DNA of 64,000 nucleotides from Nesterenkonia sp. (GTDB lineage: Bacteria > Actinomycetota > Actinomycetes > Actinomycetales > Micrococcaceae): NCBI RefSeq assembly GCF_029265375.1, contig NZ_JAJUJJ010000010.1, forward strand, positions 11,531 through 75,530. Direction: 5' to 3'. How positions within the stretch are numbered: position 1 is the first letter of the stretch; each line of letters starts with the position of its first letter. This document shows positions 1-64,000 of this stretch, piece by piece. Under the pieces are notes generated by a model. That model was not told the origin of the DNA and made no database searches. It saw only the letters and a program-made list of their open reading frames with translations. Made by a program: the position numbers and the translations under genes.

Positions 1-191
1 GTGCGGATTCCGAAACTGATGGCGTGGTACATGAACCACGCGCCCAGGCACACCAGCAGCAGCGTCCCGGCTCCCAGCGCCCGGGCGACGCCGTCGTCGA
101 CCCGCAGGAACCGCACGGCCGAGACCAGCGCGCCGGTCATCACGATCGCCACCAGCACGATCATCACCCAGGTCCAGATCTTGCTGCTCAC
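1..191 (-). CDS. Conserved actinobacterial membrane protein downstream of dapB (5' part only; runs off the window edge)
   Basis: GTG at 191 with GGAGG RBS; reads MSSKIWTWVMIVLVAIVMTGALVSAVRFLRVDDGVARALGAGTLLLVCLGAWFMYHAISFGIR, two hydrophobic helices. Not in the ORF track. Confidence 0.7.
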   Translation of the reverse strand, partial: MSSKIWTWVMIVLVAIVMTGALVSAVRFLRVDDGVARALGAGTLLLVCLGAWFMYHAISFGIR

Positions 192-241
192 CGCGCCTCC
201 TCCGCGTCAGCCGCCCAAAAGCGCGCCCTCACCCCATCGAG

Positions 242-313
242 TGGCCGATTCACTGCACCAAATCGGCAAAAATCCTCCGATAGCGGTAGTAGATCCGCCA
301 ATCGATGGGGAGG
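242..313. repeat. Dispersed twin-hairpin repeat, copy A
   Basis: tggccgatt-cactgcacca-aatcggc-N15-gcggtagtagatccgcca; matches 44425..44498 with identical spacing. Confidence 0.8.
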
Positions 314-342
314 GGGAGTGATCTGGGGATGCCGGAGTGCGT

Positions 343-1101
343 TCACAGGCCCAGGTCCAGGTAGCCGTCCAGCCCGTGGGTCAGCCCCGGACGGGAAGCG
401 ACAGTGCGCAGCCCCAGCAGCACACCGGGCATGAAGCTGGCGCGGTCGAAGGAATCGTGGCGGATGGTGAGCTGCTCGCCGGCCGAACCGAGCAGCACCT
501 CCTGGTGGGCTACCAGGCCGCGCAGCCGCACCGAATGCACGTGGATCCCGTCCACCTCCGCGCCGCGGGCGCCCTCCAGCTGGGTCTCGGTGGCATCGGG
601 GGAGGGGGCAACCCCAGCCTCACGGCGGGCGGCACCCATCAGCTCGGCGGTGCGCACCGCTGTGCCGGAGGGGGCATCCACCTTCTTCGGATGGTGCAGC
701 TCCACGATCTCGGCGGATTCGAAGTACTGCGCGGCCTTGGCCGCGAAAGCGGTGGCCAGCACGGAGCCCAGGGCGAAGTTCGGCGCGATCAGCACCCCGA
801 CCTCGGGGTGCAGGTGCAGGCTCTCCTCCAGGCGCTGCAGGCGCTCGCCGTCCCACCCGGTGGTGCCCACCACAGCGTGGAGGCCGTGCTCCACGGCGAA
901 GGCCACGTTGCCCTCGGTGGCATCCGGGACTGTCAGGTCCACCACGTGGGTGGCGCCAGCCTCGATGAGGCGCTCCAACGAGTCCTCGCGGCCCAGTGCG
1001 GCCACCAGCTGCATATCCTCGGCATTCTCCACCGCTTGGACGGCCTCCGAGCCCATCCGGCCCGAGGCGCCCAGCACGGCCACACGGATCTGATCAGTCA
1101 T
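343..1101 (-). CDS. dapB: 4-hydroxy-tetrahydrodipicolinate reductase
   Basis: VAVLGASGRMG Rossmann motif, VVGTTG, ELHHPKKVDAPSGTA catalytic loop. Confidence 0.97.
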   Translation of the reverse strand: MTDQIRVAVLGASGRMGSEAVQAVENAEDMQLVAALGREDSLERLIEAGATHVVDLTVPDATEGNVAFAVEHGLHAVVGTTGWDGERLQRLEESLHLHPEVGVLIAPNFALGSVLATAFAAKAAQYFESAEIVELHHPKKVDAPSGTAVRTAELMGAARREAGVAPSPDATETQLEGARGAEVDGIHVHSVRLRGLVAHQEVLLGSAGEQLTIRHDSFDRASFMPGVLLGLRTVASRPGLTHGLDGYLDLGL

Positions 1102-1170
1102 GGGGCAAGCCTATCGGCCGCTGAGGTCGCAGACCGGTCACACAGAGTTGAACGGTCAAAGTGCAGCGTC

Positions 1171-2424
1171 CTACGGCCGCGGGCCGGCCACCGCAGTGCC
1201 GGCCGCATACGTCACCGCCTCCAGAGGACCACGACGGCGCAGCAGCACCTTCACCAGCCCCAGCAGTAGCGCGGCCGCGGCCAGGACGACCGCCATCGTC
1301 TCCGGGCTCAGCGCGCGGAAGGCCTCCGGGGCTGGCCACGGCGTCCCGTCCTCGCGGGTGCCGCGCCAGAACGCCAACACCACCAGATGTCCCACGTACA
1401 GGCTCAGCGGCATCGACCCGGCCCCGGCCAGCGGCGCGATCAGCCACCGCAGCCAGCCCGCGGCCAGCAGACAGAGACCCACCACCGCGGCCGCCGCCCC
1501 GATGGTGTGCACCAGATCCACCGTCGAACCCTGATGCGGGGTGCCCATCAGGAACCAGCCCGGCTCGGTGACCAGCGGCAGATAGTGGGTCCCGGTCAGC
1601 AGCTCCCCGCGGATCTGGGTGTCCGGCCATCCGGAGATCTCGCTCATCCGCGCATGCACAGCCGAGTGCTCCAGCCACAGCCGCCCGGCAGCCCAGGTGG
1701 CCGCCGCCGTCGTGCCCCCTGTAGCCAGCAGCACCACGGCGGTGTGGGTGCGGCGCAGATTCAACCGGCCGATCGCCATCCCGGCGAACAGATACGCCGG
1801 CCACAGCAGCAGCGGATAGTAGCCGGTGATCGCCAGGTCCAAACCCAGCAGCCACGGGTCGGCCAGGTCGCCGAAGGCCGGGGAGCTCCACAGCCGTTCG
1901 GCCGGGTCCATGGTGCCGGCGCCGGGCTCGCCGGGGCGCAGCGCATTCTGCAGGTACCAGTAGACCGGCGGAGCGGCAGCCGTCCAGAGCGCCGCCAGGG
2001 CGGCCAGCGACCGGAAGCCCAGTCGCAGGAACGGCAGCGCCAGCAGGAACAGCACCCCGTAGTGCACCAGGATGATCGCCACCCCGGTCGGCAGCTCCGC
2101 CACCGCGAAGCCGGCAGCGGCAATGATCAGCGCCCGCACCGCGATCACCTTCCGGTCCCAACTGACCCGGGCGGCCGGGCGGTCGGGGTCGGTGCCGCCG
2201 GTCAGCAGGGCCAGTCCGACGCCGGCCAGCACCGCGAACAGGGCGGCCGAGCGGCCTGCGAACACCTCGCCCGACCAGGTCGCCTGCCCGGTGAGCGGAT
2301 CCACATTCGGGATCACATGAACAGTCATCATGCCCAGCAGGGCGATGCCCCGGGCGGCGTCGACCCCCCAGAGGCGGCCGCCGCGCACAGCGGACCGGGA
2401 CGAAGTATGGGTGCGGGAACTCAC
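1171..2424 (-). CDS. DUF1624/DUF418-type (HGSNAT-like) multi-pass membrane protein
   Basis: N-terminal GVDAARGIALLGMMTVH and GRSAALFAVLAGVG motifs, many TM segments; TAGCCT-N7-GTG leaderless start. Confidence 0.75.
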   Translation of the reverse strand: MSSRTHTSSRSAVRGGRLWGVDAARGIALLGMMTVHVIPNVDPLTGQATWSGEVFAGRSAALFAVLAGVGLALLTGGTDPDRPAARVSWDRKVIAVRALIIAAAGFAVAELPTGVAIILVHYGVLFLLALPFLRLGFRSLAALAALWTAAAPPVYWYLQNALRPGEPGAGTMDPAERLWSSPAFGDLADPWLLGLDLAITGYYPLLLWPAYLFAGMAIGRLNLRRTHTAVVLLATGGTTAAATWAAGRLWLEHSAVHARMSEISGWPDTQIRGELLTGTHYLPLVTEPGWFLMGTPHQGSTVDLVHTIGAAAAVVGLCLLAAGWLRWLIAPLAGAGSMPLSLYVGHLVVLAFWRGTREDGTPWPAPEAFRALSPETMAVVLAAAALLLGLVKVLLRRRGPLEAVTYAAGTAVAGPRP

Positions 2425-2443
2425 AAACGGTAGGCTACGTGGT
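2425..2443. promoter_or_regulatory. Overlapping back-to-back -10 hexamers serving two leaderless genes
   Basis: TAGGCT (+, 2431-2436) lies 7 nt before the dapA ATG; TAGCCT (-, 2437-2432) lies 7 nt before GTG 2424. Confidence 0.6.
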
Positions 2444-3406
2444 ATGGCCGAGCAGAACGAGACCGCCCACGAGTTCGATCCCTACCTCGCCGAGGGCCAG
2501 GTCAAGCACCCGGATCAGACCGATCCATACTTCGGGCACCTCATCACGGCCATGGTCACCCCCTTCACCAAGGACGACCGGGTCGACTTCAAGGCGTTCG
2601 AAGCGCTCGCCGCCAAGCTGGTGGATGAGGGCAACGACTCCCTGGTGGTCTCCGGCACCACCGGTGAGACCTCCACCCTGGAGGACTATGAGAAGGCCGA
2701 CCTGGTGCGGGCGGCCAAGTCCGCGGTGGGGGACAGGGCCAAGATCATCGCCGGCACCTCCACCAACCACACCAGTCATGACCTGGAGATGGCGGCCCGG
2801 GCTGAGCGCGCCGGCGCCGACGGGCAGCTGGTGGTCACCCCCTACTACAACAAGCCCTCGCAGGACGGGGTGTACGCGCACTTCACCGCTGTGGCCGAGG
2901 CCGCTGATATGCCGCTGATGATCTATGACATCCCCGGCCGCACCGGCATCCCGATCGCCACTGAAACCATCCTGAAGCTCGCCGAGCACCCGCGGATTAT
3001 GAGCCTGAAGGATGCCAAGAATGACATCACCGCCACCACCGAGGTGCTCACCAAGACTGACCTGGAGATCTACTCCGGCGACGACCAGAACGTGCTGGCA
3101 TGGATGGCCATGGGGGCGGCCGGCGTCGTCTCGGTCACCTCACATGTGGCAGCACCGACGTTCCGGCGGATGGTCGACGCCGTGCTGAACTATGACCTGA
3201 AAGAGGCGCGCATCGCCCACAGCGAGCTGGGCCCGGTGATCCGCGCGATCATGACCCGCGTGCAGGGCGCCGTGGCCTCCAAGCTGGTGCTGAACTGGAT
3301 GGGATTCCCCATCAACACAGACGTTCGCCTGCCCCTGGTGCAGGCCAATGAGGCCGAGCAGGAGCTCGTCCTTACCGACCTGCGAGAGGCAGGCTGGACA
3401 CTCTAG
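2444..3406 (+). CDS. dapA: 4-hydroxy-tetrahydrodipicolinate synthase
   Basis: TAMVTPF, GTTGE, PYYNKPSQ, YDIPGRT, Schiff-base Lys in SLKDA; start set at ATG 2444. Confidence 0.96.
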   Translation: MAEQNETAHEFDPYLAEGQVKHPDQTDPYFGHLITAMVTPFTKDDRVDFKAFEALAAKLVDEGNDSLVVSGTTGETSTLEDYEKADLVRAAKSAVGDRAKIIAGTSTNHTSHDLEMAARAERAGADGQLVVTPYYNKPSQDGVYAHFTAVAEAADMPLMIYDIPGRTGIPIATETILKLAEHPRIMSLKDAKNDITATTEVLTKTDLEIYSGDDQNVLAWMAMGAAGVVSVTSHVAAPTFRRMVDAVLNYDLKEARIAHSELGPVIRAIMTRVQGAVASKLVLNWMGFPINTDVRLPLVQANEAEQELVLTDLREAGWTL

Positions 3407-3423
3407 AAAGGAACTTCACCCAC

Positions 3424-5106
3424 GTGTCACCCGAAAAGCTCACCACCCCACCGGCGCTGAAGAACGGCACTCTGCGGATCGTGCCCCTCGGCGGACTCGG
3501 GGAGGTCGGGCGGAATATGGCCGTCTTTGAGATCGACGGCAAACTGCTCGTCGTCGACTGCGGCGTGCTCTTCCCCGAGGAGGAGCAGCCCGGCGTTGAT
3601 CTGATCCTGCCCGACTTCAGCTACATCGAAGACCGCCTGGACGACATCGTCGGTGTCGTGCTCACCCACGGGCACGAGGACCACATCGGCGCAGTGCCCT
3701 ATCTGCTGCGCAAGAAGGAAGACATCCCGATCATCGGGTCCAAGCTGACCCTGGCCCTGGTGGAGGCCAAGCTGGCCGAGCACCGGATCAACGCCTACAC
3801 GCTCACGGTGCGCGAAGGCGACGTCGAGAACTTCGGTCCCTTCGAATGCGAGTTCATCGCGGTCAACCACTCCATCCCGGATTCACTGGCCGTGTTCATC
3901 CGCACTGCGGCCGGCACCGTGCTGCACACCGGCGACTTCAAGATGGACCAGCTGCCGCTGGACGGACGGATCACCGATCTGCGCCACTTCGCCCGCCTGG
4001 GTGAGGAGGGCGTGGACCTCTACATGTCCGACTCCACCAACGCCCACATCCCCGGGTTCACCACCCCGGAGAAGGAGATCGGGCCGGTGATCGACCAGGT
4101 GATCTCCCGGGCCGAGCGCCGGGTGATCGTGGCCTCCTTCGCTTCCCATATGCACCGCGTGCAGCAGGTGCTCGACGCCGCCGCCGCCCACGGGCGCAAG
4201 GTGGCGTTCGTGGGGCGCTCAATGGTGCGGAACATGTCCATCGCCGCGAAGCTCGGGTACCTGACCATCCCGGAGAACATCCTGATCGATGTGAAGAAGA
4301 TCGATCAGCTGCCCGACCACAAGGTGGTGCTGATGTCCACCGGGTCCCAGGGGGAGCCGATGGCGGCACTGTCCCGGATGGCCAACGGCGACCACCAGGT
4401 CCAGGTGGGCGAGGGCGACACCATCATCCTGGCCTCCTCGCTGATCCCGGGCAACGAGAACTCGGTCTACCGGGTGATCAACGGCCTGATGAAGCTCGGC
4501 GCCGATGTGATCCACAAGGACAACGCGAAGGTGCACGTCTCCGGCCACGCCTCCGCCGGCGAGCTGCTCTACAGCTACAACATCCTCTCCCCGCGCAATG
4601 CTATGCCGGTCCACGGTGAGCACCGGCACCTGATCGCCAACGGCAAGCTGGCCGAGGCCACCGGTGTGGACCCGGAGCGGGTGCTGCTGTGCGAGGACGG
4701 CTCCGTGGTGGACATGCGCGAGGGCCAGGCCCGCATCACCGGACAGATCGAGGCCGGCTACGTCTACGTGGACGGCTCCTCGGTCGGCGAGATCACCGAA
4801 TCCGAGCTGAAGGACCGCAGGGTGCTGGGCGAGGAAGGCTTCATCTCGGTGATCACTGTGGTCAACCGGCAGACCGGCACCATCATCTCCGGTCCGGACA
4901 TCCACGCCCGCGGCGTGGCCGAGGAGGACGAGGTCTTCAAGAGCATCAAGCCCAAGATCGCCAAGGCGCTGACCGAGGCGATCGAGGACAACAAGGAGCA
5001 CACCACTCACCAGCTGCAGCAGATCGTCCGGCGCACCATCGGCTCCTGGGTCAACCGGAAGCTGCGGCGCAAGCCGATGATCGTCCCCGTCGTCGTCGAA
5101 ACCTGA
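3424..5106 (+). CDS. rnj: Ribonuclease J
   Basis: PLGGLGEVGRNM, THGHEDHIG (HxHxDH), HTGDFK, HVSGHA metallo-beta-lactamase/beta-CASP motifs. Confidence 0.97.
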   Translation: MSPEKLTTPPALKNGTLRIVPLGGLGEVGRNMAVFEIDGKLLVVDCGVLFPEEEQPGVDLILPDFSYIEDRLDDIVGVVLTHGHEDHIGAVPYLLRKKEDIPIIGSKLTLALVEAKLAEHRINAYTLTVREGDVENFGPFECEFIAVNHSIPDSLAVFIRTAAGTVLHTGDFKMDQLPLDGRITDLRHFARLGEEGVDLYMSDSTNAHIPGFTTPEKEIGPVIDQVISRAERRVIVASFASHMHRVQQVLDAAAAHGRKVAFVGRSMVRNMSIAAKLGYLTIPENILIDVKKIDQLPDHKVVLMSTGSQGEPMAALSRMANGDHQVQVGEGDTIILASSLIPGNENSVYRVINGLMKLGADVIHKDNAKVHVSGHASAGELLYSYNILSPRNAMPVHGEHRHLIANGKLAEATGVDPERVLLCEDGSVVDMREGQARITGQIEAGYVYVDGSSVGEITESELKDRRVLGEEGFISVITVVNRQTGTIISGPDIHARGVAEEDEVFKSIKPKIAKALTEAIEDNKEHTTHQLQQIVRRTIGSWVNRKLRRKPMIVPVVVET

Positions 5107-5118
5107 ACAACGCCGCCG

Positions 5119-5240
5119 GCCCGCCGCTGCGCGCCCGGTGCCCAGAAACCAGCTCCGCACCGACGTTACGTGTCGAAAGGGCCCAAACTGGTCCTCAAAA
5201 GACCCGAGCTTGGGCCCTTCTGACACGTTGAATCCTGGTG
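5119..5240. repeat. ~120-bp palindromic element, copy 1
   Basis: Near-identical to 5981..6100; contains inverted arms at 5168-5189 and 5207-5228. Confidence 0.9.
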
Positions 5241-5303
5241 CCTTGTCACGCAGGGACTATCCGGTGGCTTAGTCGGCCGCGGAGGGCGATTGCCGCGCGG
5301 GGG

Positions 5304-5326
5304 AGCGACAGCCGTGTCGCTTTTCT
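5304..5326 (+). terminator. Putative intrinsic terminator
   Basis: agcgaca-gccg-tgtcgct stem-loop followed by a T-rich run. Confidence 0.45.
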
Positions 5327-5424
5327 GGCACAAACCGAGGCAGTGTTTCGGTGGCGCTAAGCCTATGTTGAGGTTGGATGGCTAGGTATGAAGCGAGTCT
5401 CGTATCGGCGCAAGGGGGCCGGTC

Positions 5425-5757
5425 ATGAAATCATCAGCCCGCTCTGCGGCACCGATGGTCGTCTTTGCTTTCGTCGTGACCGGATTGGCCGCGATAACAG
5501 GCATCCCGGTAGATGACACTGCCGCGTTTCCCATAATGGCACTATTCGCCTCGGGCATCTTAGCCCTGGTAGCTGCGGTTCAGCATTGGGCAGCACTTCC
5601 GTGGCTTCCTTGGATTGCGCTCGTTGCAGCGGCCGGGGGGTACCTGGCAAATGACGCGCTGTGGATGAATAGTGCTTTCTTTGCGCTTGGGGTTATGGCC
5701 ATCTGGCATGCGCATCAGCGCGAACTTCGTCGGCCTAGGCCAGCCTCACCCGCCTAG
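5425..5757 (+). CDS. Small orphan multi-pass membrane protein (110 aa), lower GC
   Basis: ATG with AAGGGGG RBS; three to four hydrophobic segments; many A/T-ending codons. Confidence 0.65.
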   Translation: MKSSARSAAPMVVFAFVVTGLAAITGIPVDDTAAFPIMALFASGILALVAAVQHWAALPWLPWIALVAAAGGYLANDALWMNSAFFALGVMAIWHAHQRELRRPRPASPA

Positions 5758-5958
5758 AGCACACTCGCCCTCCGCGCACGGCTATCTGCACCACGTTGAC
5801 AGTCCCTGCAGTGTGAATGCCAATTCGTGAAACCGGAACTCGAAGTCAAAATCAGACTGTCGAACGGTGTGCGTTTCATCAGTGCGGGGCGGCCAGCGTT
5901 CATCCATCGGAACCCGCTCGCGCCCATGGCAGCTGCGTCTTTGGGGGCAGCCGCCCAG

Positions 5959-5980
5959 ATCCCGCCCGTAAAGGCGGGAT
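5959..5980. terminator. GC-rich hairpin abutting repeat copy 2
   Basis: atcccgcc-cgtaaa-ggcgggat perfect 8-bp stem; no U-tract. Confidence 0.35.
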
Positions 5981-6100
5981 GCCCGCCGCTGCGCGCCCGT
6001 GCCCAGAAACCACCTCGCACCGACGTTACGTGTCGAAAGGGCCCAAACTGGTCCTCAAAAGACCCGAGTTTGGGCCCTTCTGACACGTTGAATCCCGGTG
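5981..6100. repeat. ~120-bp palindromic element, copy 2
   Basis: 22-bp arms acgtgtcgaaagggcccaaact (6028-6049) and agtttgggcccttctgacacgt (6067-6088). Confidence 0.9.
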
Positions 6101-6208
6101 GGGTGGCGGACTCGCCGGCACAGCGCCCACAGCCACCTACCGGCTGAGACCGGGCTGCGGGCGCGTTGATGCGGCGACACGCCGGTCCTGGCGGCTAAGT
6201 TAGCACCT

Positions 6209-9200
6209 ATGGCGACACGTACTTCCCCCTCGCGGTCGGCCAGCAAGAAGAGCACTTCTGGCAAAGGCCGCGCGACGACGTCGAAAAAGAGCTCCACCCC
6301 GGAGCGCGGCAATCTGCTGTTCCTTGCCGCCCGGGGAATCTGGCTCGCCCTGGCCACCCCGGTGGGCGGAGCTGTCCGCAGCCTCGGCCGGCAGGTGAAG
6401 ATCCACCCCGATGACCGCCGCGACGGCGCCGGCCTGGTCTTCTTCCTGCTGGCCGGCCTCACCGCCGTGGTCGACTGGTGGGGAGCGCGCAACTGGGACC
6501 ACTGGATCTCTGACGTGGTCCACCGCACCACCGCGGGCACCTTCGGCTGGGCCTCGGTGATCCTGCCGCTGGTGCTGCTGATCACCGCCTTCCGCTACTT
6601 CCGCACCCCGCAGGAGCACGAAGCCAACGGCCGCGTCGCCATCGGCCTGAGCATCGTGCTGGCCTCCGCCGCCGGAATGGCCCATCTGGCCGCGGGAATG
6701 CCGACCATCAACGAGATCTTCGACGCCGGGGAGACCGGTGGCTTCGAATCCATGCTCACCTCCGGAGGCATCCTCGGCTACCTGGTGGTGGTCCCCATGG
6801 CCTCCCTTGTCACCCAGTACCCGGTCTGGGCCATCCTCGGAGTGACCCTGGCCGCCGGCCTGCTGGTGCTCACCGACACCCCGGTCCGCCGCATCCCCGA
6901 ACGCATCACCGTGGCCCGGGACTACATCATCGGCGAACCCGCAGAGCGTCCCGCCCCGCAGCACCGGGAGATCCCGCACGGAGGAGCCGCTCAGCAGCCG
7001 GATGCTGAGTACACCGACGACGCCGGCTCCGCCGCACGTGCCCCACGGCCCAAGCGCGCCAAGGGCGCAGAGAAGTCCCAGCGGCCCAGCTTCTTCGCCC
7101 GCATCTCCGAGTCCGCAGGACTCAGCGGCGGCGCTGATGAGCCGGCTGCCGAGACCGCGCCGACCGAGGTCTTCAACCACGACGACGCCGCCCGCGCCGC
7201 CGAAGGTGCCTACGACTCCCCAGTCTTCAGCGAGCCCGGGCAGGACGAGCCCCGCCCCAAGCCGGGCCAGAAGCGTCCCACCAAGCAGGAGAAGGAGATC
7301 GCCGCCGCCAAGCGCGCAGCCGGCATCGAGGACCAGGAGAGCTCCGCCACCGGCCCGCAGTCCCGCGCGGAAGCACGCTCCCAGACCAGCTCCCGCAGCG
7401 AGGCGTCCACGCCGAAGCCCACCACGGTGCCCGAGGCCCCGGCCCCGGCCAGCGATCTGCCGGTGCGCAGCGAGCAGCTGGAGCTCTCCGGAGACGTCAC
7501 CTACACCCTGCCTGAACAGTCGCTGCTGCCCGCCGGCCCCCCGCCCAAGGAGAGCTCGGACGCCAACGCGGAGATCGTCGCCGCGCTGGACAAGACGTTC
7601 AGCCAATTCAAGGTCGACGCCGAAGTCACCGGCTTCTCCCGCGGCCCCACAGTCACCCGGTACGAGATCGAGCTGGCCCCGGGAACCAAGGTGGAGAAGG
7701 TCACCTCCCTGGAGAAGAACATCGCCTATGCGGTGGCCTCCAATGAGGTGCGCATCCTCTCGCCGATCCCCGGAAAGTCCGCCATCGGCATCGAGATCCC
7801 CAACCGGGACAAGGAAGTCGTGGCACTCGGCGATGTGCTGCGCTCCAACGCCGCGCGCAAGACCGACCACCCCATGGTGATGGGCGTGGGCAAGGACGTC
7901 GAAGGCGGCTACGTCATCGCCAACCTCGCCAAGATGCCCCACCTGCTGGTGGCCGGCGCCACCGGCGCAGGCAAGTCAGCCTTCATCAACTCGATGATCA
8001 CCTCGGTGCTCATGCGCGCCACCCCGGACGAGGTGCGCATGGTCATGGTGGACCCCAAGCGCGTGGAGCTCACCGCCTATGAGGGCATCCCGCACCTGGT
8101 GACCCCCATCATCACCGAGCCGAAGAAGGCCGCCGAAGCGCTCGAATGGGTCGTCAAGGAGATGGACAACCGCTACGACGACCTCTCCCACTTCGGATTC
8201 AAGCACGTCAACGACTTCAACAAGGCCGTGCGCGCCGGCAAGATCCAACTGCCCCCGGACTCCAAGCGGGTGCTGCGGCCCTACCCGTACCTGCTGGTGA
8301 TCGTCGACGAGCTGGCCGACCTGATGATGGTCGCCCCGCGGGACGTGGAGGACTCGATCGTCCGCATCACCCAGCTGGCCCGTGCCGCCGGCATCCACCT
8401 GGTGCTGGCCACCCAGCGGCCCAGCGTGAACGTGGTCACCGGCCTGATCAAGGCCAATGTGCCCTCCCGCATGGCGTTCGCCACCTCCTCGGCCACCGAC
8501 TCCCGCGTGGTGCTGGACTCGGTGGGCGCAGAGAAGCTGCTGGGCCAGGGTGATGCGCTGTTCCTGCCGATGGGCAGCGCCAAACCGATGCGCGTCCAGG
8601 GCGCCTGGGTCAACGAGTCCGAGGTCGAAGCCGTCGTCGCACACGTGAAGTCCCAGCTGCAGGCCCAGTACCGCGAGGACGCAGTGGCGGCCATGGAGCC
8701 GAAGAAGAAGCAGATCGACGAGGACATCGGAGACGACCTGGAGCTGCTGCTGGCGGCCACCGAGCTGGTGGTCACCACTCAGTTCGGCTCCACCTCCATG
8801 CTGCAGCGCAAGCTGCGCGTCGGCTTCGCCAAGGCCGGCCGGCTCATGGACCTCATGGAGTCCCGCGGCGTGGTCGGACCCTCCGAAGGCTCCAAGGCCC
8901 GCGATGTGCTGGTCGCCCCGGACGAGCTCCCCGAGGTGCTGGCCACCATCAAGGGGGAGGACGCGCCCAAGCCCTATGAGGAGGCCGTGGTCACCGAGGA
9001 GAACGACCAGGTCCAGCCCGTGGCCGAGGCGCCCCCAGGTGCCCCGGCGCAGAGCCAGCCCTCATCACACCCCGACCCGCAGGCAGCCCCGGGGTCTGAC
9101 ACCGGTCAGCCGACGTCGTCGGTTCCCTCCCAGCCGGGGGCACCGGAACCCGGGTACGACGACGCCGCCGCGGGGCACCCGCAGCCCACCGAGGACTACG

Positions 9201-9322
9201 GGGCCGACTTGATCGCACGGGATATGGCCGAGCGCACCCGGGGACTGCCGGAGGCCGGCGAGTACTACGACGGTCACGACACCACCAGCTCCGAGGACGC
9301 CTGGCAGCTCACCGGACGCTGA
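6209..9322 (+). CDS. ftsK: DNA translocase FtsK
   Basis: N-terminal TM domain, long linker, GATGAGKS Walker [10 protein letters not shown] Walker B, ATQRPS, gamma domain [28 protein letters not shown]7-ATG. Confidence 0.97.
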
Positions 9323-9458
9323 GCCTTCCACCCGCCTGCGGCATACGAGGTCTCCGCGCCCCGGCGCTCTCCGGATGATGAGGCCGCCGGCGCCGGCGGT
9401 GTGCGCCCTGCCGCGCCCCGTCCGCCGGCGCCGGCGGCTCAGGTAGAGTCTGACCCTG

Positions 9459-10091
9459 ATGAACACCCCCGCCACCCCGCCTGAGAAGCCGGTTCCGCTG
9501 CTGAACATCGCCAATGTGCTCACCATGCTGCGCATTGCGCTGGTGCCGGTCTTCGTGCTGCTGCTGGTGCTCGACGCTGACCCCTCCCGCCAGGGAGCGC
9601 TGACCCCGCTGGAGGCCGGCAACGGAGCCTGGCGCTGGGCGGCGGCCGGAGTGTTCCTCGTCGCGATGATCACCGACAAGATCGACGGCGACCTGGCCCG
9701 CTCCCGCGGGCTGGTGACCGACTTCGGCAAGATCGCCGACCCGATCGCCGACAAGCTGCTCATCGGCGCCGCGCTGGTGATGCTCTCCCTGCTGGCGGAG
9801 CTGCCCTGGTGGGTCACAGTGCTGATCCTGGTGCGCGAGCTCGGGATCACCGCGCTGCGCATGGCCATGCTGCGCACCCAGGTGATGCCGGCCTCCCGCG
9901 GCGGCAAGCTGAAGACCGCGCTGCAGTCGGCCGGCCTGCAGCTGATGCTGCTGCCGCTGGTGGTCATCGCCGAATGGCTGGCAGCCGTGGGATTCTGGAT
10001 CATGATCGCCGCGCTGGTGGTCACCCTGGTCACCGGCGTGGACTACCTCATCAACGCCGTGAAACTCAGGAGAGCCGCCGATGGCCGTTGA
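9459..10091 (+). CDS. pgsA: CDP-diacylglycerol--glycerol-3-phosphate 3-phosphatidyltransferase
   Basis: NIANVLTMLR and TDKIDGDLARSRGLVTDFGKIADPIADK CDP-alcohol phosphotransferase signature. Confidence 0.93.
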   Translation: MNTPATPPEKPVPLLNIANVLTMLRIALVPVFVLLLVLDADPSRQGALTPLEAGNGAWRWAAAGVFLVAMITDKIDGDLARSRGLVTDFGKIADPIADKLLIGAALVMLSLLAELPWWVTVLILVRELGITALRMAMLRTQVMPASRGGKLKTALQSAGLQLMLLPLVVIAEWLAAVGFWIMIAALVVTLVTGVDYLINAVKLRRAADGR

Positions 10092-10701
10092 GGGAGACGC
10101 AGAACAGGTAGCCCGCACCGCGGAGCAGAACACCGACCCGGTGGATGTGGTCCAACGCTGCGCCCACCGTGAGCTGACCCTGGGCACCGCCGAATCGCTG
10201 ACCGCCGGGGCGCTGTCCTCACGGATCGCTGAAGTGCCCGGAGCCTCCGCGGTGCTGCTGGGCGGAGTGGTCGCCTACAGCAACCAGGTCAAGTACCAGG
10301 TGCTGGAGGTCTCCGAGCGGCTGCTGGAGGACAACGGGGCAGTGGACCCGGATGTGGCGGCATCGATGGCGGTCGGGACAGCTGAGCGCTGCGGCACTGA
10401 CATCGGGATCGCCACCACCGGCGTGGCCGGGCCCGAGCCCCACCAGGGGAAGGACGTGGGCACGGTCTACCTGGGCCTGGCCTGCCGAACGGAGGCGGCC
10501 GAACGGCTGGGACTCTCCCTGCCGGAGGGCTGTGCTGCATGTGAGAAGGACGTGCACACCGAACAGTGGCTGGCCGGATCGCTGCTGCTGGACCTCGACG
10601 GCGACCGGGCCGGAATCCGCGCCGCCGCGGTGGAAGCGGCCCTGAAGCTGCTGGAGGACTTCCTGCTCACCGAGCCCGCCGGACTCGACACCGACTCTTA
10701 G
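10081..10701 (+). CDS. cinA: CinA C-terminal / PncC-like nicotinamide-nucleotide amidohydrolase
   Basis: TAESLTAG, GGVVAYSN, TTGVAGP motifs; conserved position after pgsA. Confidence 0.88.
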   Translation: MAVEGDAEQVARTAEQNTDPVDVVQRCAHRELTLGTAESLTAGALSSRIAEVPGASAVLLGGVVAYSNQVKYQVLEVSERLLEDNGAVDPDVAASMAVGTAERCGTDIGIATTGVAGPEPHQGKDVGTVYLGLACRTEAAERLGLSLPEGCAACEKDVHTEQWLAGSLLLDLDGDRAGIRAAAVEAALKLLEDFLLTEPAGLDTDS

Positions 10702-10910
10702 GCCGGGCCCCACCCGCCGGGCCCGTGGCCCGTGGCACCCACCGGCGTGGCAGCCGCCGTCGTCGTTTCCCGCGCGGGCGCCGCAGGGCGCCTGTCCCGC
10801 AGCCGCCGTCGTCATCCTGATGCGGAGCTGGACGGCTCCTGGGGTGTTGCCCTGACCTGCTCCCGGCTGCTGTGCCGGGGGAGCGAATGCCGTTAGAGTG
10901 GGGCTACCGG

Positions 10911-10936
10911 GGAACAAACCCAGCCCCTGCCGGGTT
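10911..10936 (+). promoter_or_regulatory. SigH/SigE-type ECF promoter upstream of clgR
   Basis: GGAAC-N18-GTT. Confidence 0.6.
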
Positions 10937-10975
10937 GTTCCTTTGGTAAGAACAGCCATTGTGAAGGAGTTCCTC

Positions 10976-11407
10976 ATGGTGCGACAGCCAGTCACCGTCA
11001 ACGGCGTGACCCGTTGGAAGGACACTGAGACCGCGGCAGCACCAAGTGTTGAATCCCGTGAGTCCAAGGGCGTGGTCCTGCGCCAGGAGATCGGTGATGT
11101 GCTGCGCAGCATCCGCCAGTCTGAAGGCCGGACCCTGCGTGATGTTTCTCACGACGCCCGCGTCTCGTTGGGCTACCTCTCTGAGGTGGAACGGGGCCAG
11201 AAGGAAGCCTCCTCCGAGCTGCTGGCCAGCATCTGCACCGCACTGAACGTTCCGCTGGCGGCCATGCTCTTCCAGGTCGCCGAGCGCATCGCCAGCGCGG
11301 AAGGCTTCGATATTCCGGACACTGTGCCCACCGAGCTGCAGCGTGAGTTCGGCACCGGGCAGATGGACACCGGAGAGATCGACACCACCGAGCTCGTCTC
11401 CTACTGA
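10976..11407 (+). CDS. clgR: XRE-family HTH regulator, ClgR-like
   Basis: [10 protein letters not shown]...TLRDVS...[21 protein letters not shown]; pgsA-cinA-clgR synteny; AAGGAG RBS before ATG 10976. Confidence 0.85.
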
Positions 11408-11470
11408 CTCTCTCCGGGTTCGGGACCGCGCCGCGCGGCCTGCCGCGGCCCAGCGCATAGACTGACAGCC

Positions 11471-11977
11471 ATGACATCGTCCGACCGACGTGCCCACGTC
11501 GAGGAGCTGCAGCACGAGTTCTACCGGCTCTTCGTCCGGCGCCGCCACAACGCCATCCAGCTGGCGCAGACCATCGACCCGGAGATTGAGCCGGCAGCCT
11601 ACTCCGTGCTCTTCACCCTCCAGCGCGAAGGCCCCCAGCGGATGACGACGATCTCCAAGCATCTGGGCATCGGCAAACCGACCCTTTCGCGGCAGCTGAG
11701 CACCCTGGCCGAGCGCGGCTTCATCACCAAGAAGGCGGACCCCGGCGACGGGCGCGCCCTGGTGATCTCCCTGACTGAGGAGGGCCTGCAGCGGCTGGAG
11801 GCCGCGCAGAAGGACCGCTCCGAGCGGTATCTGCATATGCTCGAGCCCTGGACCGAGGAGGAGATCGTGACCCTTTCCGGGCTGCTGCATAAGCTGAACC
11901 AGACCTACGCGGAGTACGACGCCGTCCACGGCGCTGGAAACGCGCCGCCGCCCTCGGCTCAGCAGGAGACCTCCTAA
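11471..11977 (+). CDS. MarR-family transcriptional regulator
   Basis: wHTH with DPGDGRALVISLTEEG wing; TAGACT-N7-ATG leaderless start. Confidence 0.88.
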   Translation: MTSSDRRAHVEELQHEFYRLFVRRRHNAIQLAQTIDPEIEPAAYSVLFTLQREGPQRMTTISKHLGIGKPTLSRQLSTLAERGFITKKADPGDGRALVISLTEEGLQRLEAAQKDRSERYLHMLEPWTEEEIVTLSGLLHKLNQTYAEYDAVHGAGNAPPPSAQQETS

Positions 11978-11982
11978 CCCTC

Positions 11983-12201
11983 ATGCGCGAATCCCAGTTC
12001 TGGCAGCTGATGAGAGACGAGTTCGGCCCCGGCTACGCGCCCGTACTGGCCGACCAGCTGGTGATCACCCGGTTCCAGCTCACCGCCGCCGACGCCCTGG
12101 CCTGCGGTGTGCGCCCCCGCGAGGTATGGGAGGCCATCTGCGAACAGCAGGAGGTGCCCCCGGAGCGCCGCTGGGGCAAGGACCGCCCGCCCAAGCGGTG
12201 A
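11983..12201 (+). CDS. DUF3046 family protein
   Basis: MRESQFWQLMRDEFG...GVRPREVWEAICEQQEVP; typical position just upstream of recA. Confidence 0.85.
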   Translation: MRESQFWQLMRDEFGPGYAPVLADQLVITRFQLTAADALACGVRPREVWEAICEQQEVPPERRWGKDRPPKR

Positions 12202-12333
12202 GTCCGCAGGCGCTGAGCTGCGCGTCTCGCAACCGCACAGCCCATTGCCCAGTTCGCTCACCCGCCGGCCCCTGGCACACATCCTGGCCCCTGGGCGATC
12301 TGGCCCTTGCCCCTGCGACACGCCCCAAGATGA

Positions 12334-12349
12334 TCGAATCTGTGTTCGA
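12334..12349. promoter_or_regulatory. LexA (SOS) box of recA
   Basis: TCGAAT-CTGT-GTTCGA versus actinobacterial consensus TCGAAC-N4-GTTCGA; -10 TAGAGT at 12357-12362. Confidence 0.8.
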
Positions 12350-12431
12350 TCCGGCGTAGAGTCTTCCCCAGAGCACATGCCAGGTTCGGGACACGCCCAG
12401 CCGCCCACAGACTCGACGGTGACAGCCGCAG

Positions 12432-12453
12432 TGTCAGAGGCTGGACCTAGGCT
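12432..12453 (+). promoter_or_regulatory. PafBC / RecA-NDp-type promoter of recA
   Basis: TGTCAG-N10-TAGGCT versus TGTCGG-N10-TANNNT. Confidence 0.65.
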
Positions 12454-12493
12454 CAGAACAGCAGGCCAGAACGACGACCACATGAGGTGAATC

Positions 12494-13531
12494 ATGGCAA
12501 TCAGCCCCGACCGGGAAAAGGCCCTCGAGGCCGCCCTTGCCCAGATCGACAAGCAGTACGGCAAGGGCTCGGTGATGCGCCTGGGCGACGAGACCCGCGC
12601 CCCCATTGAGGCCATCCCGACCTCCTCCATCGCGCTGGATGCTGCCCTGGGCATCGGAGGCTTCCCGCGGGGCCGCGTGGTGGAGATCTACGGCCCGGAG
12701 TCCTCCGGTAAGACCACGGTGGCGCTGCATGCGGTCGCCAATGCTCAGCGCAACGGCGGCATCGCCGCGTTCATCGACGCCGAGCACGCCCTGGACCCCA
12801 GCTACGCCGAGAAGCTCGGCGTGGACACCGATTCCCTGCTGGTCTCCCAGCCGGACACCGGCGAGCAGGCCCTGGAGATCATGGACATGCTGGTCTCCTC
12901 CGGCTCGCTGGACGTAGTGGTCATCGACTCGGTGGCAGCCCTGGTGCCGCGCGCCGAGATCGAAGGCGAGATGGGCGACTCCCACGTGGGCCTGCAGGCC
13001 CGGCTGATGTCCCAGGCGCTGCGGAAGATCACCGGACGGCTGGGGCAGACCAAGACCACGGCGATCTTCATCAACCAGCTGCGTGAGAAGGTCGGAGTCT
13101 TCTTCGGCTCCCCGGAGACCACCTCCGGCGGTAAGGCATTGAAGTTCTATGCCTCCGTGCGTGTGGATGTCCGCCGCATCGAGACCCTCAAGGAGGGCAC
13201 CAACGCGGTGGGCAACCGGACCCGGGCCAAGATCGTGAAGAACAAGATGGCGCCGCCGTTCAAGCAGGCGGAGTTCGACATCCTCTACGGCGAGGGCATC
13301 TCCCGTGAGGGTGGGCTGATCGACGTCGGGGTGGAGAACGGCCTGGTCAAGAAGTCCGGGGCGTGGTTCACCTATGACGGGGACCAGCTGGGGCAGGGCA
13401 AGGAGAAGGCCCGCCAGTTCCTCAAAGACAACCCGGATCTGGCCGATGAGATCGAGCTGCGCATCAAGGAGAAGCTCGGCATCATCAAGACCGAGGGTGA
13501 GGGCGGCGAACCTAATCTGCAGGCGGTCTGA
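12494..13531 (+). CDS. recA: Recombinase RecA
   Basis: [29 protein letters not shown]; 345 aa, no intein. Confidence 0.99.
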
Positions 13532-13540
13532 GACTGACCT

Positions 13541-14290
13541 ATGGCTGAGCAGACCCCTGCCGAGGTCCCGGCCGGCACCCCGGCTGACACTATCGCCCAG
13601 TTGCGGGAATCCATGCGCCGGATCGAATCGGATCCGACCGTCAGCGGACCCAGCAGCAGTCCGGGTGACCCGTCCGCGGGAGCCGAGGGCGAAGCGGATC
13701 CAAATGCGGCGTCGCAGTCCTCCGGCCGGCCCTCGGCAGGGTCCTCCGATCGTCCCGCAGACTCGGAGTCCGCGCCCACCGCAGACTCCGAGGAGGGGGA
13801 CTACGCCAAGGCGCGGGCCGTGGTGCTGCGCAAACTCACCGGCTCGGCGAAATCCCGGCACCAGCTGGCCCAGGCGCTGAGCGAACGGGACTTCGCACCG
13901 GAGGTCATCGACGCGGTGCTGGACCGGATGGAAGAGGTCCAGCTGATCGACGACGCCGCATTCGCCCGCACCTGGGTGCGCACCAGGCACGAGCTCAAGG
14001 GCCTCGGCTCAGCGGCGCTGCGCCGCGAGCTGAAGGACAAAGGAGTCGCCGAGCAGCACATCGAAGCCGCACTCGACCAACTCAGTGCCGAGGACGAGCA
14101 GGCCGCCGCCCAGCAGCTCATCGACTCCAAACTGCGCGGTATCACCCTGCCGGCAGGAAACGGACCCGAGGACCGCAAGGAGCGGGACAAGGTCACCCGC
14201 CGGCTGGTGAGCATGCTCGGACGCCGCGGCCACAGCCCCTCGTCCGCTCTGCAGCTGGTGCGCGAAGCCATCGACGCCCGCATCCACTGA
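13541..14290 (+). CDS. recX: Regulatory protein RecX with a long N-terminal extension
   Basis: Follows recA; KSRHQLAQAL, LIDDAAFARTWV, LRRELKDKGV, LGRRGH motifs. Confidence 0.9.
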   Translation: MAEQTPAEVPAGTPADTIAQLRESMRRIESDPTVSGPSSSPGDPSAGAEGEADPNAASQSSGRPSAGSSDRPADSESAPTADSEEGDYAKARAVVLRKLTGSAKSRHQLAQALSERDFAPEVIDAVLDRMEEVQLIDDAAFARTWVRTRHELKGLGSAALRRELKDKGVAEQHIEAALDQLSAEDEQAAAQQLIDSKLRGITLPAGNGPEDRKERDKVTRRLVSMLGRRGHSPSSALQLVREAIDARIH

Positions 14291-14402
14291 GCCAGCGGCA
14301 CCCGTCCGTGGGGGCCATCGCGGCAAGCCGGTAGAATCGGCGGAGCATTCTGCACCGACCCCCGAGAAGAAGCAGCCCCACGAGAGGCAGCACTGAGCCG
14401 AT

Positions 14403-15923
14403 ATGACCGAGACTGTCCTGGACCGCACCGGCACCTCCGCCGCCGCACGCACCTACGAGGTGCGCACCTTCGGCTGCCAGATGAACGTCCACGACTCCGA
14501 ACGCATCTCCGGCCTGCTGGAGGAAGCCGGCTACACACCAGCCGAGGAGAACACCACGCCAGATCTGGTGGTCTTCAACACCTGCGCAGTGCGCGAGAAC
14601 GCAGACAACCGCCTCTACGGCCACCTCGGGCAGCTCAAGCCCGTCAAGGACGCCCACGGCACACAGATCGCCGTCGGAGGATGCCTGGCCCAGAAGGACC
14701 AGGACACAGTGCTCAAGCGCGCCCCCTGGGTAGACGTGGTCTTCGGCACCCACAACATCGGCTCACTGCCCACCCTGCTGGAGCGCTCCCGCCACAACCA
14801 GGAAGCCTCCATCGAGATCCTCGAAGCCCTGGAGACCTTCCCCTCCACCCTGCCGACCAAACGTGAATCCGTGCACTCCGGCTGGGTCTCCATCTCCGTG
14901 GGCTGCAACAACACCTGCACCTTCTGCATCGTGCCCTCCCTGCGCGGCAAAGAACGCGACCGCCGTCCCGGAGAGATCCTCGCCGAAGTCAAAGCCCTGG
15001 TCGACGACGGCGCAGTAGAAGTCACCCTGCTGGGTCAGAACGTCAACACCTACGGTGTCGAGTTCCGCGACCGGGCGGCCTTCGCCAAACTGCTGCGCGC
15101 ATGCGGTGAGATCGACGGGCTCGAGCGGGTCCGGTTCACCAGCCCGCACCCGGCCAGCTTCACCGACGACGTCATCGACGCCATGGCCGAGACCCCGAAC
15201 ATGATGCCCCAGCTGCATATGCCGCTGCAGTCCGGCTCCGACCGGATCCTCAAAGCCATGCGCCGCTCCTACAGGGCCAAGCGCTTCCTGAACATCCTGG
15301 ACAAGGTCCGCGAACGCATCCCGCACGCGGCAGTGACCACCGACATCATCGTCGGGTTCCCCGGCGAGACAGAGGAGGACTTCGAAGACACCATGCGCGT
15401 GGTGGAAGCCTCCCGCTTCTCCTCGGCCTTCACCTTCCAATACTCCCCGCGTCCCGGAACGCCCGCGGCCGAGATGGAGGACCAGATCCCCAAAGAGGTC
15501 GTCCAGCGCCGGTTCGAGAGGCTCATCGCCCTGCAGAACCGCATCACCGCAGAGGAGAACGCCCACCAGGTCGGCACCGTGCAGGAGCTGCTGGTCACCG
15601 CCGACACCGGCAGCAAAGGTGAACAGACCGGACGGCTGGCAGGCCGCGCCCCGGACAACCGGCTGGTGCACTTCAGCGTCCCCGCCGGCCAGCCCGCCCC
15701 GCGCCCCGGCGACTTCGTCACCGTACCCATCACCGAAGCCGGCAGCTTCCACCTGCTCTCCGACCCGCAGCCCGAGCAGTACCAGCTCCGGCGCTCCCGA
15801 GCAGGAGACGCCTGGGACCGCTGGCAGGCCGACTCCTGCGGTGTAGGCACCACCCAGGTCGGCGGCTCCGCACCGGGAACAGTCTCGCTGGGCATGCCGA
15901 CCCTCCGCCCCGCCGGCAGCTGA
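14403..15923 (+). CDS. miaB: tRNA methylthiotransferase MiaB
   Basis: [19 protein letters not shown], radical-[22 protein letters not shown]. Confidence 0.97.
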
Positions 15924-15924
15924 C

Positions 15925-16839
15925 GTGACGAAGCCGCTGATCGTCGTCGCCGGTCCCACCGCCTCCGGCAAGAGCGGGCTGGCCATCCAGCTGGCCCAGT
16001 GGCTCGAGGGTGAAATCATCAGTGCCGATTCCATGCAGCTATACCGCGGCATGGACATCGGCACCGCCAAAGTTACCGCCGCCGAGCAGCAGGGCATCGC
16101 CCACCACATGCTCGACGTCCTGGAGGTCACCGAGGAAGCCTCCGTGGCCGACTACCAGCACCAGACCCGCCGGATCATCGACCAGATCCGCAGCCGCGGC
16201 CGCACCCCCATCCTGGCCGGCGGCTCCGGGCTCTACATCCGGGCGGTGACCGACGCCATCGAATTCCCACCCACAGACCCGCAGCTGCGAGCCCAGATCA
16301 CTGCCGAGCTGCAGGCCAGCGGCGCCGCAGCGCTTCGCGACGAACTGCGCCGCAGCGACCCAGAATCAGCCGCCGTCATCGCCGATGTACGCCGGCTGGT
16401 GCGTGCCCTGGAAGTGGTGCGGCTGACCGGACGCAGCTTCAGCTCCTATATGCCGCAGCGCAGGTATGAGCCCGCTGTGGAACCGGTGGTGCAGATCGGT
16501 CTGCGCGTGGACCGGGCCCTGCTGCACCAGCGCATCGCCGAGCGCGTCCACCAGATGCGCAGCCAGGGGCTTCTGGAGGAAGTCCGGACCCTGGAAGCGG
16601 CCGGGCTGCGCGAATCCCGCACCGCCTCCCGCGCCATCGGATACCAGCAGTACCTCCGCGTCATCGACGGCGCCTGGTCCGAAGACCAAGCCGTGGAAGA
16701 CATCATCACCGCCACCCGCAGATTCGCCCGGCGCCAAGAGACCTGGTTCCGCGCCGACCCGCGCATCCACTGGCTCGAGGCACCCAGCCCGCAGCTGCTC
16801 GAGAATGCTGTGGAAGCAATCGGCCCCGCAGATGGTTGA
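15925..16839 (+). CDS. miaA: tRNA dimethylallyltransferase
   Basis: GPTASGKS, SADSMQLYRGMDIGTAK, GGSGLY. Confidence 0.97.
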   Translation: MTKPLIVVAGPTASGKSGLAIQLAQWLEGEIISADSMQLYRGMDIGTAKVTAAEQQGIAHHMLDVLEVTEEASVADYQHQTRRIIDQIRSRGRTPILAGGSGLYIRAVTDAIEFPPTDPQLRAQITAELQASGAAALRDELRRSDPESAAVIADVRRLVRALEVVRLTGRSFSSYMPQRRYEPAVEPVVQIGLRVDRALLHQRIAERVHQMRSQGLLEEVRTLEAAGLRESRTASRAIGYQQYLRVIDGAWSEDQAVEDIITATRRFARRQETWFRADPRIHWLEAPSPQLLENAVEAIGPADG

Positions 16840-16847
16840 CTAGGACC

Positions 16848-17771
16848 ATGCAGTTCACCAAGGTGCACGCCACCGGCAACGACTTTGTGCTCGTAGCCGA
16901 CCCCGCCGGATCCCAACAGCTCGACGCCGAGCTGGTCGCCGCACTGTGCGACCGCCACCGGGGAATCGGCGCCGACGGGCTGATCCGTGCCGTGCCGGCC
17001 CACCTGTTCGACGCCGGTCGCGCCGAACTGGCCGCAACCGGGCTGACCAGCACCGACCAGGCGCCGCTGTGGTTCATGGACTATCGCAACAGTGATGGAT
17101 CCGTCTCCGAGATGTGCGGCAACGGCGTGCGGGCCTTCGCCCACTACCTGCGTGCCCAAGGACTGGCGAGTTTTGCCGAGGACACCCTGCCCGTCCTCAC
17201 CCGCGGCGGGCTGAAGACCGTGCGGCAGTCAGAGGAAGGCTACGCGGTCAGCATGGGAGTGTGGTCCTTCATCGACCCCGAGCTCGCCTCCGAACGGGCC
17301 AGCGACTCCCTGGTCCGTGCCGCAGGGCTGTCCGAACCGCGCCCGGCCCTGAGCATCTCCATGGGAAACCCGCACACAGTCGTGGCGCTCTCTGAGCCGG
17401 CCGCGCTGCAGAACCTGGATCTGCACCGCGCCCCGACCGTGGACCCCACGCCGCCGAACGGCACCAATGTGGAGTTCGTGGTGCCGGCCGAACCGCTGGT
17501 CGAGGCAGGTGTGGGCCGGGTGCGCATGCGCGTGCACGAACGCGGCGTGGGGGAGACGCTCTCCTGCGGCACCGGAGCCTGCGCGGCCGCTGCGGCAGTC
17601 CGCGTCTGGGCCGCCGGAGACGGGGTGGACACCTGGCGAGTCAGCGTGCCCGGAGGCAAGGTGACCGTGCGGTTCAGCCAACGCAGCGACGGCGCTGAAG
17701 AGGTGGAGCTCTCCGGACCCGCCACGCTGGTCTACACCGGGGAACTCACCGCCGAGTACCTCCCGCAGTGA
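16848..17771 (+). CDS. dapF: Diaminopimelate epimerase
   Basis: HATGNDF, EMCGNG, MGNPH, ERGVGETLSCGTG. Confidence 0.96.
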   Translation: MQFTKVHATGNDFVLVADPAGSQQLDAELVAALCDRHRGIGADGLIRAVPAHLFDAGRAELAATGLTSTDQAPLWFMDYRNSDGSVSEMCGNGVRAFAHYLRAQGLASFAEDTLPVLTRGGLKTVRQSEEGYAVSMGVWSFIDPELASERASDSLVRAAGLSEPRPALSISMGNPHTVVALSEPAALQNLDLHRAPTVDPTPPNGTNVEFVVPAEPLVEAGVGRVRMRVHERGVGETLSCGTGACAAAAAVRVWAAGDGVDTWRVSVPGGKVTVRFSQRSDGAEEVELSGPATLVYTGELTAEYLPQ

Positions 17772-19098
17772 CATCCTGCCCCGGAGGCACAAACAGGCGA
17801 CCAGCCTCGGCCCTGAGAGTGCGCAGCACCAGCGAGGTGAACAGCACCGTCCCCACGGCCAAAGAGCGACGGCGATCCAGCGTCTCAGCCAGCTGAGCCG
17901 ACCCGGGGGCGGCGTGGACACCGGACTCGCCCAGATCCTCCAACCGCAGCCAGTGCCAGCCCGGAGCATCCGGCCACTGGCCGCGATCCGGCACACCGAT
18001 ATAGGCCCCCGGAAGCTCCACGAACACTTTCGGCCCGGAGAAGTCCTCCAGCTGGTGGACGAAACCATCCAGATCCTTCGACGGCGGCAGGCAGACCAGC
18101 ACCTGGTCCAGCCCATCCAGCTCGGCGGCGGCGAACCGGCGGGCCCCAGCCAGGCCGTCTGCTGAGACCGCCGAGTCGACCACCACGCGGCCGCCGCTGC
18201 CGGCGTCGTGCACCGACAGCCTGCCCGGATAATGCACCGAGCCCACCACAGCCTCCGCCGCGGCCGGCGTCGCACCGGCGGCGGGAACCGGCAGCGCGAA
18301 ACCTGCCGTCAGACCGGCCGCGGCATTGTCCCGGGCGTAGCCGGCAGGAAGATGCGCAACCAGCGCCGTCGCCTGCGGGGAAGCCGTCAGCAGACGCGCC
18401 CCGGCGGAAGTGCAGGCTTCCTGGACGATCTGGTGGACCTGCGCGGACTGCGGAAGGCTGACCACCAGCCCGGTGCCCGGACGGATCACCGCGGCCTTAT
18501 CGCGGGCCACATCGGCCACCGTGGGGCCCAGTATGTCCAGATGCTCAGCGAAGATCCCGGTGACCACCACCGCAGTCAGCGGCCAGTGCGAAAGATCATC
18601 CGAACCGCCCCCGATACCGGCCTCCGCCACCACTGCCTCCACCTGCTCCTCGGCGAAGATCAGCATGGCCATCACAATGAACAGTCCGGTGGGGGCTAAG
18701 TACCCGCTCGACGCCGTCGGCTTCGGCAGTCCACGCACAGCCTCAGCAATCCGCAGCAGCGCCCGGCGTCGCGCCCGAGCATCTGCGGCCTGCCCGTCAA
18801 CGCGGATCCGGTCCGCATTGGAGACCGCCCCCGGGCTCATCACCGTTCCGACCCGCACCCCGCGGGCGGCCAGTGCGGCCGAGGCGTAGGCGGCCGCCGT
18901 GCCTTTGCCCTTGGAGCCGACCACCCCCAGGATCGGTGCGGGACTGCGCTGCGGGTCCACCCCCAGGGCCTCCAGCAGCGCGGCGGTGCGCTGCAGCGAC
19001 CGTGAGCTCACCGCGCGCAGCGCACGCCACTCGGAGAAGATGACCTCTTCCTCCAGCTCCTCCAGCGGCAGGGCATCCAGGCGAGCAGCAGCCGTCAT
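17746..19098 (-). CDS. Divergent FolC/Mur-ligase-family ATP-dependent ligase
   Basis: GVVGSKGKGT P-loop, EAGIGG, AEHLDILG...DKAAVI and PGRL align to the FolC scaffold but with motif substitutions. Confidence 0.75.
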   Translation of the reverse strand: MTAAARLDALPLEELEEEVIFSEWRALRAVSSRSLQRTAALLEALGVDPQRSPAPILGVVGSKGKGTAAAYASAALAARGVRVGTVMSPGAVSNADRIRVDGQAADARARRRALLRIAEAVRGLPKPTASSGYLAPTGLFIVMAMLIFAEEQVEAVVAEAGIGGGSDDLSHWPLTAVVVTGIFAEHLDILGPTVADVARDKAAVIRPGTGLVVSLPQSAQVHQIVQEACTSAGARLLTASPQATALVAHLPAGYARDNAAAGLTAGFALPVPAAGATPAAAEAVVGSVHYPGRLSVHDAGSGGRVVVDSAVSADGLAGARRFAAAELDGLDQVLVCLPPSKDLDGFVHQLEDFSGPKVFVELPGAYIGVPDRGQWPDAPGWHWLRLEDLGESGVHAAPGSAQLAETLDRRRSLAVGTVLFTSLVLRTLRAEAGRLFVPPGQDVTAGGTRR

Positions 19099-19778
19099 CG
19101 CTGTCCCCCGCCGGAAGTCTGCCCGGCGCCGGTCTGTCCGCCTGTCCCGCCGGAGCGCGCCTGCCCGTCAGCCGCATGGCGCGCCACGCGCAGCAGCCGG
19201 AACCCTTTCTGACTGGCGGCCCGCTCCACAGTGAAGGCCTCCTGCAATTGCCCGGCCAGCCAGCGCTGCAGCGAGTCGGCCCCCAGGTTCTTCTGCACCA
19301 CCAGCCAGGCCTCGCCGCCGGGCGCCAGCCGCGGCAGCCAGCGCAGCAGCAGCTCGTGCAGGGCCGGCTTCCCGATGCGGATCGGCGGGTTGGACCAGAT
19401 GGTGGAGAACTGCAGATCGGCAGGCACCTCCTCGGGCGGGAGAACCAGCACAGTGTCCAAGCCCAAGGCGGCGGCGTTCTCCGCGCACAGCGTGCGGGCC
19501 CGCTCATTGACGTCCACCGCCCACACCGTGGCCTGGGGCGCCCGCATCGCCAGGCTCAGCGCAATCGGGCCCCAGCCGCAGCCGATATCCAGCAGATGCC
19601 CGCCCTGGGCGGGGTCCGGCACCTCCTGCAGCAGCACCCGGGTCCCCTTGTCCACGCCGTCGGGGGAGAAGATCCCCGGTGCGGTGCTCACCGTCACCGA
19701 TCGGCCAGCCAGCTGCACCTCGAGGCTGCGCCGCTGGAACGGGCCCTCAGGGGAGGTGAAATAATGCGAAGAGTCCAT
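19095..19778 (-). CDS. Class I SAM-dependent methyltransferase (MTS/RsmC-like)
   Basis: SHYF, GIFSPDGVDKGT, LDIGCGWG, WAVDVNERA, SNPPIRIGK; start at ATG 19778. Confidence 0.9.
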   Translation of the reverse strand: MDSSHYFTSPEGPFQRRSLEVQLAGRSVTVSTAPGIFSPDGVDKGTRVLLQEVPDPAQGGHLLDIGCGWGPIALSLAMRAPQATVWAVDVNERARTLCAENAAALGLDTVLVLPPEEVPADLQFSTIWSNPPIRIGKPALHELLLRWLPRLAPGGEAWLVVQKNLGADSLQRWLAGQLQEAFTVERAASQKGFRLLRVARHAADGQARSGGTGGQTGAGQTSGGGQR

Positions 19779-19785
19779 CGGTTGA

Positions 19786-19798
19786 ATCGTAGTACGAT
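19786..19798. promoter_or_regulatory. Palindromic bidirectional -10 element
   Basis: ATCGTA-G-TACGAT; each TACGAT lies 7 nt from an ATG (19778 on -, 19806 on +). Confidence 0.65.
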
Positions 19799-19805
19799 GG
19801 ACATT

Positions 19806-19853
19806 ATGTGGATTCGCCCGACCCAGTACGCACGGCCCCGCTTCGCAGCCTGA
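19806..19853 (+). CDS. Putative leaderless leader peptide of hflX (MWIRPTQYARPRFAA)
   Basis: TACGAT-N7-ATG; 15 codons then TGA; 130 nt upstream of hflX. Confidence 0.5.
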   Translation: MWIRPTQYARPRFAA

Positions 19854-19983
19854 GTACTTCAGCCCGCTCCCGGACACGGCCCTCGCAGCGCCGCCGGTTG
19901 AGCCTGCTCGACCATCCACTCGAACAAGACCCGCGCATCGCGCCGCCTGAGGCGACGCCGTCATCGGCGCGGGCAAGGAATAT

Positions 19984-21627
19984 ATGACTGAACAGAAGAA
20001 ATCTTCGCACCCGTCGACGGTCGACGAGACCATCGCCCGCATCCTCGCGGCCGATAAGGCCCGCGTCACCCCGTTCATCGCCGACGAGCAGCACCGCACA
20101 GACGCCCCAGACCAGCCCGAGTCCGCTGACCAGGCTGAGTCCGGGGACCAGAACGGTGCCCGGCAGCAGTCCGAGGACCACGACGACGCCGGCCGCGGTG
20201 TTCTGGACGGCCGGGCCCGTGAGCTGGCCGAGACCGAGGCCCACACCGTACACGACGGCGACCAGTACGACCTCTTCGAACGCCGCAGCCTGCGGCGCGT
20301 GGAGGGACTCTCCACCGAGCTGGAGGACGTCACCGAGGTCGAATACCGGCAGCTGCGCCTGGAGCGTGTGGTGCTGGCCGGCCTCTACACCTCCGGGAAC
20401 GCGGCAGAGGCCGAATACTCGCTGCGTGAGCTGGCCGCCCTGGCAGAGACCGCAGGATCCACTGTGCTGGACGGCTTCCTGCAGCGCCGCGCGACCCCGG
20501 ACCCGGGCACCTACTTCGGCTCCGGCAAGGCCCTGGAGATCAAAGATGCGGTGGCCGAACTCGGCGCCGACACCGTGATCGTGGACTCCGAGCTGGCGCC
20601 CTCCCAGCGCCGCGGCCTGGAGGACATCGTCAAGGTCAAGGTCATCGACCGCACCGGCCTGATCCTGGACATCTTCGCCCAGCACGCCAAATCCCGCGAG
20701 GGCAAGGCCCAGGTGGAGCTGGCGCAGATGGAGTACATGCTCCCGCGCCTGCGCGGCTGGGGCGAGTCGCTCTCCCGCCAGGCCGGCGGCCGTGTGGGTG
20801 CCGCTGGCGGCGGCATCGGATCCCGCGGCCCCGGTGAGACCAAGATCGAGCTGGACCGCCGCCGCATCAACCAGCGGATGGCCAAGCTGCGCCGTGAGAT
20901 CGCCGCCATGAAGCCAGCCCGGGAGGCCAAGCGAGCCAATCGCAGGCGCAACGCGGTGCCCTCGGTGGCCATCGCCGGATACACCAATGCCGGCAAGTCT
21001 AGCCTGCTCAACCGCCTCACCGACGCTGGGGTGCTGGTGGAGAACGCACTGTTCGCCACCCTGGATCCCACCACCCGCAAAGCGGTCACCCCGGACGGGA
21101 TCGGCTACACCCTCTCCGATACTGTCGGCTTCGTCCGTCAGCTGCCCACCCAGCTGGTGGAGGCCTTCCGCTCCACCCTGGAAGAGGTGGCCGATGCGGA
21201 CCTGATTCTGCATGTGGTCGACGCCTCCCACCCGGAGCCGGAGAGCCAGATCGCCGCAGTGCGCAAAGTGCTGACCGAGGTGGATGCGCACCAGGTGGAC
21301 GAGATCATCGTGCTGAACAAGGCCGATGCGGCCGAGGACCACGTGATCGACCGGATCCGCCGTCGTGAACCCCATGTGGCGGTGGTCTCAGCGCACACAG
21401 GTCAAGGCATCGAGGAGCTGAAGGAACGCATCGCAGCGGCGATCCCGCGGCCCGACGTCGCCCTGGAGCTGCTGGTGCCCTACGCCTACGGTGAGGTGGT
21501 GTCCCGGCTGCACGCCGAAGACGCCGAAATCCTCTCCACCAGCTACCAGGAGGAGGGCACTCGGCTCAGCGTGAAGGTCCGTGCGGCGCTGGCTCCGGAC
21601 CTGGCCGCATACCAGGTGCGAGACTGA
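19984..21627 (+). CDS. hflX: Ribosome-splitting GTPase HflX
   Basis: DRTGLILDIFAQHA, EGKAQVELAQ, GPGETKIE, GYTNAGKS, LFATLDPT, DTVGF, NKAD. Confidence 0.97.
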   Translation: MTEQKKSSHPSTVDETIARILAADKARVTPFIADEQHRTDAPDQPESADQAESGDQNGARQQSEDHDDAGRGVLDGRARELAETEAHTVHDGDQYDLFERRSLRRVEGLSTELEDVTEVEYRQLRLERVVLAGLYTSGNAAEAEYSLRELAALAETAGSTVLDGFLQRRATPDPGTYFGSGKALEIKDAVAELGADTVIVDSELAPSQRRGLEDIVKVKVIDRTGLILDIFAQHAKSREGKAQVELAQMEYMLPRLRGWGESLSRQAGGRVGAAGGGIGSRGPGETKIELDRRRINQRMAKLRREIAAMKPAREAKRANRRRNAVPSVAIAGYTNAGKSSLLNRLTDAGVLVENALFATLDPTTRKAVTPDGIGYTLSDTVGFVRQLPTQLVEAFRSTLEEVADADLILHVVDASHPEPESQIAAVRKVLTEVDAHQVDEIIVLNKADAAEDHVIDRIRRREPHVAVVSAHTGQGIEELKERIAAAIPRPDVALELLVPYAYGEVVSRLHAEDAEILSTSYQEEGTRLSVKVRAALAPDLAAYQVRD

Positions 21628-21631
21628 GGGT

Positions 21632-23722
21632 ATGACCTCCACCGTCCACTCCGCGCCTGCCACCGCTGACGCGCCGCAGACCGGCGAGCCCACCGGCTCC
21701 ACGGTGCCGCAGGGCCCGGGGGCTGAACGGGCTGCGCAGCTGCTGGAGACCGCCGTGGCGGCCTTCGGCGGCGCGCAGCGCTCCGGTCAGGCGGAGATGA
21801 CCCGCCGGGTCGCCCACGCTCTGGAGAAGGAGCGGCACCTGCTGGTCCAGGCCGGCACCGGCACCGGCAAATCCCTGGCCTACCTGGTGCCTGCGGCCGC
21901 CCACGCAGTGGAGGCGGGCAAACCGGTGGTGATCTCCACCGCCACCTTGGCGCTGCAGGCACAAATCATGGGCCGCGACTTACCCCGCCTGCTTGAATCG
22001 ATCACCGAGGAGCTGCCCCGGCCGGCCGAGGTGGCGCTGGTCAAGGGCCGGGCCAACTACCTGTGCCGGCAGAAGCTGGCCGGTGGCTTCCCCGAGGAGG
22101 ACGACGACCAGGAGGCGCTGTTCGCCGCCGGCATCGAGCCCGGTGGAGGGGTGACCACCTATGAGCCCTCCACCCGGCTGGGCAAAGAGGTGCTCATGCT
22201 GCGGGAATGGGCCGAGGAGACCGAGACCGGAGACCGCGACGACCTGCCCGAGGGCGTGACCGACCGCGCCTGGCGGCAGGTCTCGGTCAACGCCGTGGAC
22301 TGCATCGGCCCGCGGAAATGCCCGATGGCGGAGGAGTGCTTCTCCGAGCTGGCGCGGCAGAAAGCTGCCGAGGCGGATCTGATCGTCACCAATCACGCCA
22401 TGCTGGCCATTGACGCGTTCGAGGGCCTGGACGTGCTGCCCGAGCATGAGGCCGTGATCATCGACGAGGCGCATGAGCTGGCCGAACGGGTCACCTCCGC
22501 GGTCACGGTCCAGCTCTCAGCACAGATGATCCAGGCCGCCGCAAGCTCCGCCCGCAAACACACCGCCATCAATGTGGAGGCACTGCAGAACGCCGCCGCC
22601 GGCATCGAGGCGGCTTTCGGCGGCGTGCAGGAGGGTCTGCTTGCCCGCGGGCTGAACCCCCAGCAGGCCGCTGCAGTGCAGGCAGCCCGCGACGCCGCCA
22701 AGACAGCTCTTTCAGACTCCAAACCCTCCGGGGACGACGCCGACGCCGGACGCACCACCGCCCGAGCCCGCCTGCAGGCCGTGCTGGATGTGACCAACCG
22801 GATGCTGGATGCCGGCGAGACCGCCGACGTCATCTGGCTCTCCCGGCCCGGCACCTTCACCCCCGGCCAGGGATACCAGCCGGCAGACCTCTCCGAGCCG
22901 CCGCTGATCTACGTGGGGCCCACCACCGTGGCCGGCCGGCTGCGCGAGGGCCTGTTCGGCGACCGGACCGTGGTGCTGACCTCAGCCACCCTGGCGCTGG
23001 GGGACAGCTTCGAGCCGATCGCAGGATCGCTCGGCCTGCTGGGGGAGAAGGCTCCAGCCTGGGACGCCGCCGATGTGGGCAGCCCCTTCGACTACCCAAC
23101 CCAGGGCGTGCTGTATGTGGCCAAGCATCTTCCGCCGCCGTCGCTGAAGACCCAGGAGGACCAGCGTCAGGAGCTGGCCGAGCTGATCGAGGCCTCCGGC
23201 GGGGCGGCTCTGGCACTGTTCTCCTCGCGTCGGGCTGCCGAGGAGGCGGCCGAACAGCTGCGCGAGCAGCTGGATGTGCCCATCCTCTGCCAGGGTGATG
23301 CGACCATGTCAGCTCTGGTGCGGCAATTCGCCGAGGAGGAGGAGACCTGCCTGTTCGGCACCATGAGCCTGTGGCAGGGTGTGGACGTCCCCGGACGGTC
23401 CTGCCGGCTGGTGGCCATCGACCGGATTCCCTTCCCGCGCCCGGACGACCCGCTGATGAGCGCCCGCACCCAGGAGGTGGCCCGCGCCGGCGGCAACGGG
23501 TTCATGACAGTCTCCGCCACCCATGCCGCCATCCGGCTGGCCCAGGGGGCCGGACGGCTGATCCGCACCGCAGAGGACCGCGGAGTCCTGGCCGTGCTGG
23601 ATTCCCGGCTGGCCACTAAGCAGTACGGCGGCTTCCTGAAGCGCTCTATGCCCGACTTCTGGGCCACCACTGACGGCCGCATCGCCCGCGGGGCGCTGAG
23701 CCGGCTGCGCCAGACTTCGTAG
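21632..23722 (+). CDS. DinG/YoaA-family ATP-dependent DNA helicase
   Basis: QAGTGTGKS, KGRANYLC, Cys residues in the FeS region, DEAH, TSATL, WQGVDVPG, QGAGRLIR. Confidence 0.92.
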   Translation: MTSTVHSAPATADAPQTGEPTGSTVPQGPGAERAAQLLETAVAAFGGAQRSGQAEMTRRVAHALEKERHLLVQAGTGTGKSLAYLVPAAAHAVEAGKPVVISTATLALQAQIMGRDLPRLLESITEELPRPAEVALVKGRANYLCRQKLAGGFPEEDDDQEALFAAGIEPGGGVTTYEPSTRLGKEVLMLREWAEETETGDRDDLPEGVTDRAWRQVSVNAVDCIGPRKCPMAEECFSELARQKAAEADLIVTNHAMLAIDAFEGLDVLPEHEAVIIDEAHELAERVTSAVTVQLSAQMIQAAASSARKHTAINVEALQNAAAGIEAAFGGVQEGLLARGLNPQQAAAVQAARDAAKTALSDSKPSGDDADAGRTTARARLQAVLDVTNRMLDAGETADVIWLSRPGTFTPGQGYQPADLSEPPLIYVGPTTVAGRLREGLFGDRTVVLTSATLALGDSFEPIAGSLGLLGEKAPAWDAADVGSPFDYPTQGVLYVAKHLPPPSLKTQEDQRQELAELIEASGGAALALFSSRRAAEEAAEQLREQLDVPILCQGDATMSALVRQFAEEEETCLFGTMSLWQGVDVPGRSCRLVAIDRIPFPRPDDPLMSARTQEVARAGGNGFMTVSATHAAIRLAQGAGRLIRTAEDRGVLAVLDSRLATKQYGGFLKRSMPDFWATTDGRIARGALSRLRQTS

Positions 23723-23773
23723 CCGCGGCCGCGATAGTTTGCGCGAATACTCTCAGTCTTGCCCCAGGGCGGA

Positions 23774-24511
23774 CTAGAGGGAGCGCAGCACGGTGACGAC
23801 CTTGCCCATAATGGTGGCCTCATCGCCCAGGATCGGCTCGTACATGCGGTTCTGCGGCAGCAGCCACTGGTGACCGTCGCGCCGCTTGAGCGTCTTGACG
23901 GTGGCTTCATCATCCAGCAGCGCAGCAACGATGTCCCCGTTGTCCGCATCAGGCTGGCGGCGCACCACCACCCAGTCGTCCTCGAAGATGCCGGCCTCGA
24001 TCATCGAATCACCGCGGACCTGAAGCATGAACAGCTCACCCTCACCGGTGAGCTGGCGTGGCAGCGGCATCACATCCTCGACGTTCTGCTCCGCCAGTAT
24101 CGGTCCGCCGGCGGCGATCCGTCCCACCAGCGGAACATCGGCGGTGCGTGAGTCCGCGCCGGCGCGGTAGGCGTCCAGATCCACTACGGTGCTGTCGGCC
24201 TCAGCGGCCGAAGTCTGCTCTGCAGCGGTGGGCTGCTCCTCGGTCAGCAGGCGGCCCGAGGAGTCCCGGATGACCTCCATGGCCCGCGGTTTGCCCGGCA
24301 CCCGGCGCAGATACCCCAGCTGCTGCAGGCGGGAGAGCTGGTGGGTCACCGAGGAGAGGGAGGCCAGCCCGCAGGCATCGCCGATCTCCCGCATCGAGGG
24401 AGGATAGCTGCGCTCCGCCAGTGAGGACTGAATCATGTCCACGATCTTGCGCTGCCGCTCGGTGAGCTTCTTCGGCGGCTGCTGAGTCGCGTCGTCGGCC
24501 TGGGTCGCCAT
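23774..24511 (-). CDS. lexA: SOS repressor LexA
   Basis: [18 protein letters not shown] cleavage site, GDSM (Ser) and ATVK (Lys) catalytic dyad. Confidence 0.98.
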
Positions 24512-24584
24512 CTGCGTGTCTCCTCCTGCTCGGGCCGAGGTGACAGTTCCGGTGTCCTACCCCTCTGCTGGGATAGTCACGACG

Positions 24585-24600
24585 TCGAACGTCACTTCGA
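24585..24600. promoter_or_regulatory. LexA box (lexA-proximal)
   Basis: TCGAAC-GTCA-CTTCGA, one mismatch; just downstream of a minus-strand -10 TACTCT (24618-24613). Confidence 0.75.
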
Positions 24601-24689
24601 ACGGTTGGCATCAGAGTACGCGAAACCGCATACAGATTCCATAGATGTGTGCGAGTGTCGCGACGCAGTTCGAAGATATGTGCTATAAA

Positions 24690-24705
24690 TAGAACACAGG
24701 TTCGA
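24690..24705. promoter_or_regulatory. LexA box (LysM gene-proximal)
   Basis: TAGAAC-ACAG-GTTCGA, one mismatch; directly after TATAAA. Confidence 0.8.
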
Positions 24706-24722
24706 AACAGGAGGACTTCCCC

Positions 24723-25094
24723 ATGACTGCCACCGCGAACACTGAGACAGTGCACACCAGCCTCACACAGCACACCGCGGGGCTGCGGCTCACCCGGCGC
24801 GGCCGGCTGCTGCTGGTGGGACTGCCGGTGATGATGCTCGCCATCGCGCTGCTGGCAGGAGCGCTGTTCGCCGCGACCTCCGCGTTCAACTCCGTCCAGG
24901 CCACCACCGCAGGCCAGCCCGGCGTCGAGGCCGTCGAGGTCACCGTCTCCCCGGGGGACACCCTGTGGACCATCGCCTCCGACGCCCCTGCTGCCGGTGA
25001 CATCCACCAGGTGATGGGGCAGATCGTGGAGCTCAATGATCTGGACAGCTCGCAGCTGCAGCCCGGCCAGGTCCTGCACGTTCCCGCCGACTGA
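24723..25094 (+). CDS. Single-TM LysM-domain protein, probable SOS cell-division inhibitor (ChiZ/DivS/YneA-like)
   Basis: LRLTRRGR plus TM helix plus VTVSPGDTLWTIA...IVELNDL...LQPGQVLHVP LysM; divergent from lexA. Confidence 0.85.
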   Translation: MTATANTETVHTSLTQHTAGLRLTRRGRLLLVGLPVMMLAIALLAGALFAATSAFNSVQATTAGQPGVEAVEVTVSPGDTLWTIASDAPAAGDIHQVMGQIVELNDLDSSQLQPGQVLHVPAD

Positions 25095-25178
25095 GGCCGC
25101 TCTGCGCAGCGCTCCCGCAGAGTGAGACGACCGCCCGGCGGCGAGCCTGCGTCAGGCCGCCGGCACTACCATGGTCAG

Positions 25179-26285
25179 GTGACCCAATCACCCCTGGATG
25201 CCTTGCCGATCCGCGAGGAGCTGAGGGGACAGCAGCCCTACGGCGCGCCCCAGCTGAACGTTGCGGCCATGCTCAACGTCAACGAGACCACCTACGACGT
25301 CCCCACTGAGGTGGTCGAAGCCATCAGCAGTCAGGTGCGCGCTGCCGCCCAGCGGCTCAACCGGTACCCCGACCGCGAATTCACGCTGCTGCGTGAGAAG
25401 CTCGCTGCATTCCTCAGCGCCGAATCCGCAGTCCCGGTCACACCCGAGCAGATCTGGGCCGGCAACGGCTCCAATGAGGTGATGCAGCACATCCTGCAGG
25501 CCTTCGCCGGCCCGGGCCGCAGCGTCATGGCCTTCCCGCCGACCTATTCGATGTATCCGCTCTACGCCCGCGGGGTCTACAGCGACTACATTCCCGGCAC
25601 CCGCAGCCCGGATTTCACCCAGTCCGCCCAGGACGTCGCCGATCAGATCCGCCGGCACCGCCCGCATGTGGTGATCCTCTGCTCACCGAACAACCCCACC
25701 GGCACCGCGCTGGACCTGGAGGTGGTGGAGGCTGCCTATCGGGCTGCCGAAGAATCCGAGACCATGGTGGTGGTGGACGAGGCCTACGGCGAATTCCGGC
25801 AGCCCGGCACCCCCTCAGCCCTGCAGTTGCTGGAGGGGCGGCCGCGACTGATCGTCACCCGCACCATGAGCAAGGCCTTCGCCATGGCCGGGGGCCGGGT
25901 GGGCTACATGGCCGCCGCTGCCGCAGTCACCGACGCGCTGCGCCTGGTGCGGCTGCCCTACCATCTCTCAGCCGTCACGCAGGCCGCCGCCTGCGCCGCC
26001 CTGGACCACGCAGAGGTCCTGATGGGCAATGTGGAGCGGATCAAAGCCCAGCGGGATCGGATCGTCACCGAGCTGGAGGCCATGGGCCTGACCCCTCACC
26101 CCTCGGATGCCAACTTCGTGTTCTTCGGCGGGCTCGACGACGCCCATGCCGCCTGGGAGCACCTGCTCGATGACGGCATCCTCATCCGCGACGTCGGGAT
26201 CCCCGGACACCTGCGCGTCACCGCCGGCACCCCAGAGGAGACCAGCGCCTTCCTGGACTCCCTGCGCCGCTACCTCAACCGATAG
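25179..26285 (+). CDS. hisC: Histidinol-phosphate aminotransferase
   Basis: LNVNE, NRYPD, GNGSNE, SPNNPTG, DEAYGEF, RTMSKAF; TACCAT-N6-GTG start. Confidence 0.96.
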   Translation: MTQSPLDALPIREELRGQQPYGAPQLNVAAMLNVNETTYDVPTEVVEAISSQVRAAAQRLNRYPDREFTLLREKLAAFLSAESAVPVTPEQIWAGNGSNEVMQHILQAFAGPGRSVMAFPPTYSMYPLYARGVYSDYIPGTRSPDFTQSAQDVADQIRRHRPHVVILCSPNNPTGTALDLEVVEAAYRAAEESETMVVVDEAYGEFRQPGTPSALQLLEGRPRLIVTRTMSKAFAMAGGRVGYMAAAAAVTDALRLVRLPYHLSAVTQAAACAALDHAEVLMGNVERIKAQRDRIVTELEAMGLTPHPSDANFVFFGGLDDAHAAWEHLLDDGILIRDVGIPGHLRVTAGTPEETSAFLDSLRRYLNR

Positions 26286-26297
26286 GATGGACCCCTT

Positions 26298-26930
26298 ATG
26301 GGAGCAGAAGCAGTCCCCGGGCGCGGTGAACCCTCACGCGCAGCCCAGATGGAACGCACCACCAGCGAATCGCATGTCTCCGTGCGCCTGGACCTCGACG
26401 GCACCGGCAGCTCACAGATCAGCACCACTGTGCCGTTCTACGACCACATGCTCACCGCACTGGCCAAGCATTCACTCATCGACCTGACCGTTGAGGCAGA
26501 GGGCGACACCCACATCGATGTCCACCACACCGTGGAGGACACCGCCATTGTGCTCGGCGAGGTGCTGCGCACCGCCCTGGGCGAGAAGCGCGGGATCCGC
26601 CGGTTCGGCGAAGCCACCGTCCCGCTGGACGAGGCCCTGGCCCACGCCGTCGTCGACGTCTCCGGACGGCCCTACCTGGTGCACACCGGAGAGCCTGAAG
26701 GCCAGCAGTACCACCTCATCGGCGGACACTTCACCGGGTCCATGACCCGCCACGTGTTCGAATCCATCACCTACCACGCCGGCATCTGCCTGCATATGCG
26801 GCTGCTGGCCGGGCGCGACCCCCACCACATCGTCGAAGCCCAGTTCAAGGCCTTCGCCAGGGCGCTGCGCGCTGCCGTGGAGTCCGACCCCCGCACCGAC
26901 GAGATCCCCTCCACCAAGGGAGCGCTGTGA
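26298..26930 (+). CDS. hisB: Imidazoleglycerol-phosphate dehydratase
   Basis: [33 protein letters not shown]. Confidence 0.97.
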
Positions 26931-27568
26931 GCCCGCAGCCCCAGGTGGCAGTGCTGGACTACGGCTCCGGCAATGTGCACTCGGCAGTGCGCGCCCTGCG
27001 TCGCGCCGGCGCCGAGGTCGAGCTCACCCAGGACGCCCAGACCATTCTCAACGCCTCCGGACTTGTGGTGCCCGGCGTCGGGGCCTTCGCCGCCGTGATG
27101 GAGGCGCTCAACCGGATCGGCGCACCACGCTGGATCGGCCGCCGCATCGCCGGCTCCCGGCCGGTGCTGGGAATCTGCGTGGGCCACCAGGTGCTCTTCG
27201 AACGCGGAGTCGAGCACGGCATCGCCGCGGCCGGGCTGGGGGAGTGGCCCGGGGAGGTCACCGCCCTGCCCGAGGACGTGGTGGTCCCCCATATGGGGTG
27301 GAACACCGTGCGGCCGCCCGAGGACACCGTGCTCTTCGACGGGCTGGCGGATCAGCGGTTCTACTTCGTGCACTCCTATGCCGTGCAGACCTGGGACTTC
27401 GACCAGACCAGTGCCGCCATCGCCCCTCCGAAGGTCACCTGGTCCCACCACGGAACGGACTTCGTGGCCGCGGTGGAGAATGGGCCCCTGTCAGCCACCC
27501 AGTTCCATCCCGAAAAATCCGGCGACGCCGGCATGCAGCTGCTGCGCAACTGGATCACCTCACTCTAG
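26927..27568 (+). CDS. hisH: Imidazole glycerol phosphate synthase, glutaminase subunit
   Basis: DYGSGN, PGVGAF, LGICVG, PHMGWN, FYFVHSY, QFHPEKS. Confidence 0.97.
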
Positions 27569-27587
27569 ACCCGCCGAAAGAGACCCC

Positions 27588-28457
27588 ATGAGCCACACCC
27601 CCTCCGCCGAACCGAGCCCCAACGCGCCCTCCCAGGCAGCCTCCACCCAGCGCGCTGAGACCCACAGCGCCCAGAGCGGGCCCGCCGCTGCTCAGGCCGC
27701 CGCCCCCAGCACCCGTTCCGGCAGCGTCCCCGCGCTTCAGCTGCTGCCCGCCGTCGACGTCGCCGACGGCCAAGCCGTCCGCCTGGTGCAGGGCGAAGCC
27801 GGCTCCGAAACCAGCTACGGCGACCCCCTGGAGGCCGCCCAGACCTGGCAGGACCAGGGGGCCGAATGGATCCACCTGGTGGATCTGGACGCCGCCTTCG
27901 GCCGGGGTCACAACCGCGAAGTGCTGGCGCGGGTGGTCGATCAGATCGGCATCAAGATCGAACTCTCCGGCGGAATCCGCGATGACGAGTCCCTGGAACG
28001 AGCCCTGGAGATGGGCGCGACCCGGGTGAATCTGGGCACCGCGGCCCTGGAGGACCCGGAATGGACCGCCTCTGCCATCGCCCGCCACGGCGAAGCGATC
28101 GCCGTGGGACTGGACGTGCGCGGAGAGACCCTGGCCGCCCGCGGATGGACCAAAGAGGGCGGCAACCTCTGGGAAGTCCTCACCCGGCTGGAGGAGGCCG
28201 GCTGCCCCCGCTACGTGGTCACCGACGTGACCAAGGACGGCACCCTGCGCGGTCCCAACACAGAGCTGCTGACAGCGGTCAGCGCGAAGACCAACCGCCC
28301 GGTGATCGCCTCAGGCGGCATCTCCTCGCTCGAGGATGTGGCGGCACTGGCCAAGATGGTCTCCTCCGGAGTGGAGGGCGCCATCATGGGCAAGGCCCTC
28401 TACGCCGGGCGCTTCACCCTGCCGGAGGCGCTGAAGGTGGCCGCCGACTCCGCATGA
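27588..28457 (+). CDS. priA: Bifunctional HisA/TrpF isomerase (PriA) with an N-terminal extension
   Basis: [55 protein letters not shown]. Confidence 0.93.
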
Positions 28458-29386
28458 GTCCCGCAGCCGAGGGTCGGCAGCTTCCGGCCCATATCGCTCA
28501 CCTGCTGGCCAGCAGACCCTCCAGCGCCGGCGGAACCACCGGCGGTGAGGACCCTGGGCACGCGGAGGACGCAGCAGCCGCCCACCACGCCGCCGCTGAT
28601 TCGGCGGGCATCCCGTGGGCGGGCCGTGACCTCAGCGGCGAGGGCAACCCGCTGCACACCTTCGACGGCGACGACGGCCGCACCCCGCCCGCGGTCGCCC
28701 AGGCCCGAAGCCGGCTCATAGCCGGGCAGATCAGCGAGGCCGAGTTCGTGGCCGCGCTGGCCGGCCAGCGGCTCTTCGCCCCGGTGCTGGCCACCGGAAG
28801 TGCGGACGCCGAATCCGGGGACAAAGAGGCGGAGATCTCCCTGGTCTCGCTCACCACACCAGATGGTCGCCGCGCGCTGCCGGTGTTCACCGACGTGGAG
28901 GCGCTGACCTCCTGGCACCGGCAGGCGCGCCCGGTCGCGGCTGAGGCCGAACGCATTATGCTCGCCGCTCTGGCCGAGGAAGCCGACCTGGTGGTGCTGG
29001 ACCCGGCCCGGCCAGAGACCCCAGCCGAGCTGACCTACACCATCCGCCGGCCCGCGGTCGAAGCCCTGGCCCAAGGACGGGACTGGCGGCCCAGCTACCT
29101 CGACGCCGAGCTGGCCGATGCCCTGCAGGGCATCCCGGAGCAGTGCCCCGGAGTCGCGCGGCTTCAGCTGCGGCCTCATCCGGGCATCCTGACCACCAGC
29201 AGATCCGGAGAGCGAGTGCTCGGCGGCGGACACGGCCCGGAGCTCAGCATCGGGGTGGAGGTGGAGCCGGACTGCGACCCGGTGGACCAGCGGCTGGCGC
29301 TGGCCGCAGTCCAGGCGTCCCTGCAGGAGATCGACCTGCTGCGCCGTCGGGCCGATTCGGTCCACGTGGAACTGGTGCAGACCTGA
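28454..29386 (+). CDS. SseB-family protein
   Basis: [45 protein letters not shown] overlap with priA. Confidence 0.75.
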
Positions 29387-29397
29387 CCGCTCGCCGC

Positions 29398-29904
29398 TCA
29401 GTCCAGGGTGTCGGCCTGCTCCACTGTGGTGTGGATCTGCTCGCAGATAGCGCGCAGATCTTCGGCCTGCGCATCATCCAGCGCGGGGTGAAAGAGTTTC
29501 CGGATGTGCTGAGCGTGGACGGCTGAGGCCTCGGCGAAGACGCGCCGGCCCTCCTGCGTCAGCCGCGCTGTCATGCCGCGCCGGTCGTTCTCGTCGGTGC
29601 AGCGGTCGATCAGTCCGCGCGCGGCCAGCGACTTCACCTGATAGGACAGCCGAGAGGGCGAGAACACCATCTTCTCCGCCAGCTCACCCATGCGCAGCTG
29701 ATTGCCGGTGGCCTCGGAGAGCAGCAGCAGCAGGTTGTAGTCGCTGAGCTTCAGGCCGGTGGCGGCGTGCAGCAGCTTCTCCATCCGGTCGGTGATCAGC
29801 GCGGAGGTTTCGAAGAACGCCCGCCAGGCCCTGGCTTTGGGGGTGAAGCCCGTGAGATCGCGCCCCGAGGTGGGGGGCGCCTGTGCGCCGTGGTCACCAC
29901 TCAC
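29398..29904 (-). CDS. MarR-family transcriptional regulator
   Basis: AWRAF, GLKLSDYNLLLLL, LRMGELA, SRLSYQV, DRRG; GTG 29904 with GGAAGGGA RBS. Confidence 0.88.
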   Translation of the reverse strand: MSGDHGAQAPPTSGRDLTGFTPKARAWRAFFETSALITDRMEKLLHAATGLKLSDYNLLLLLSEATGNQLRMGELAEKMVFSPSRLSYQVKSLAARGLIDRCTDENDRRGMTARLTQEGRRVFAEASAVHAQHIRKLFHPALDDAQAEDLRAICEQIHTTVEQADTLD

Positions 29905-29938
29905 CGAAGCTTCCCTTCCGTCACACATGTTCCTAACA

Positions 29939-29989
29939 GCTGCGGGCCCTATAGGGCAGCTCGTTCAGTCTACCCATAGGGCCCGCAGC
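29939..29989. terminator. Perfect 14-bp inverted repeat between the PepSY and MarR genes
   Basis: gctgcgggccctat (29939-29952) / atagggcccgcagc (29976-29989); a minus-strand TAGACT lies in the loop. Confidence 0.5.
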
Positions 29990-30011
29990 GCAGTCAGGTG
30001 TGGGAGGCGGC

Positions 30012-30669
30012 TCAGCGGTCGACGTTGACCACCTCTGCGTTGGTGACGTCCACGTAGACCTCGACGTCGTTGGTCAGCTCGATCTGGTAGACCACAGTGC
30101 CGTCCTCCTCATCGAGCTCACCGGAGTGGACATCGGCTTCGCCTTCGGTCTCGGCGGCCTCCAGGGCTTCGGCAATGTCGATCTCCACGGCCTGGGCCTT
30201 GCGCTGGTCATCCGAGTCGATGCCATCGTCCTCGGTGTCGATGATCTCGAAGGTTTCTGCGTCGACCTCCAACTCCCACTCGGTGCTGCCGTCGAAGACG
30301 AAGACCTCCACATAGCTGCCCTCGTCGTCGAACTCGGTGATCACCCCGTCGGGATACTCCGCCAGCACGGCCTCCAGGGCCTGGTGGACAGCAGAGTCGC
30401 CGGCCTCACCGGTGGCCTGATCCGTTGCCTCGGCAGTCGGCTCCTCGGTGGCCTCATCAGTCGGCTCGGTCTCCGCCGGTGTGGTCTCCTCTCCGGCGGC
30501 GTCGTCGGGAGTCGCTTCTGTCTGGTCTTCGGTCTCCACCTGGCCCTCGGCGTCACCGGCAGGGGCGTCTTCGGTTTCCTCGGGTGCGCAGGCGGCCAGG
30601 CCCAGCGCGGCGACGGCGGCCACGGACAGAACGGACAGGTACCGGGGGGTGCGTCAACTCAGTGCTCAT
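30012..30669 (-). pseudogene. Acidic PepSY-domain lipoprotein with an apparent +1 frameshift in the signal peptide
   Basis: Lipobox LAAC; two PepSY-like repeats (GELDEEDGTVVYQIEL); the in-frame upstream sequence RTPRYLSVLS hits TGA with no start codon, while ATG 30669 is one base out of frame. Confidence 0.65.
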
Positions 30670-30742
30670 ACACCCATGATTAGTGAGGCAGGCTCACCGC
30701 TGACCGGCAAAACGCTGAAAGGCGGCTGACATGAGAAAAGTC

Positions 30743-33700
30743 TCATGCGGCACGTCTGCCGGTCTCCGTGCCGGCGGCCGGCTTGGGCTGCTGCGCCCAG
30801 CGGTTCTGGTCAGCGCCAGCGGCGGTGTTCTGCCTGTGATCGGGCAGGGCCCACTGCACCAGCACCGGACCTCCTGGGCGAAGGTGAACTGCGCGGCCGG
30901 GCACCGGTTGCTCCAGGACTGGCACGACGACGCCCAGGGCTTCACCCTCGCTGCGGCTGACCGGGCTGAGCAGCACGTTGCTGCCCTGGGCGCGGGCGCG
31001 GTGGGCCCACGGCAGCTGGGTGAGCACGGCCGGCTGCGGGACGGCGGAGGCCACCACGCGCACTCCCTGGGCCAGGGCCTGCTCGATCTGTGCGTGCTCC
31101 TGGTCGGTGCAGCGGTGGGCGTCGTCGATCAGCAGATGATCCGGTCGCTGCTCCAAGGCGCCGATCTGGCCGGTGCCGCCGCGCACCAGCGCCGTGTTCT
31201 GCAGCCGGGCTGCCAGAAGCTGCAGGCAGGTGCTCTTCCCGGTTCCGGGAGACCCGAGAATGAGATTGGCCGGCCCGGGGGTGTATACCGCCGGCGACCA
31301 GTCGAACTGCTGCACCCCGACCACAGCACCCCCACCCGCCTGCGGAGTCCTCGGCAGCTCCGCGACAGGCAGCAGCCCCGGCAGCGGGCGCACCCGCAGC
31401 AGAGGCGCGGCGGCGTCGGGATCGGCGGCTGGAGGTGGGGCAGAGGTGACCAGCTGAACGGTCAATCCCGGCGAACCCACGCTGGGGCTGATCAGCACCC
31501 CGCGGCCGGGGAGCGGCTCGCAGGTGCGCAGCTGGGGCCACAGGTAGGTGACCTCCTGGCTGGAGGCGAAGGGCAGGTAGACCTTATGCGGGATGCGGCC
31601 CGCCAGCCGGCCGACGGCCAACTCCCGACCGCCGCTGAGCAGCACCGAGATCCCGCCCTGTGGTCCCTCCGCGGCGAGCGTGCCCAGATCATGCTCCCAG
31701 CCGGCGGCCGCACTGGACTGAGCCAACGCCGCCCACTGGCTGTAACCGGTCACCACCAGCAGCAGCGGCCGGCCGGCACAGCCAGGATCGAGACGACGTC
31801 GTGACAGCTCCTGGCACAGCTGGCGCAGACAATGGGCGGCCTCGGCCGCGTCCTCCTCGGTCAGCCAGGCGCCCACTCGGGGATGGTCGGCCAGGCCCGC
31901 CAGGCTGCGGTCGCCGTCGAACAGATACACATCCGCTTCTTCCCGGGCCTGGAAAGCGGCCATGAACTGGGCAGCGGCGGCGGCAGCGGCTGCCGAACCC
32001 GAGGCCGGAGCCTCGCCGATGAATGCCCAGCACTGAGGTTCCGCCGGATCAAGCCTCAGGTCACGCTGCTGCTGGGCAGCCGGGTCGTCGATGCGACCCA
32101 GCAGGACAGTTCCGGGCATCGGTGTCAGCTCCTCGTGAGCCTCCAGATGGTCGGGAAGCGGCGGAAGCAGCGGCGTGTGCCGGCGCCGCTGGCCGCGTCG
32201 GTCAAGCTCCTCTCGCAGCATGGCGACGATCTGGCCGGTGTGCGTGAGTGGGCCGTGCTCGGAGTGCGGGGACTGCGCGTCGGATCCACTCGCTCCCGGG
32301 GCGTCTGCGCTGCGGTGCTGCGAGGACCCGGTCGGAAACTTAGGCGCCAGACGCAGCGGAGCCTTGGCGGCCTGCAGCAGCGCCGTCTGAAACTCGGTGA
32401 CCGGCTCACCGGGACGTCGCAGCAGCGCCCGTCCTGGAAGACGGCGGGAGATCGATGCAGCGGTGGGCTCTCCGATGACGTCGCGGGACTCATCCTCGCT
32501 GCGCATCCGCAGCGCGATGCTGGCCCCGATATTCGCCCGAATGTCTGCGGTGACCACTCCCTGCGGGCGCTGCGTGGAAAGCACCAGATGCAGTCCCAGG
32601 GAGCGGCCGAGCGTCGCCAGACGCATCAGTTCATCCAGCTGATCGGGCAGTTCGTGGGCGAAGATCCGGAACTCATCGATGACCACCAGCATTCGCGGCA
32701 GAGGATCTGAACCGGGCTTTCTGCGGTATTCGCCGTAGTCGCCGGCCCCGGCGGCGAGGAACAGGCGCTCCCGGCGGGTCAGTTCGCTGCGAATGCCTTC
32801 CAGAGTGCGTTCGGCCGCTGCCTGAGAAAGGTCAGTCACGACCCCCAGCACATGCTCCAGCTCCGCCATCTGGTGGAAGGCGGCCCCTCCTTTGAAATCG
32901 ATCAGGACCAGGGCCAGCTCCTCGGGCCCGTAGCGGGCGCACATCGACAGCAGAATCGTCTTCAGCAGCTCAGACTTTCCCGAGCCGGTGGTTCCGGCGA
33001 TGAGCGTGTGCGGCCCATCTTCAACCAGATCCAGCTGCTGCCCGCCTGTGCGGCCCGGTCCCAGTACCGCCAGGAGGGAGTTGACTGCGCTGCCGCACAG
33101 CAGAGGGCCCTGGAGGGGCTGCGCAGCGTGATCGGGCAGCTGGCTGCTGAGGGCGCCCTGACGAAGGTGACGCAGTGCCAGCCGGCTGAGCTGGCGAAAG
33201 GTGGAGACGCTGAGACCGTCGAAGCGCAGGGCTTCGGCCTCCGGGCGGTCCAGGTCGCTGGTCTCCGCGGCGGCGGTGCGCCGTCGGATGCGGCGTTCTG
33301 CCAGGTCGATGCTCCAGCCCGGCATCCCTGCGCCACGAGCCGGTCCCGCGCCCGGGAGGATCAGATGCCAGCCCGAACGGCGCAGCCGCTCGGTCTCCGT
33401 CTGCTCCAGGGGGCGGCTGCTGATCAGCACGGCGCTGCCTGCGACCGGAGGGTCGCCGATCTGCTCGCTGGCGAGGCGCAGGTGGCAGCGATGGGCATCG
33501 CGCAGCTCAGGAATCCACAGGCCGTCATCCTCCCTGCTGAGCACCGTGATGTGAGTGGGGACAGGACTCAGCAGCAGCTGCAGCAGAATCCAACGCAGCA
33601 GCCGGTGAGTCTCCCGGTCAGGACCGCAGATGAGCGTCACCTCTGCTGCGGTGAGATCCAATCCGGCGGCGGTCTCGACCTCAGTCTCGCGGCCGGCAGA

Positions 33701-34717
33701 GCTCGCATCGACCAGGGCCTGGAGCCGGCCCCGGCCCGCTCGCACGGCAGGGTGCTCCGCCGCACTGGAACCCAGTGTGACGTTGGCCGATCCGCTGCGC
33801 AGAAGTTCGGCAGCCCGGCCGGGAGAGGGAAGGACCTGGTCGTTGGCCGCAGCCCATTCGGAGGCAGCCTGGGCCACTGCCCGTCGGTAGCGGACTCGGC
33901 GTCGACGCCCCTGCAGGAAGATGGCCGAGGCCACCAGGGCGCTGGCGGCACTGAACAGCAGGAAGAACCACATGCCGGTCACCACCACCAGGACGATGCC
34001 GGCCGCCAACGGTACGAAAGCGAAAGCGAGCATCATGGTGTGGCGCGCTTCCGGTTCGCGTTCGCCCACGCTCACTTCCTCGGGTGGCCAAGCCCCCGGC
34101 AGGTGCGGATCGGGCGCCTCGAGGCTGAGCCGGAGGACGCTGTCCCCGCGCTCCAGGGCCTCGCCGGCGGTGATCTCGCACCCGGGGTCCTGAGCGTCCT
34201 TCCTCAGCCGGACTTCGCGAACCCCGACATCCAGAAGCGCCTCCTGTCTGGAGAGTGCGGCATCGGCAATCGGCACATCGGTGCGTCCGCGCCCAATCGT
34301 GCAGCGGCCCCGGCGCAGCGGAATCAGCCGCCCGGAGTCGGGACCGGCCTCCACGCAGAGCGAGAGACCCGGACTCCGCAGGGGATTCAGCTCAGCACCG
34401 GGTCGGCTGAGGAGAACCACCATTCCAGGGTGAATGAGCTCAGAACCGGCAGGCAGCTCGTGAAGAAGGCGTCCGTCCACGCTGAGCTGCAGCTGGGGAC
34501 ATTCAGCACCGAGCACAGTCTCCACCCAGCCGCGCACGGCCGCGGCAAGCTGCCGGCCGGTGATGAGATGGGGCACCGCTGCTGCATCCGCAGTGAGCCG
34601 GAGAGCATGTGGGTCCTCGGCGGGCGCGGCGCGCCGAAGTCGGCGCCATTGGGCGGAGCTCACCGCCCCTGGAGCGTGCACGAGGCTCAGCGAGAATCGC
34701 ACATCCAATCTCCTCAT
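30743..34717 (-). CDS. FHA-domain, 2-TM, FtsK/SpoIIIE triple-ATPase protein (EssC/EccC-like)
   Basis: FHA (TIGRG...LSRQEA), TM pair, GTTGSGKSELL / VVIDEF / GRSLGLHLVLSTQRP, degenerate second domain, GSPGTGKS third domain; TAGTGT-N7-ATG. Confidence 0.88.
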   Translation of the reverse strand: MRRLDVRFSLSLVHAPGAVSSAQWRRLRRAAPAEDPHALRLTADAAAVPHLITGRQLAAAVRGWVETVLGAECPQLQLSVDGRLLHELPAGSELIHPGMVVLLSRPGAELNPLRSPGLSLCVEAGPDSGRLIPLRRGRCTIGRGRTDVPIADAALSRQEALLDVGVREVRLRKDAQDPGCEITAGEALERGDSVLRLSLEAPDPHLPGAWPPEEVSVGEREPEARHTMMLAFAFVPLAAGIVLVVVTGMWFFLLFSAASALVASAIFLQGRRRRVRYRRAVAQAASEWAAANDQVLPSPGRAAELLRSGSANVTLGSSAAEHPAVRAGRGRLQALVDASSAGRETEVETAAGLDLTAAEVTLICGPDRETHRLLRWILLQLLLSPVPTHITVLSREDDGLWIPELRDAHRCHLRLASEQIGDPPVAGSAVLISSRPLEQTETERLRRSGWHLILPGAGPARGAGMPGWSIDLAERRIRRRTAAAETSDLDRPEAEALRFDGLSVSTFRQLSRLALRHLRQGALSSQLPDHAAQPLQGPLLCGSAVNSLLAVLGPGRTGGQQLDLVEDGPHTLIAGTTGSGKSELLKTILLSMCARYGPEELALVLIDFKGGAAFHQMAELEHVLGVVTDLSQAAAERTLEGIRSELTRRERLFLAAGAGDYGEYRRKPGSDPLPRMLVVIDEFRIFAHELPDQLDELMRLATLGRSLGLHLVLSTQRPQGVVTADIRANIGASIALRMRSEDESRDVIGEPTAASISRRLPGRALLRRPGEPVTEFQTALLQAAKAPLRLAPKFPTGSSQHRSADAPGASGSDAQSPHSEHGPLTHTGQIVAMLREELDRRGQRRRHTPLLPPLPDHLEAHEELTPMPGTVLLGRIDDPAAQQQRDLRLDPAEPQCWAFIGEAPASGSAAAAAAAAQFMAAFQAREEADVYLFDGDRSLAGLADHPRVGAWLTEEDAAEAAHCLRQLCQELSRRRLDPGCAGRPLLLVVTGYSQWAALAQSSAAAGWEHDLGTLAAEGPQGGISVLLSGGRELAVGRLAGRIPHKVYLPFASSQEVTYLWPQLRTCEPLPGRGVLISPSVGSPGLTVQLVTSAPPPAADPDAAAPLLRVRPLPGLLPVAELPRTPQAGGGAVVGVQQFDWSPAVYTPGPANLILGSPGTGKSTCLQLLAARLQNTALVRGGTGQIGALEQRPDHLLIDDAHRCTDQEHAQIEQALAQGVRVVASAVPQPAVLTQLPWAHRARAQGSNVLLSPVSRSEGEALGVVVPVLEQPVPGRAVHLRPGGPVLVQWALPDHRQNTAAGADQNRWAQQPKPAAGTETGRRAA

Positions 34718-34788
34718 ACTCTTGACACTACGACTACATGGCGGGAAACTACATCAAAAGTAACCAAAAGTCAGTGCAAGGTCCCATT

Positions 34789-34816
34789 TGTGGATAAGGC
34801 GAGAACTTTCTCCACA
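34789..34816. promoter_or_regulatory. Inverted pair of DnaA-box-like 9-mers
   Basis: TGTGGATAA (perfect, 34789-34797) and TTCTCCACA (one mismatch, 34808-34816). Confidence 0.45.
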
Positions 34817-34930
34817 AGTGCTGGGCAGGGGCTACCCGAAGTCTCAACGTGTCGCTAGGGTGGTGAGGCAACAACGCCTCAGCATCGTCCAGCAGTCGGT
34901 ACATGACACGCGATTGGAAGGAGAGCGCTG

Positions 34931-36148
34931 GTGGACGCACTTGCCGTCGTCGAAGAACAGGTGCGTGAAACCATCCGTGCTCGCGGGATTGATCCGGCCG
35001 AAGACACCGAGACGGTACGAAGCATTGTGGAGGCGGCCGTGGCGGAGTATGACCGGCGCTCTATGGTCTCTTCGCTCCCGCTGCTGGGGGATGTGAATCA
35101 GGCGGCTTCGAAGATCTTCGACGCCGTCGCGGGCTTCGGCGAACTGCAGCCGCTGCTGGACGATCCGGAGATCTCAGAGATCTGGTGGAACCAGCCCGGC
35201 CAGGTCTTCGTGGAGCGGCGGGGGCATCCGGAGCTGACCTCGGTGTCGCTGAGCCGAGCCATGGTGCGGGATCTGGTGGAGCGCATGCTGAAGTCCTCAG
35301 GCCGGCGGCTGGACCTGTCCTCGCCGTTCGTCGATGCCGCACTGCCGGACGGTTCCCGACTTCACGTCGTGATCCCAGACATCACCCGCCGCGAGTGGGC
35401 GGTCAATATTCGGAAGTTCATCGCCCGGGCCAGCTCGCTGCAGGACCTGGTGTCCTGGAACTCCCTGACACCCCAGGCCGCGGAGTTCCTGGGGCACTGC
35501 GTGGCAGCCGGGCTGAACATTCTGGTCTCCGGGGCCACCGGTGCCGGCAAGACGACGATGCTCAACGCGCTCACCGGGTCGATCGGCCCCCGTGAGCGTG
35601 TGGTGACGGTGGAGGAGATCTTCGAGCTGCAGGTGCCACTGCGGGATGTGGTCGGGCTGCAGTGCCGCCAGCCGAATCTTGAAGGCCGCGGAGAGATCCC
35701 CCTGCGCCGGCTGGTCAAGGAGGCACTGCGCATGCGGCCGGACAGACTCATCGTCGGGGAGGTGCGCGAGGCCGAGAGCCTGGACATGCTTGTAGCGCTC
35801 AATGCCGGGCTTCCGGGGATGTGCAGCCTGCACGCGAACTCTGCCCAGGACGCCCTGACAAAGATCTGCACGCTGCCGCTGATGGCCGGAGAGAACATCT
35901 CCCGCAGCTTCATCGTGCCGACGGTGGCCTCCTGCATCGACCTGGTCGTTCACTGCGTACGAGGTGCTCAGGGCCGCTATGTGCAGGAGATCCTCGGGGT
36001 CGGCTCCCGCGTAGAGGACGGAACTATTGAGACCACCACGCTGTTCAGCCATGACGGCCAGCAGCTGCGCCCCCGTCCCGGAGCAGTCTTCGAAGACAGG
36101 AGGCTCAACGGTCGGGCGCGCTCTCTGCTCCAGGAGGCCGTCACATGA
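34931..36148 (+). CDS. tadA: Tad pilus assembly ATPase CpaF/TadA
   Basis: GATGAGKTT, VTVEEIFEL, ALRMRPDRLIVGEVR, SLHANS. Confidence 0.93.
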   Translation: MDALAVVEEQVRETIRARGIDPAEDTETVRSIVEAAVAEYDRRSMVSSLPLLGDVNQAASKIFDAVAGFGELQPLLDDPEISEIWWNQPGQVFVERRGHPELTSVSLSRAMVRDLVERMLKSSGRRLDLSSPFVDAALPDGSRLHVVIPDITRREWAVNIRKFIARASSLQDLVSWNSLTPQAAEFLGHCVAAGLNILVSGATGAGKTTMLNALTGSIGPRERVVTVEEIFELQVPLRDVVGLQCRQPNLEGRGEIPLRRLVKEALRMRPDRLIVGEVREAESLDMLVALNAGLPGMCSLHANSAQDALTKICTLPLMAGENISRSFIVPTVASCIDLVVHCVRGAQGRYVQEILGVGSRVEDGTIETTTLFSHDGQQLRPRPGAVFEDRRLNGRARSLLQEAVT

Positions 36149-37014
36149 TGTGGCTTCCTGCGGCGGCGGCCGGACTCGGCCTGGGAACAGGACTCCTGCT
36201 GATCTTCGGATCGCTGACCTCGGAGCGGGCCAGTTCCGCCAGACAGCGCCGCGCGTCGCGCCGGATCCGCACACTCCTGGACCAAGCCGGGCATCAGAAC
36301 CTGCCTGTCTCGGCTCCGGTGACGGCCACCGCTCTGAGTGCCCTGGCGGGCTTCGCGGCGGTCTATACGCTGACCCGCACCGGGCCGGTAGCGCTGTGCT
36401 TCGCGCTCTTCGCCTCTGCTCTGCCGTGGGTGGTGCTGCGCTGGCAGGCCTCACGACGGCGGGAGGCCCTGGCGGAGGTCTGGCCGGATGTGGTGGACCA
36501 CCTGCGCTCAGCGATCCGCTCGGGGCTCTCCCTGCCGGAGGGTCTGATGGAGCTCGGCCGCGCAGGCCCGGAGCCGCTCCGCGAGCCGTTCGCTGACTTC
36601 TCCCGGGATTGGCGGTCCGGGATGGCGATGGGCCCGGCCCTTGCCCGGCTGAAGGACCGCCTCGCCGATCCGGTCGGAGACAGAATCATCATGGCACTGC
36701 AGATCACCCGGGAACTGGGCGGCACCGACCTGGGGAGGCTGCTGGGGACCTTGGCGGACGTCCTGCGGGAGAACGCCCGGACCCGCAGTGAGCTCCGCGC
36801 CCGGCAGTCCTGGACTGTCAATGGGGCGCGCATCGCGGTGGCAGCTCCGTGGTTCGTGGTCCTGCTGCTGGCGACCCGCCCTGAAGCAGCCGAAGCGTAT
36901 CGCGGACCTGCCGGGATGGCAGTACTCGGTGCCGGTCTGCTGGTCTCAGTGATCTGCTACCGCATCATGCTGCGCATCGGCGCCCTGCCGCGTGAGGAGC
37001 GGGTGCTGGTATGA
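36145..37014 (+). CDS. tadB: Tad inner-membrane platform protein (T2SSF) TadB
   Basis: WPDVVDHLRSAIRSGLSL, ELGGTDLGRLL; TM pattern; ATGA overlap. Confidence 0.88.
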   Translation: MMWLPAAAAGLGLGTGLLLIFGSLTSERASSARQRRASRRIRTLLDQAGHQNLPVSAPVTATALSALAGFAAVYTLTRTGPVALCFALFASALPWVVLRWQASRRREALAEVWPDVVDHLRSAIRSGLSLPEGLMELGRAGPEPLREPFADFSRDWRSGMAMGPALARLKDRLADPVGDRIIMALQITRELGGTDLGRLLGTLADVLRENARTRSELRARQSWTVNGARIAVAAPWFVVLLLATRPEAAEAYRGPAGMAVLGAGLLVSVICYRIMLRIGALPREERVLV

Positions 37015-37943
37015 GTGCACCGCTGATGTGGGCAGCCCTGGCCGATATCGCTGGAGCCGCCGGCCTCCTGCTGGCTATTCGGGCACTGCCCATCCTGAGC
37101 CAGCCGCGCATGGTCGAGCGCATTGCGCCCTATGTCCGCTCGTCCCTTCCCCCTGAGGCAGAACTGCGGCCGCCCGCAGCCTCCCTAGGCGCCGCAGCAC
37201 AGATCCTGACACCGACCCTCAACGTCGCGCTTCGGCAGCTCGACCGGTTCAGCGTCAACCAAGATCAGCTCCGCCGCCGACTGGTCCAGGCCGGCTTGGA
37301 GCTCAGCGTGTCCGACTACCGGCTGCAGCAGCTGATCAGTGCCGCCGCGGCGGCCGGCATCGCGCTGCTGGCTGTGCTGGTCTCGGCCGCCGCCGGACGA
37401 TTCCAGCTGCTGATGGCAGCGGCAGCGGTCACCGCCGCGGCCATCATAGGAATCTTGCTGCGGGACCAGGCGCTGGCCGCCCGGATCCGGCGGCGGCGCG
37501 CCCGCATGATTGCAGAGTTTCCTACCATTGCGGAAATGCTCGCCCTGGCCGTCAGCGCGGGTGAGAGCGCCCCGGGAGCCTTTGAGCGGATCAGCCGCAC
37601 CGCCCGCGGAGAACTCGCCGGCGAGTTCTCGCAGGTCATCCGCCACGTCAAAGCAGGGGAGACCTTCACCGAGGCGCTGCGGGCGCTCAGCAGTCACACT
37701 GACGTCCCGCAGATCGCACGCTTCCTTGAAGGTTTGGTGGTCGCCGTTGAGCGCGGCACACCGCTGGCCGAGGTTCTTCGCGCTCAGGCAGCCGATGTGC
37801 GGGAAGTCTCCAAGCGTGAACTCATGGAGGCGGCTGGGCGCAAGGAGATCGGGATGCTGGTTCCGGTCGTCTTCGGGATCCTACCGCTGACCATCATCTT
37901 CGCCATCTTCCCGGGGCTTTCCCTGCTTCAGATAGGACTGTGA
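37011..37943 (+). CDS. tadC: Tad inner-membrane platform protein (T2SSF) TadC
   Basis: EFPTIAEMLALAVSAGE, ERGTPLAEVLRAQA, C-terminal TM. Confidence 0.88.
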   Translation: MSAPLMWAALADIAGAAGLLLAIRALPILSQPRMVERIAPYVRSSLPPEAELRPPAASLGAAAQILTPTLNVALRQLDRFSVNQDQLRRRLVQAGLELSVSDYRLQQLISAAAAAGIALLAVLVSAAAGRFQLLMAAAAVTAAAIIGILLRDQALAARIRRRRARMIAEFPTIAEMLALAVSAGESAPGAFERISRTARGELAGEFSQVIRHVKAGETFTEALRALSSHTDVPQIARFLEGLVVAVERGTPLAEVLRAQAADVREVSKRELMEAAGRKEIGMLVPVVFGILPLTIIFAIFPGLSLLQIGL

Positions 37944-37971
37944 CTCACCACTGAAACGAAAGGAAGAACTC

Positions 37972-38145
37972 ATGTCACGCCTGAGGAACCACTTCGCTCA
38001 GCTGCTCGCCGAGGACCGCGGCGACGTGCCGGGGTGGGTGATGATCACGCTGATGAGCGCGGTGCTGGTCGCCGGCCTCCTCGCCCTGGCCGCCCCAGCA
38101 TTCGAAGGCCTGTTCAATCAGGCGATCGACCAAGTCAGCCGGTGA
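37972..38145 (+). CDS. Small Flp-like pilin, 57 aa (not in the ORF track)
   Basis: AAAGGAAG RBS; MSRLRNHFAQLLAEDRG|DVPGWVMITLMSAVLVAGLLALAAPAFEGLFNQAIDQVSR; stop overlaps the next GTG. Confidence 0.8.
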   Translation: MSRLRNHFAQLLAEDRGDVPGWVMITLMSAVLVAGLLALAAPAFEGLFNQAIDQVSR

Positions 38146-38534
38146 GTCTCCGCGGCCGCCGAGCGCCGGACGAGCGGGGGTCGGCCACTGCTGAATTCAG
38201 CATGATCGCCGCCCTGCTGGTGGCACTGTCTTTGGCCGTGGTGCAGATCGCCGGCATGGTCCACGTGCGCAACACCCTCATCGACGCCGCCTCCACCGGT
38301 GCCCGGTTCGCCGCCCTGCACGACCGGACTGCAGAAGACGGCCTCGAGCGCACCCGAGCGTTGATCGCCAGTTCGATCTCCGACAGGTATGCCAGAGACA
38401 TCCGCTACGACTACCGCAGCGCGGAGGATGGGCGCGTCGTCCGGATCACCGTGCGCGCCCAATACCCGGTTCTGGGGATCTTCGGCGGCGTCGGCGAGAT
38501 GGAGGTGACGGGCAGCGCCTATGAGTATCCGTGA
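38142..38534 (+). CDS. TadE-like pseudopilin
   Basis: DERG|SATAEF prepilin motif plus TM plus DAASTGAR. Confidence 0.85.
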   Translation: MSLRGRRAPDERGSATAEFSMIAALLVALSLAVVQIAGMVHVRNTLIDAASTGARFAALHDRTAEDGLERTRALIASSISDRYARDIRYDYRSAEDGRVVRITVRAQYPVLGIFGGVGEMEVTGSAYEYP

Positions 38535-38943
38535 CGAATCCGGCTCCGCACTGGTGGAGTTCATCGGCCTGGGCACCCTGCTGCTGATTCCGGCGGTCTG
38601 GTTCCTGCTCGCCGTCGCGCAGGTACAAGCCGCCTCCTACGCTGCGGTGGGCGCCGCGGATCAGGCCACCAAGATGTATGTCGCCGCCGGGGTCCCGGAG
38701 CCGGAGCGTGCCGCCCGCAGCGAAGCCGCCGTCGCCGCGGCCCTGGACGACTTCGGCCTCAGCACCGAGCAGAGCCAGCTGCACCGCGACTGCAGCCCGA
38801 ACTGCACCAGCGAGGGCGCGGTGATCAGCCACACCGTGGAGATCCACGTACCGGTGCCGCTGCTGCCGCACCCGCCCGGATTCGAACACCGCCTGGTCAC
38901 CGTGACCGCCACCGCCTCCGACATCAGGACCGACAGCCCATGA
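38521..38943 (+). CDS. TadE/TadF-like pseudopilin
   Basis: DESG|SALVEF prepilin motif plus TM. Confidence 0.85.
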   Translation: MSIRDESGSALVEFIGLGTLLLIPAVWFLLAVAQVQAASYAAVGAADQATKMYVAAGVPEPERAARSEAAVAAALDDFGLSTEQSQLHRDCSPNCTSEGAVISHTVEIHVPVPLLPHPPGFEHRLVTVTATASDIRTDSP

Positions 38944-39368
38944 CGCGCGCAGTGCACAGCGATGAATCAGGTCAGACGACGGTGCTGATCCTCGGGGTGG
39001 TGGCCGTGGTACTGATGCTGACCGCCGCCATCATTTCGGCCACCTCCGTGAATCTGGCCGCCCGCCAGCTGCTGGCTGAGGCCGATGCGGCCGCCTCGGC
39101 AGCCGTCTACGCGGCGCAGACCGGCGGCACGGTGCCCCGGGCCAGCTCCGCAGAGGTGCTGGAGGCGGCTGAGGAGCACCTGCTGCGCTCGGGAGCCCAC
39201 CAGCGGCACACGGAGCTGCAGGTCAGCCGGGCCTGGACCTCCGACTCCGGACAGACGGTGCATGTGGAGCTCACCGCCACAGCGGAGCTTCCTGTGCTGC
39301 GGTGGGTGCTGCCGGCCCAGGTAGAGGTGACCGCCGACTCCCACGCTCGGGTCACCGTCCACCGCTGA
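38940..39368 (+). CDS. TadG-like pseudopilin
   Basis: [10 protein letters not shown] (no Glu+5), [13 protein letters not shown]. Confidence 0.8.
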
Positions 39369-39412
39369 GCCTGAGCGAATCGAGAAGCTGCGACCGGTAT
39401 CGTGGTCACGTT

Positions 39413-40525
39413 ATGGCAGACACAGACTTTCCCGCCGAGCTCGCCGAACTGCGCGATACGCTGCGGCGCATCACCGATGTGATCGATATTGAGGCGCTGC
39501 AGGCCGAGGTCTCGAGCCTGGAGCAGCAGGCCGCCGATCCGAACCTGTGGGACGACCAGACCAACGCGCAGCGGGTCAACAGCCAGCTCAGCCACAAGCA
39601 GGCCCAACTGGATCGGGTCACCAAACTGGGCCAGCGCATTGATGACGCCGAGCTGATGGCAGAGATGGCCGCCGAAGAGGACGACGACGACGTCCTGGCC
39701 GAAGCTGCCCAGGAGCTCGGCTCGATCCGCAAGGCGCTGGAGTCCCTGGAGATTGTCACCCTGATGTCGGGGGAGTATGACGAGCACGACGCCGTGGTCA
39801 CCATCCGCTCCGGCGCCGGAGGGGTCGACGCCGCTGACTTCGCCGAGATGCTGCTGCGCATGTACACCCGCTGGGCCGAGCGCCGCGAATGGGACGTGAA
39901 GGTCCTCGACACCTCCTACGCCGAAGAGGCCGGCCTGAAGTCGGCGACCTTCGAGATCAAAGCCCCCTATGCCTTCGGCACCCTCTCGGTGGAGGCCGGC
40001 ACCCACCGGCTGGTGCGCATCTCCCCGTTCGACAACCAGGGCCGGCGCCAGACCAGCTTCGCCGCCGTGGAAGTCATCCCCCTGCTGGAGGGGACCGAGT
40101 CGGTGGACATCGATGAGAACGACCTGAAGATCGACGTCTTCCGCTCCTCCGGACCCGGCGGACAGAGCGTGAACACCACCGACTCCGCAGTGCGGATCAC
40201 TCACCTGCCCACCGGCATCGTGGTCTCCATGCAGAACGAGAAGTCGCAGATCCAGAACCGGGCGGCTGCCATGCGCGTGCTGGAGGCCCGCCTGCTGCTG
40301 CTGAAGAAGGAGGAGGAAGCAGCAGAGAAGAAGGAGCTGGCCGGAGACATCAAGGCCAGCTGGGGGGATCAGATCCGCTCCTATGTGCTGCACCCCTACC
40401 AGATGGTCAAAGACCTGCGCACCGGCTACGAGGTGGGCAACACCTCTGCGGTGCTCGACGGCGACCTGGACGGCTTCATCGAAGCCGGTATCCGCTGGCG
40501 GGCGCAGGGCAGCGACGGCGAGTAG
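39413..40525 (+). CDS. prfB: Peptide chain release factor 2
   Basis: [36 protein letters not shown]; uninterrupted frame. Confidence 0.98.
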
Positions 40526-40545
40526 CGCCCCAGGGGCCATAGCCA

Positions 40546-42291
40546 ATGATCCGCTTCGAGCACGTTACCCGGCACTACGGCGATGCCGACTCCCCGGCGC
40601 TGAGCGACATCTCCGTGGAGTTCGGACGCGGGGACTTCGTCTTCCTCATCGGCGCCTCCGGCTCGGGCAAGTCCACCCTGCTGCGCATGATCCTCCGCGA
40701 GGGCCTGCCCCAGCAGGGAAAAGTCACCGTCGCCGGGCAGAACCTCAGCCTGATGCTGCCCAAGCGCGTGCCGGAGTACCGGCGCAGCATCGGCATGGTA
40801 TTTCAGGACTTCCGCCTGCTGCCCGACAAGACGGTCTATGAGAACGTCGCCTTCGCCATGCAGGTCATCGGCGCGCCCCGGCAGGCAATCCGCAAACGGG
40901 TGATGAAAGTGCTCTCCCGGGTGAAGCTGGACCATCTGGCGAAGCGGTACCCGCATGAGATCTCCGGCGGCGAGCAGCAGCGGGCCGCCATCGCCCGGGC
41001 GATTGTGAACTCCCCGGCGATCCTGCTGGCCGATGAGCCCACCGGAAACCTGGACCCGCGTGCCTCGGCAGAGGTGATGAAGATCCTGCGCTGGATCAAC
41101 TCCTCCGGAACCACGGTGATCATGGCCACCCACGACCGCGCCATTGTGAACCGGATGCGCCGCCGGGTGGTGCAACTGCACAACGGACGCCTGGTGCGTG
41201 ACGAGCCCGGGGGGCTCTACGATCCGCCCGAGGGCTCCCAGGCGTGGGAGATCCTGTCTGCCGAGGAGGCCAAGACCGGGCTGCGCGCCTCCGACCCGAT
41301 GCCCGTGCGCACCGAGCTGAACCCGGTGGTGCCGGCCATGGTCTCCGCGCGGGAGCTGGACGAGGCGGGCGAGTCCGAGACGGAGCCTCAGATGGAGGAG
41401 CAGGGCCATCAGGGTCAGGCCGGCGAGCCGGAGAAGGCCGGCGGTCACGCGGAGCCCTCCCGAGCCGCTGCGGCAGCCTCCTCCGGTGCAGGGGCTGCGG
41501 CAGCCGGCCTGGATGAGCGGCAGCGGCTGAAGGTCAACACCTACCGGGTGACCTGGCCCGAGGATGAGGACACCTCTGAGACTGAGCAGTCTGCCTCCGC
41601 CGTGGATGCTGCGGACATACCGAGCTTTGAGGACGAACCGGACACCGACGCGCTGACCAGCCTGCCCCCGCAGGCCACCGAGGAGAACCAGGCCCCCGAG
41701 GCTCAGGAGCCGGAGATTCCGGCTCCTCAGACACCGGCGGGGGAGGCCCCGGAGCCCAAGGCCCCGACTCCCAAGGCTCAGGCCCCCAAGGCTCAGGCCC
41801 CCGTGCCCCGCGCGCCCGAGTCTCAGCCCCACGGGTCGTCGGCGCGGGAGGCCCAGACGTCCCAGTCCCCGGCGGGGGAAACCCAGGCTCGGCCACGCCC
41901 CCAGCAGCCGACGTCGTCGTCCCGGTTGAGCTGGCTCAGCCAGGCAGCCGAGGACTCTGCCGCTCCGCAGCGCGCCGGCCACCCCGACTCTGCACACCAG
42001 AGCCCGGGTCAGAGGCGGGGGCCGGGGGAGGGCCGCGATCGGAGCCAGGAGCGCGCCACATCTCCGGTTCCCGCGGCCGACCGGCCTGAGGCAAGCGCCC
42101 AGAAGCCCCAGGCCGCCCCAGCGGAACCGACAGAGACGCAGGCCGAGCCGCCGCGTCCGGTACCGCGCCTAGTGCCGCGCCCGCGGGCCTCGGCCGCTGA
42201 GGCCACCTACACAGACTCCCAGCGCACGGCCGAGCAGCTCAGCTCCTCCAAGGGCGGGCTGTTCCGCAGGAAGAGGAGGCGGCGCACATGA
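40546..42291 (+). CDS. ftsE: Cell-division ABC ATPase FtsE with a ~350-aa C-terminal extension
   Basis: GASGSGKS, VFQDFRLL, ISGGEQQR, LLADEPTGNLD, ATHD; prfB-ftsE-ftsX-smpB synteny. Confidence 0.93.
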   Translation: MIRFEHVTRHYGDADSPALSDISVEFGRGDFVFLIGASGSGKSTLLRMILREGLPQQGKVTVAGQNLSLMLPKRVPEYRRSIGMVFQDFRLLPDKTVYENVAFAMQVIGAPRQAIRKRVMKVLSRVKLDHLAKRYPHEISGGEQQRAAIARAIVNSPAILLADEPTGNLDPRASAEVMKILRWINSSGTTVIMATHDRAIVNRMRRRVVQLHNGRLVRDEPGGLYDPPEGSQAWEILSAEEAKTGLRASDPMPVRTELNPVVPAMVSARELDEAGESETEPQMEEQGHQGQAGEPEKAGGHAEPSRAAAAASSGAGAAAAGLDERQRLKVNTYRVTWPEDEDTSETEQSASAVDAADIPSFEDEPDTDALTSLPPQATEENQAPEAQEPEIPAPQTPAGEAPEPKAPTPKAQAPKAQAPVPRAPESQPHGSSAREAQTSQSPAGETQARPRPQQPTSSSRLSWLSQAAEDSAAPQRAGHPDSAHQSPGQRRGPGEGRDRSQERATSPVPAADRPEASAQKPQAAPAEPTETQAEPPRPVPRLVPRPRASAAEATYTDSQRTAEQLSSSKGGLFRRKRRRRT

Positions 42292-43205
42292 GCACGCTGT
42301 TCTACCAGCTGGGCGAGACCCTGGGCTCATTGCGGAAGAACGTCGCAATGGTGGCTTCAGTGGTCCTGGTGACATTCATCTCGCTGGGATTCGTCGGCGC
42401 CGCGGCGCTGATGCAGATCCAGGTCAACCAGATGACGCAGGACTTCTACGACCGTCTGGAGGTCAGCGTCTTCCTCTGCACCGACGGCTCGCCCGAAACT
42501 GCATGCCCCACCGGGGCGGTGACCGATCAGCAGCGCGCCAGCATCGAGCAGATGCTCGACGACGGCGCGGCCAGTCAGTACGTGAGCTCCTGGCGCTACG
42601 AGAGCCAGGAAGAGGCGCTGGAGAACTTCCAGCAGGCGCGCGAGGGAAGTGTGCGCGCAGCCAACGTGACCGCCGAGGACATGCCCGAGTCCTTTCGCCT
42701 GCTGCTTCACGACCCGGAGGAGTACCCGATCGTGACTGAGCTGTTCGGCTCAGTGCCCGGAGTGGAGAATGTGGCCGACCAGCAGGAGGTGCTGGACCAG
42801 ATCTTCGGCATTCTCAATGGCCTGACAGTGGTGGCGCTGATTATCGCGGCGGTGATGATCCTGTGCACTGTGCTGCTGGTCTCCACCACCATCCGGCTCT
42901 CAGCCTTCAGCCGCCGCAGGGAGACCTCCATCATGCGGATGGTGGGGGCATCGAAGTCGATGATCCGCACCCCGTTCATCTTTGAGGGCATCATCGCCGC
43001 CGTCTTGGGGTCGCTGCTGGCGTGCGCGGCCACCTGGGTGATTGCTGAGCTGCTGATCGGCCAATGGCTGGCTGAGCAGGTGACCGGCATTGCGTTCATC
43101 ACCGGCATGGACGCGTGGATAGTGATGCCCGCACTGGTGGTGATCGCCGTGCTGCTGGCCGGACTCTCCTCCTGGGTGACAGTGCGGAAGTACCTGCAGG
43201 TATAG
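42288..43205 (+). CDS. ftsX: Cell-division permease FtsX
   Basis: TM1, large extracellular domain, RRRETSIMRMVGA...PFIFEG. Confidence 0.93.
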   Translation: MSTLFYQLGETLGSLRKNVAMVASVVLVTFISLGFVGAAALMQIQVNQMTQDFYDRLEVSVFLCTDGSPETACPTGAVTDQQRASIEQMLDDGAASQYVSSWRYESQEEALENFQQAREGSVRAANVTAEDMPESFRLLLHDPEEYPIVTELFGSVPGVENVADQQEVLDQIFGILNGLTVVALIIAAVMILCTVLLVSTTIRLSAFSRRRETSIMRMVGASKSMIRTPFIFEGIIAAVLGSLLACAATWVIAELLIGQWLAEQVTGIAFITGMDAWIVMPALVVIAVLLAGLSSWVTVRKYLQV

Positions 43206-43265
43206 TGGGCACTCGGCTCCACACCGGAGCCGACGTCGTCAGCGCTGTGCAGGGAGGTGACACCG

Positions 43266-43766
43266 GTGGCGAAGAAGAAGCGTCCAGGGCCGAAGGATCC
43301 GAAGAACCACGTGGTGGCGCTGAACCGGCGCGCGCGCCATGACTACACCATTCTGGACACCTATGAGGCAGGCCTGGTGCTTACCGGGACTGAGGTGAAG
43401 TCGCTGCGCGAAGGTCAGGCCTCCTTGGTGGACGGGTTCGCCGCCTTCGACCACAGCGGGGAGCTGTGGCTGGAGCAGGTGCATATCCCCGAGTACCTCA
43501 ACGGCACGTGGACCAACCACTCCACACGGCGGAAGCGGAAGCTGCTGCTCAACCGCAAGGAGCTGGTCAAGATTTCGCGGCAGATCGAGGATCCGGGCCT
43601 CACCGTGGTCCCGCTGAGCCTGTACTTCAAGGACGGCCGCGCCAAAGTGGAGATCGGCATCGCCCGGGGTAAGCGGGAGTTCGACAAGCGGCACGCCCTG
43701 CGTGAGAAGCAGGACGCCCGCGAGGCGCAGCGCGCTATGCGCATACGCAATCTGCGCTCGGTGTGA
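43266..43766 (+). CDS. smpB: SsrA-binding protein SmpB
   Basis: [46 protein letters not shown] before GTG 43266. Confidence 0.98.
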
Positions 43767-43776
43767 GCGCTGCGGC

Positions 43777-44253
43777 TCAGCCGATGATGCCGGCCATATA
43801 GCCCAGGAAGATCAAGCCCACCAGCAGAACCACCACGATCACCGCGACCGTGATGATCACATTGGACTTCGGCGGTTTGGTGGGAGCCGGCGCCGGGGGA
43901 GTGGCCGTGGCTGAATTCGACTCCGGCGGCGTCTCGCCGGGATCCAGATCCCCAGAACTGGGCGGGCCGGGGCTTTGCGAACCGGCGTCGGGATCAGAGC
44001 TCTGCTGCGGATCTGGGTCGAGATTCGGATTGCGGGCGGACTCATTCCGCCCGTACCGGTCTGAGCTGGGGGCACTGTCGGCCGCCTCGCTGCTGGTCTC
44101 CTGGGGCGCGGGACCGGGATTCTCCTGCCGGCGCGGGCCTGCGTCACCACGCTGCGGCTGTGCGTTGCCCGACGTCTCGGTGGATCCCAGGTTTTGAGTG
44201 GTCCAGTCGGCGGGGGCCGGGTCTGGGCGATTCTCTTCCGGTGTGCTGGTCAT
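43777..44253 (-). CDS. Hypothetical protein: disordered N-region with a C-terminal TM anchor (DUF6480-like, tentative)
   Basis: GAAGGTG RBS before ATG 44253; DPGETPPESNS motif followed by one TM helix. Confidence 0.65.
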   Translation of the reverse strand: MTSTPEENRPDPAPADWTTQNLGSTETSGNAQPQRGDAGPRRQENPGPAPQETSSEAADSAPSSDRYGRNESARNPNLDPDPQQSSDPDAGSQSPGPPSSGDLDPGETPPESNSATATPPAPAPTKPPKSNVIITVAVIVVVLLVGLIFLGYMAGIIG

Positions 44254-44424
44254 GCCGTTCACCTTCTCGTATCGCATAGACAGCTCGTCACCCACCCTAA
44301 ACAGCCGAAACTGCAGGTCAGGTCGGCGTCAGCTCAAAGATTCGTCAACGTTTCCCGGCTGCGGTCGTGCAGGCCCGTCGCCTGGCCCGCTGGGCCCTTC
44401 CCTGCTGCCATCCCGGGCGTCGAC

Positions 44425-44498
44425 TGGCCGATTTACTGCGGCTAATCGGCGTTATCGGCCGTTTTGCGGTAGTAGATCCGCCAGTCAATGTGGGGAGG
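44425..44498. repeat. Dispersed twin-hairpin repeat, copy B
   Basis: tggccgatt-tactgcggct-aatcggc-N15-gcggtagtagatccgcca; matches 242..313. Confidence 0.8.
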
Positions 44499-44510
44499 AG
44501 CCTGGGCGCG

Positions 44511-44550
44511 AAAAAGGGGCCGACCCCACTTTGTGTGAAGCCGGCCCCTG
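44511..44550 (-). terminator. Intrinsic terminator of ssrA
   Basis: On the minus strand aggggccgg...tcggcccc followed by a T-run. Confidence 0.75.
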
Positions 44551-44571
44551 TCTCGCCTGCGGCGATGGTGA

Positions 44572-44948
44572 TGTGGAGACGCCGGGAATCGAACCCGGGT
44601 CCGATCTGGACTTTCGTGGGCTTCTCCGAGCGCAGTCTGCGTCAGCGTGTTGCTCGGTCCCAGGCGTCATGCAGACAAGCGCCTGACGGACCCAGTCGCA
44701 TCAATTGTCGAGGACCCTCCCTGCGACGAGGAGGGACTCTCCAGTGGCCATCTAGCTGATGCCAGTCACTGAGCCGATGGCTAACTCAGGCTGACAGACT
44801 CGCGTCGCTGCAATCAGGCAGCGAGGGCGAAGTCAGTGCGCTTAGATTCGGCACTTATTGGGTTGCACAAGCGGTTTTAACGTGGTCGCTTGGCGTCCAC
44901 GGCTCGCTTCCCCACGATCACCTCAGATCGTCGAAACCGATCGTCCCC
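44572..44948 (-). ncRNA. ssrA: tmRNA
   Basis: 5' GGGGACG pairs with 3' CGTCTCC-A; T-arm GGGTTCGATTCCC; tag ORF 44852-44814 encodes AESKRTDFALAA-stop; promoter TTGCAG-N17-TAGACT. Confidence 0.97.
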
Positions 44949-45143
44949 ATATGTGTTTGTCAAACAAACTCCCGCCTGCGGCGGGCCTTTCAGTCTATAC
45001 AACCAGCCAAAGGGCTGCAATGTTCCCGACCTCGGCTCCGCGACCCACAGCAGCTCGACGGCGGCAGTCAGGCTGCTGGAACTGCGGGCACCGAGGGGCA
45101 GAAGGGGCGCGGGGCCAGGGTGCTCGGGCAGCGGGGGACGGCG

Positions 45144-45518
45144 TCAGCCGACCATCCAGCCCAGCCACGCACCCAGCGCCGCCGCCGGCAGGCCCGCGCC
45201 CACATGCACCAGCCAAAGCCCGGCAGCGCTGATCCGCTCGCCAGCCACCCACAGCTGCGCGGCACGCAGCGCCAGGGTGGCGAACGTGGTCAGCGCTCCG
45301 AAGAATCCGGCAGCGCACAGTCCCAACACCAGAGGATGCCAGCCGGCACCCCCTGCTGCGGCGATCCCCAGCATGACCCCCAGCAGCAACGACCCGGCAG
45401 TATTGGCGATCAGCAGCCCACCCGGCAGATAGGTGTCCAACAGGTACCTGGCCACCGCACCGAGGCCACCACCCGCGGCCACTGCGAGCACCACCGGAAG
45501 CGAGAGCTCCACAATCAT
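45144..45518 (-). CDS. crcB: Fluoride channel Fluc/CrcB, subunit 2
   Basis: GGGLGAVARY, ANTAGSLLLG, GFFGALTTFAT. Confidence 0.88.
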   Translation of the reverse strand: MIVELSLPVVLAVAAGGGLGAVARYLLDTYLPGGLLIANTAGSLLLGVMLGIAAAGGAGWHPLVLGLCAAGFFGALTTFATLALRAAQLWVAGERISAAGLWLVHVGAGLPAAALGAWLGWMVG

Positions 45519-46048
45519 GGCTGCCCCCCGGCCCCGCCAGCGGCATGCTCACAGTCCAGGCCGGTGCAGCCGAAGATCGCCCGGCCCACTGTCACCCCCG
45601 CCGCAGCCGCTGCAGTGCAGAACAGCACCGACACGCCCACATACGCCAGGATCTCCCACAAGCCCGGGGGAATGACGTCATCGCCGGCGGTCTGAGCAAA
45701 CAGGTCGCGCTGCTGAGACGCCACGGCCGCCACCATGACCGCAGAGAACGTGGTGAAGGATCCCAGCAGCCCGGTGCCGAGCACCGGAACGGTCCAGCTG
45801 GGAAGCGACCGCCACACATGGGCCACCCCCACCAGCAGCCCGAGGGCCGCCGAGCCGAGTGTGTTGATCAGCAGCGTGGCCCACGGGAACTTCATGAAGT
45901 GCTCCTCGAACGGCACCCCGATCACCAGGCGCAGCACCGAGCCGGCGGCTCCTGCCGCTGCGATCCAGACCAGCAGCTTCAGCAGCGGCAGCCCCTCGCG
46001 GCGCTGAGGTCCGCCAGCATCGGCGGCGCGGTCTTCAGTGGTGGGCAC
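45515..46048 (-). CDS. crcB: Fluoride channel Fluc/CrcB, subunit 1
   Basis: GAAGSVLR, FPWATLLINTLGS, GLLGSFTTFS; TATCCT-N7-GTG start at 46048. Confidence 0.88.
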   Translation of the reverse strand: MPTTEDRAADAGGPQRREGLPLLKLLVWIAAAGAAGSVLRLVIGVPFEEHFMKFPWATLLINTLGSAALGLLVGVAHVWRSLPSWTVPVLGTGLLGSFTTFSAVMVAAVASQQRDLFAQTAGDDVIPPGLWEILAYVGVSVLFCTAAAAAGVTVGRAIFGCTGLDCEHAAGGAGGQP

Positions 46049-46075
46049 GAGAACCAGGATAGACCGCAACGCCCC

Positions 46076-46789
46076 CTATGCGGCGAGACTGACCCGCACG
46101 GCGTGGGCCACCTGGTGATTCAGGTCCACGTTGTGGTCCTCCCCGCCGTCGAGCACCACATCCCCGGAGCTCGAGGAGATCACCCGCATCTCGGCGCCGA
46201 TCGCGATCCGCCGCTCCGCCAGGGCGTGCAGGGCCTCCGGGACAGAGTCGTCCACCTGCTCCACCCGCACCGTGGACTCCTCGGGGACCCGACACAGCAG
46301 GGTGGTCTCCGGGTACTGCAGGCTCAGGTCGGCGGCAGGGATGGGATCCCCGTGGGGGTCGGTGGTGGGATGGCTCAGCTTGGCGTCCAGCCGCTCGATG
46401 AACGTCTCAGAGACCGCATGCTCCAGCCGCTCGGCCTCGTCGTGGACCTCGTCCCAGCCGTAGCCGAGTTCACGCACCAGCCACGTCTCGATCAGCCGGT
46501 GCCGGCGCACCATCGCCAGCGCCAGGCGCCGTCCCGCCTCGGTCAGCCGCACCGGAGCATAGGGCTGGTACTCCACCAGGCCCAGCTCATCCATCTTGCG
46601 GATCATCAGCGTGACCGAGGGATTGGAGACGCCCAAGTTCTTGGCCACCGCGCTGGCGGTGACATCGGCCCCCTCCCATTCAGAGAGCCCATAGATGGTC
46701 TTGGCATAGTCCTCCACCGACGTGGTGGCCCGCTCCGTGCCGCCGCTCGGCGGCAGGGTGGATCGGCCCTGGGCGGAGGTGCGTGGCAT
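46076..46789 (-). CDS. mntR: DtxR-family Mn-dependent repressor (MntR/SirR type)
   Basis: SVEDYAK, RRHRLIE, VHDEAERLEH, PTTDPHGDPIP, C-terminal FeoA domain; start at ATG 46789. Confidence 0.88.
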   Translation of the reverse strand: MPRTSAQGRSTLPPSGGTERATTSVEDYAKTIYGLSEWEGADVTASAVAKNLGVSNPSVTLMIRKMDELGLVEYQPYAPVRLTEAGRRLALAMVRRHRLIETWLVRELGYGWDEVHDEAERLEHAVSETFIERLDAKLSHPTTDPHGDPIPAADLSLQYPETTLLCRVPEESTVRVEQVDDSVPEALHALAERRIAIGAEMRVISSSSGDVVLDGGEDHNVDLNHQVAHAVRVSLAA

Positions 46790-46799
46790 GGCACGTATT

Positions 46800-47669
46800 C
46801 TACGCGGGCCGGGTGCGGGCTCGACGACGACGACGCCGCCGCAGCAGCTGCGCGGCGAGCCCACGCCGGGGTGAGAAGAGGTAGGCGAGGCCGAACAGCG
46901 AGGCGGCCACCAGCACGATCGACCCGCCGGTGGAGACGTCCCACCAGTAACTCGTATAGACCCCGATGGTGGCTGCTGCTGCGCCGGCGGAGGTGGCCAC
47001 GATCAGCATCACCGGGAAGCTGCGGGCCACCAGGAACCCGGTAGCCCCGGGGATCACCAGCATCGCCACCACCAGGATCACTCCCAGAGTCTGCAGGGCG
47101 GTGACTGTGGTCAGCGCGAGCAGGCCCAGCAGCGCGGCGGTGAGCACCCCGGTGCGCAGGCCGATGGCCGCCGCATAGGTGGGGTCGAAGGCCAGCAGCG
47201 TGAAGTCGCGGCGCTTGACCAGCAGCACCGCCACCGTCACTGCCGCCAGAGCGCCCACCTGGTAGAGGTCGGTCCGGGATGTGCCCAGCACATTGCCGAA
47301 CAGGATGTGCTGCAGGTGGGTGGAGGTGGTGACCGTCGAGATCAGCACCAGCCCGGCGGCGAACAGGGTGGTGAAGACCACCCCGATGGTGGTTTCTCTC
47401 TTCAGGGCGGTGGTCTGGCCCAGCGCTCCGATCAGCGCCACCGCGAGCAGACCGAAGACGAATGCGCCGATCCCCAATGGGATGCCCAGGGCGAAGGCCA
47501 GCACCACCCCGGGCAGCACCGAGTGGGCCACCGCCTCGCCCATCAGTGACCAGCCCATCAGCACTAGCCAGCAGGAGAGCATGCCGCACACTGCAGCGGA
47601 TATCACCGCCACGGCCAGGGCATTCTGCATGAAGTCATACGCCAGAGGCGCCAGCAGCAGCTCGCTCAT
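46800..47669 (-). CDS. Mn/Zn/Fe ABC transporter permease
   Basis: GEAVAHSVLPG, HILFGNVLG, AFDPTYA, GVILVVAMLVIPG. Confidence 0.92.
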   Translation of the reverse strand: MSELLLAPLAYDFMQNALAVAVISAAVCGMLSCWLVLMGWSLMGEAVAHSVLPGVVLAFALGIPLGIGAFVFGLLAVALIGALGQTTALKRETTIGVVFTTLFAAGLVLISTVTTSTHLQHILFGNVLGTSRTDLYQVGALAAVTVAVLLVKRRDFTLLAFDPTYAAAIGLRTGVLTAALLGLLALTTVTALQTLGVILVVAMLVIPGATGFLVARSFPVMLIVATSAGAAAATIGVYTSYWWDVSTGGSIVLVAASLFGLAYLFSPRRGLAAQLLRRRRRRRARTRPA

Positions 47670-48580
47670 CGGACCTCCTCCGCCTCGTCGGGTGGCTGGT
47701 GGACCCCGCTGGCGCCGTCGTCGGGGGAGTGTCGAGACGGGGCGCCGGAGGTGCCGACCTCGGGGGAGAGGCGCGTGACGGCACCTGAGGCGCCGTCGCC
47801 GGGAGCAATTCCGGAGGAGGCGGGGTCATGGCGGGCTGCAGGCGCGGGGGTCAGCGCGGATCCGAAGGCGCGGGCCAGCTGCTGCTCGGTGAGGACCTGG
47901 CTGGGCGGCCCGGAGGCCAGGACGCGCCGGTGCAGCAGGACGACCTCATCGGCCAGCTGCTCCACGCCTTCCAAATGGTGCGTGGAGATCAGCACGGCAG
48001 CCCCGGCATCGCGGAGGGTGTGCAGCACCTCGATGATCAGCGACTCCGAGGTGCGGTCCACTCCTGCGAACGGCTCGTCCAGCAGCATCAGCGGGGCGTC
48101 CTGAGCCAGGGCGCGGGCCACGAACGCGCGTTTGCGCTGCCCGCCGGAAAGCTCGCCGATGCTGCGCCGGCGCAGGCTGATCAGTCCGGTGCGCTCCAGC
48201 GCGTGGTCCACCGCCCGGCGATCAGTCTGACGAATGCGGCGGAGGAAACCCATATGCGAGTAGCGGCCCATCATCACCACCTGTTCCACGGTCAGCGGAA
48301 AGCTGGTGTCCACCTGCTCATGCTGGGGGACGTAGCTGACCTGGTTGGCCCGACGCGCCCGCGCCGGGGGCTGGCCGAAGATGCGCACCGTTCCGCGCAG
48401 CGGGGGCCGCAGGCCCAGCAGGGCGGCGAACAGCGTGGACTTGCCCGAGCCGTTGGCGCCCAGCAGGGCGGTGATCCGTCCCCGGTTCAGCTGCAGACTG
48501 ACGTCCTCCAGGGCGGTCACGCCCGGGTATCCGGCGGTCAGCGACTCGACCCGCACAGGGTCAGCGGCGGTCTTACTCAT
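47666..48580 (-). CDS. Mn/Zn/Fe ABC transporter ATP-binding protein
   Basis: GANGSGKS, YVPQ, LSGGQRKR, LLDEPFAGVD. Confidence 0.92.
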   Translation of the reverse strand: MSKTAADPVRVESLTAGYPGVTALEDVSLQLNRGRITALLGANGSGKSTLFAALLGLRPPLRGTVRIFGQPPARARRANQVSYVPQHEQVDTSFPLTVEQVVMMGRYSHMGFLRRIRQTDRRAVDHALERTGLISLRRRSIGELSGGQRKRAFVARALAQDAPLMLLDEPFAGVDRTSESLIIEVLHTLRDAGAAVLISTHHLEGVEQLADEVVLLHRRVLASGPPSQVLTEQQLARAFGSALTPAPAARHDPASSGIAPGDGASGAVTRLSPEVGTSGAPSRHSPDDGASGVHQPPDEAEEVR

Positions 48581-49508
48581 AGGCGGAGAGCACCGTGTCA
48601 ATATTGTGCTCCAGCAGATCCAGATAGCTGGGCACATCGCCGTCGGGTTCGGAGAGGGAGTCCACATACAGCGGCGGCCCCAGCTCTGCGCCGGTGGACT
48701 CGGCCACCTGCTCCTGCGGACCTGTGGGGACGGTGGATTCGCAGAACACCACCGGCACCTGGTGCTGCTTGACGAAGTCGATCTGCGCCTGCACCTGCTG
48801 CGGGGTGCCTTCGTTCTCGGCGTTCAGCGGCCACAGATAGTGCTCTGTCATCCCCAGGTCGTTGGCCAGATAGCTGAACGCCCCCTCGCAGGTGACCAGG
48901 AAGATCTCGCCGTCGATCTGCTCGGCCCGGGAGGCGGCGTCGGCGGCGATCTGCCGCAGCTGCTGGCGATACTGCTCAGCATTGGCGCTGAAGTGCTCCG
49001 CGTCCTGCGGCCAGCGCTCCGCCAGCGCCGCCTCAATCGTGTCCACATAGCTCATCGCCTGCACCGGTGAGATCCAGGCGTGCGGGTCGGTGGGAAGCTC
49101 CCCGCTGTGGGGATGCCCGGGGATGTGGGTGATCCGCTGAGCCTCCACGTCCTCGGTGGCGGTGATGACCTCGGCGTCTCCGTGCTGGATGAACTGCTCG
49201 AACCACGTCTCCAGGCCCAGCCCGTTGGCAATGATCAGTTCGGCCTCTGCGGCCGCGGCCACATCCGAGGGCGACGGGTCGTATTCGTGGACCTCCGCGC
49301 CGACGGGAGTGATGGTGTCCACAGCGACGCGGTCTCCCGCCACGGCGGAGGCGATATCGGCCAGCACACTGAACGTGGCGACCACCTCGGCGGACTCGCC
49401 GCGTTCGGCCGGTGAGCTCTGGCCGCAGGCGGATGCCGAGAGCAGCAGGGCTCCGGCGGCCAGCAGCGGTGCACCGGAGACCGGTGCGGAGATGCGGGGG
49501 CGAGGCAT
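48573..49508 (-). CDS. Mn ABC transporter substrate-binding lipoprotein (MntC/PsaA/TroA family)
   Basis: Lipobox ASAC; EVHEYDP, DPHAW, CEGAF, YVDSL give an H-H-E-D ligand set. Confidence 0.92.
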   Translation of the reverse strand: MPRPRISAPVSGAPLLAAGALLLSASACGQSSPAERGESAEVVATFSVLADIASAVAGDRVAVDTITPVGAEVHEYDPSPSDVAAAAEAELIIANGLGLETWFEQFIQHGDAEVITATEDVEAQRITHIPGHPHSGELPTDPHAWISPVQAMSYVDTIEAALAERWPQDAEHFSANAEQYRQQLRQIAADAASRAEQIDGEIFLVTCEGAFSYLANDLGMTEHYLWPLNAENEGTPQQVQAQIDFVKQHQVPVVFCESTVPTGPQEQVAESTGAELGPPLYVDSLSEPDGDVPSYLDLLEHNIDTVLSAYE

Positions 49509-49523
49509 GCCAACACCGTAGTG

Positions 49524-49537
49524 TTAGGCGTGCCTAA
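49524..49537. promoter_or_regulatory. DtxR/MntR-type operator
   Basis: TTAGGC-GT-GCCTAA palindrome just upstream of a -10 TACGGT-N6-ATG. Confidence 0.7.
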
Positions 49538-50406
49538 AAATCAACCTGATCTGGGTCGGATGCAGGTGCGTCGGAATCGGCGCTCGCGGAGGTGTGTTGC
49601 CCGGGACCATCCGGGCCGGAGAGCTGCTCCAGCACGCTGTGGTGCAGCAGACCGTTGGTCGCCAGCGCATTGCCTCCCGAGCAGCCCGGCTCATTGTCCA
49701 GGGAGGTGAAGACCCCGCCGGCCTCTTCGACGATCGGCACCAGCGCGGCCATATCGTAGAGCGCCAGCTCAGGCTCGGCAGCGATGTCCACCGCCCCTTC
49801 GGCCACCAGGCAGTAGGACCAGAAGTCTCCGAAGGCGCGGGTGCGCCACACCGCCTCGGTCAGCCCCATGAAAGCCTCCTGCCGGCCGATCTCCTTCCAC
49901 CCCTGCAGCGAGGAGTAGGAGAAGGATGCGTCAGCCAACTGGGAGACCTTGGAGACGTGCAGCTGACGCGCTGCCGAGAGCGACTTGCCGGTGTAGGCCC
50001 CGCCGTCCTTCGCCGCCCACCAGCGCCGCCCCAGTGCGGGAGCAGAGACGACGCCGACCACCGGCTGTCCGTGCTCCACCAGCGCGATCAGCGTGGCCCA
50101 CACCGGGACGCCGCGGATGAAGTTCTTCGTCCCGTCGATCGGGTCGAGCACCCATCGCCGCGGGCCGGACCCGGATTCGCCGAACTCCTCGCCCAGGACC
50201 GCGTCCCGTCCCCGGGCGCGGCTGAGCTGCGAGCGGATGAGCTCCTCGGCGGCCCGGTCGGCGACGGTCACCGGAGTCAGGTCCGGTTTGGTCTCCACCT
50301 CAAAATCCATGGAGGAGAAGTACTGCATGGTCTGAGCGTCGACGGAGTCGGCGATCATATGGGCCAGACGCAGATCTTCGGTGTAGGGGCTCGAGGCTAA
50401 ACTCAT
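49534..50406 (-). CDS. hisN: Histidinol-phosphatase (IMPase family)
   Basis: KPDLTPVTVADR, GEEFG, WVLDPIDGTKNF, RGVPVWATLI, RAFGDFWSY. Confidence 0.93.
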   Translation of the reverse strand: MSLASSPYTEDLRLAHMIADSVDAQTMQYFSSMDFEVETKPDLTPVTVADRAAEELIRSQLSRARGRDAVLGEEFGESGSGPRRWVLDPIDGTKNFIRGVPVWATLIALVEHGQPVVGVVSAPALGRRWWAAKDGGAYTGKSLSAARQLHVSKVSQLADASFSYSSLQGWKEIGRQEAFMGLTEAVWRTRAFGDFWSYCLVAEGAVDIAAEPELALYDMAALVPIVEEAGGVFTSLDNEPGCSGGNALATNGLLHHSVLEQLSGPDGPGQHTSASADSDAPASDPDQVDF

Positions 50407-50497
50407 GCCCCCAGGCTACGGCCACCGAGCGCCGTTCCGGGGTGTTTGCGCCTAGAGGCACCGCCGTTTCTGCCGGTGCGACGGCGCACTGGCGAGC

Positions 50498-51604
50498 TCA
50501 GGGGCTCCCGAGCTTCTTCTCCGCCGCCGATTCCTCGCCGCCGGAAAGCGAGGCCAGCAGACCGCGCAGGCTGGCCAGTCGGGCCGGGCCGTGCTCACCG
50601 GCGTGTCCGGCGTGGACGTAGGCGTCCAATGCGCAGCCGCCGGCCGGGGACTCGTGGGCGCAGCCGGGCTCGCAGTCGGCGCTTCCGTCCACCAGGTCCT
50701 CGAAAGCGGCCAACACGTCGTCGGGATCCACATGCGCCAGTCCGAAGGTGCGCACCCCCGGGGTATCGATCACCCAGGAGTCCCGGGCCCGGTGGGCGTT
50801 CAGCTCGCCAGCCGGCTGCAGATTCAGCGCCACCGCGGAAGAGGACGTGTGCCGTCCGCGGCCGGTGACCGCGTTGACGCCCCCGGTAGCGCGGTCGGCG
50901 CCGGTGAGCGCGTTGACCATAGTGGACTTGCCCACCCCCGAATGGCCGATCAGCGCGGTGATCTTATCCGCCAGCATGCCCCGCAGCCGGTACACTGCCT
51001 CCGGCTCCAGCTGCTCGGAGCCAGACGCCAGGCCGGAGATCACCGTGGTCAGCTCCAGTTCGGTGTAGTGGGAGACCAGGCCCGCCGGGTCCTGGGGGTC
51101 TTCGGCCAAATCCGCCTTGGTGATCAGCAGGATCGGCTCGATGCCGGCGTCATAGGCTGCCACCAGCGCACGGTCGATGAACCCGGTGCGGGGCTCCGGG
51201 TCCGCCGCGGCGACGACGATCAGCAGCTGGTCGGCATTGGCCACCACCACACGTTCGGCGTCGTCGGTGTCATCGGCTGAGCGGCGCAGCAGGGTGCTGC
51301 GGGGCTCTATGAGCACCAGCCGCGCCAGCGTGCCCTCCGCCCCAGAGGTATCGCCGACCAGCCGCACCATGTCCCCGGGAACCACCGGGGTGCGGCGCAG
51401 CGCTTTGGCGCGCACAGCGGTGACCACCCGGTCCGACTCGCCGTGTTCGAGCATCGCGCAGGTGTACCGGCCGCGGTCCACCTGCACCACCCGGGCCAGC
51501 TCGGCGTCATGGTAGTCCGGAGACTCCTTGGTGCGCGGCCGCGAGCCTTTCTTATTCGGGCGTACGCGCACCCGGGACTCGTCCCAGGAATCCCAGCGGC
51601 TCAC
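50498..51604 (-). CDS. rsgA: Ribosome small subunit-dependent GTPase RsgA
   Basis: OB-fold, VVANAD, TKAD, GHSGVGKS, GRGRHT, DTPG, Cys/His Zn motif. Confidence 0.95.
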   Translation of the reverse strand: MSRWDSWDESRVRVRPNKKGSRPRTKESPDYHDAELARVVQVDRGRYTCAMLEHGESDRVVTAVRAKALRRTPVVPGDMVRLVGDTSGAEGTLARLVLIEPRSTLLRRSADDTDDAERVVVANADQLLIVVAAADPEPRTGFIDRALVAAYDAGIEPILLITKADLAEDPQDPAGLVSHYTELELTTVISGLASGSEQLEPEAVYRLRGMLADKITALIGHSGVGKSTMVNALTGADRATGGVNAVTGRGRHTSSSAVALNLQPAGELNAHRARDSWVIDTPGVRTFGLAHVDPDDVLAAFEDLVDGSADCEPGCAHESPAGGCALDAYVHAGHAGEHGPARLASLRGLLASLSGGEESAAEKKLGSP

Positions 51605-53094
51605 CGGTCCACCAGCGCCTGCCAGGCCGCCGGGAAGTCCGGCATCGTCTTGGCGGTGCAGGCGATGTCTTCGACCGCCACGCCGTCCACGCCCAGCCCT
51701 ACCACCGCGGCGAAGGTCGCCATACGGTGATCGGCGTAGCTGCGCACCACTGCGCCGCGGCGTACCGGAGCCAGTACGCGGAAGCCGTCGTCGGTCTCCT
51801 CCGCCGCTCCGCCCAGACGGCGGATCTCAGTCACCAGGGCGGCGATGCGGTCAGTCTCATGCCCACGCAGATGACCCACGGAGGTGAACTTGGTCTCCTG
51901 GCTGCAGAGTGCGGCCAGCGCCGCCACCGTGGGGGTCAGTTCCGCGGTGGCGTCCACGGTGCCGGGGGAGACCAGCCGCTCGGGTCCGCGCACACGCAGG
52001 GTCGCGGTGGCGGCCGCGCGAGCCTCAGGGTCCCGCGGCGGCTCCTCAGTGAGGGTGACCTCGCAGCCGAAGCTGCGCAGCAGATCCGGCCAGCGGCGCC
52101 CGATCTGGGTGGTGGAGACCGGCCAGCCCGGCATAGTGACCTCTCCGCCGGTGACCGCTGCGGCGCAGAGGAAAGGACCAGCATTGGAGAGGTCCGGCTC
52201 CACCCGGGCGGTGAAGCCGGGGATCGGCCCGGGGTCCACCTCCCACACATACGGCTCGGGGGACCGCACGCTCACGCCCAGCTCCTGCAGCACGCGCACG
52301 GTCATCTCCACATGCTCCAGGGACGGCACCTGCGAGCCGGAATGGCGCAGCCGCAGCGGGCCGGCGAAGCGGGGGGCCGCCAGCAGCAGACCGGAGACGA
52401 ACTGGCTGGAGGCAGAGGCATCCACAGTGATCTCGCCCCCGCTGAGCCGGCCGGAGCCGCGCAGGGTGAACGGCAGGAACCCGTCGGAGGCGTGCGGTAC
52501 GACGTCGACTCCGAGTTCGCGCAGGCCGTCCAGCACTGCCCCCATCGGGCGCACCCGGGCCTCCGGGTCGCCGTCGAAGAGCACCTCGCGCCCGGTCAGC
52601 GCGGCCACGGCCGGCACGAAGCGCATCACAGTGCCGGCCAGCCCGCAGTCGATGCGCACGGGATCATCCTGCGGTGCAGCATGCTGCGGCGTGGACTTCT
52701 GGGGTGCGGCACGCTGCGGTACGGACTCATGCTGCGGTGCAGCACGCCGCGGTACGGACTCATCCCGCGCTGTACCACGCTGCTGCGGCTCGGGGTCGCC
52801 CCCGGCGTCGTCGAAAGGGATCGGTGTGATCCGCACCGCCGGTTCGCCGCTGCCGTGGGGGTCACCCAGGTGCTCCACTCCGGCGCCGAGCTGGCGGAGG
52901 GCAGCAAGCATCAGCTCGGAGTCCCGGGACTGCAGGGGATTGACCACTGTGCTGGCAGATTCCGCCAGGGCGGCCAGCAGCAGATAGCGGTTGGTCAGCG
53001 ACTTGGAGGCGGGCACTCGGACGCGCCCATACACTGGTGCTCCCGGTCTCGGAGCCAGCCATGGGGCGTCCGAGTCCGGGGGCACAGCGGTCAC
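51601..53094 (-). CDS. aroA: 3-phosphoshikimate 1-carboxyvinyltransferase with an internal repeat insertion
   Basis: SKSLTNR, DCGLAGTVMRF, RPMG, SASSQFVSGLL, LRGHETDRI, DHRMA, KTMPDF. Confidence 0.96.
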   Translation of the reverse strand: MTAVPPDSDAPWLAPRPGAPVYGRVRVPASKSLTNRYLLLAALAESASTVVNPLQSRDSELMLAALRQLGAGVEHLGDPHGSGEPAVRITPIPFDDAGGDPEPQQRGTARDESVPRRAAPQHESVPQRAAPQKSTPQHAAPQDDPVRIDCGLAGTVMRFVPAVAALTGREVLFDGDPEARVRPMGAVLDGLRELGVDVVPHASDGFLPFTLRGSGRLSGGEITVDASASSQFVSGLLLAAPRFAGPLRLRHSGSQVPSLEHVEMTVRVLQELGVSVRSPEPYVWEVDPGPIPGFTARVEPDLSNAGPFLCAAAVTGGEVTMPGWPVSTTQIGRRWPDLLRSFGCEVTLTEEPPRDPEARAAATATLRVRGPERLVSPGTVDATAELTPTVAALAALCSQETKFTSVGHLRGHETDRIAALVTEIRRLGGAAEETDDGFRVLAPVRRGAVVRSYADHRMATFAAVVGLGVDGVAVEDIACTAKTMPDFPAAWQALVDR

Positions 53095-53116
53095 AGAACT
53101 GTTCAGGGCTCGACCT

Positions 53117-53749
53117 TCAGGAGGAGACCTTCTTGGCTTCCTTGGCGGCCTGGGAGGCAGCCTTCTTGGCCTGCTTCTCCGCCTGGCGGAAGGCCTTGCG
53201 GGCGTCCTTCTCCCAGGCCTTCAGAGTGCCGGTGGCGTCGTCGCCGAGGTCCTCGGCCCACTTCATGGTCTTCTCGCCGAACTTGGCGCCCTTCTTCTGG
53301 GCGCGCTTGGAGATGTGCTCGGCACGCCAGGCCAGCGAGGGCCGGCCGTTGAGATCCACCATCGCCAGGCCGAGACCGCCGAGGATGGAGATGTTCTTCA
53401 GCAGGGTGGTGCGCTGGGCGGCGACGTCGGCCTCAGAGTCCACCGGGGCTGAGCGGTATTCGGCATAGGAGTTCAGCTTATGCGCACCGGCGAGGGTGAA
53501 CGCCGCCAGTCGCGGGAACTTGCCCAGTGCCAGCAGGGCCCCTGCACCAACCTGGACACCGCCGAGAACCTGGGCCGCCAGGCGGGGATTGGAGGTCACC
53601 GGCTCGGCCTGCGGGACGATAGAGGCGATCTCCTGCAGGGGAGTGCGCAGCTCTTCGGCCGCCTCGTCGGGCCGGCGCAGACGGTCCACGCCGCCGGCGA
53701 TGAAGCTGGCTCCCAGCAGCGGGCGGGCGACTTTGCGGATCAGAGTCAT
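53117..53749 (-). CDS. DoxX-family membrane protein
   Basis: [35 protein letters not shown]. Confidence 0.8.
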
Positions 53750-53829
53750 GCTTCTCCTCCTCGGACGGGCAGGCCGGACGGCCCACGCCGGAATTCGGCT
53801 GTGTTCGGGACCAATCTATCAAGCACCGC

Positions 53830-53855
53830 GGAATGTGGCAGGCCCCGCCGTCGTT
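53830..53855 (+). promoter_or_regulatory. SigH/SigR-dependent autoregulatory promoter
   Basis: GGAAT-N18-GTT, 9 nt before an in-frame ATG at 53865. Confidence 0.75.
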
Positions 53856-53927
53856 GTTCTGCACATGAGTGTGGCAGCGATGGCACCGGCGGCGCCGACG
53901 GCGCGGATACGCGTAGACTCGTGGGCA

Positions 53928-54560
53928 ATGAGTGAGCGCCCTACAGTTTCAGATGCCGCGGCGGAGACGGACGTGGCCGCAGAGACCGACGCCGAGCGCC
54001 GGGCGCGGTTCGAGCGCGAGGCCCTGCAGTACGTCGACCAGCTCTATTCGGCGGCGATGCGGATGACGCGCAATCCCCAGGATGCCGAGGACCTGGTCCA
54101 GGAGGCTTACACCAAGGCCTATTCCGCGTTCCACCAGTACAAGCCCGGCACCAACCTCAAAGCGTGGCTGTACCGGATTCTGACCAACACCTATATCAAT
54201 ATCTACCGCAAGCGGCAGCGGCAGCCGCAGCAGGCCAACACCGAGCAGGTGGAGGACTGGCAGATGGCTCAGGCTGCCGAGCACACCTCCACCGGCCTGC
54301 GCTCGGCCGAGGCGGAGGCGCTGGACCACCTGCCGGACTCCGACGTCAAAGAGGCGCTGCAGCAGATTCCGGAGGAGTTCCGTCTGGCGGTCTACTTCTC
54401 CGATGTGGAGGGCTTCGCCTATAAGGAGATCGCCGAGATCCTCAACATCCCCATCGGCACTGTCATGTCTCGCCTGCACCGCGGCCGGAAGCTGCTGCGC
54501 TCGCTGCTGGCCGACTACGCCCGCGAACGCGGCATCACCCGAGGGGAGGGCCGGGCATGA
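53928..54560 (+). CDS. sigH: ECF sigma factor SigH/SigR
   Basis: [48 protein letters not shown]; followed by a ZAS anti-sigma. Confidence 0.93.
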
Positions 54561-54832
54561 GCACCGAGAACTGCCGAGACTGTGAGACCAAGGCGGAGGC
54601 CGCCGAGCGGCTGGAGCGCATCTACGAATACTTGGACGGTGCGCTCTCGCGGGCGGATCTCCAGGAGGTGCAGGCCCATCTGAACGACTGCCCCGAATGC
54701 GCCTCCGACTATGACCTGGAGTGCGTGATCCGCACGGTGGTGCGCCGCTCCTGCGTGGAGCAGGCGCCGGAGACTCTGAAGGTCACCATCATCGAGCGGA
54801 TCAGCCAGATCAAGACCGACGCCGGCCACTGA
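54557..54832 (+). CDS. rsrA: Zn-binding redox anti-sigma factor RsrA/RshA
   Basis: [14 protein letters not shown] (HxxxCxxC), RRSC. Confidence 0.92.
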
Positions 54833-54888
54833 GGCCGCGGCCCCGAGCCGGACCGCGTCCGCAGCCGAGCAGCGCCCTCAGCCGAACC

Positions 54889-54971
54889 GCGGCCACGCCC
54901 GAATAGCGGCTACGCCCGAATAGCGGCCCCAGCTTTTCACATCAGCCCCGAATCGGGGCCGCAATGAAAAG
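54889..54971. repeat. 17-bp tandem duplication followed by a nested hairpin
   Basis: gcggc(c/t)acgcccgaata twice (54889-54922); cttttca...gccccg-aat-cggggc...tgaaaag (54933-54971). Confidence 0.6.
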
Positions 54972-55061
54972 TGAGGGACGCGACCGCGCCGGATCCGGGT
55001 GGGCGGAGACGTTGGCGGCCCTGTGGCTGGGCACAGCGCCGACCCCCTGCCCGGCATGAAG

Positions 55062-55111
55062 AAAGCCCCCACGGTGGGTGAAGTCGATGCTTCACACAGC
55101 GTGGGGGCTTT
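55062..55111 (-). terminator. Intrinsic terminator downstream of bL37 (possibly bidirectional)
   Basis: aaagcccccacg / cgtgggggcttt 12-bp arms with an inner gtgaag/cttcac stem. Confidence 0.75.
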
Positions 55112-55123
55112 GCAGTCTTCTGC

Positions 55124-55198
55124 TCAGGAGTTCGGCCGCTTGCCGTGGTTGGCCTTGTTCTTGCGGCGGTCCTTACGCTTGCGTCCGCGCTTGCTCAT
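55124..55198 (-). CDS. 50S ribosomal protein bL37 (24 aa; not in the ORF track)
   Basis: MSKRGRKRKDRRKNKANHGKRPNS with GAGGAG RBS; position after sigH-rsrA is typical for actinobacteria. Confidence 0.92.
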   Translation of the reverse strand: MSKRGRKRKDRRKNKANHGKRPNS

Positions 55199-55240
55199 GG
55201 CAGACTCCTCTCGTAGGCAACTCGGCCCAGTTTACCGCAT

Positions 55241-55867
55241 TCAGCCGGCGCCGCTGGGCTCGGGCAGCTGCAGCCACTGGTACCAGCCCCGGTGCAGCAC
55301 CAGCCAGGCGATGAGCCCATAGCCGGACTGCCCGGGCCGGCCTCCGTTGGCCGCCAGATCCTCGCGCCACTGCTGGTGGTCCACCAGCGGGGTGAAGGCA
55401 TCCACATACGGGTGGCTGCGGCGGGTCGCCACGTCCTCGTAGGCCTTGTTCAGCTGCGCGATGCGCCGGTTGTGGTCGGCATCCAGCCCAGGCAGCGGGC
55501 CCACCACCAGGCAGCGGATGCCCTGCTGGGTCGCACGGTCGAGCACATTGGCCAAGTTCAGCCGGGCGCGGGCGGAGGAGGCGCTGATCAGGTCGGCGTC
55601 GTTGAGCGCGATGAGCAGAAAGTTCTCCGTCTCCGGGCCGAAGCGGGCTGAGGCCTCAGCCTCCCACCGCTTGGAAAGCGCCTCGGTGCCCTCACCGGGA
55701 ACCGCCAGCACATACGGCTGCAGCACCAGGTCCTCAGACTGGGTCTTGGAGAGCACACGACCCACCCATCCCAGAGCGCGCGGGTCGCCGACGCCGGTGA
55801 GCAGCTCATCGCCGACGACGACCAGGCGAATCTCCCGCTGTGCTGAAGGATCCTCCATACCGCTCAC
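55241..55867 (-). CDS. SGNH/GDSL-fold protein lacking the canonical catalytic residues
   Basis: VVVGDELLTG (GDS to GDE), LNDA block III, NGGRPGQSGY in place of DxxHP; GTGA overlap with kgd. Confidence 0.8.
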   Translation of the reverse strand: MSGMEDPSAQREIRLVVVGDELLTGVGDPRALGWVGRVLSKTQSEDLVLQPYVLAVPGEGTEALSKRWEAEASARFGPETENFLLIALNDADLISASSARARLNLANVLDRATQQGIRCLVVGPLPGLDADHNRRIAQLNKAYEDVATRRSHPYVDAFTPLVDHQQWREDLAANGGRPGQSGYGLIAWLVLHRGWYQWLQLPEPSGAG

Positions 55868-58800
55868 AGATCCAGGTGGGGGAAGGCTTCGCTGATCAGA
55901 TTCTCCAGCTCCTGGGCGTGCCGCTTGGCCTGACCCACAGAGGTGGCCGCCGACTCAGGGCGAGCCACCAGCGTGATGTCCTGCTTCAGCTGCGGGGCGA
56001 AGTTCATCCCGAAGAACGGCCACGGGCCCTGATTCTCCGGTTCGTCCTGGGCGTAGACGAACTGCGCGTCCTCCGGGTAGCGGTCCAGCTCGGCCTGCAG
56101 CTGCTCCACCGGCATCGGGTAGAGCTGCTCCAGCCGAACAATGGCGGTGGTGTCGTCGTCGTGCTTGGACCGGGTGGCCAGCAGGTCGTAGTACAGGCGG
56201 CCCGAGACCACCAGCACCCGCTTGACCTTGGCCGGGTCCACGCCGTCGTCGCCGATGACCTCCTGGAACGAGCCGGTGGTGAAGTCCTGCACCTGGTTGG
56301 CCGCGGCCTTCAGCCGCAGCAGCTGCTTGGGGCTGAAGACGATCAGCGGCCGGCGCGGCCGGGTCACTGCCTGGCGCCGCAGCAGGTGGAAGTAGTTCGC
56401 TCCCGAGGAGGGCATCACCACGGTCATATTGTCCTCAGCGCACAGCTGCAGGAACCGCTCCGGGCGCCCCGAGGAGTGGTCCGGGCCCTGGCCCTCGTAG
56501 CCGTGGGGGAGCAGCATGACCAGCGAGGAGCGCTGACCCCACTTCTGCTCCGCGGTGGCGATGAACTCGTCGATGATGATCTGGGCACCGTTGACGAAGT
56601 CGCCGAACTGGGCCTCCCACAGCACCAGGGAGTTGGGGTTCTCCACGGAGTACCCGTACTCGAAGCCCAGTGCCGCATACTCCGAGAGCAGCGAATCGTA
56701 GATGAAGAATCGGGCCTGGTCCTCGGTGAGGTTCTTCAGCGGGTACCACTCGTCCCCGTTGATCCGGTCGTGGAAGACCGCGTGGCGCTGCACGAAGGTG
56801 CCGCGGCGGGAGTCCTGGCCGGCCAGGCGGACCTCGGTGCCCTCCATCAGCAGCGAGCCGAAGGCCGCGATCTCTGCAAAGCCCCAGTCGATGCCGCCTT
56901 CGCGGGCCATCTTCGCGCGCTTCTCCAGCAGAGACTTCAGCTTCGGGTGAGGAGTGAAGCCCTCGGGGATATTGGTGTGCACCTCCCCGATATGGGCCAG
57001 GGTCTCCTCCGAGATGGCGGTGTCCTGCGGCGAACGCTCCGGGGTCTCGTCCTCCGCCTCCGAGGCGGTGGGGGCCACATCGGAGCTGGAAGCGCCGCCG
57101 CCGTCCTGAACTGTGGAGACCGGCTGGGTCTGAGCGGCGTGGGTCTCGGTGAACACCCGCTCCAGGCGCTGCCGGTAGTCCTGCAGGGCCTGGTCGGCCT
57201 CTTCCTGGGTGATGTCGCCGCGTCCGACCAGCGCCTCGGTGTAGAGCCGGCGGGTGGTGCGCTTGGCTTCGACCAGGTTGTACATCTTCGGCTGGGTCAT
57301 CGAGGGATCGTCGCCCTCGTTGTGACCGCGGCGGCGGTAGCAGACCAGGTCGATGACCACGTCCTTGTTGAACCGCTGACGGTAGCGGAAGGCCAGCTGC
57401 GCCACCCGGGCCACGGACTCGGGATCGTCAGCGTTGACGTGGAAGACCGGTGCCTGAATGGCCTTGGCCATATCCGTGGAGTAGGTCATCGACCGCGCCG
57501 AGGACGGCGGGGTGGTGAAGCCCACCTGGTTATTGACCACCACATGAACGGTGCCGCCGGTGCGGTAGCCGCGCAGCTGGGACATGTTCAGCGTCTCGGC
57601 CACCACGCCCTGTCCGGCGAAGGCGGCGTCGCCGTGGATCAGCAGCGGCATGACCGAGAAGCTGTTCACATTGTCAGCGCCTTGGTCCAGCCGGTCCTGC
57701 ATCGCGCGGACCACACCCTCCAGCACCGGGTTGACCGCCTCCAGGTGCGAGGGGTTCGCGGCCAGGTAGACGCGGGTGGTGTTGCCCTTGTCCGAGGTGA
57801 AGGAGCCGCGGGTGCCCAGGTGGTACTTCACATCACCGGAGCCCGTGCCGGCCTCGCGGCCTTCGAACTCCCGGAAGACCTGCGCATAGGTCTTGCCGGC
57901 GATATTGGTCAGCACGTTCAGCCGTCCGCGGTGGGCCATGCCGATGGCCACCTCGTCCAGCCCTTCGTCGGCGGCTTCGGAGAGCACAGTGTCCAGCAGC
58001 GGGATCAGCGACTCGGCGCCCTCCAGGGAGAACCGCTTCTGCCCGACAAACTTGGTCTGCAGGAAGGTTTCGAAAGCCTCGGCGGCATTGAGTCGGCCCA
58101 GGATGCGGAACTGCTCGTCCCGGGTGGGCTTCTCATAGGGGTGCTCGATCTCGTTCTGGAACCACTTGCGCTCTTCGGGCGACTGGATGTGCATGTACTC
58201 GATGCCGGTGCTGCGGCAGTAGGTGTCCCGCAGCACACCCAGGATGCTGCGCAGCGGCAGCGACTGCTTGCCTCCGAAGCCTCCGGTGGGCCATTCCCGG
58301 TCCAGGTCCCACAGGGTCAGACCGTGGTTCTCGATGTCCAGGTCCGGGTGGAAGCGCATCTTGTACTCCAGCGGGTCCACGCTGGCCATCAGATGGCCGC
58401 GCACCCGGTAGGAGTGGATCAGCTGCTGGATGCGGGCGACCTTGTTGATCTGCTCCTCAGGGTTGACCTGAATATCGGCAGACCAGTGGATCGGCTCGTA
58501 CGGGATCCGCAGCGCCTCGAAGATCTCCTCGTAGAACCCGTCCTTGCCCAGCAGCAGCTCGTGGATGGTCTTGAGGAACTCACCGGAGCCGGCGCCCTGG
58601 ATCACTCGGTGATCGTAGGTGGAGGTCAGGGTGATGATCTTGGAGACCGCCAGGTTGTTCAGCGTCTTCTCGCTGGCACCCTGGAACTCAGCCGGGTACT
58701 CCAGGGCACCGACGCCGACGATGACGGCCTGTCCCTTGGACAGCCGCGGCACCGAGTGGACGGTGCCGATGCCGCCGGGGTTGGTCAGCGAGACGGTGGT

Positions 58801-59778
58801 GCCGGAGTAGTCGGCGGGGGTGAGCTTATTGTCCCGGGCGCGCTTGACCAGATCGTCATAGGCGGCCCACCATTCGGTGAAGCTCAGGTCCTCAGCAGCC
58901 TTGACATTGGGCACAATCAGCGCCCGGGTGCCGTCGGGCCGCGGCATGTCGATGGCCAGCCCGAAGTTCACATGCGCAGGCTGGACCGCGGTGGGCTTGC
59001 CGTCGATGACGTCGTAGGTGACGTTCATCGAGGGATGCTCGTTGAGCGCCTTGAGCATCGCGTAGCCGATCAGGTGCGTGAAGGACACCTTCCCGCCGCG
59101 GGTGCGCTTGAGGTGATTGTTGATCACCGTGCGGTTGTCGATCAGCAGCTTGGCCGGCACCGCCCGCACCGTGGTGGCCGTGGGGACCTCCAGGGAGGCG
59201 TCCATATTGGCCGCAATGGCCTTGGAGATGCCCTTCAGGACGGTGTGCTTGTCCTCCTTCTTCTTCTCCGGCCGGGATTCGGGGACCTCCGGCTTGGAGG
59301 GTTCGGAGGGGATCGGAGCAGCGGCGGTCTTGGCCTTGCGGGTCACCGGCTGGCTGGGTGCCTGCGGCTTGCCGGCCGGCTTCTCCTTGGCCGGCTTCTG
59401 GGAGGCGTCAGGTTCTGCCGGCTTAGCGGTCTCCGGGGTGGTGTCCCCGGAGGGGGCCTTCTGGTTCTGCGCCGAGGCCTGCGAGTCCACCGCAGAGCGT
59501 GAGGCCGGCGCCTGCTTCTGCTGCGACTTCTGCGCCGGTCGGCTGTCCGAGCCGGAGGAGCTCTTATCCGCAGTCCCGTCGGATTCGGAGGAGCCGGAGG
59601 AGGAGCGTTCGGCGGGCGCCCCGTTGGAGGTTGACTCAGACTCTAGACGCCGGAAGATATCGGCCCACTTGCGGTCGACGGAATCAGGGTTCTGCCTGTA
59701 TTTGTCGTATATGTCGGCGACCAGCCATTCATTGCCGGGAAATTCCTCCGCGAGACGGCTGGACGTTAGCTCTGGCAC
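55864..59778 (-). CDS. kgd: Fused E2-E1 2-oxoglutarate dehydrogenase/decarboxylase (Kgd/OdhA)
   Basis: EFPGNEWLV N-terminus, YDHRVIQGA acyltransferase, GQKRFSLEG, GMAHRGRLN, HGDAAFAGQG, RRRGHNEGD; GTG 59778 with GGAAGAGG RBS. Confidence 0.97.
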   Translation of the reverse strand: MPELTSSRLAEEFPGNEWLVADIYDKYRQNPDSVDRKWADIFRRLESESTSNGAPAERSSSGSSESDGTADKSSSGSDSRPAQKSQQKQAPASRSAVDSQASAQNQKAPSGDTTPETAKPAEPDASQKPAKEKPAGKPQAPSQPVTRKAKTAAAPIPSEPSKPEVPESRPEKKKEDKHTVLKGISKAIAANMDASLEVPTATTVRAVPAKLLIDNRTVINNHLKRTRGGKVSFTHLIGYAMLKALNEHPSMNVTYDVIDGKPTAVQPAHVNFGLAIDMPRPDGTRALIVPNVKAAEDLSFTEWWAAYDDLVKRARDNKLTPADYSGTTVSLTNPGGIGTVHSVPRLSKGQAVIVGVGALEYPAEFQGASEKTLNNLAVSKIITLTSTYDHRVIQGAGSGEFLKTIHELLLGKDGFYEEIFEALRIPYEPIHWSADIQVNPEEQINKVARIQQLIHSYRVRGHLMASVDPLEYKMRFHPDLDIENHGLTLWDLDREWPTGGFGGKQSLPLRSILGVLRDTYCRSTGIEYMHIQSPEERKWFQNEIEHPYEKPTRDEQFRILGRLNAAEAFETFLQTKFVGQKRFSLEGAESLIPLLDTVLSEAADEGLDEVAIGMAHRGRLNVLTNIAGKTYAQVFREFEGREAGTGSGDVKYHLGTRGSFTSDKGNTTRVYLAANPSHLEAVNPVLEGVVRAMQDRLDQGADNVNSFSVMPLLIHGDAAFAGQGVVAETLNMSQLRGYRTGGTVHVVVNNQVGFTTPPSSARSMTYSTDMAKAIQAPVFHVNADDPESVARVAQLAFRYRQRFNKDVVIDLVCYRRRGHNEGDDPSMTQPKMYNLVEAKRTTRRLYTEALVGRGDITQEEADQALQDYRQRLERVFTETHAAQTQPVSTVQDGGGASSSDVAPTASEAEDETPERSPQDTAISEETLAHIGEVHTNIPEGFTPHPKLKSLLEKRAKMAREGGIDWGFAEIAAFGSLLMEGTEVRLAGQDSRRGTFVQRHAVFHDRINGDEWYPLKNLTEDQARFFIYDSLLSEYAALGFEYGYSVENPNSLVLWEAQFGDFVNGAQIIIDEFIATAEQKWGQRSSLVMLLPHGYEGQGPDHSSGRPERFLQLCAEDNMTVVMPSSGANYFHLLRRQAVTRPRRPLIVFSPKQLLRLKAAANQVQDFTTGSFQEVIGDDGVDPAKVKRVLVVSGRLYYDLLATRSKHDDDTTAIVRLEQLYPMPVEQLQAELDRYPEDAQFVYAQDEPENQGPWPFFGMNFAPQLKQDITLVARPESAATSVGQAKRHAQELENLISEAFPHLDL

Positions 59779-59804
59779 TGTGGATACGCCTCTTCCATAT
59801 GTGA

Positions 59805-61370
<1,566 letters not shown>

Positions 61371-61394
61371 GTCTCCGGTAGAATCCGAAGCCTT

Positions 61395-61466
61395 ATGGAG
61401 TATCGACAACCCGGCTGCAGCCGGATGACGTCCCCCTTGCCGTGCAGCCGGGGGTGGAGCCGCTAA
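61395..61466 (+). CDS. Possible 23-aa leader ORF (MEYRQPGCSRMTSPLPCSRGWSR)
   Basis: ATG 10 nt after TAGAAT; TAA directly abuts the GTG of the next gene. Confidence 0.3.
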   Translation: MEYRQPGCSRMTSPLPCSRGWSR

Positions 61467-62876
61467 GTGGATTGGCTCCTCCTCGCCGTCGGATTTCTTC
61501 TCATCCTGGGCACAGGCTTCTTCGTCGCCGTCGAGTTCGCACTCGTGGCCCTGGACCAACCCACCGTCCAGCACGCCATCGACCACGGGGACAAGCACGC
61601 CGTGCCGCTGATGAAGTGCTTGAAGTCGCTGTCCACCCAGCTGAGCAGCTGCCAGCTGGGCATCACGCTGACCACGCTGCTGATCGGCTACGTCACCGAA
61701 CCCCCACTGGGGCGGCTGCTGGCCGAACCCATGGCGGCGGTCGGAGTTCCGGAGGCGGCCACCCGGGGTGTGTCCCTGGTCATCGCTATGCTGCTGGCCA
61801 CTATGGCCACCATGCTGCTGGGAGAGCTGGTGCCGAAGAACCTGGCGGTGGCGGAGGCGTTCCGCGTCGGCCGTGCGCTGGCGCGCGCCCAGCTGATCTT
61901 CACCGCCGTGTTCAAGCCGCTGATCATTGTGCTCAACGGCTTCTCCAACAAAGTGCTCAACCGCTTCGGCATGGAGGTTAAGGAGGAGCTCTCCGGAGCC
62001 AGAACCCCGGAGGAGCTCTCCGCCATGGTGCGCCGCTCGGCGAGCCTGGGCACCCTGGACGCGCAGGCGGCCACCGTCCTGGACCGGACTCTGCACTTCT
62101 CCGAGCAGACGGCTGCTGATGTGATGACCCCGCGGCCCCGCATGGTCACCGTGGATGCGGAGTCTTCCCTGGAGGAGATCATCGACACCGCGCGGCGCAC
62201 CGGCTACTCGCGGTTCCCTGTGCTGGGGGAGGCCGGTGTGGACGAGGTCCGCGGCGTGGTGCATGTGAAGAAGGCGGTCGCCGTTCCGCGCAGCAAACGG
62301 GATCCGCTGGTGGCGGCCACACTGATGAGTGAGGTGACCCGCGTGCCGGAGACCATCCACCTGGATGCGCTGCTGCCGGTGCTGCGCGAGGCTCCCCTGC
62401 AGATGGCGATCGTGGAGGACGAGTACGGCGGCACCTCCGGGGCAGTGACCCTGGAGGATCTGGTCGAGGAGATCGTCGGCGAGGTCTCCGATGAGCATGA
62501 CGCGCTGACCCCCGGTGTGCTGCAGAGCGCCGGCGGCGACTGGTTCTTCCCGGGGCTGATGCGGCCTGATGAGATCAACTCCCAGATCCTGGAGCTGGAG
62601 ATCCCCGAGGACCCTGCCTATGAGACTGTGGCCGGGTTCATGCTGCTGCAGCTGGGCAGGGTGGCCGCGGTCGGTGACGAGGTGCCCATCGAGTCCGGGC
62701 GGCTGGTCGTCGTCGGCGTCGACGGCCGCCGGATCGACCGGATCCAGTTCATCCCCGACCCGGAGGCGCGCCGCGCTGCCCTGCGTGTCGCGGCGGAGCG
62801 GGCCCGGCGCTTGGCCGAGGAGCGGGCGGAGCATATGCAGGCGGCCGCGCAGCGCCAGAGAGCAGGTGACCGGTGA
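61467..62876 (+). CDS. CNNM/DUF21-CBS-CorC ('hemolysin family') membrane protein
   Basis: GFFVAVEFAL, QLGITL, GELVPKNLA, TGYSRFPV, EDEYGGTSGAVTLEDLVEEIVGE. Confidence 0.92.
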   Translation: MDWLLLAVGFLLILGTGFFVAVEFALVALDQPTVQHAIDHGDKHAVPLMKCLKSLSTQLSSCQLGITLTTLLIGYVTEPPLGRLLAEPMAAVGVPEAATRGVSLVIAMLLATMATMLLGELVPKNLAVAEAFRVGRALARAQLIFTAVFKPLIIVLNGFSNKVLNRFGMEVKEELSGARTPEELSAMVRRSASLGTLDAQAATVLDRTLHFSEQTAADVMTPRPRMVTVDAESSLEEIIDTARRTGYSRFPVLGEAGVDEVRGVVHVKKAVAVPRSKRDPLVAATLMSEVTRVPETIHLDALLPVLREAPLQMAIVEDEYGGTSGAVTLEDLVEEIVGEVSDEHDALTPGVLQSAGGDWFFPGLMRPDEINSQILELEIPEDPAYETVAGFMLLQLGRVAAVGDEVPIESGRLVVVGVDGRRIDRIQFIPDPEARRAALRVAAERARRLAEERAEHMQAAAQRQRAGDR

Positions 62877-63937
62877 CCGAGGATCTGATCGGACTCATCT
62901 GGCTCGTGGTGCTGCTGGCCGGCAATGCGTTCTTCGTCGCCGGGGAGTTCGCCGTGCTCTCGGCCCGGCGCAGCCAGATCGAACCGAAGGCGGAGACCGG
63001 CTCCACCCGGGCACGGACCGCCCTCTACGCCATGGAGCACGTCAGCCAGATGCTGGCGGTCGCCCAGCTGGGCATCACGGTCTGTTCCCTGCTGCTGCTG
63101 ATCGTAGCGGAACCGGCCGTTCACCACCTGCTGGCAGTGCCCTTCGAAGCCGCCGAGCTTCCGGCCGGGGTGACGCACGCGGTCTCGCTGCTGATCGCCC
63201 TGCTGTTCGTCAGCTTCCTGCATGTCACCTTCGGCGAGATGATCCCGAAGAACTATGCGGTCTCCATGGCGGACCGGGCGGTCCTGCTGCTGGCCCCGCC
63301 GATGGTGTCCCTCTACAAGCTGCTGATGCCGGTGATCTGGGTGCTGAACTCGGCGGCCAATGTGGTGCTGCGGCTGTTCAGGGTCACCCCGCGCGATGAA
63401 GTGATCTCCACATTCACCCTGGAGGAGATGGAGTCGATCCTCGCCGAGTCCAAGCGCGGAGGCACCGTCACCGATGAGGCCGGCATCATCGCCGGGGCGC
63501 TGGAGTTCACCGACCGCACCGCGGCCGAGGTGATGGTGCCCACCGACGAGCTGGTGACCGTGCCGCTGGACGTCACCCCCCAGCAGGTGGAGAAGGCGGT
63601 GGGCAAGACCGGGTTCTCCCGCTTCGTAGTGGCCGCGCCCGACGGCGGCTACACCGGGTACCTGCACCTGAAGGACATCATGGCCCTGCCGTCGGCAGCC
63701 GCCGAGCAGCCGGTTCCGGTCACCGCAGTGCGGTCCCTGGGGAATATGCGCCCGGCCGATGACCTGGAGACCTGCCTGGCGCGTATGCAGGCTTCGGGCT
63801 CTCATCTGGCCCGCGTCATCGACGACGACGGCGTCACCCGCGGCATCCTGTTTTTGGAGGATGTGCTGGAGGTGCTGGTGGGCGAGATCAACGACGCGAC
63901 GCAGGCGCGCGACTCGCGCCGGAAGCACCAGATCTGA
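62873..63937 (+). CDS. Second CNNM/DUF21-CBS membrane protein (no CorC tail)
   Basis: NAFFVAGEFA, QLGITVCS, GEMIPKN, GFSRF, LEDVLEVLVGE; GTGA overlap. Confidence 0.92.
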   Translation: MTEDLIGLIWLVVLLAGNAFFVAGEFAVLSARRSQIEPKAETGSTRARTALYAMEHVSQMLAVAQLGITVCSLLLLIVAEPAVHHLLAVPFEAAELPAGVTHAVSLLIALLFVSFLHVTFGEMIPKNYAVSMADRAVLLLAPPMVSLYKLLMPVIWVLNSAANVVLRLFRVTPRDEVISTFTLEEMESILAESKRGGTVTDEAGIIAGALEFTDRTAAEVMVPTDELVTVPLDVTPQQVEKAVGKTGFSRFVVAAPDGGYTGYLHLKDIMALPSAAAEQPVPVTAVRSLGNMRPADDLETCLARMQASGSHLARVIDDDGVTRGILFLEDVLEVLVGEINDATQARDSRRKHQI

Positions 63938-64000
63938 GCCGCTTGGCGCGGGTGCGCCGGCCGGCCAGCAGGCACACCACATAGATCAGGAAGCTCAGCG
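63888..64000 (-). CDS. 3' end of a membrane protein entering from the right edge (possibly a metal ABC permease)
   Basis: LSFLIYVVCLLAGRRTRAKR...stop at 63888; TM helix followed by a basic tail. Confidence 0.45.
   Translation of the reverse strand, partial: LSFLIYVVCLLAGRRTRAKRLRSGASGASRAPASRR

Follow-up and report, generated by a model that had tools for sequence, protein, structure and literature searches.

A Lineage-Specific Foreign Insert between 120-nt Direct Repeats in the rnj-ftsK Spacer of Nesterenkonia, a Plausible Scar of an Integrated Circular Element

The spacer between rnj and ftsK in a Nesterenkonia genome holds 740 bp of foreign DNA with a single membrane-protein gene, and this insert is framed by two direct copies of a chromosomal segment of about 120 nt. 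On balance, and with modest confidence, we read the arrangement as a CIME-like scar: a circular mobile element would have entered by one Campbell-type crossover and then decayed, with attL/attR-like repeats left around what survives of it. The sequence analysed, called the window below, is a stretch of 64,000 nt (C44:11531-75530) from a 58-contig draft genome of 2.72 Mb and 67% G+C (G000). Positions are those of the window.

The Duplicated Segment

The left flank of the locus is rnj, the gene for RNase J (3424..5106, + strand; Pfam RNase_J_b_CASP at 1.6e-51, RNase_J_C and Lactamase_B; GC3 0.92), and the right flank is ftsK (6209..9322, + strand; Pfam FtsK_SpoIIIE at 3.1e-65, FtsK_alpha, FtsK_gamma and FtsK_4TM; GC3 0.90). 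The flanks of the insert are collinear with those of congeners, and the last ~55 nt of the native ftsK upstream region (6101..6208, + strand) are kept across the genus, as judged against 15 congeners.

Repeat finding placed two direct repeats in this interval, copy 1 at 5119..5240 (122 nt, + strand, attL-like) and copy 2 at 5981..6100 (120 nt, + strand, attR-like), with a period of 861/862 nt. Copy 1 begins 12 nt past the rnj stop codon and copy 2 ends 108 nt before ftsK. In local alignment the copies share 117 identical positions and differ by three substitutions and two one-base indels, an identity of 96%; a BLAST search of a repeat copy against the whole genome gave E = 1e-49. Both copies contain a long hairpin with 22-nt arms that are 86-91% complementary. 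The one in copy 1 (5157..5240, recognised by the nhmmer family, by its fold and by 82 bits with covariance model R1) has its arms at 5168-5189 and 5207-5228 around a 17-nt loop, with an outer stem CACCG/TGGTG. The one in copy 2 (approximately 6017-6100, arms at 6028-6049 and 6067-6088) scores 90 bits with R1 and carries the family-consensus base at both differing positions within the palindrome. Folding z-scores ranged from -4.4 to -5.9, with equal folds in 0/200 shuffles, and the right edge of the repeat is exactly the foot of the palindrome's outer stem, at 5240 and at 6100.

The preliminary description of this DNA had reported two near-identical direct repeats with 22-nt-arm hairpins, and repeat search, alignment and folding all bear this out. 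It had also called the repeat a palindromic element of ~120 bp, which holds for the inner ~84 nt but not for the first ~37 nt. This 5' part (5119..5155 in copy 1, + strand) is unique local sequence, found elsewhere in the genome only in copy 2, and hits to the other palindrome copies in the genome (BLAST and nhmmer) reach no further than positions 30-117 of the 122 nt. Because some 37 nt of the repeat belong to this locus alone, what was duplicated is one chromosomal segment, rather than two elements having inserted independently, and that segment already held one palindrome copy when it was duplicated. No tRNA or tmRNA was found at the repeat, and a search of 4900-6400 against Rfam returned no family, only sub-threshold hairpin look-alikes.

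Comparison with relatives gives the state of the spacer elsewhere in the genus. In 21 of the 24 congeners examined, all of them other species, it measures 60-210 nt and consists of an ordinary terminator hairpin and the conserved ftsK upstream region; neither the repeat nor the cargo was found in the spacer of any of the 24. It reaches about 1.5 kb in three species, of which one (G007) has an M20 peptidase gene there and the other two (G009 and G010) have a gene for a protein of 370-400 aa between copies of another palindrome family of ~70 nt. This comparison marks the present arrangement as a lineage-specific insertion into a repeatedly hit spacer, and the rnj-ftsK spacer thus appears to be a recurrent landing site in Nesterenkonia. 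A fixed arrangement shared among relatives, the outcome that the preliminary description had set against its own proposal, was not seen in these congeners.

A Dispersed Palindrome Family

Iterated nhmmer searches showed that the inner ~80-84 nt of the repeat is a dispersed palindrome with 21 copies in the genome. In its consensus the arm ACGTGYCGGAAGGGCCCAAACT leads into a variable loop of 17 nt, behind which the complementary arm follows. Every copy lies between genes, most often at a distance of 7-120 nt from the end of one, whether the neighbouring genes are convergent, tandem or in some cases divergent, and every copy is a complete doublet, an arm alone never being seen. RNAalifold gave 16 consensus pairs for the family, 4 of them with compensatory changes, and a covariance model made from all 21 copies gives them scores of 50-90 bits. 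When 36 other Nesterenkonia species were searched with this model, 26 had no copy and 10 had 1-5 weak ones (26-43 bits). At the one orthologous palindrome site examined, the congeners carry unrelated hairpins or none, and orthologous sites in congeners are too diverged to define any target-site duplication. The palindrome is a species-expanded hairpin family that is REPIN-like or TRIT-like.

The 19 copies outside the locus are neither paired nor placed around any cargo; the closest neighbours on the same contig lie at least 7.8 kb apart, and the genes that they adjoin are ordinary high-GC3 genes. A general tie between palindrome copies and foreign DNA was considered and discarded, the apparent large gaps beside several copies proving to be filled by real high-GC3 genes. 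The sole gap beside palindrome copies not so accounted for is C11:82364-83207. A RAYT/Y1 transposase (PF01797) gave no match in the whole 58-contig draft genome, in a search whose control was positive in 6/14 reference genomes, and neither solo arms nor a parent IS with these ends were found with up to 4 mismatches allowed.

The Insert and Its Gene

The DNA between the repeats (5241..5980, + strand) is 740 bp long, with a G+C content of 0.61 against 0.67 for the genome; it is compositionally foreign and lineage-specific. Outside its gene it had no match in 36 congeners, in plasmids or in phages and it is single-copy in its own genome; no homologue of the insert was found in the JGI metagenomes. 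Its gene, P0001 (5425..5757, + strand), encodes a protein of 110 aa with four hydrophobic segments and has a GC3 of 0.59; set beside the values of rnj and ftsK given above, this indicates that the gene is both real and foreign. P0001 is the only credible ORF of the interval, the other ORFs having no Pfam match.

The gene is self-contained in that it carries promoter-like and terminator-like signals of its own. A 13-nt motif, CTATGTTGAGGTT, lies upstream of the ORF (5363..5375, + strand) and recurs upstream of a homologue in the Nesterenkonia metagenome-assembled genome G051; the TATGTT within it may be a -10 region, a promoter role that we infer from the motif. Folding of 5270-5330 revealed a terminator-like hairpin followed by TTTTCT (~5295..5329, + strand), for which a simple terminator scan gave no call. 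Past the gene comes a featureless stretch of ~200 nt (5758..5956, no strand assigned), whose ORFs have a flat GC3 and no Pfam match and which has no similarity to the G051 locus, to that of a second Nesterenkonia genome (G002, see below) or to the plasmid loci. Folding placed an 8-bp G+C-rich hairpin next to it (5959..5980, no strand assigned), adjoining repeat copy 2; an Rfam hit to CC0196 at 5959-5980, with 26.6 bits where the gathering score is 35, reflects the hairpin only and was rejected. Also rejected was a 23-nt inverted repeat around the ORF (5270-5292/5762-5784), whose 19/23 matches were equalled by 15/200 shuffles.

Atypical DNA of ~740 bp with a terminator, a membrane gene, a stretch without explanation and a hairpin, as first described, is therefore what is found. 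So too is the lack of an integrase or transposase between the repeats, which Pfam searches of the interval confirm. No excisionase or integrase, nor a remnant of either, was detectable in or beside the insert, nor were remnants found inside it of transfer genes or of the gene for a 201/205-aa protein, the neighbour discussed below. The seven tyrosine recombinases of the genome, five of them not of the Xer kind, all lie elsewhere, none of them resembling the G051 integrase; PF00589 has no match within the window, the nearest one being ~67 kb off on the same contig.

The P0001 Family and Its Mobile-Element Company

P0001 had no match in Pfam or NCBIfam and no informative one in PHROG, and neither an exact-protein look-up nor a word-based protein search retrieved anything. 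When 1.84 billion representative proteins were scanned in full with HMMER, only 16 relatives came up, each aligning from end to end. The residues W55, P62, H95 and E100 are kept in the family, which is patchy in the Micrococcaceae, with ~14 clear matches in a few genera among 401 genomes. P0001 is a horizontally acquired gene. Its function is possibly Spd-like, or one of immunity or exclusion.

The relatives are found beside mobile elements of several kinds. One is encoded on a 3.3-kb contig with a PF03090 replicase, and this contig, found in several runs with rotated starts and identical 30-nt ends, is a small circular plasmid; another adjoins an rve-type transposase. A further context is that of the G051 homologue, P0002, which is 60% identical to P0001. 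The gene order there is a tyrosine integrase, a 563-aa FtsK/SpoIIIE- and TraB-like protein, P0002, a secreted protein of 205 aa and a second integrase-like gene, a neighbourhood that makes up an AICE-like module. A match of 12 nt that links the beginning of our repeat to the 3' end of the gene for P0002 is no better than chance (E = 0.05).

An exact architectural parallel was found in G002, where a family member and a gene for a 201-aa protein, the latter 47% identical to the 205-aa neighbour in G051, lie in an insert of 1.5 kb with 57% G+C. This insert is bounded by direct repeats of ~130 nt, 98-99% identical, which start in the anticodon loop of tRNA-Phe and take in the tRNA-Phe terminator hairpin and the last codons of a convergent gene. 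No integrase was found within it, and a transposase fragment was read by eye in its translation. The G002 layout is the canonical attL/attR signature of an integrase-borne element of which the cargo alone is left. In the present genome, tRNA-Phe is occupied by a prophage-like element with an integrase beside a partial tRNA-Phe, which also encodes an ImmA/IrrE-like protease, RecT and a cytosine methylase, and tRNA-Phe is an active integration site in Nesterenkonia. The repeats of our locus and of G002 share no sequence, and the two inserts share the ORF only. Candidate att sites around family members in two further Micrococcaceae genomes (G416 and G334) were discarded, the direct repeats there being paralogous coding sequence.

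Origin of the Arrangement

The reading that we favour starts from a mobile DNA circle, an integrative element like the AICEs or plasmids of actinomycetes. A single reciprocal crossover would have brought it into the rnj-ftsK spacer, at a point within ~120 nt that circle and chromosome had in common. An event of this Campbell type would duplicate the shared segment, giving the attL-like copy at 5119-5240 and the attR-like copy at 5981-6100 on either side of the incoming DNA. The shared segment would be the native region downstream of rnj, with one copy of the REPIN-like palindrome already in it, which would be why both repeats bear the hairpin. It may have served a lineage-adapted element as its att identity segment, in which case a tyrosine integrase would have acted. 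Alternatively, it may have been host DNA that an aberrant excision had carried off and that then allowed integration by homologous recombination, with RecA acting on the captured DNA. Later deletions would have removed the integration and transfer genes, leaving the gene of one membrane protein.

A single crossover in a shared segment predicts the order repeat-insert-repeat and a repeat that holds both unique flank and palindrome, and the locus-specific ~37 nt and the palindrome are indeed repeated together in direct orientation. The preliminary description had also raised the possibility that a small mobile element, its ends duplicated, had left a scar here, which comes close to this reading, in that a foreign insert lies between the copies of a duplicated, hairpin-bearing segment. 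Descent from an integrative element agrees with a cargo held in common with the integrase-bearing G051 locus, whose gene pair recurs between the tRNA-Phe att repeats of G002. Several points weigh on the other side. The attachment site is neither a tRNA nor another known att target, no cognate integrase was found in the genome, and no intact element that uses the rnj-ftsK site was found in the genus, in plasmids, in phages or in the JGI metagenomes. As the palindrome is essentially species-restricted, the circle must have carried DNA of the host lineage, which implies prior residence or aberrant excision. It is also somewhat surprising that independent decays in G000 and G002 should both have kept one gene family, unless the gene is selected for.

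The main rival, which we regard as unlikely, dispenses with the circle. A replication fork would stall, or a break occur, at the palindrome, and template switching, MMBIR or NHEJ capture would do the rest: the nascent end would copy ~740 nt of an ectopic template, for example a transient plasmid, and re-engage ~120 nt upstream, so duplicating the segment. A repeat edge at the foot of the palindrome in both copies (5240, 6100) is what one expects if the hairpin was the point of stalling or breakage; a host-lineage-specific repeat is explained without a pre-adapted circle, and the small plasmids that carry P0001-family genes are possible ectopic templates. Clear microhomology is present at neither junction, however, and a donor copy of the insert is absent from the assembly. 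The 4% divergence of the copies would need an old event or copies from two alleles, and the textbook tRNA att duplication of G002 is not something that an in-situ mechanism predicts. More doubtful, and to our mind improbable, is a non-autonomous mini-integrative element comparable to an IME, CIME or satellite, in which an att repeat and a P0001-family gene are moved in trans by an integrase from an AICE or prophage, whether resident or newly arrived, and target hairpin-bearing sites of 120-135 nt. It draws on two independent minimal units in two Nesterenkonia species, each with the same gene family between hairpin-containing direct repeats of 120-135 nt and no integrase, and on the use of the G002 site, tRNA-Phe, by the integrase-bearing prophage of G000. 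Yet these are two cases only, at unrelated sites, with repeats that have no common sequence and inserts alike in the ORF alone; a circular form or a polymorphism was not observed, and the transposase fragment in the G002 insert, a by-eye reading, suggests decay. It is equally improbable, in our estimate, that the Micrococcaceae keep such an element for immunity or exclusion, for instance against the secreted ~200-aa neighbour protein of G002 and G051. Were it a mini-element, its 0.86 kb would place it among the smallest integrative mobilizable elements known.

The proposal that had first drawn attention to the locus, dedicated capture of cassettes at a palindromic hairpin, has attC/REP-like logic, with an HUH or integron-type enzyme and the dispersed palindromes as docking sites. 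The hairpins are long, conserved and dispersed in 21 copies; the heptamer GTTGAAT (5227-5233 and 6087-6093) agrees, as it happens, with the integron core GTTRRRY, and the rnj-ftsK spacer of two other species contains a gene between copies of another palindrome family. Several observations speak against capture. The repeat runs past the palindrome into unique sequence, and the remaining 19 copies, whose genome-wide census with neighbouring genes had been suggested as a check, are solitary and bracket nothing; the genome has no Y1/HUH transposase, its tyrosine recombinases lie away from the locus, and it has no solo arms or parent IS. The cargo comes with its own expression signals, as a single unit and not an array, and in relatives the family travels with ordinary mobile elements, once between tRNA-borne att repeats. 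We give a hairpin-directed cassette system little credence, slightly less than the mini-element. Least probable of all is an assembly artefact, in which assembly from short reads would have represented one repeat twice and wrongly joined the insert in between. In its favour stands the draft state of the genome, with its 58 contigs. Against it, the two copies show five differences, two of which are indels, both lie inside a 92-kb contig, the flanks are collinear with congeners, and the insert is found nowhere else in the assembly; we hold an artefact to be very improbable.

Comparison with Known Systems

The integration scar that we favour has its nearest counterpart in CIMEs, a class of elements defined in Streptococcus that keep attL and attR and have lost the integration and transfer genes (PMC5704250). 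Our locus resembles them in its foreign DNA between direct repeats, in the lack of integrase and transfer genes, in a cargo related to genes of an intact element (G051) and in having a sibling case at a tRNA 3' end (G002). It differs in its site, an intergenic terminator region 12 nt after rnj rather than the 3' end of a tRNA or other gene, in that a cognate integrase or intact element for the rnj-ftsK site is not known, and in the exceptionally small size of the 0.86-kb unit.

The AICEs of actinomycetes (pSAM2, SLP1, pMEA300) share the actinobacterial host, and in G051 the cargo relative stands behind a tyrosine integrase and a TraB/FtsK-like translocase. The identity segment of SLP1 is ~112 bp long, similar to the 120-135 nt seen here. 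An AICE integrates by way of an att identity segment, and among its proteins are small hydrophobic ones of the Spd type (PMC2440964); integration duplicates the identity segment, and P0002 occupies the position in G051 at which AICEs carry their Spd proteins. Unlike an AICE, the window retains no int, xis, rep or tra genes at the locus, and no tRNA serves as the target. A "spread" role for P0001 is doubtful in Nesterenkonia, which is not mycelial. That a gene of this family has outlasted the decay of its element suggests a selected function, for example exclusion or immunity.

The hairpin invites comparison with other systems. REP/REPIN elements are mobilised by RAYT transposases, and REPINs are best described in Proteobacteria (PMC3116915, PMC3337134). 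Like them, the 84-nt unit is an inverted doublet with arms of 22-26 nt and a short spacer that forms a long hairpin, and it is strictly intergenic, dispersed, always complete and lineage-specific; it differs in having 21 copies only and no RAYT (PF01797) in the genome. A REPIN-like family accounts for the hairpin and not for the duplication. TRIT, a sequence-conserved palindromic terminator motif of Mycobacterium tuberculosis, has 147 copies tightly placed around stop codons (PMC3152330). Both are actinobacterial, genus-restricted, sequence-conserved, bidirectional hairpins near gene ends, whereas the present family numbers 21, at distances of 7-120 nt from the ends of genes and in some cases between divergent ones, and its terminator role is putative.

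With integron cassettes the locus shares an imperfect palindrome at the boundaries of a single-gene unit, but there is no IntI, attI, Pc or array, the R''/R' core pair is absent, the gene has its own promoter-like signal and the repeat contains non-palindromic unique sequence. The palindrome arms could act as the inverted repeats of a MITE, although an IS with such ends was not found at up to 4 mismatches. As in IS200/IS605 elements or PATEs, hairpins stand at both ends, here in direct orientation; the Y1 transposase is absent from the genome, and 120 nt of full identity that includes non-hairpin sequence is not an LE/RE pattern. At the boundaries of Xer-dependent dif modules or IMEX stand dif-like XerC/XerD sites of 28 bp, and dif has an 11-6-11 layout, against 22-nt arms and a 17-nt loop here (compared by eye).

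What had looked like a new cassette system is thus resolved into two separable phenomena, both of known kinds: a species-specific REPIN-like family without RAYT in an actinobacterium, and what is most likely an att-flanked remnant, the scar of a decayed integrative element. The comparison gives a rare and unannotated family of four-helix membrane proteins its first genomic context, in which its members travel, within the Micrococcaceae, with small plasmids, IS elements and AICE-like elements.

Other Occupants of the rnj-ftsK Spacer

The rnj-ftsK spacer of two other Nesterenkonia species (genomes G009 and G010) was found to hold a gene for a protein of 370-400 aa. A Pfam search with this protein gave no match, and its C-terminus is similar to those of DUF559/Vsr-like endonucleases. 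On either side of the gene stands a palindrome, the two copies being inverted relative to each other (73 nt long, 81% identity, loops that are reverse complements), at L093:385-457 and 1672-1744 in G010 and at L094:352-441 and about 1700-1790 in G009. These palindromes belong to a ~70-nt family that is different from the palindrome family of G000, the genome containing the window, and about four copies of it are present in G010, two of them being those at the flanks of the spacer gene. The gene and its inverted palindromes may together form a small mobile unit. A third kind of occupant was observed in the Nesterenkonia genome G007, where a gene for an M20-family peptidase lies in the spacer in opposite orientation (L095:498-1712), with no flanking repeats detected.

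On the ftsK side of the spacer, about 55 nt are conserved genus-wide (window 6150-6208 and the equivalent position in 15 congeners), with the pattern GCGCGT..CGGCGACACGC..GGCTAAGTT immediately 5' of the ATG. This segment is probably the promoter or leader of ftsK. Elsewhere in G000, another copy of that genome's own palindrome family immediately adjoins an 844-nt stretch of 64% G+C (C11:82364-83207; L106:1565-2408), across which no credible high-GC3 ORF was found.

Relatives of P0001 and the tRNA-Phe Locus

A distant member of the family of P0001, the membrane protein encoded in the G000 insert, was found on a small plasmid (Logan SRR9276336, contig L108, 3346 nt), together with a PF03090 replicase and an HTH protein. 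This plasmid, about 3.3 kb long, is circular: the contig has identical 30-nt ends and recurs in rotated form across several runs. In the Nesterenkonia MAG G051 (L043:4755-5372) and in the Nesterenkonia genome G002 (L122:1850-2455), the P0001-family gene adjoins a conserved gene whose ~200-aa product carries a Sec signal peptide and is rich in Gly, Trp and Cys in its C-terminal half. Speculatively, the pair recalls a secreted toxin or bacteriocin and its membrane immunity protein.

The tRNA-Phe locus of G000 holds a prophage-like element (C7:1-16117, L133), among whose genes are those for an integrase (C7:14573-15826), an ImmA/IrrE-like protease, RecT, and a C5 cytosine methylase. The interval C7:16064-16160 contains the native terminator hairpin along with a 52-nt partial tRNA-Phe, and the intact tRNA-Phe is located at the end of contig C22 (C22:27181-27255, L134).

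At tRNA-Phe in G002, 130-nt direct repeats lie on either side of a 1.5-kb insert (L122:1112-2885; G002:C1, about 2,224,200-2,226,000). The insert contains a P0001-family gene, a gene for a 201-aa secreted protein, and an apparent fragment of a transposase, and it lacks an integrase. This insert is a CIME-like remnant, that is, one resembling a decayed integrative element that keeps its attL and attR, and it is the closest parallel to the rnj-ftsK insert of G000.

Follow-up and report, generated by a model that had tools for sequence, protein, structure and literature searches.

The 64,000-bp stretch of Nesterenkonia sp. DNA analyzed here (the window) carries hflX on its forward strand, preceded by a short upstream open reading frame (uORF). 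The following features define the locus:

19793..19798, forward strand: -10 hexamer TACGAT, the predicted promoter of the uORF-hflX transcript, based on its spacing to the ATG and its recurrence across the genus
19806..19853, forward strand: uORF of 15 codons plus stop, encoding the peptide MWIRPTQYARPRFAA, based on the window sequence, the list of open reading frames and its conservation at fixed length
19975..19979, forward strand: Shine-Dalgarno (SD) sequence AAGGA of hflX, based on the invariant GGGCAAGGAA of the clade
19984..21627, forward strand: hflX, 547 aa, with Pfam domains GTP-bdg_N, GTP-bdg_M and MMR_HSR1 and a match to NCBIfam TIGR03156 (GTPase HflX, 442.9 bits)

The uORF extends from an ATG at 19806-19808 to a TGA at 19851-19853, spanning 48 nt in total, and its codons after the ATG are TGG ATT CGC CCG ACC CAG TAC GCA CGG CCC CGC TTC GCA GCC. 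Seven nucleotides (ggacatt) separate TACGAT from the ATG, and 130 nt separate the stop codon from the hflX ATG (19984); an earlier note on this DNA had reported the uORF at these distances, and its coordinates were verified in the sequence, together with the R-P-R motif it had read in the peptide (R10-P11-R12, 19833-19841, forward strand). This motif follows the R/K-x-R/K (+x+) pattern of macrolide arrest peptides, which include Listeria rli80 and Bacillales uORFC-6-1, both upstream of hflX-family genes (PMC6310831; PMC8632094). MWIRPTQYARPRFAA is also the tail of a longer open reading frame ending at 19853. As GC-rich DNA is prone to short open frames, a 15-codon ORF alone is nothing unusual. 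What sets this one beyond chance is that its promoter spacing falls on a genome-wide peak and that it is retained in 31/31 Nesterenkonia species loci with coding-type substitutions. The distance from TAnnnT to the start codon of long ORFs across the genome peaks at 6 nt (187 instances) and 7 nt (210), against a background of about 45, and a 7-nt spacing was hence taken as the local mark of leaderless mRNAs. On this basis, the transcript is predicted to start at the uORF ATG, making the uORF leaderless, and we infer that it is translated. In the window's clade, the interval between uORF and hflX contains no second promoter-like TAnnnT, and the leader is therefore expected on all hflX transcripts. 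No second copy of the uORF exists in the same genome, where TAnnnT-N6-8-ATGTGGA with the same peptide occurs at hflX only. A 59-codon ORF running from a GTG at 19808 to the ATGA at the hflX start was considered and rejected; its frame is not conserved, because leader lengths vary by non-multiples of 3 and many species present stops in it, and it appears to be a chance open frame in GC-rich DNA.

HflX splits stalled 70S ribosomes, and is both a ribosome-rescue factor and an emerging macrolide-lincosamide resistance factor. The gene is present in single copy in the window's genome and in each of the 61 genomes searched. In mycobacteria and Streptomyces, hflX is described as induced by WhiB7/WblC and as conferring resistance to macrolides and lincosamides (mycobacteria) or erythromycin (Streptomyces) (PMC7157823; PMC11831132). 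No WhiB7 ortholog was detected in the window's genome or in 80 other Micrococcaceae using an approximate query, which weak orthologs could escape. The window's genome encodes only two Wbl paralogs, and both lack the AT-hook.

Conservation of the uORF in Nesterenkonia and related genera

A short ORF occupies the equivalent place at all 31 Nesterenkonia hflX loci examined, in every case 7 nt, rarely 8, downstream of a TAnnnT. Among the 10 leaders closest to that of the window, the uORF invariably has 15 codons and begins with M-W-I-R, the Arg codon being CGC or CGT. Ala9 is encoded by GCA or GCC, Pro11 by all four of its codons (CCC/CCA/CCT/CCG), and codon 12 is either Arg (CGC/CGT/CGA) or Lys (AAA), a replacement that involves three base changes. 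This pattern of variation at codons 11 and 12 points to selection on the uORF peptide. Conservation of the uORF in related hflX leaders, which bears directly on the leader-peptide reading advanced in the earlier note, is thus complete at the Nesterenkonia loci examined and evident at the peptide level. Conservation of the arrest motif is only partial. R/K-x-R/K is found in 22/31 loci, with both positively charged positions kept as R/K throughout the window's clade, but nine species instead encode MWIYFI, MWIHFI, MWIIYL and similar hexapeptides, and R-x-R is missing at loci L003 and L005. In the clade encoding MWIHLTYSRPRG, moreover, the RNA that encodes RPR is itself the stem of H1, a conserved hairpin described below, and the motif may there be a by-product of RNA structure.

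Leaderless-type hexapeptide uORFs were found at the equivalent place upstream of hflX in other Micrococcaceae. MFLIFE is encoded at 39 Arthrobacter-group loci, and its variation is almost entirely synonymous (TTC/TTT, CTG/TTG, ATC/ATT, stops TAA/TAG). Micrococcus encodes MILLFA, Citricoccus MWISLR and Zhihengliuella MTFLPA or MTLLRA. Kocuria and Rothia have no uORF upstream of hflX, and a uORF is therefore unnecessary for basic hflX expression. A search for the MFLIFE uORF upstream of other genes located it in 6 of the 201 family genomes sampled, as one copy each and in one GTDB genus throughout, which adds no link between this uORF and other resistance genes. Outside the family, no leaderless short uORF was found among 20 hflX upstream regions from other families of the order. 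A divergent methyltransferase is retained in 17 of these 20 regions. Literature searches retrieved neither MFLIFE nor MWIRP as peptides, and nothing joining hflX, leaderless transcripts and uORFs for actinobacteria.

Could this conservation reflect only a promoter and an RNA structure, with an incidental, untranslated ORF? Parts of the ORF do lie in hairpins, and ATGTGGAT doubles as a pairing partner in helix P0 (see below), so that its invariance is confounded by that role. Against this reading, which we regard as very unlikely, both frame and length are kept, Pro11 draws on four synonymous codons and Arg12 changes to Lys through AAA. The synonymous-only variation of MFLIFE, which extends to its stop codons, likewise fits coding, and the other frame through the leader is not kept, as leader lengths differ by non-multiples of 3.

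The second codon of the uORF suggests another possibility, namely an amino-acid starvation attenuator in which a shortage of charged tRNA would control hflX through a pause at Trp codon 2, or at the Arg codons. The UGG of codon 2 is kept throughout Nesterenkonia, L014 and L042 excepted, and mycobacteria do possess leaderless amino-acid-sensing short ORFs, the polycysteine LL-sORFs, which sense cysteine via runs of Cys codons and release an SD-sequestering duplex (bioRxiv 10.1101/834739). The Nesterenkonia uORF resembles these in being an unannotated actinobacterial short ORF, predicted to be leaderless and to form the first cistron, the mycobacterial ones controlling the downstream gene through ribosome pausing. 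Unlike them, it contains no codon run, a single Trp codon being present, its leader has no SD duplex and its target is a ribosome-rescue factor with no connection to amino-acid biosynthesis. Trp is moreover absent in other genera (MFLIFE, MILLFA), and in Nesterenkonia the UGG belongs to the P0 pairing (GUGGAU). Starvation sensing is hence highly improbable.

RNA structure of the leader

Folding and comparison of related leaders define the following RNA elements:

19808..19816, forward strand: segment 1 of helix P0, GUGGAUUCG, within uORF codons 1-4, pairing with 19909-19919 in the minimum free energy (MFE) fold
19825..19858, forward strand: hairpin H1', covering uORF codons 7-15 and the stop codon, present in MFE and centroid folds, with AGUAC (19825-19829) pairing to GUACU (19854-19858)
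19866..19903, forward strand: hairpin H1, GCUC-CCGG ... CCGG-UU-GAGC, with covariation and more strongly conserved than any other RNA element of the leader
19904..19936, forward strand: C-rich, G-poor linker, based on its C-minus-G window, containing segment 2 of P0 (CGA, 19909-19911, and AUCCAC, 19914-19919) and the conserved block ACAAGaCCCGC
19930..19973, forward strand: hairpin H2, directly 5' of the hflX SD, based on complementary arms, the MFE fold and conserved blocks

For H1, 97% of the cells in the comparison are paired and two pairs have changed on both sides; its covariation score was matched by 0 of 500 shuffles. The outer stem of H1' also covaries, reading CGGUAC:GUACCG in L009. 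Pairings equivalent to P0, in shifted registers and with compensating sequences, occur in L014 (UCUGGGC:GCCCAGA), in L003 and in Micrococcus (L105). The two H2 arms, cccgcgc (19930-19936) and gcgcggg (19967-19973), are complementary, and a single nucleotide separates the second from AAGGA, in agreement with the GC hairpin that the earlier note had described; for this hairpin, RNAfold favors a pairing register that is slightly displaced (UCGCGCCG:CGGCGCGG). The H2 blocks CCCGC and GCGGGCAAGGA are kept across the genus, and L002 and L008 present other hairpins in the H2 position. The better-supported RNA features of the leader, the P0 pairing of the first uORF codons and the covarying H1, had not been part of that description. 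A hairpin enclosing or abutting the uORF stop codon is present in every clade. As modeled, the leader has an architecture that appears typical of ribosome-sensing leaders.

No intrinsic terminator (hairpin plus U-tract) was found on the sense strand in the window's leader or in the leaders of three relatives, bearing out the observation that a U-tract is absent, and an Rfam scan of 19600-20200, with E-values up to 10, returned only a chance miRNA match. Partition-function folding of 30 leaders, free or with the uORF blocked, revealed no consistent shift in the accessibility of the SD and AUG of hflX. In either state most of the SD is unpaired, and alternative pairings exist in the leader folds without composing a consistent switch. 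The proposal that the GC hairpin operates a translational switch, of the SD-masking type seen in erm genes, is hence unsupported: the position of H2 is conserved, yet the SD is not sequestered, and blocking the uORF opens it inconsistently.

These results lend some weight to a uORF that is translated without sensing anything, providing a ribosome-bound or base-paired 5' end that would favor stability or a coupling that limits Rho, with no regulated arrest or induction. Neither SD masking nor a terminator was found, and, as the clade's hflX has no other promoter, the leader cannot be a tight off-switch. A constitutive role nonetheless leaves unexplained the amino-acid-level conservation, the arrest-type motifs (+x+ and the MsrDL-like xLIFx discussed below) and the constant hairpin at the stop codon, and Kocuria and Rothia manage without any uORF. 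We consider it improbable.

The base composition of the leader offers a further lead. The C/G ratio is 1.37 in the window's leader, a value that in one 130-nt leader alone is not significant, and exceeds 1 in 29/30 leaders. In most species, the strongest C-rich, G-poor window is the conserved linker that contains P0 segment 2. A C-rich leader devoid of a terminator is compatible with the action of Rho. In the MFE fold without ribosomes, nearly the whole leader is paired and about 10 nt are left single-stranded, but when nt 1-18 are blocked in folding the C-rich stretch at about 19904-19936 loses its P0 partner.

Regulation could then also run in the opposite direction, with occupancy of the uORF exposing the C-rich segment to Rho and repressing hflX. 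The uORF would report the ease of 70S initiation on a leaderless 5' end instead of a specific arrest. Under active uORF translation, segment 2 and the C-rich linker would be single-stranded and Rho or RNases would shut off hflX; when few initiation-competent 70S ribosomes are available, through global stalling or hibernation, P0 would form, the leader would become compact and hflX would be expressed. Such a sensor accords with P0 pairing the start-codon region itself, with the two folding states and with the overlap between P0 segment 2 and the C-rich window. It accords as well with the initiation of leaderless mRNAs by 70S ribosomes (PMC9031893) and with the splitting of 70S ribosomes by HflX. 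It predicts, however, that the peptide should drift past its first codons, yet MFLIFE varies only synonymously in 39 loci and Pro11 and R/K12 are kept. Overall, this inverse arrangement is unlikely.

Relation to known leader peptides and proposed mechanism

In Listeria, a ribosome stalled by lincomycin or erythromycin on rli80 induces hflXr (lmo0762) (PMC6310831; PMC8632094). The window's locus shares with rli80 and Bacillales uORFC-6-1 a 14-15-codon uORF with Arg-x-Arg in a structured leader directly upstream of an hflX-family gene. Their uORFs, in contrast, are SD-led and act through an intrinsic terminator/anti-terminator, whereas the Nesterenkonia uORF is predicted to be leaderless and has neither terminator nor U-tract; rli80, furthermore, controls a second, resistance-dedicated paralog (hflXr), and the Nesterenkonia gene is the only hflX of its actinobacterial host. 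No relationship to rli80 or uORFC-6-1 was detected by sequence or by Rfam in 19600-20200, and the arrangements appear to be analogous, not homologous. Judged from these comparisons, the Nesterenkonia uORF would belong, as a leaderless variant, with the hflX leader peptides of Listeria and Bacillales that sense antibiotics or stalling.

The hexapeptides of relatives recall a different leader. On MsrDL (MYLIFM), which precedes the macrolide-resistance ABC-F gene msrD, erythromycin causes arrest at the stop codon, L3 and I4 being the drug-sensing residues, and the sensor complex is in turn rescued by the resistance factor that it controls (bioRxiv 10.1101/2021.11.29.470318). MFLIFE, MILLFA and MWIYFI share its length and an aromatic-L/I-I/L-F pattern, a likeness of sequence pattern only, and MFLIFE is identical to MsrDL at L3-I4-F5. 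The six-codon pattern M-aromatic-L-I-F-x occurs in relatives (MFLIFE at 39 loci; MWIYFI, MWIHFI and MWIIYL in Nesterenkonia) but not in the window's uORF, a 15-mer with R-P-R; MsrDL also differs in being SD-led and in preventing a Rho-independent terminator. The presence of MsrDL-like hexapeptides at the same place in relatives strengthens an antibiotic or arrest reading.

The window's peptide itself resembles the +x+ peptides ErmDL and MsrAL in being short and in having its R-P-R near the C-terminal third. As in such leaders, the ORF is short, presumably translated and directly upstream of the target gene, with no promoter-like hexamer between them and with R/K-x-R/K present. Mutually exclusive structures through which arrest could act on a terminator or free the SD were, on the other hand, not apparent in the folding of 30 leaders. 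Erm leaders usually act by freeing a masked SD in front of the resistance gene, but the hflX SD in the window is not consistently masked. In E. coli, tnaC, which masks a rut site at its stop codon, and toiL also combine a short uORF with a long downstream leader that lacks a terminator. On toiL, antibiotics stall ribosomes at several sites; the downstream gene is thereby induced, Rho being the effector, and the topAI RBS is unmasked (PMC12121999). Neither of these uORFs is leaderless, however, and a role for Rho in Nesterenkonia is suggested by C-richness and the missing terminator only. WhiB7/WblC control in Mycobacterium and Streptomyces shares with the window's locus both the target gene and the presumed input, ribosome-targeting antibiotics, but is trans-acting and transcriptional, and WhiB7 was not detected in the 81 Micrococcaceae genomes.

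Taken with the sequence conservation, these comparisons favor the uORF being a leaderless leader peptide that acts in cis as a sensor for the sole hflX, with stalling or arrest raising hflX expression, a reading we hold to be probable. It most likely senses stalled ribosomes, for instance under macrolides. Transcription would start at the A of the uORF ATG, and a 70S ribosome would load onto the AUG at the very 5' end. Without stress, the peptide would be completed and released, the free 5' end would pair about 100 nt downstream (P0), and the leader would adopt P0, H1', H1 and H2. If elongation or termination on the uORF were arrested, a ribosome would remain on the leader's 5' end, probably at R-P-R with a macrolide in the exit tunnel in the window's clade, and at the stop codon in relatives' hexapeptides, the site of MsrDL arrest. 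Such a stationary ribosome would keep the stop-proximal H1' melted, and short uORFs or queued ribosomes would also block P0, resulting in increased hflX expression. Because no intrinsic terminator is present and the SD is not masked, hflX expression would most likely rise because transcription escapes Rho within the C-rich untranslated leader, because the mRNA 5' end is shielded against decay, or both. By splitting stalled 70S ribosomes, HflX would also remove the sensor complex, which would complete a feedback loop.

Two aspects of the models argue against such a sensor. A simple switch is not visible in the folds, since blocking the uORF changes SD accessibility inconsistently, and one ribosome halted at codons 11-12 would not cover nt 1-18, so that P0 would be unaffected in the 15-codon form unless ribosomes queue. 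The antibiotic-sensing reading of the earlier note consequently stands in part: it gains from the conserved uORF and the MsrDL-like hexapeptides of relatives, and loses from an R-x-R that is not universal and an erm-type switch that is unsupported. More tentatively, and with rather low confidence, the locus may exemplify an undescribed class of leaderless arrest peptides, loaded by 70S ribosomes at the mRNA 5' end, in which the parked ribosome caps or unmasks that end (P0) instead of operating a terminator or SD switch. HflX would then resolve its own sensor complex, making the locus a self-contained homeostat, in actinobacteria without WhiB7, that responds to 70S ribosomes left stalled or idle, and the range from the +x+ 15-mer to MsrDL-like hexamers would represent convergent drug sensing.

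Known control of hflX comprises an SD-led terminator attenuator (Listeria) and activation by WhiB7 (mycobacteria, Streptomyces). If confirmed, the present arrangement would add a third mode of control, by a leaderless leader peptide and in a family without detected WhiB7, and would tie a 70S-initiated sensor to a 70S-splitting enzyme. It predicts that drugs induce hflX in Nesterenkonia, Arthrobacter and Micrococcus, and MWIRPTQYARPRFAA, MWIHLTYSRPRG, MWIYFI and MFLIFE would, if confirmed, form a natural mutagenesis series for studies of nascent-chain and drug arrest. The uORF is also a conserved short ORF of the type that automated gene prediction tends to miss (PMC9094748).

The probably leaderless short ORF ahead of hflX

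The proposed leader peptide is encoded by a short upstream ORF (uORF) lying between a divergent methyltransferase gene and hflX, and the layout claimed in the earlier note, a 15-codon ORF placed 7 nt past a -10 element and ahead of hflX, agrees with the sequence. The features involved are as follows.

19095-19778 (-): gene for a small-domain (MTS, RsmC-like) methyltransferase, start codon 27 nt from the uORF ATG
19793-19798 (+): TACGAT hexamer, exactly 7 nt ahead of the uORF ATG
19806-19853 (+): uORF, ATG at 19806, 14 more sense codons and TGA at 19851-19853, encoding MWIRPTQYARPRFAA
19975-19979 (+): hflX Shine-Dalgarno (SD) sequence AAGGA, preceding the hflX ATG at 19984

The hflX product is a bona fide HflX (Pfam GTP-bdg_N, GTP-bdg_M and MMR_HSR1; NCBIfam TIGR03156, 442.9 bits) and is encoded once in the genome, where the second match is a generic GTPase (E = 2e-4). 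By itself, a 15-codon ORF means little in GC-rich DNA. Across the window's genome, TAnnnT hexamers lie 6 and 7 nt upstream of long-ORF starts in 187 and 210 cases, versus a background of ~45; leaderless mRNAs are therefore common in this genome, and the spacing of the uORF, whose MWI-type sequence occurs in one copy, is the modal TAnnnT-to-start distance. Conservation in related hflX leaders, proposed earlier as a check, was borne out: a short ORF begins 7 (rarely 8) nt past a TAnnnT in all 31 Nesterenkonia species loci examined, which also keep the divergent methyltransferase-hflX order without exception, the compared species being related, so that their counts do not represent independent events. 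The encoded peptides take 15-codon forms, MWIR(P/L/I)xxYAR(P/L/H)(R/K)xx(A/V), 12-14-codon forms (MWIHLTYSRPRG, MWIRHTVFARPRG, MKIWARTAFIRLRG) and 6-codon forms (MWIYFI, MWIHFI, MWIIYL, MWIPHP, MRLYRI). The ten closest leaders all have 15 codons, with Arg4 encoded by CGC or CGT, Ala9 by GCA or GCC, Pro11 by all four Pro codons and position 12 by CGC, CGT, CGA or, in two species, AAA, a replacement of Arg by Lys that takes three base changes. Across species, the leader's alternative reading frame is not maintained. Judged by these codons, the substitution pattern is of the coding type, and the uORF is very probably translated.

The R10-P11-R12 stretch matches the R/K-x-R/K (+x+) macrolide arrest motif, and its conservation in related leaders held in part: R/K is kept at position 12 in the window's clade, and among the Nesterenkonia loci compared R-x-R is lacking in nine hexapeptide species and in two further loci (L003 and L005). 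R-x-R is encoded by the stem of a leader hairpin, H1, in the MWIHLTYSRPRG clade, and by a 4-bp CCGY-NNNN-GCGG mini-hairpin in R-x-R-G-stop forms. The peptide-level argument is stronger in the window's clade, where position 12 falls in a loop and R/K is kept via different codons. Macrolide-specific arrest at R-P-R would be a possible, slightly doubtful reading of the motif.

RNA structure and candidate outputs of the leader

The leader contains four paired elements.

19808-19816 with 19909-19919 (+): P0, GUGGAU-UCG paired with CGA--AUCCAC
19825-19858 (+): H1', enclosing uORF codons 7-15 together with the stop in the window
19866-19903 (+): H1, GCUC-CCGG...CCGG-UU-GAGC, the most conserved leader block, covarying
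19930-19973 (+): H2, hairpin abutting the hflX SD on its 5' side, sequence-conserved in most species

Variants of H1 include ACUC...GAGU, CCGC:GCGG, CCGU(G):(C)ACGG and CCGCC:GGCGG; 97% of cells are paired, two pairs present changes on both sides, and the covariation score was reached by 0 of 500 shuffles. Each clade has a hairpin at the uORF stop: H1 lies inside the uORF in the MWIHLTYSRPRG clade, its stem formed by codons CGC CCU CGC GG and its 3' arm containing UGA, and in the MWIIYL and MWIPHP species it begins 2 nt past the stop. P0 pairs the first uORF codons with a segment just upstream of a conserved ACAAGyCCCGC block, and appears in other species as AUGUGGAU:AUCCACAU or UGGAUUCG:CGAAUCCA. 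A compensating pair, UCUGGGC:GCCCAGA, is present in the relative whose uORF begins MKIW (L014), and compensation also occurs in L003 and a Micrococcus locus; the evidence for P0 is nonetheless partly positional, rather than classical covariation, because its first segment is nearly invariant. The H2 arms noted earlier (19930-19936 and 19967-19973) are indeed complementary, with a 1-nt gap to the SD; RNAfold recovers the same hairpin in a shifted register, and two loci (L002 and L008) present unrelated hairpins at this site instead. Rfam gave no family match at the leader.

Peptide-level conservation, the +x+ motif, hexamers resembling the msrD leader peptide (MsrDL) and stop-proximal hairpins are hallmarks of arrest-peptide sensors. 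The observations are consistent with a leaderless leader peptide that is translated and would signal when ribosomes stall on the first cistron of hflX mRNA; sensing of arrest or of translation stress in some form seems reasonably likely. The absence of a U-tract was confirmed by a terminator search of the leader, which gave no hairpin followed by a U-tract and leaves an intrinsic-terminator mechanism unsupported. Partition-function folding of 30 leaders in three states (uORF free; nt 1-18 blocked; whole uORF plus 12 nt blocked) showed no consistent shift in SD accessibility, and the hflX SD is mostly unpaired in MFE structures, so that an erm-type SD switch is likewise unsupported. From the proposal that control is translational or Rho-dependent, Rho thus stays among the candidates: the leader has 52 C vs 38 G in the window, C/G exceeds 1 in 29 of 30 leaders, and the most C-rich, G-poor stretch is the second P0 segment plus linker. 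The outputs that remain are Rho-dependent termination in this C-rich leader, 5'-end protection by a parked ribosome, considered because erm mRNAs are stabilised by stalled ribosomes, or a subtler structural effect. An inverse arrangement, in which uORF occupancy would expose the C-rich segment and repress hflX, leaves peptide conservation unexplained and is unlikely. Under arrest sensing, a ribosome arrested at codons 11-12 of the 15-codon form would leave nt 1-18 free, melting H1' with P0 intact, and a queued second ribosome would be needed to disrupt P0; in forms of 6 codons, P0 would be blocked by any uORF-bound ribosome.

A proximal promoter-like element lies ~45-60 nt upstream of hflX in most other Nesterenkonia clades (L016-L030, L042) and in Arthrobacter, Kocuria and Rothia, with sequences such as CGTAGGATGG, TATTCT, TAGACT or TAGAAT; a proximal TAGGAT or TATTCT occurs in other Nesterenkonia clades and in Arthrobacter. 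No second promoter-like hexamer was found between uORF and hflX in the window (19854-19983) or throughout its clade, which has lost the element; all hflX transcripts there should therefore carry the leader, and hflX appears wholly dependent on the uORF promoter.

Mini-uORFs and hflX control in the wider family

The methyltransferase-hflX order is present in all 80 Micrococcaceae loci fetched, and many genera have their own leaderless-type mini-uORF at the equivalent site. Among 39 hexapeptide uORFs of MF type in Arthrobacter, Pseudarthrobacter and Paenarthrobacter, 37 read MFLIFE, which has one copy per genome (the others being MFLVFE and MFLNFK); variation across the 39 is almost wholly synonymous (TTC/TTT, CTG/TTG, ATC/ATT, TAA/TAG). 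Other mini-uORFs encode MILNFQ, MILLFA (Micrococcus), MWISLR (Citricoccus), MWIK (a MAG), and MTFLPA and MTLLRA (Zhihengliuella). Kocuria, Rothia and some others have no uORF and a short intergenic region with the proximal promoter only, and at 20 hflX loci examined elsewhere in the order, outside this family, no comparable uORF was found.

MFLIFE resembles MsrDL (MYLIFM), the erythromycin-sensing leader of msrD, whose residues L3 and I4 detect the drug and which arrests at the stop codon (bioRxiv 10.1101/2021.11.29.470318). Arrest-sensor logic is established in Firmicutes for hflX, the proposed target here, Listeria rli80 having a 14-aa uORF with RLR (PMC6310831) and Bacillales the uORFC-6-1 motif (PMC8632094). 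Leaderless regulatory short ORFs are known for cysteine in mycobacteria (bioRxiv 10.1101/834739), as are E. coli uORFs responsive to several classes of antibiotic, Rho being the effector (PMC12121999); hence the hflX uORF would be a variant of a known principle rather than a new one. In the literature, neither leaderless uORFs ahead of hflX nor these peptides were found described, in line with the earlier note's remark on such a switch in this family.

In Streptomyces and mycobacteria, WhiB7/WblC induces hflX, with a contribution to macrolide resistance (PMC7157823; PMC11831132). In the window's genome there are just two Wbl proteins, which resemble WhiB1 and WhiB2 and lack an AT-hook. A search of 81 Micrococcaceae genomes (the window's and 80 others) with an approximate query, which weak orthologs could escape, gave no strong WhiB7-like match. 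Micrococcaceae thus appear to be without the WhiB7 intrinsic-resistance regulon hub, a gap that a cis-acting hflX sensor would fill. Throughout the 81 genomes there are only two Wbl proteins per genome, none of them WhiB7-type with an AT-hook.

Neighbouring genes

The methyltransferase gene also looks leaderless, its ATG (19778-19776) being preceded on the minus strand by TACGAT plus 7 nt. Its -10 hexamer and that of the uORF together make up a perfect palindrome, ATCGTA-G-TACGAT (19786-19798); the two putative promoters must overlap and are probably mutually exclusive. Both HflX and the RsmC-like methyltransferase are, certainly or possibly, ribosome-related. Ahead of GTP-bdg_N, for which the NCBIfam and Pfam matches begin at about residue 129-145, HflX carries an acidic, low-complexity N-terminal extension of ~125 aa (19984-20370), strongly variable in length and sequence among species, with tblastn alignments often starting at residue 30-90.

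Arthrobacter-group loci (for example L048 ~1290-1375, L069, L087) present an invariant 16-mer, GTCAGCCCAGCGCGAA, between the MFLIFE leader and hflX, followed on its 3' side by GCACTATTCTGGA and preceded by a strong SD, CAGGAGG, with an ATG or TTG in frame with hflX (L048, L049, L069, L087, L107). These features suggest either an HflX isoform with an extended N-terminus or a conserved operator/promoter. Downstream of the methyltransferase gene, a gene at 17746-19098 (-), whose stop overlaps the end of the methyltransferase coding sequence (19095-19098), encodes a divergent FolC/Mur-ligase-like protein, with no Pfam match at default thresholds and a TIGR01499 folC score of 128 bits, below the cut-off of 162.65.
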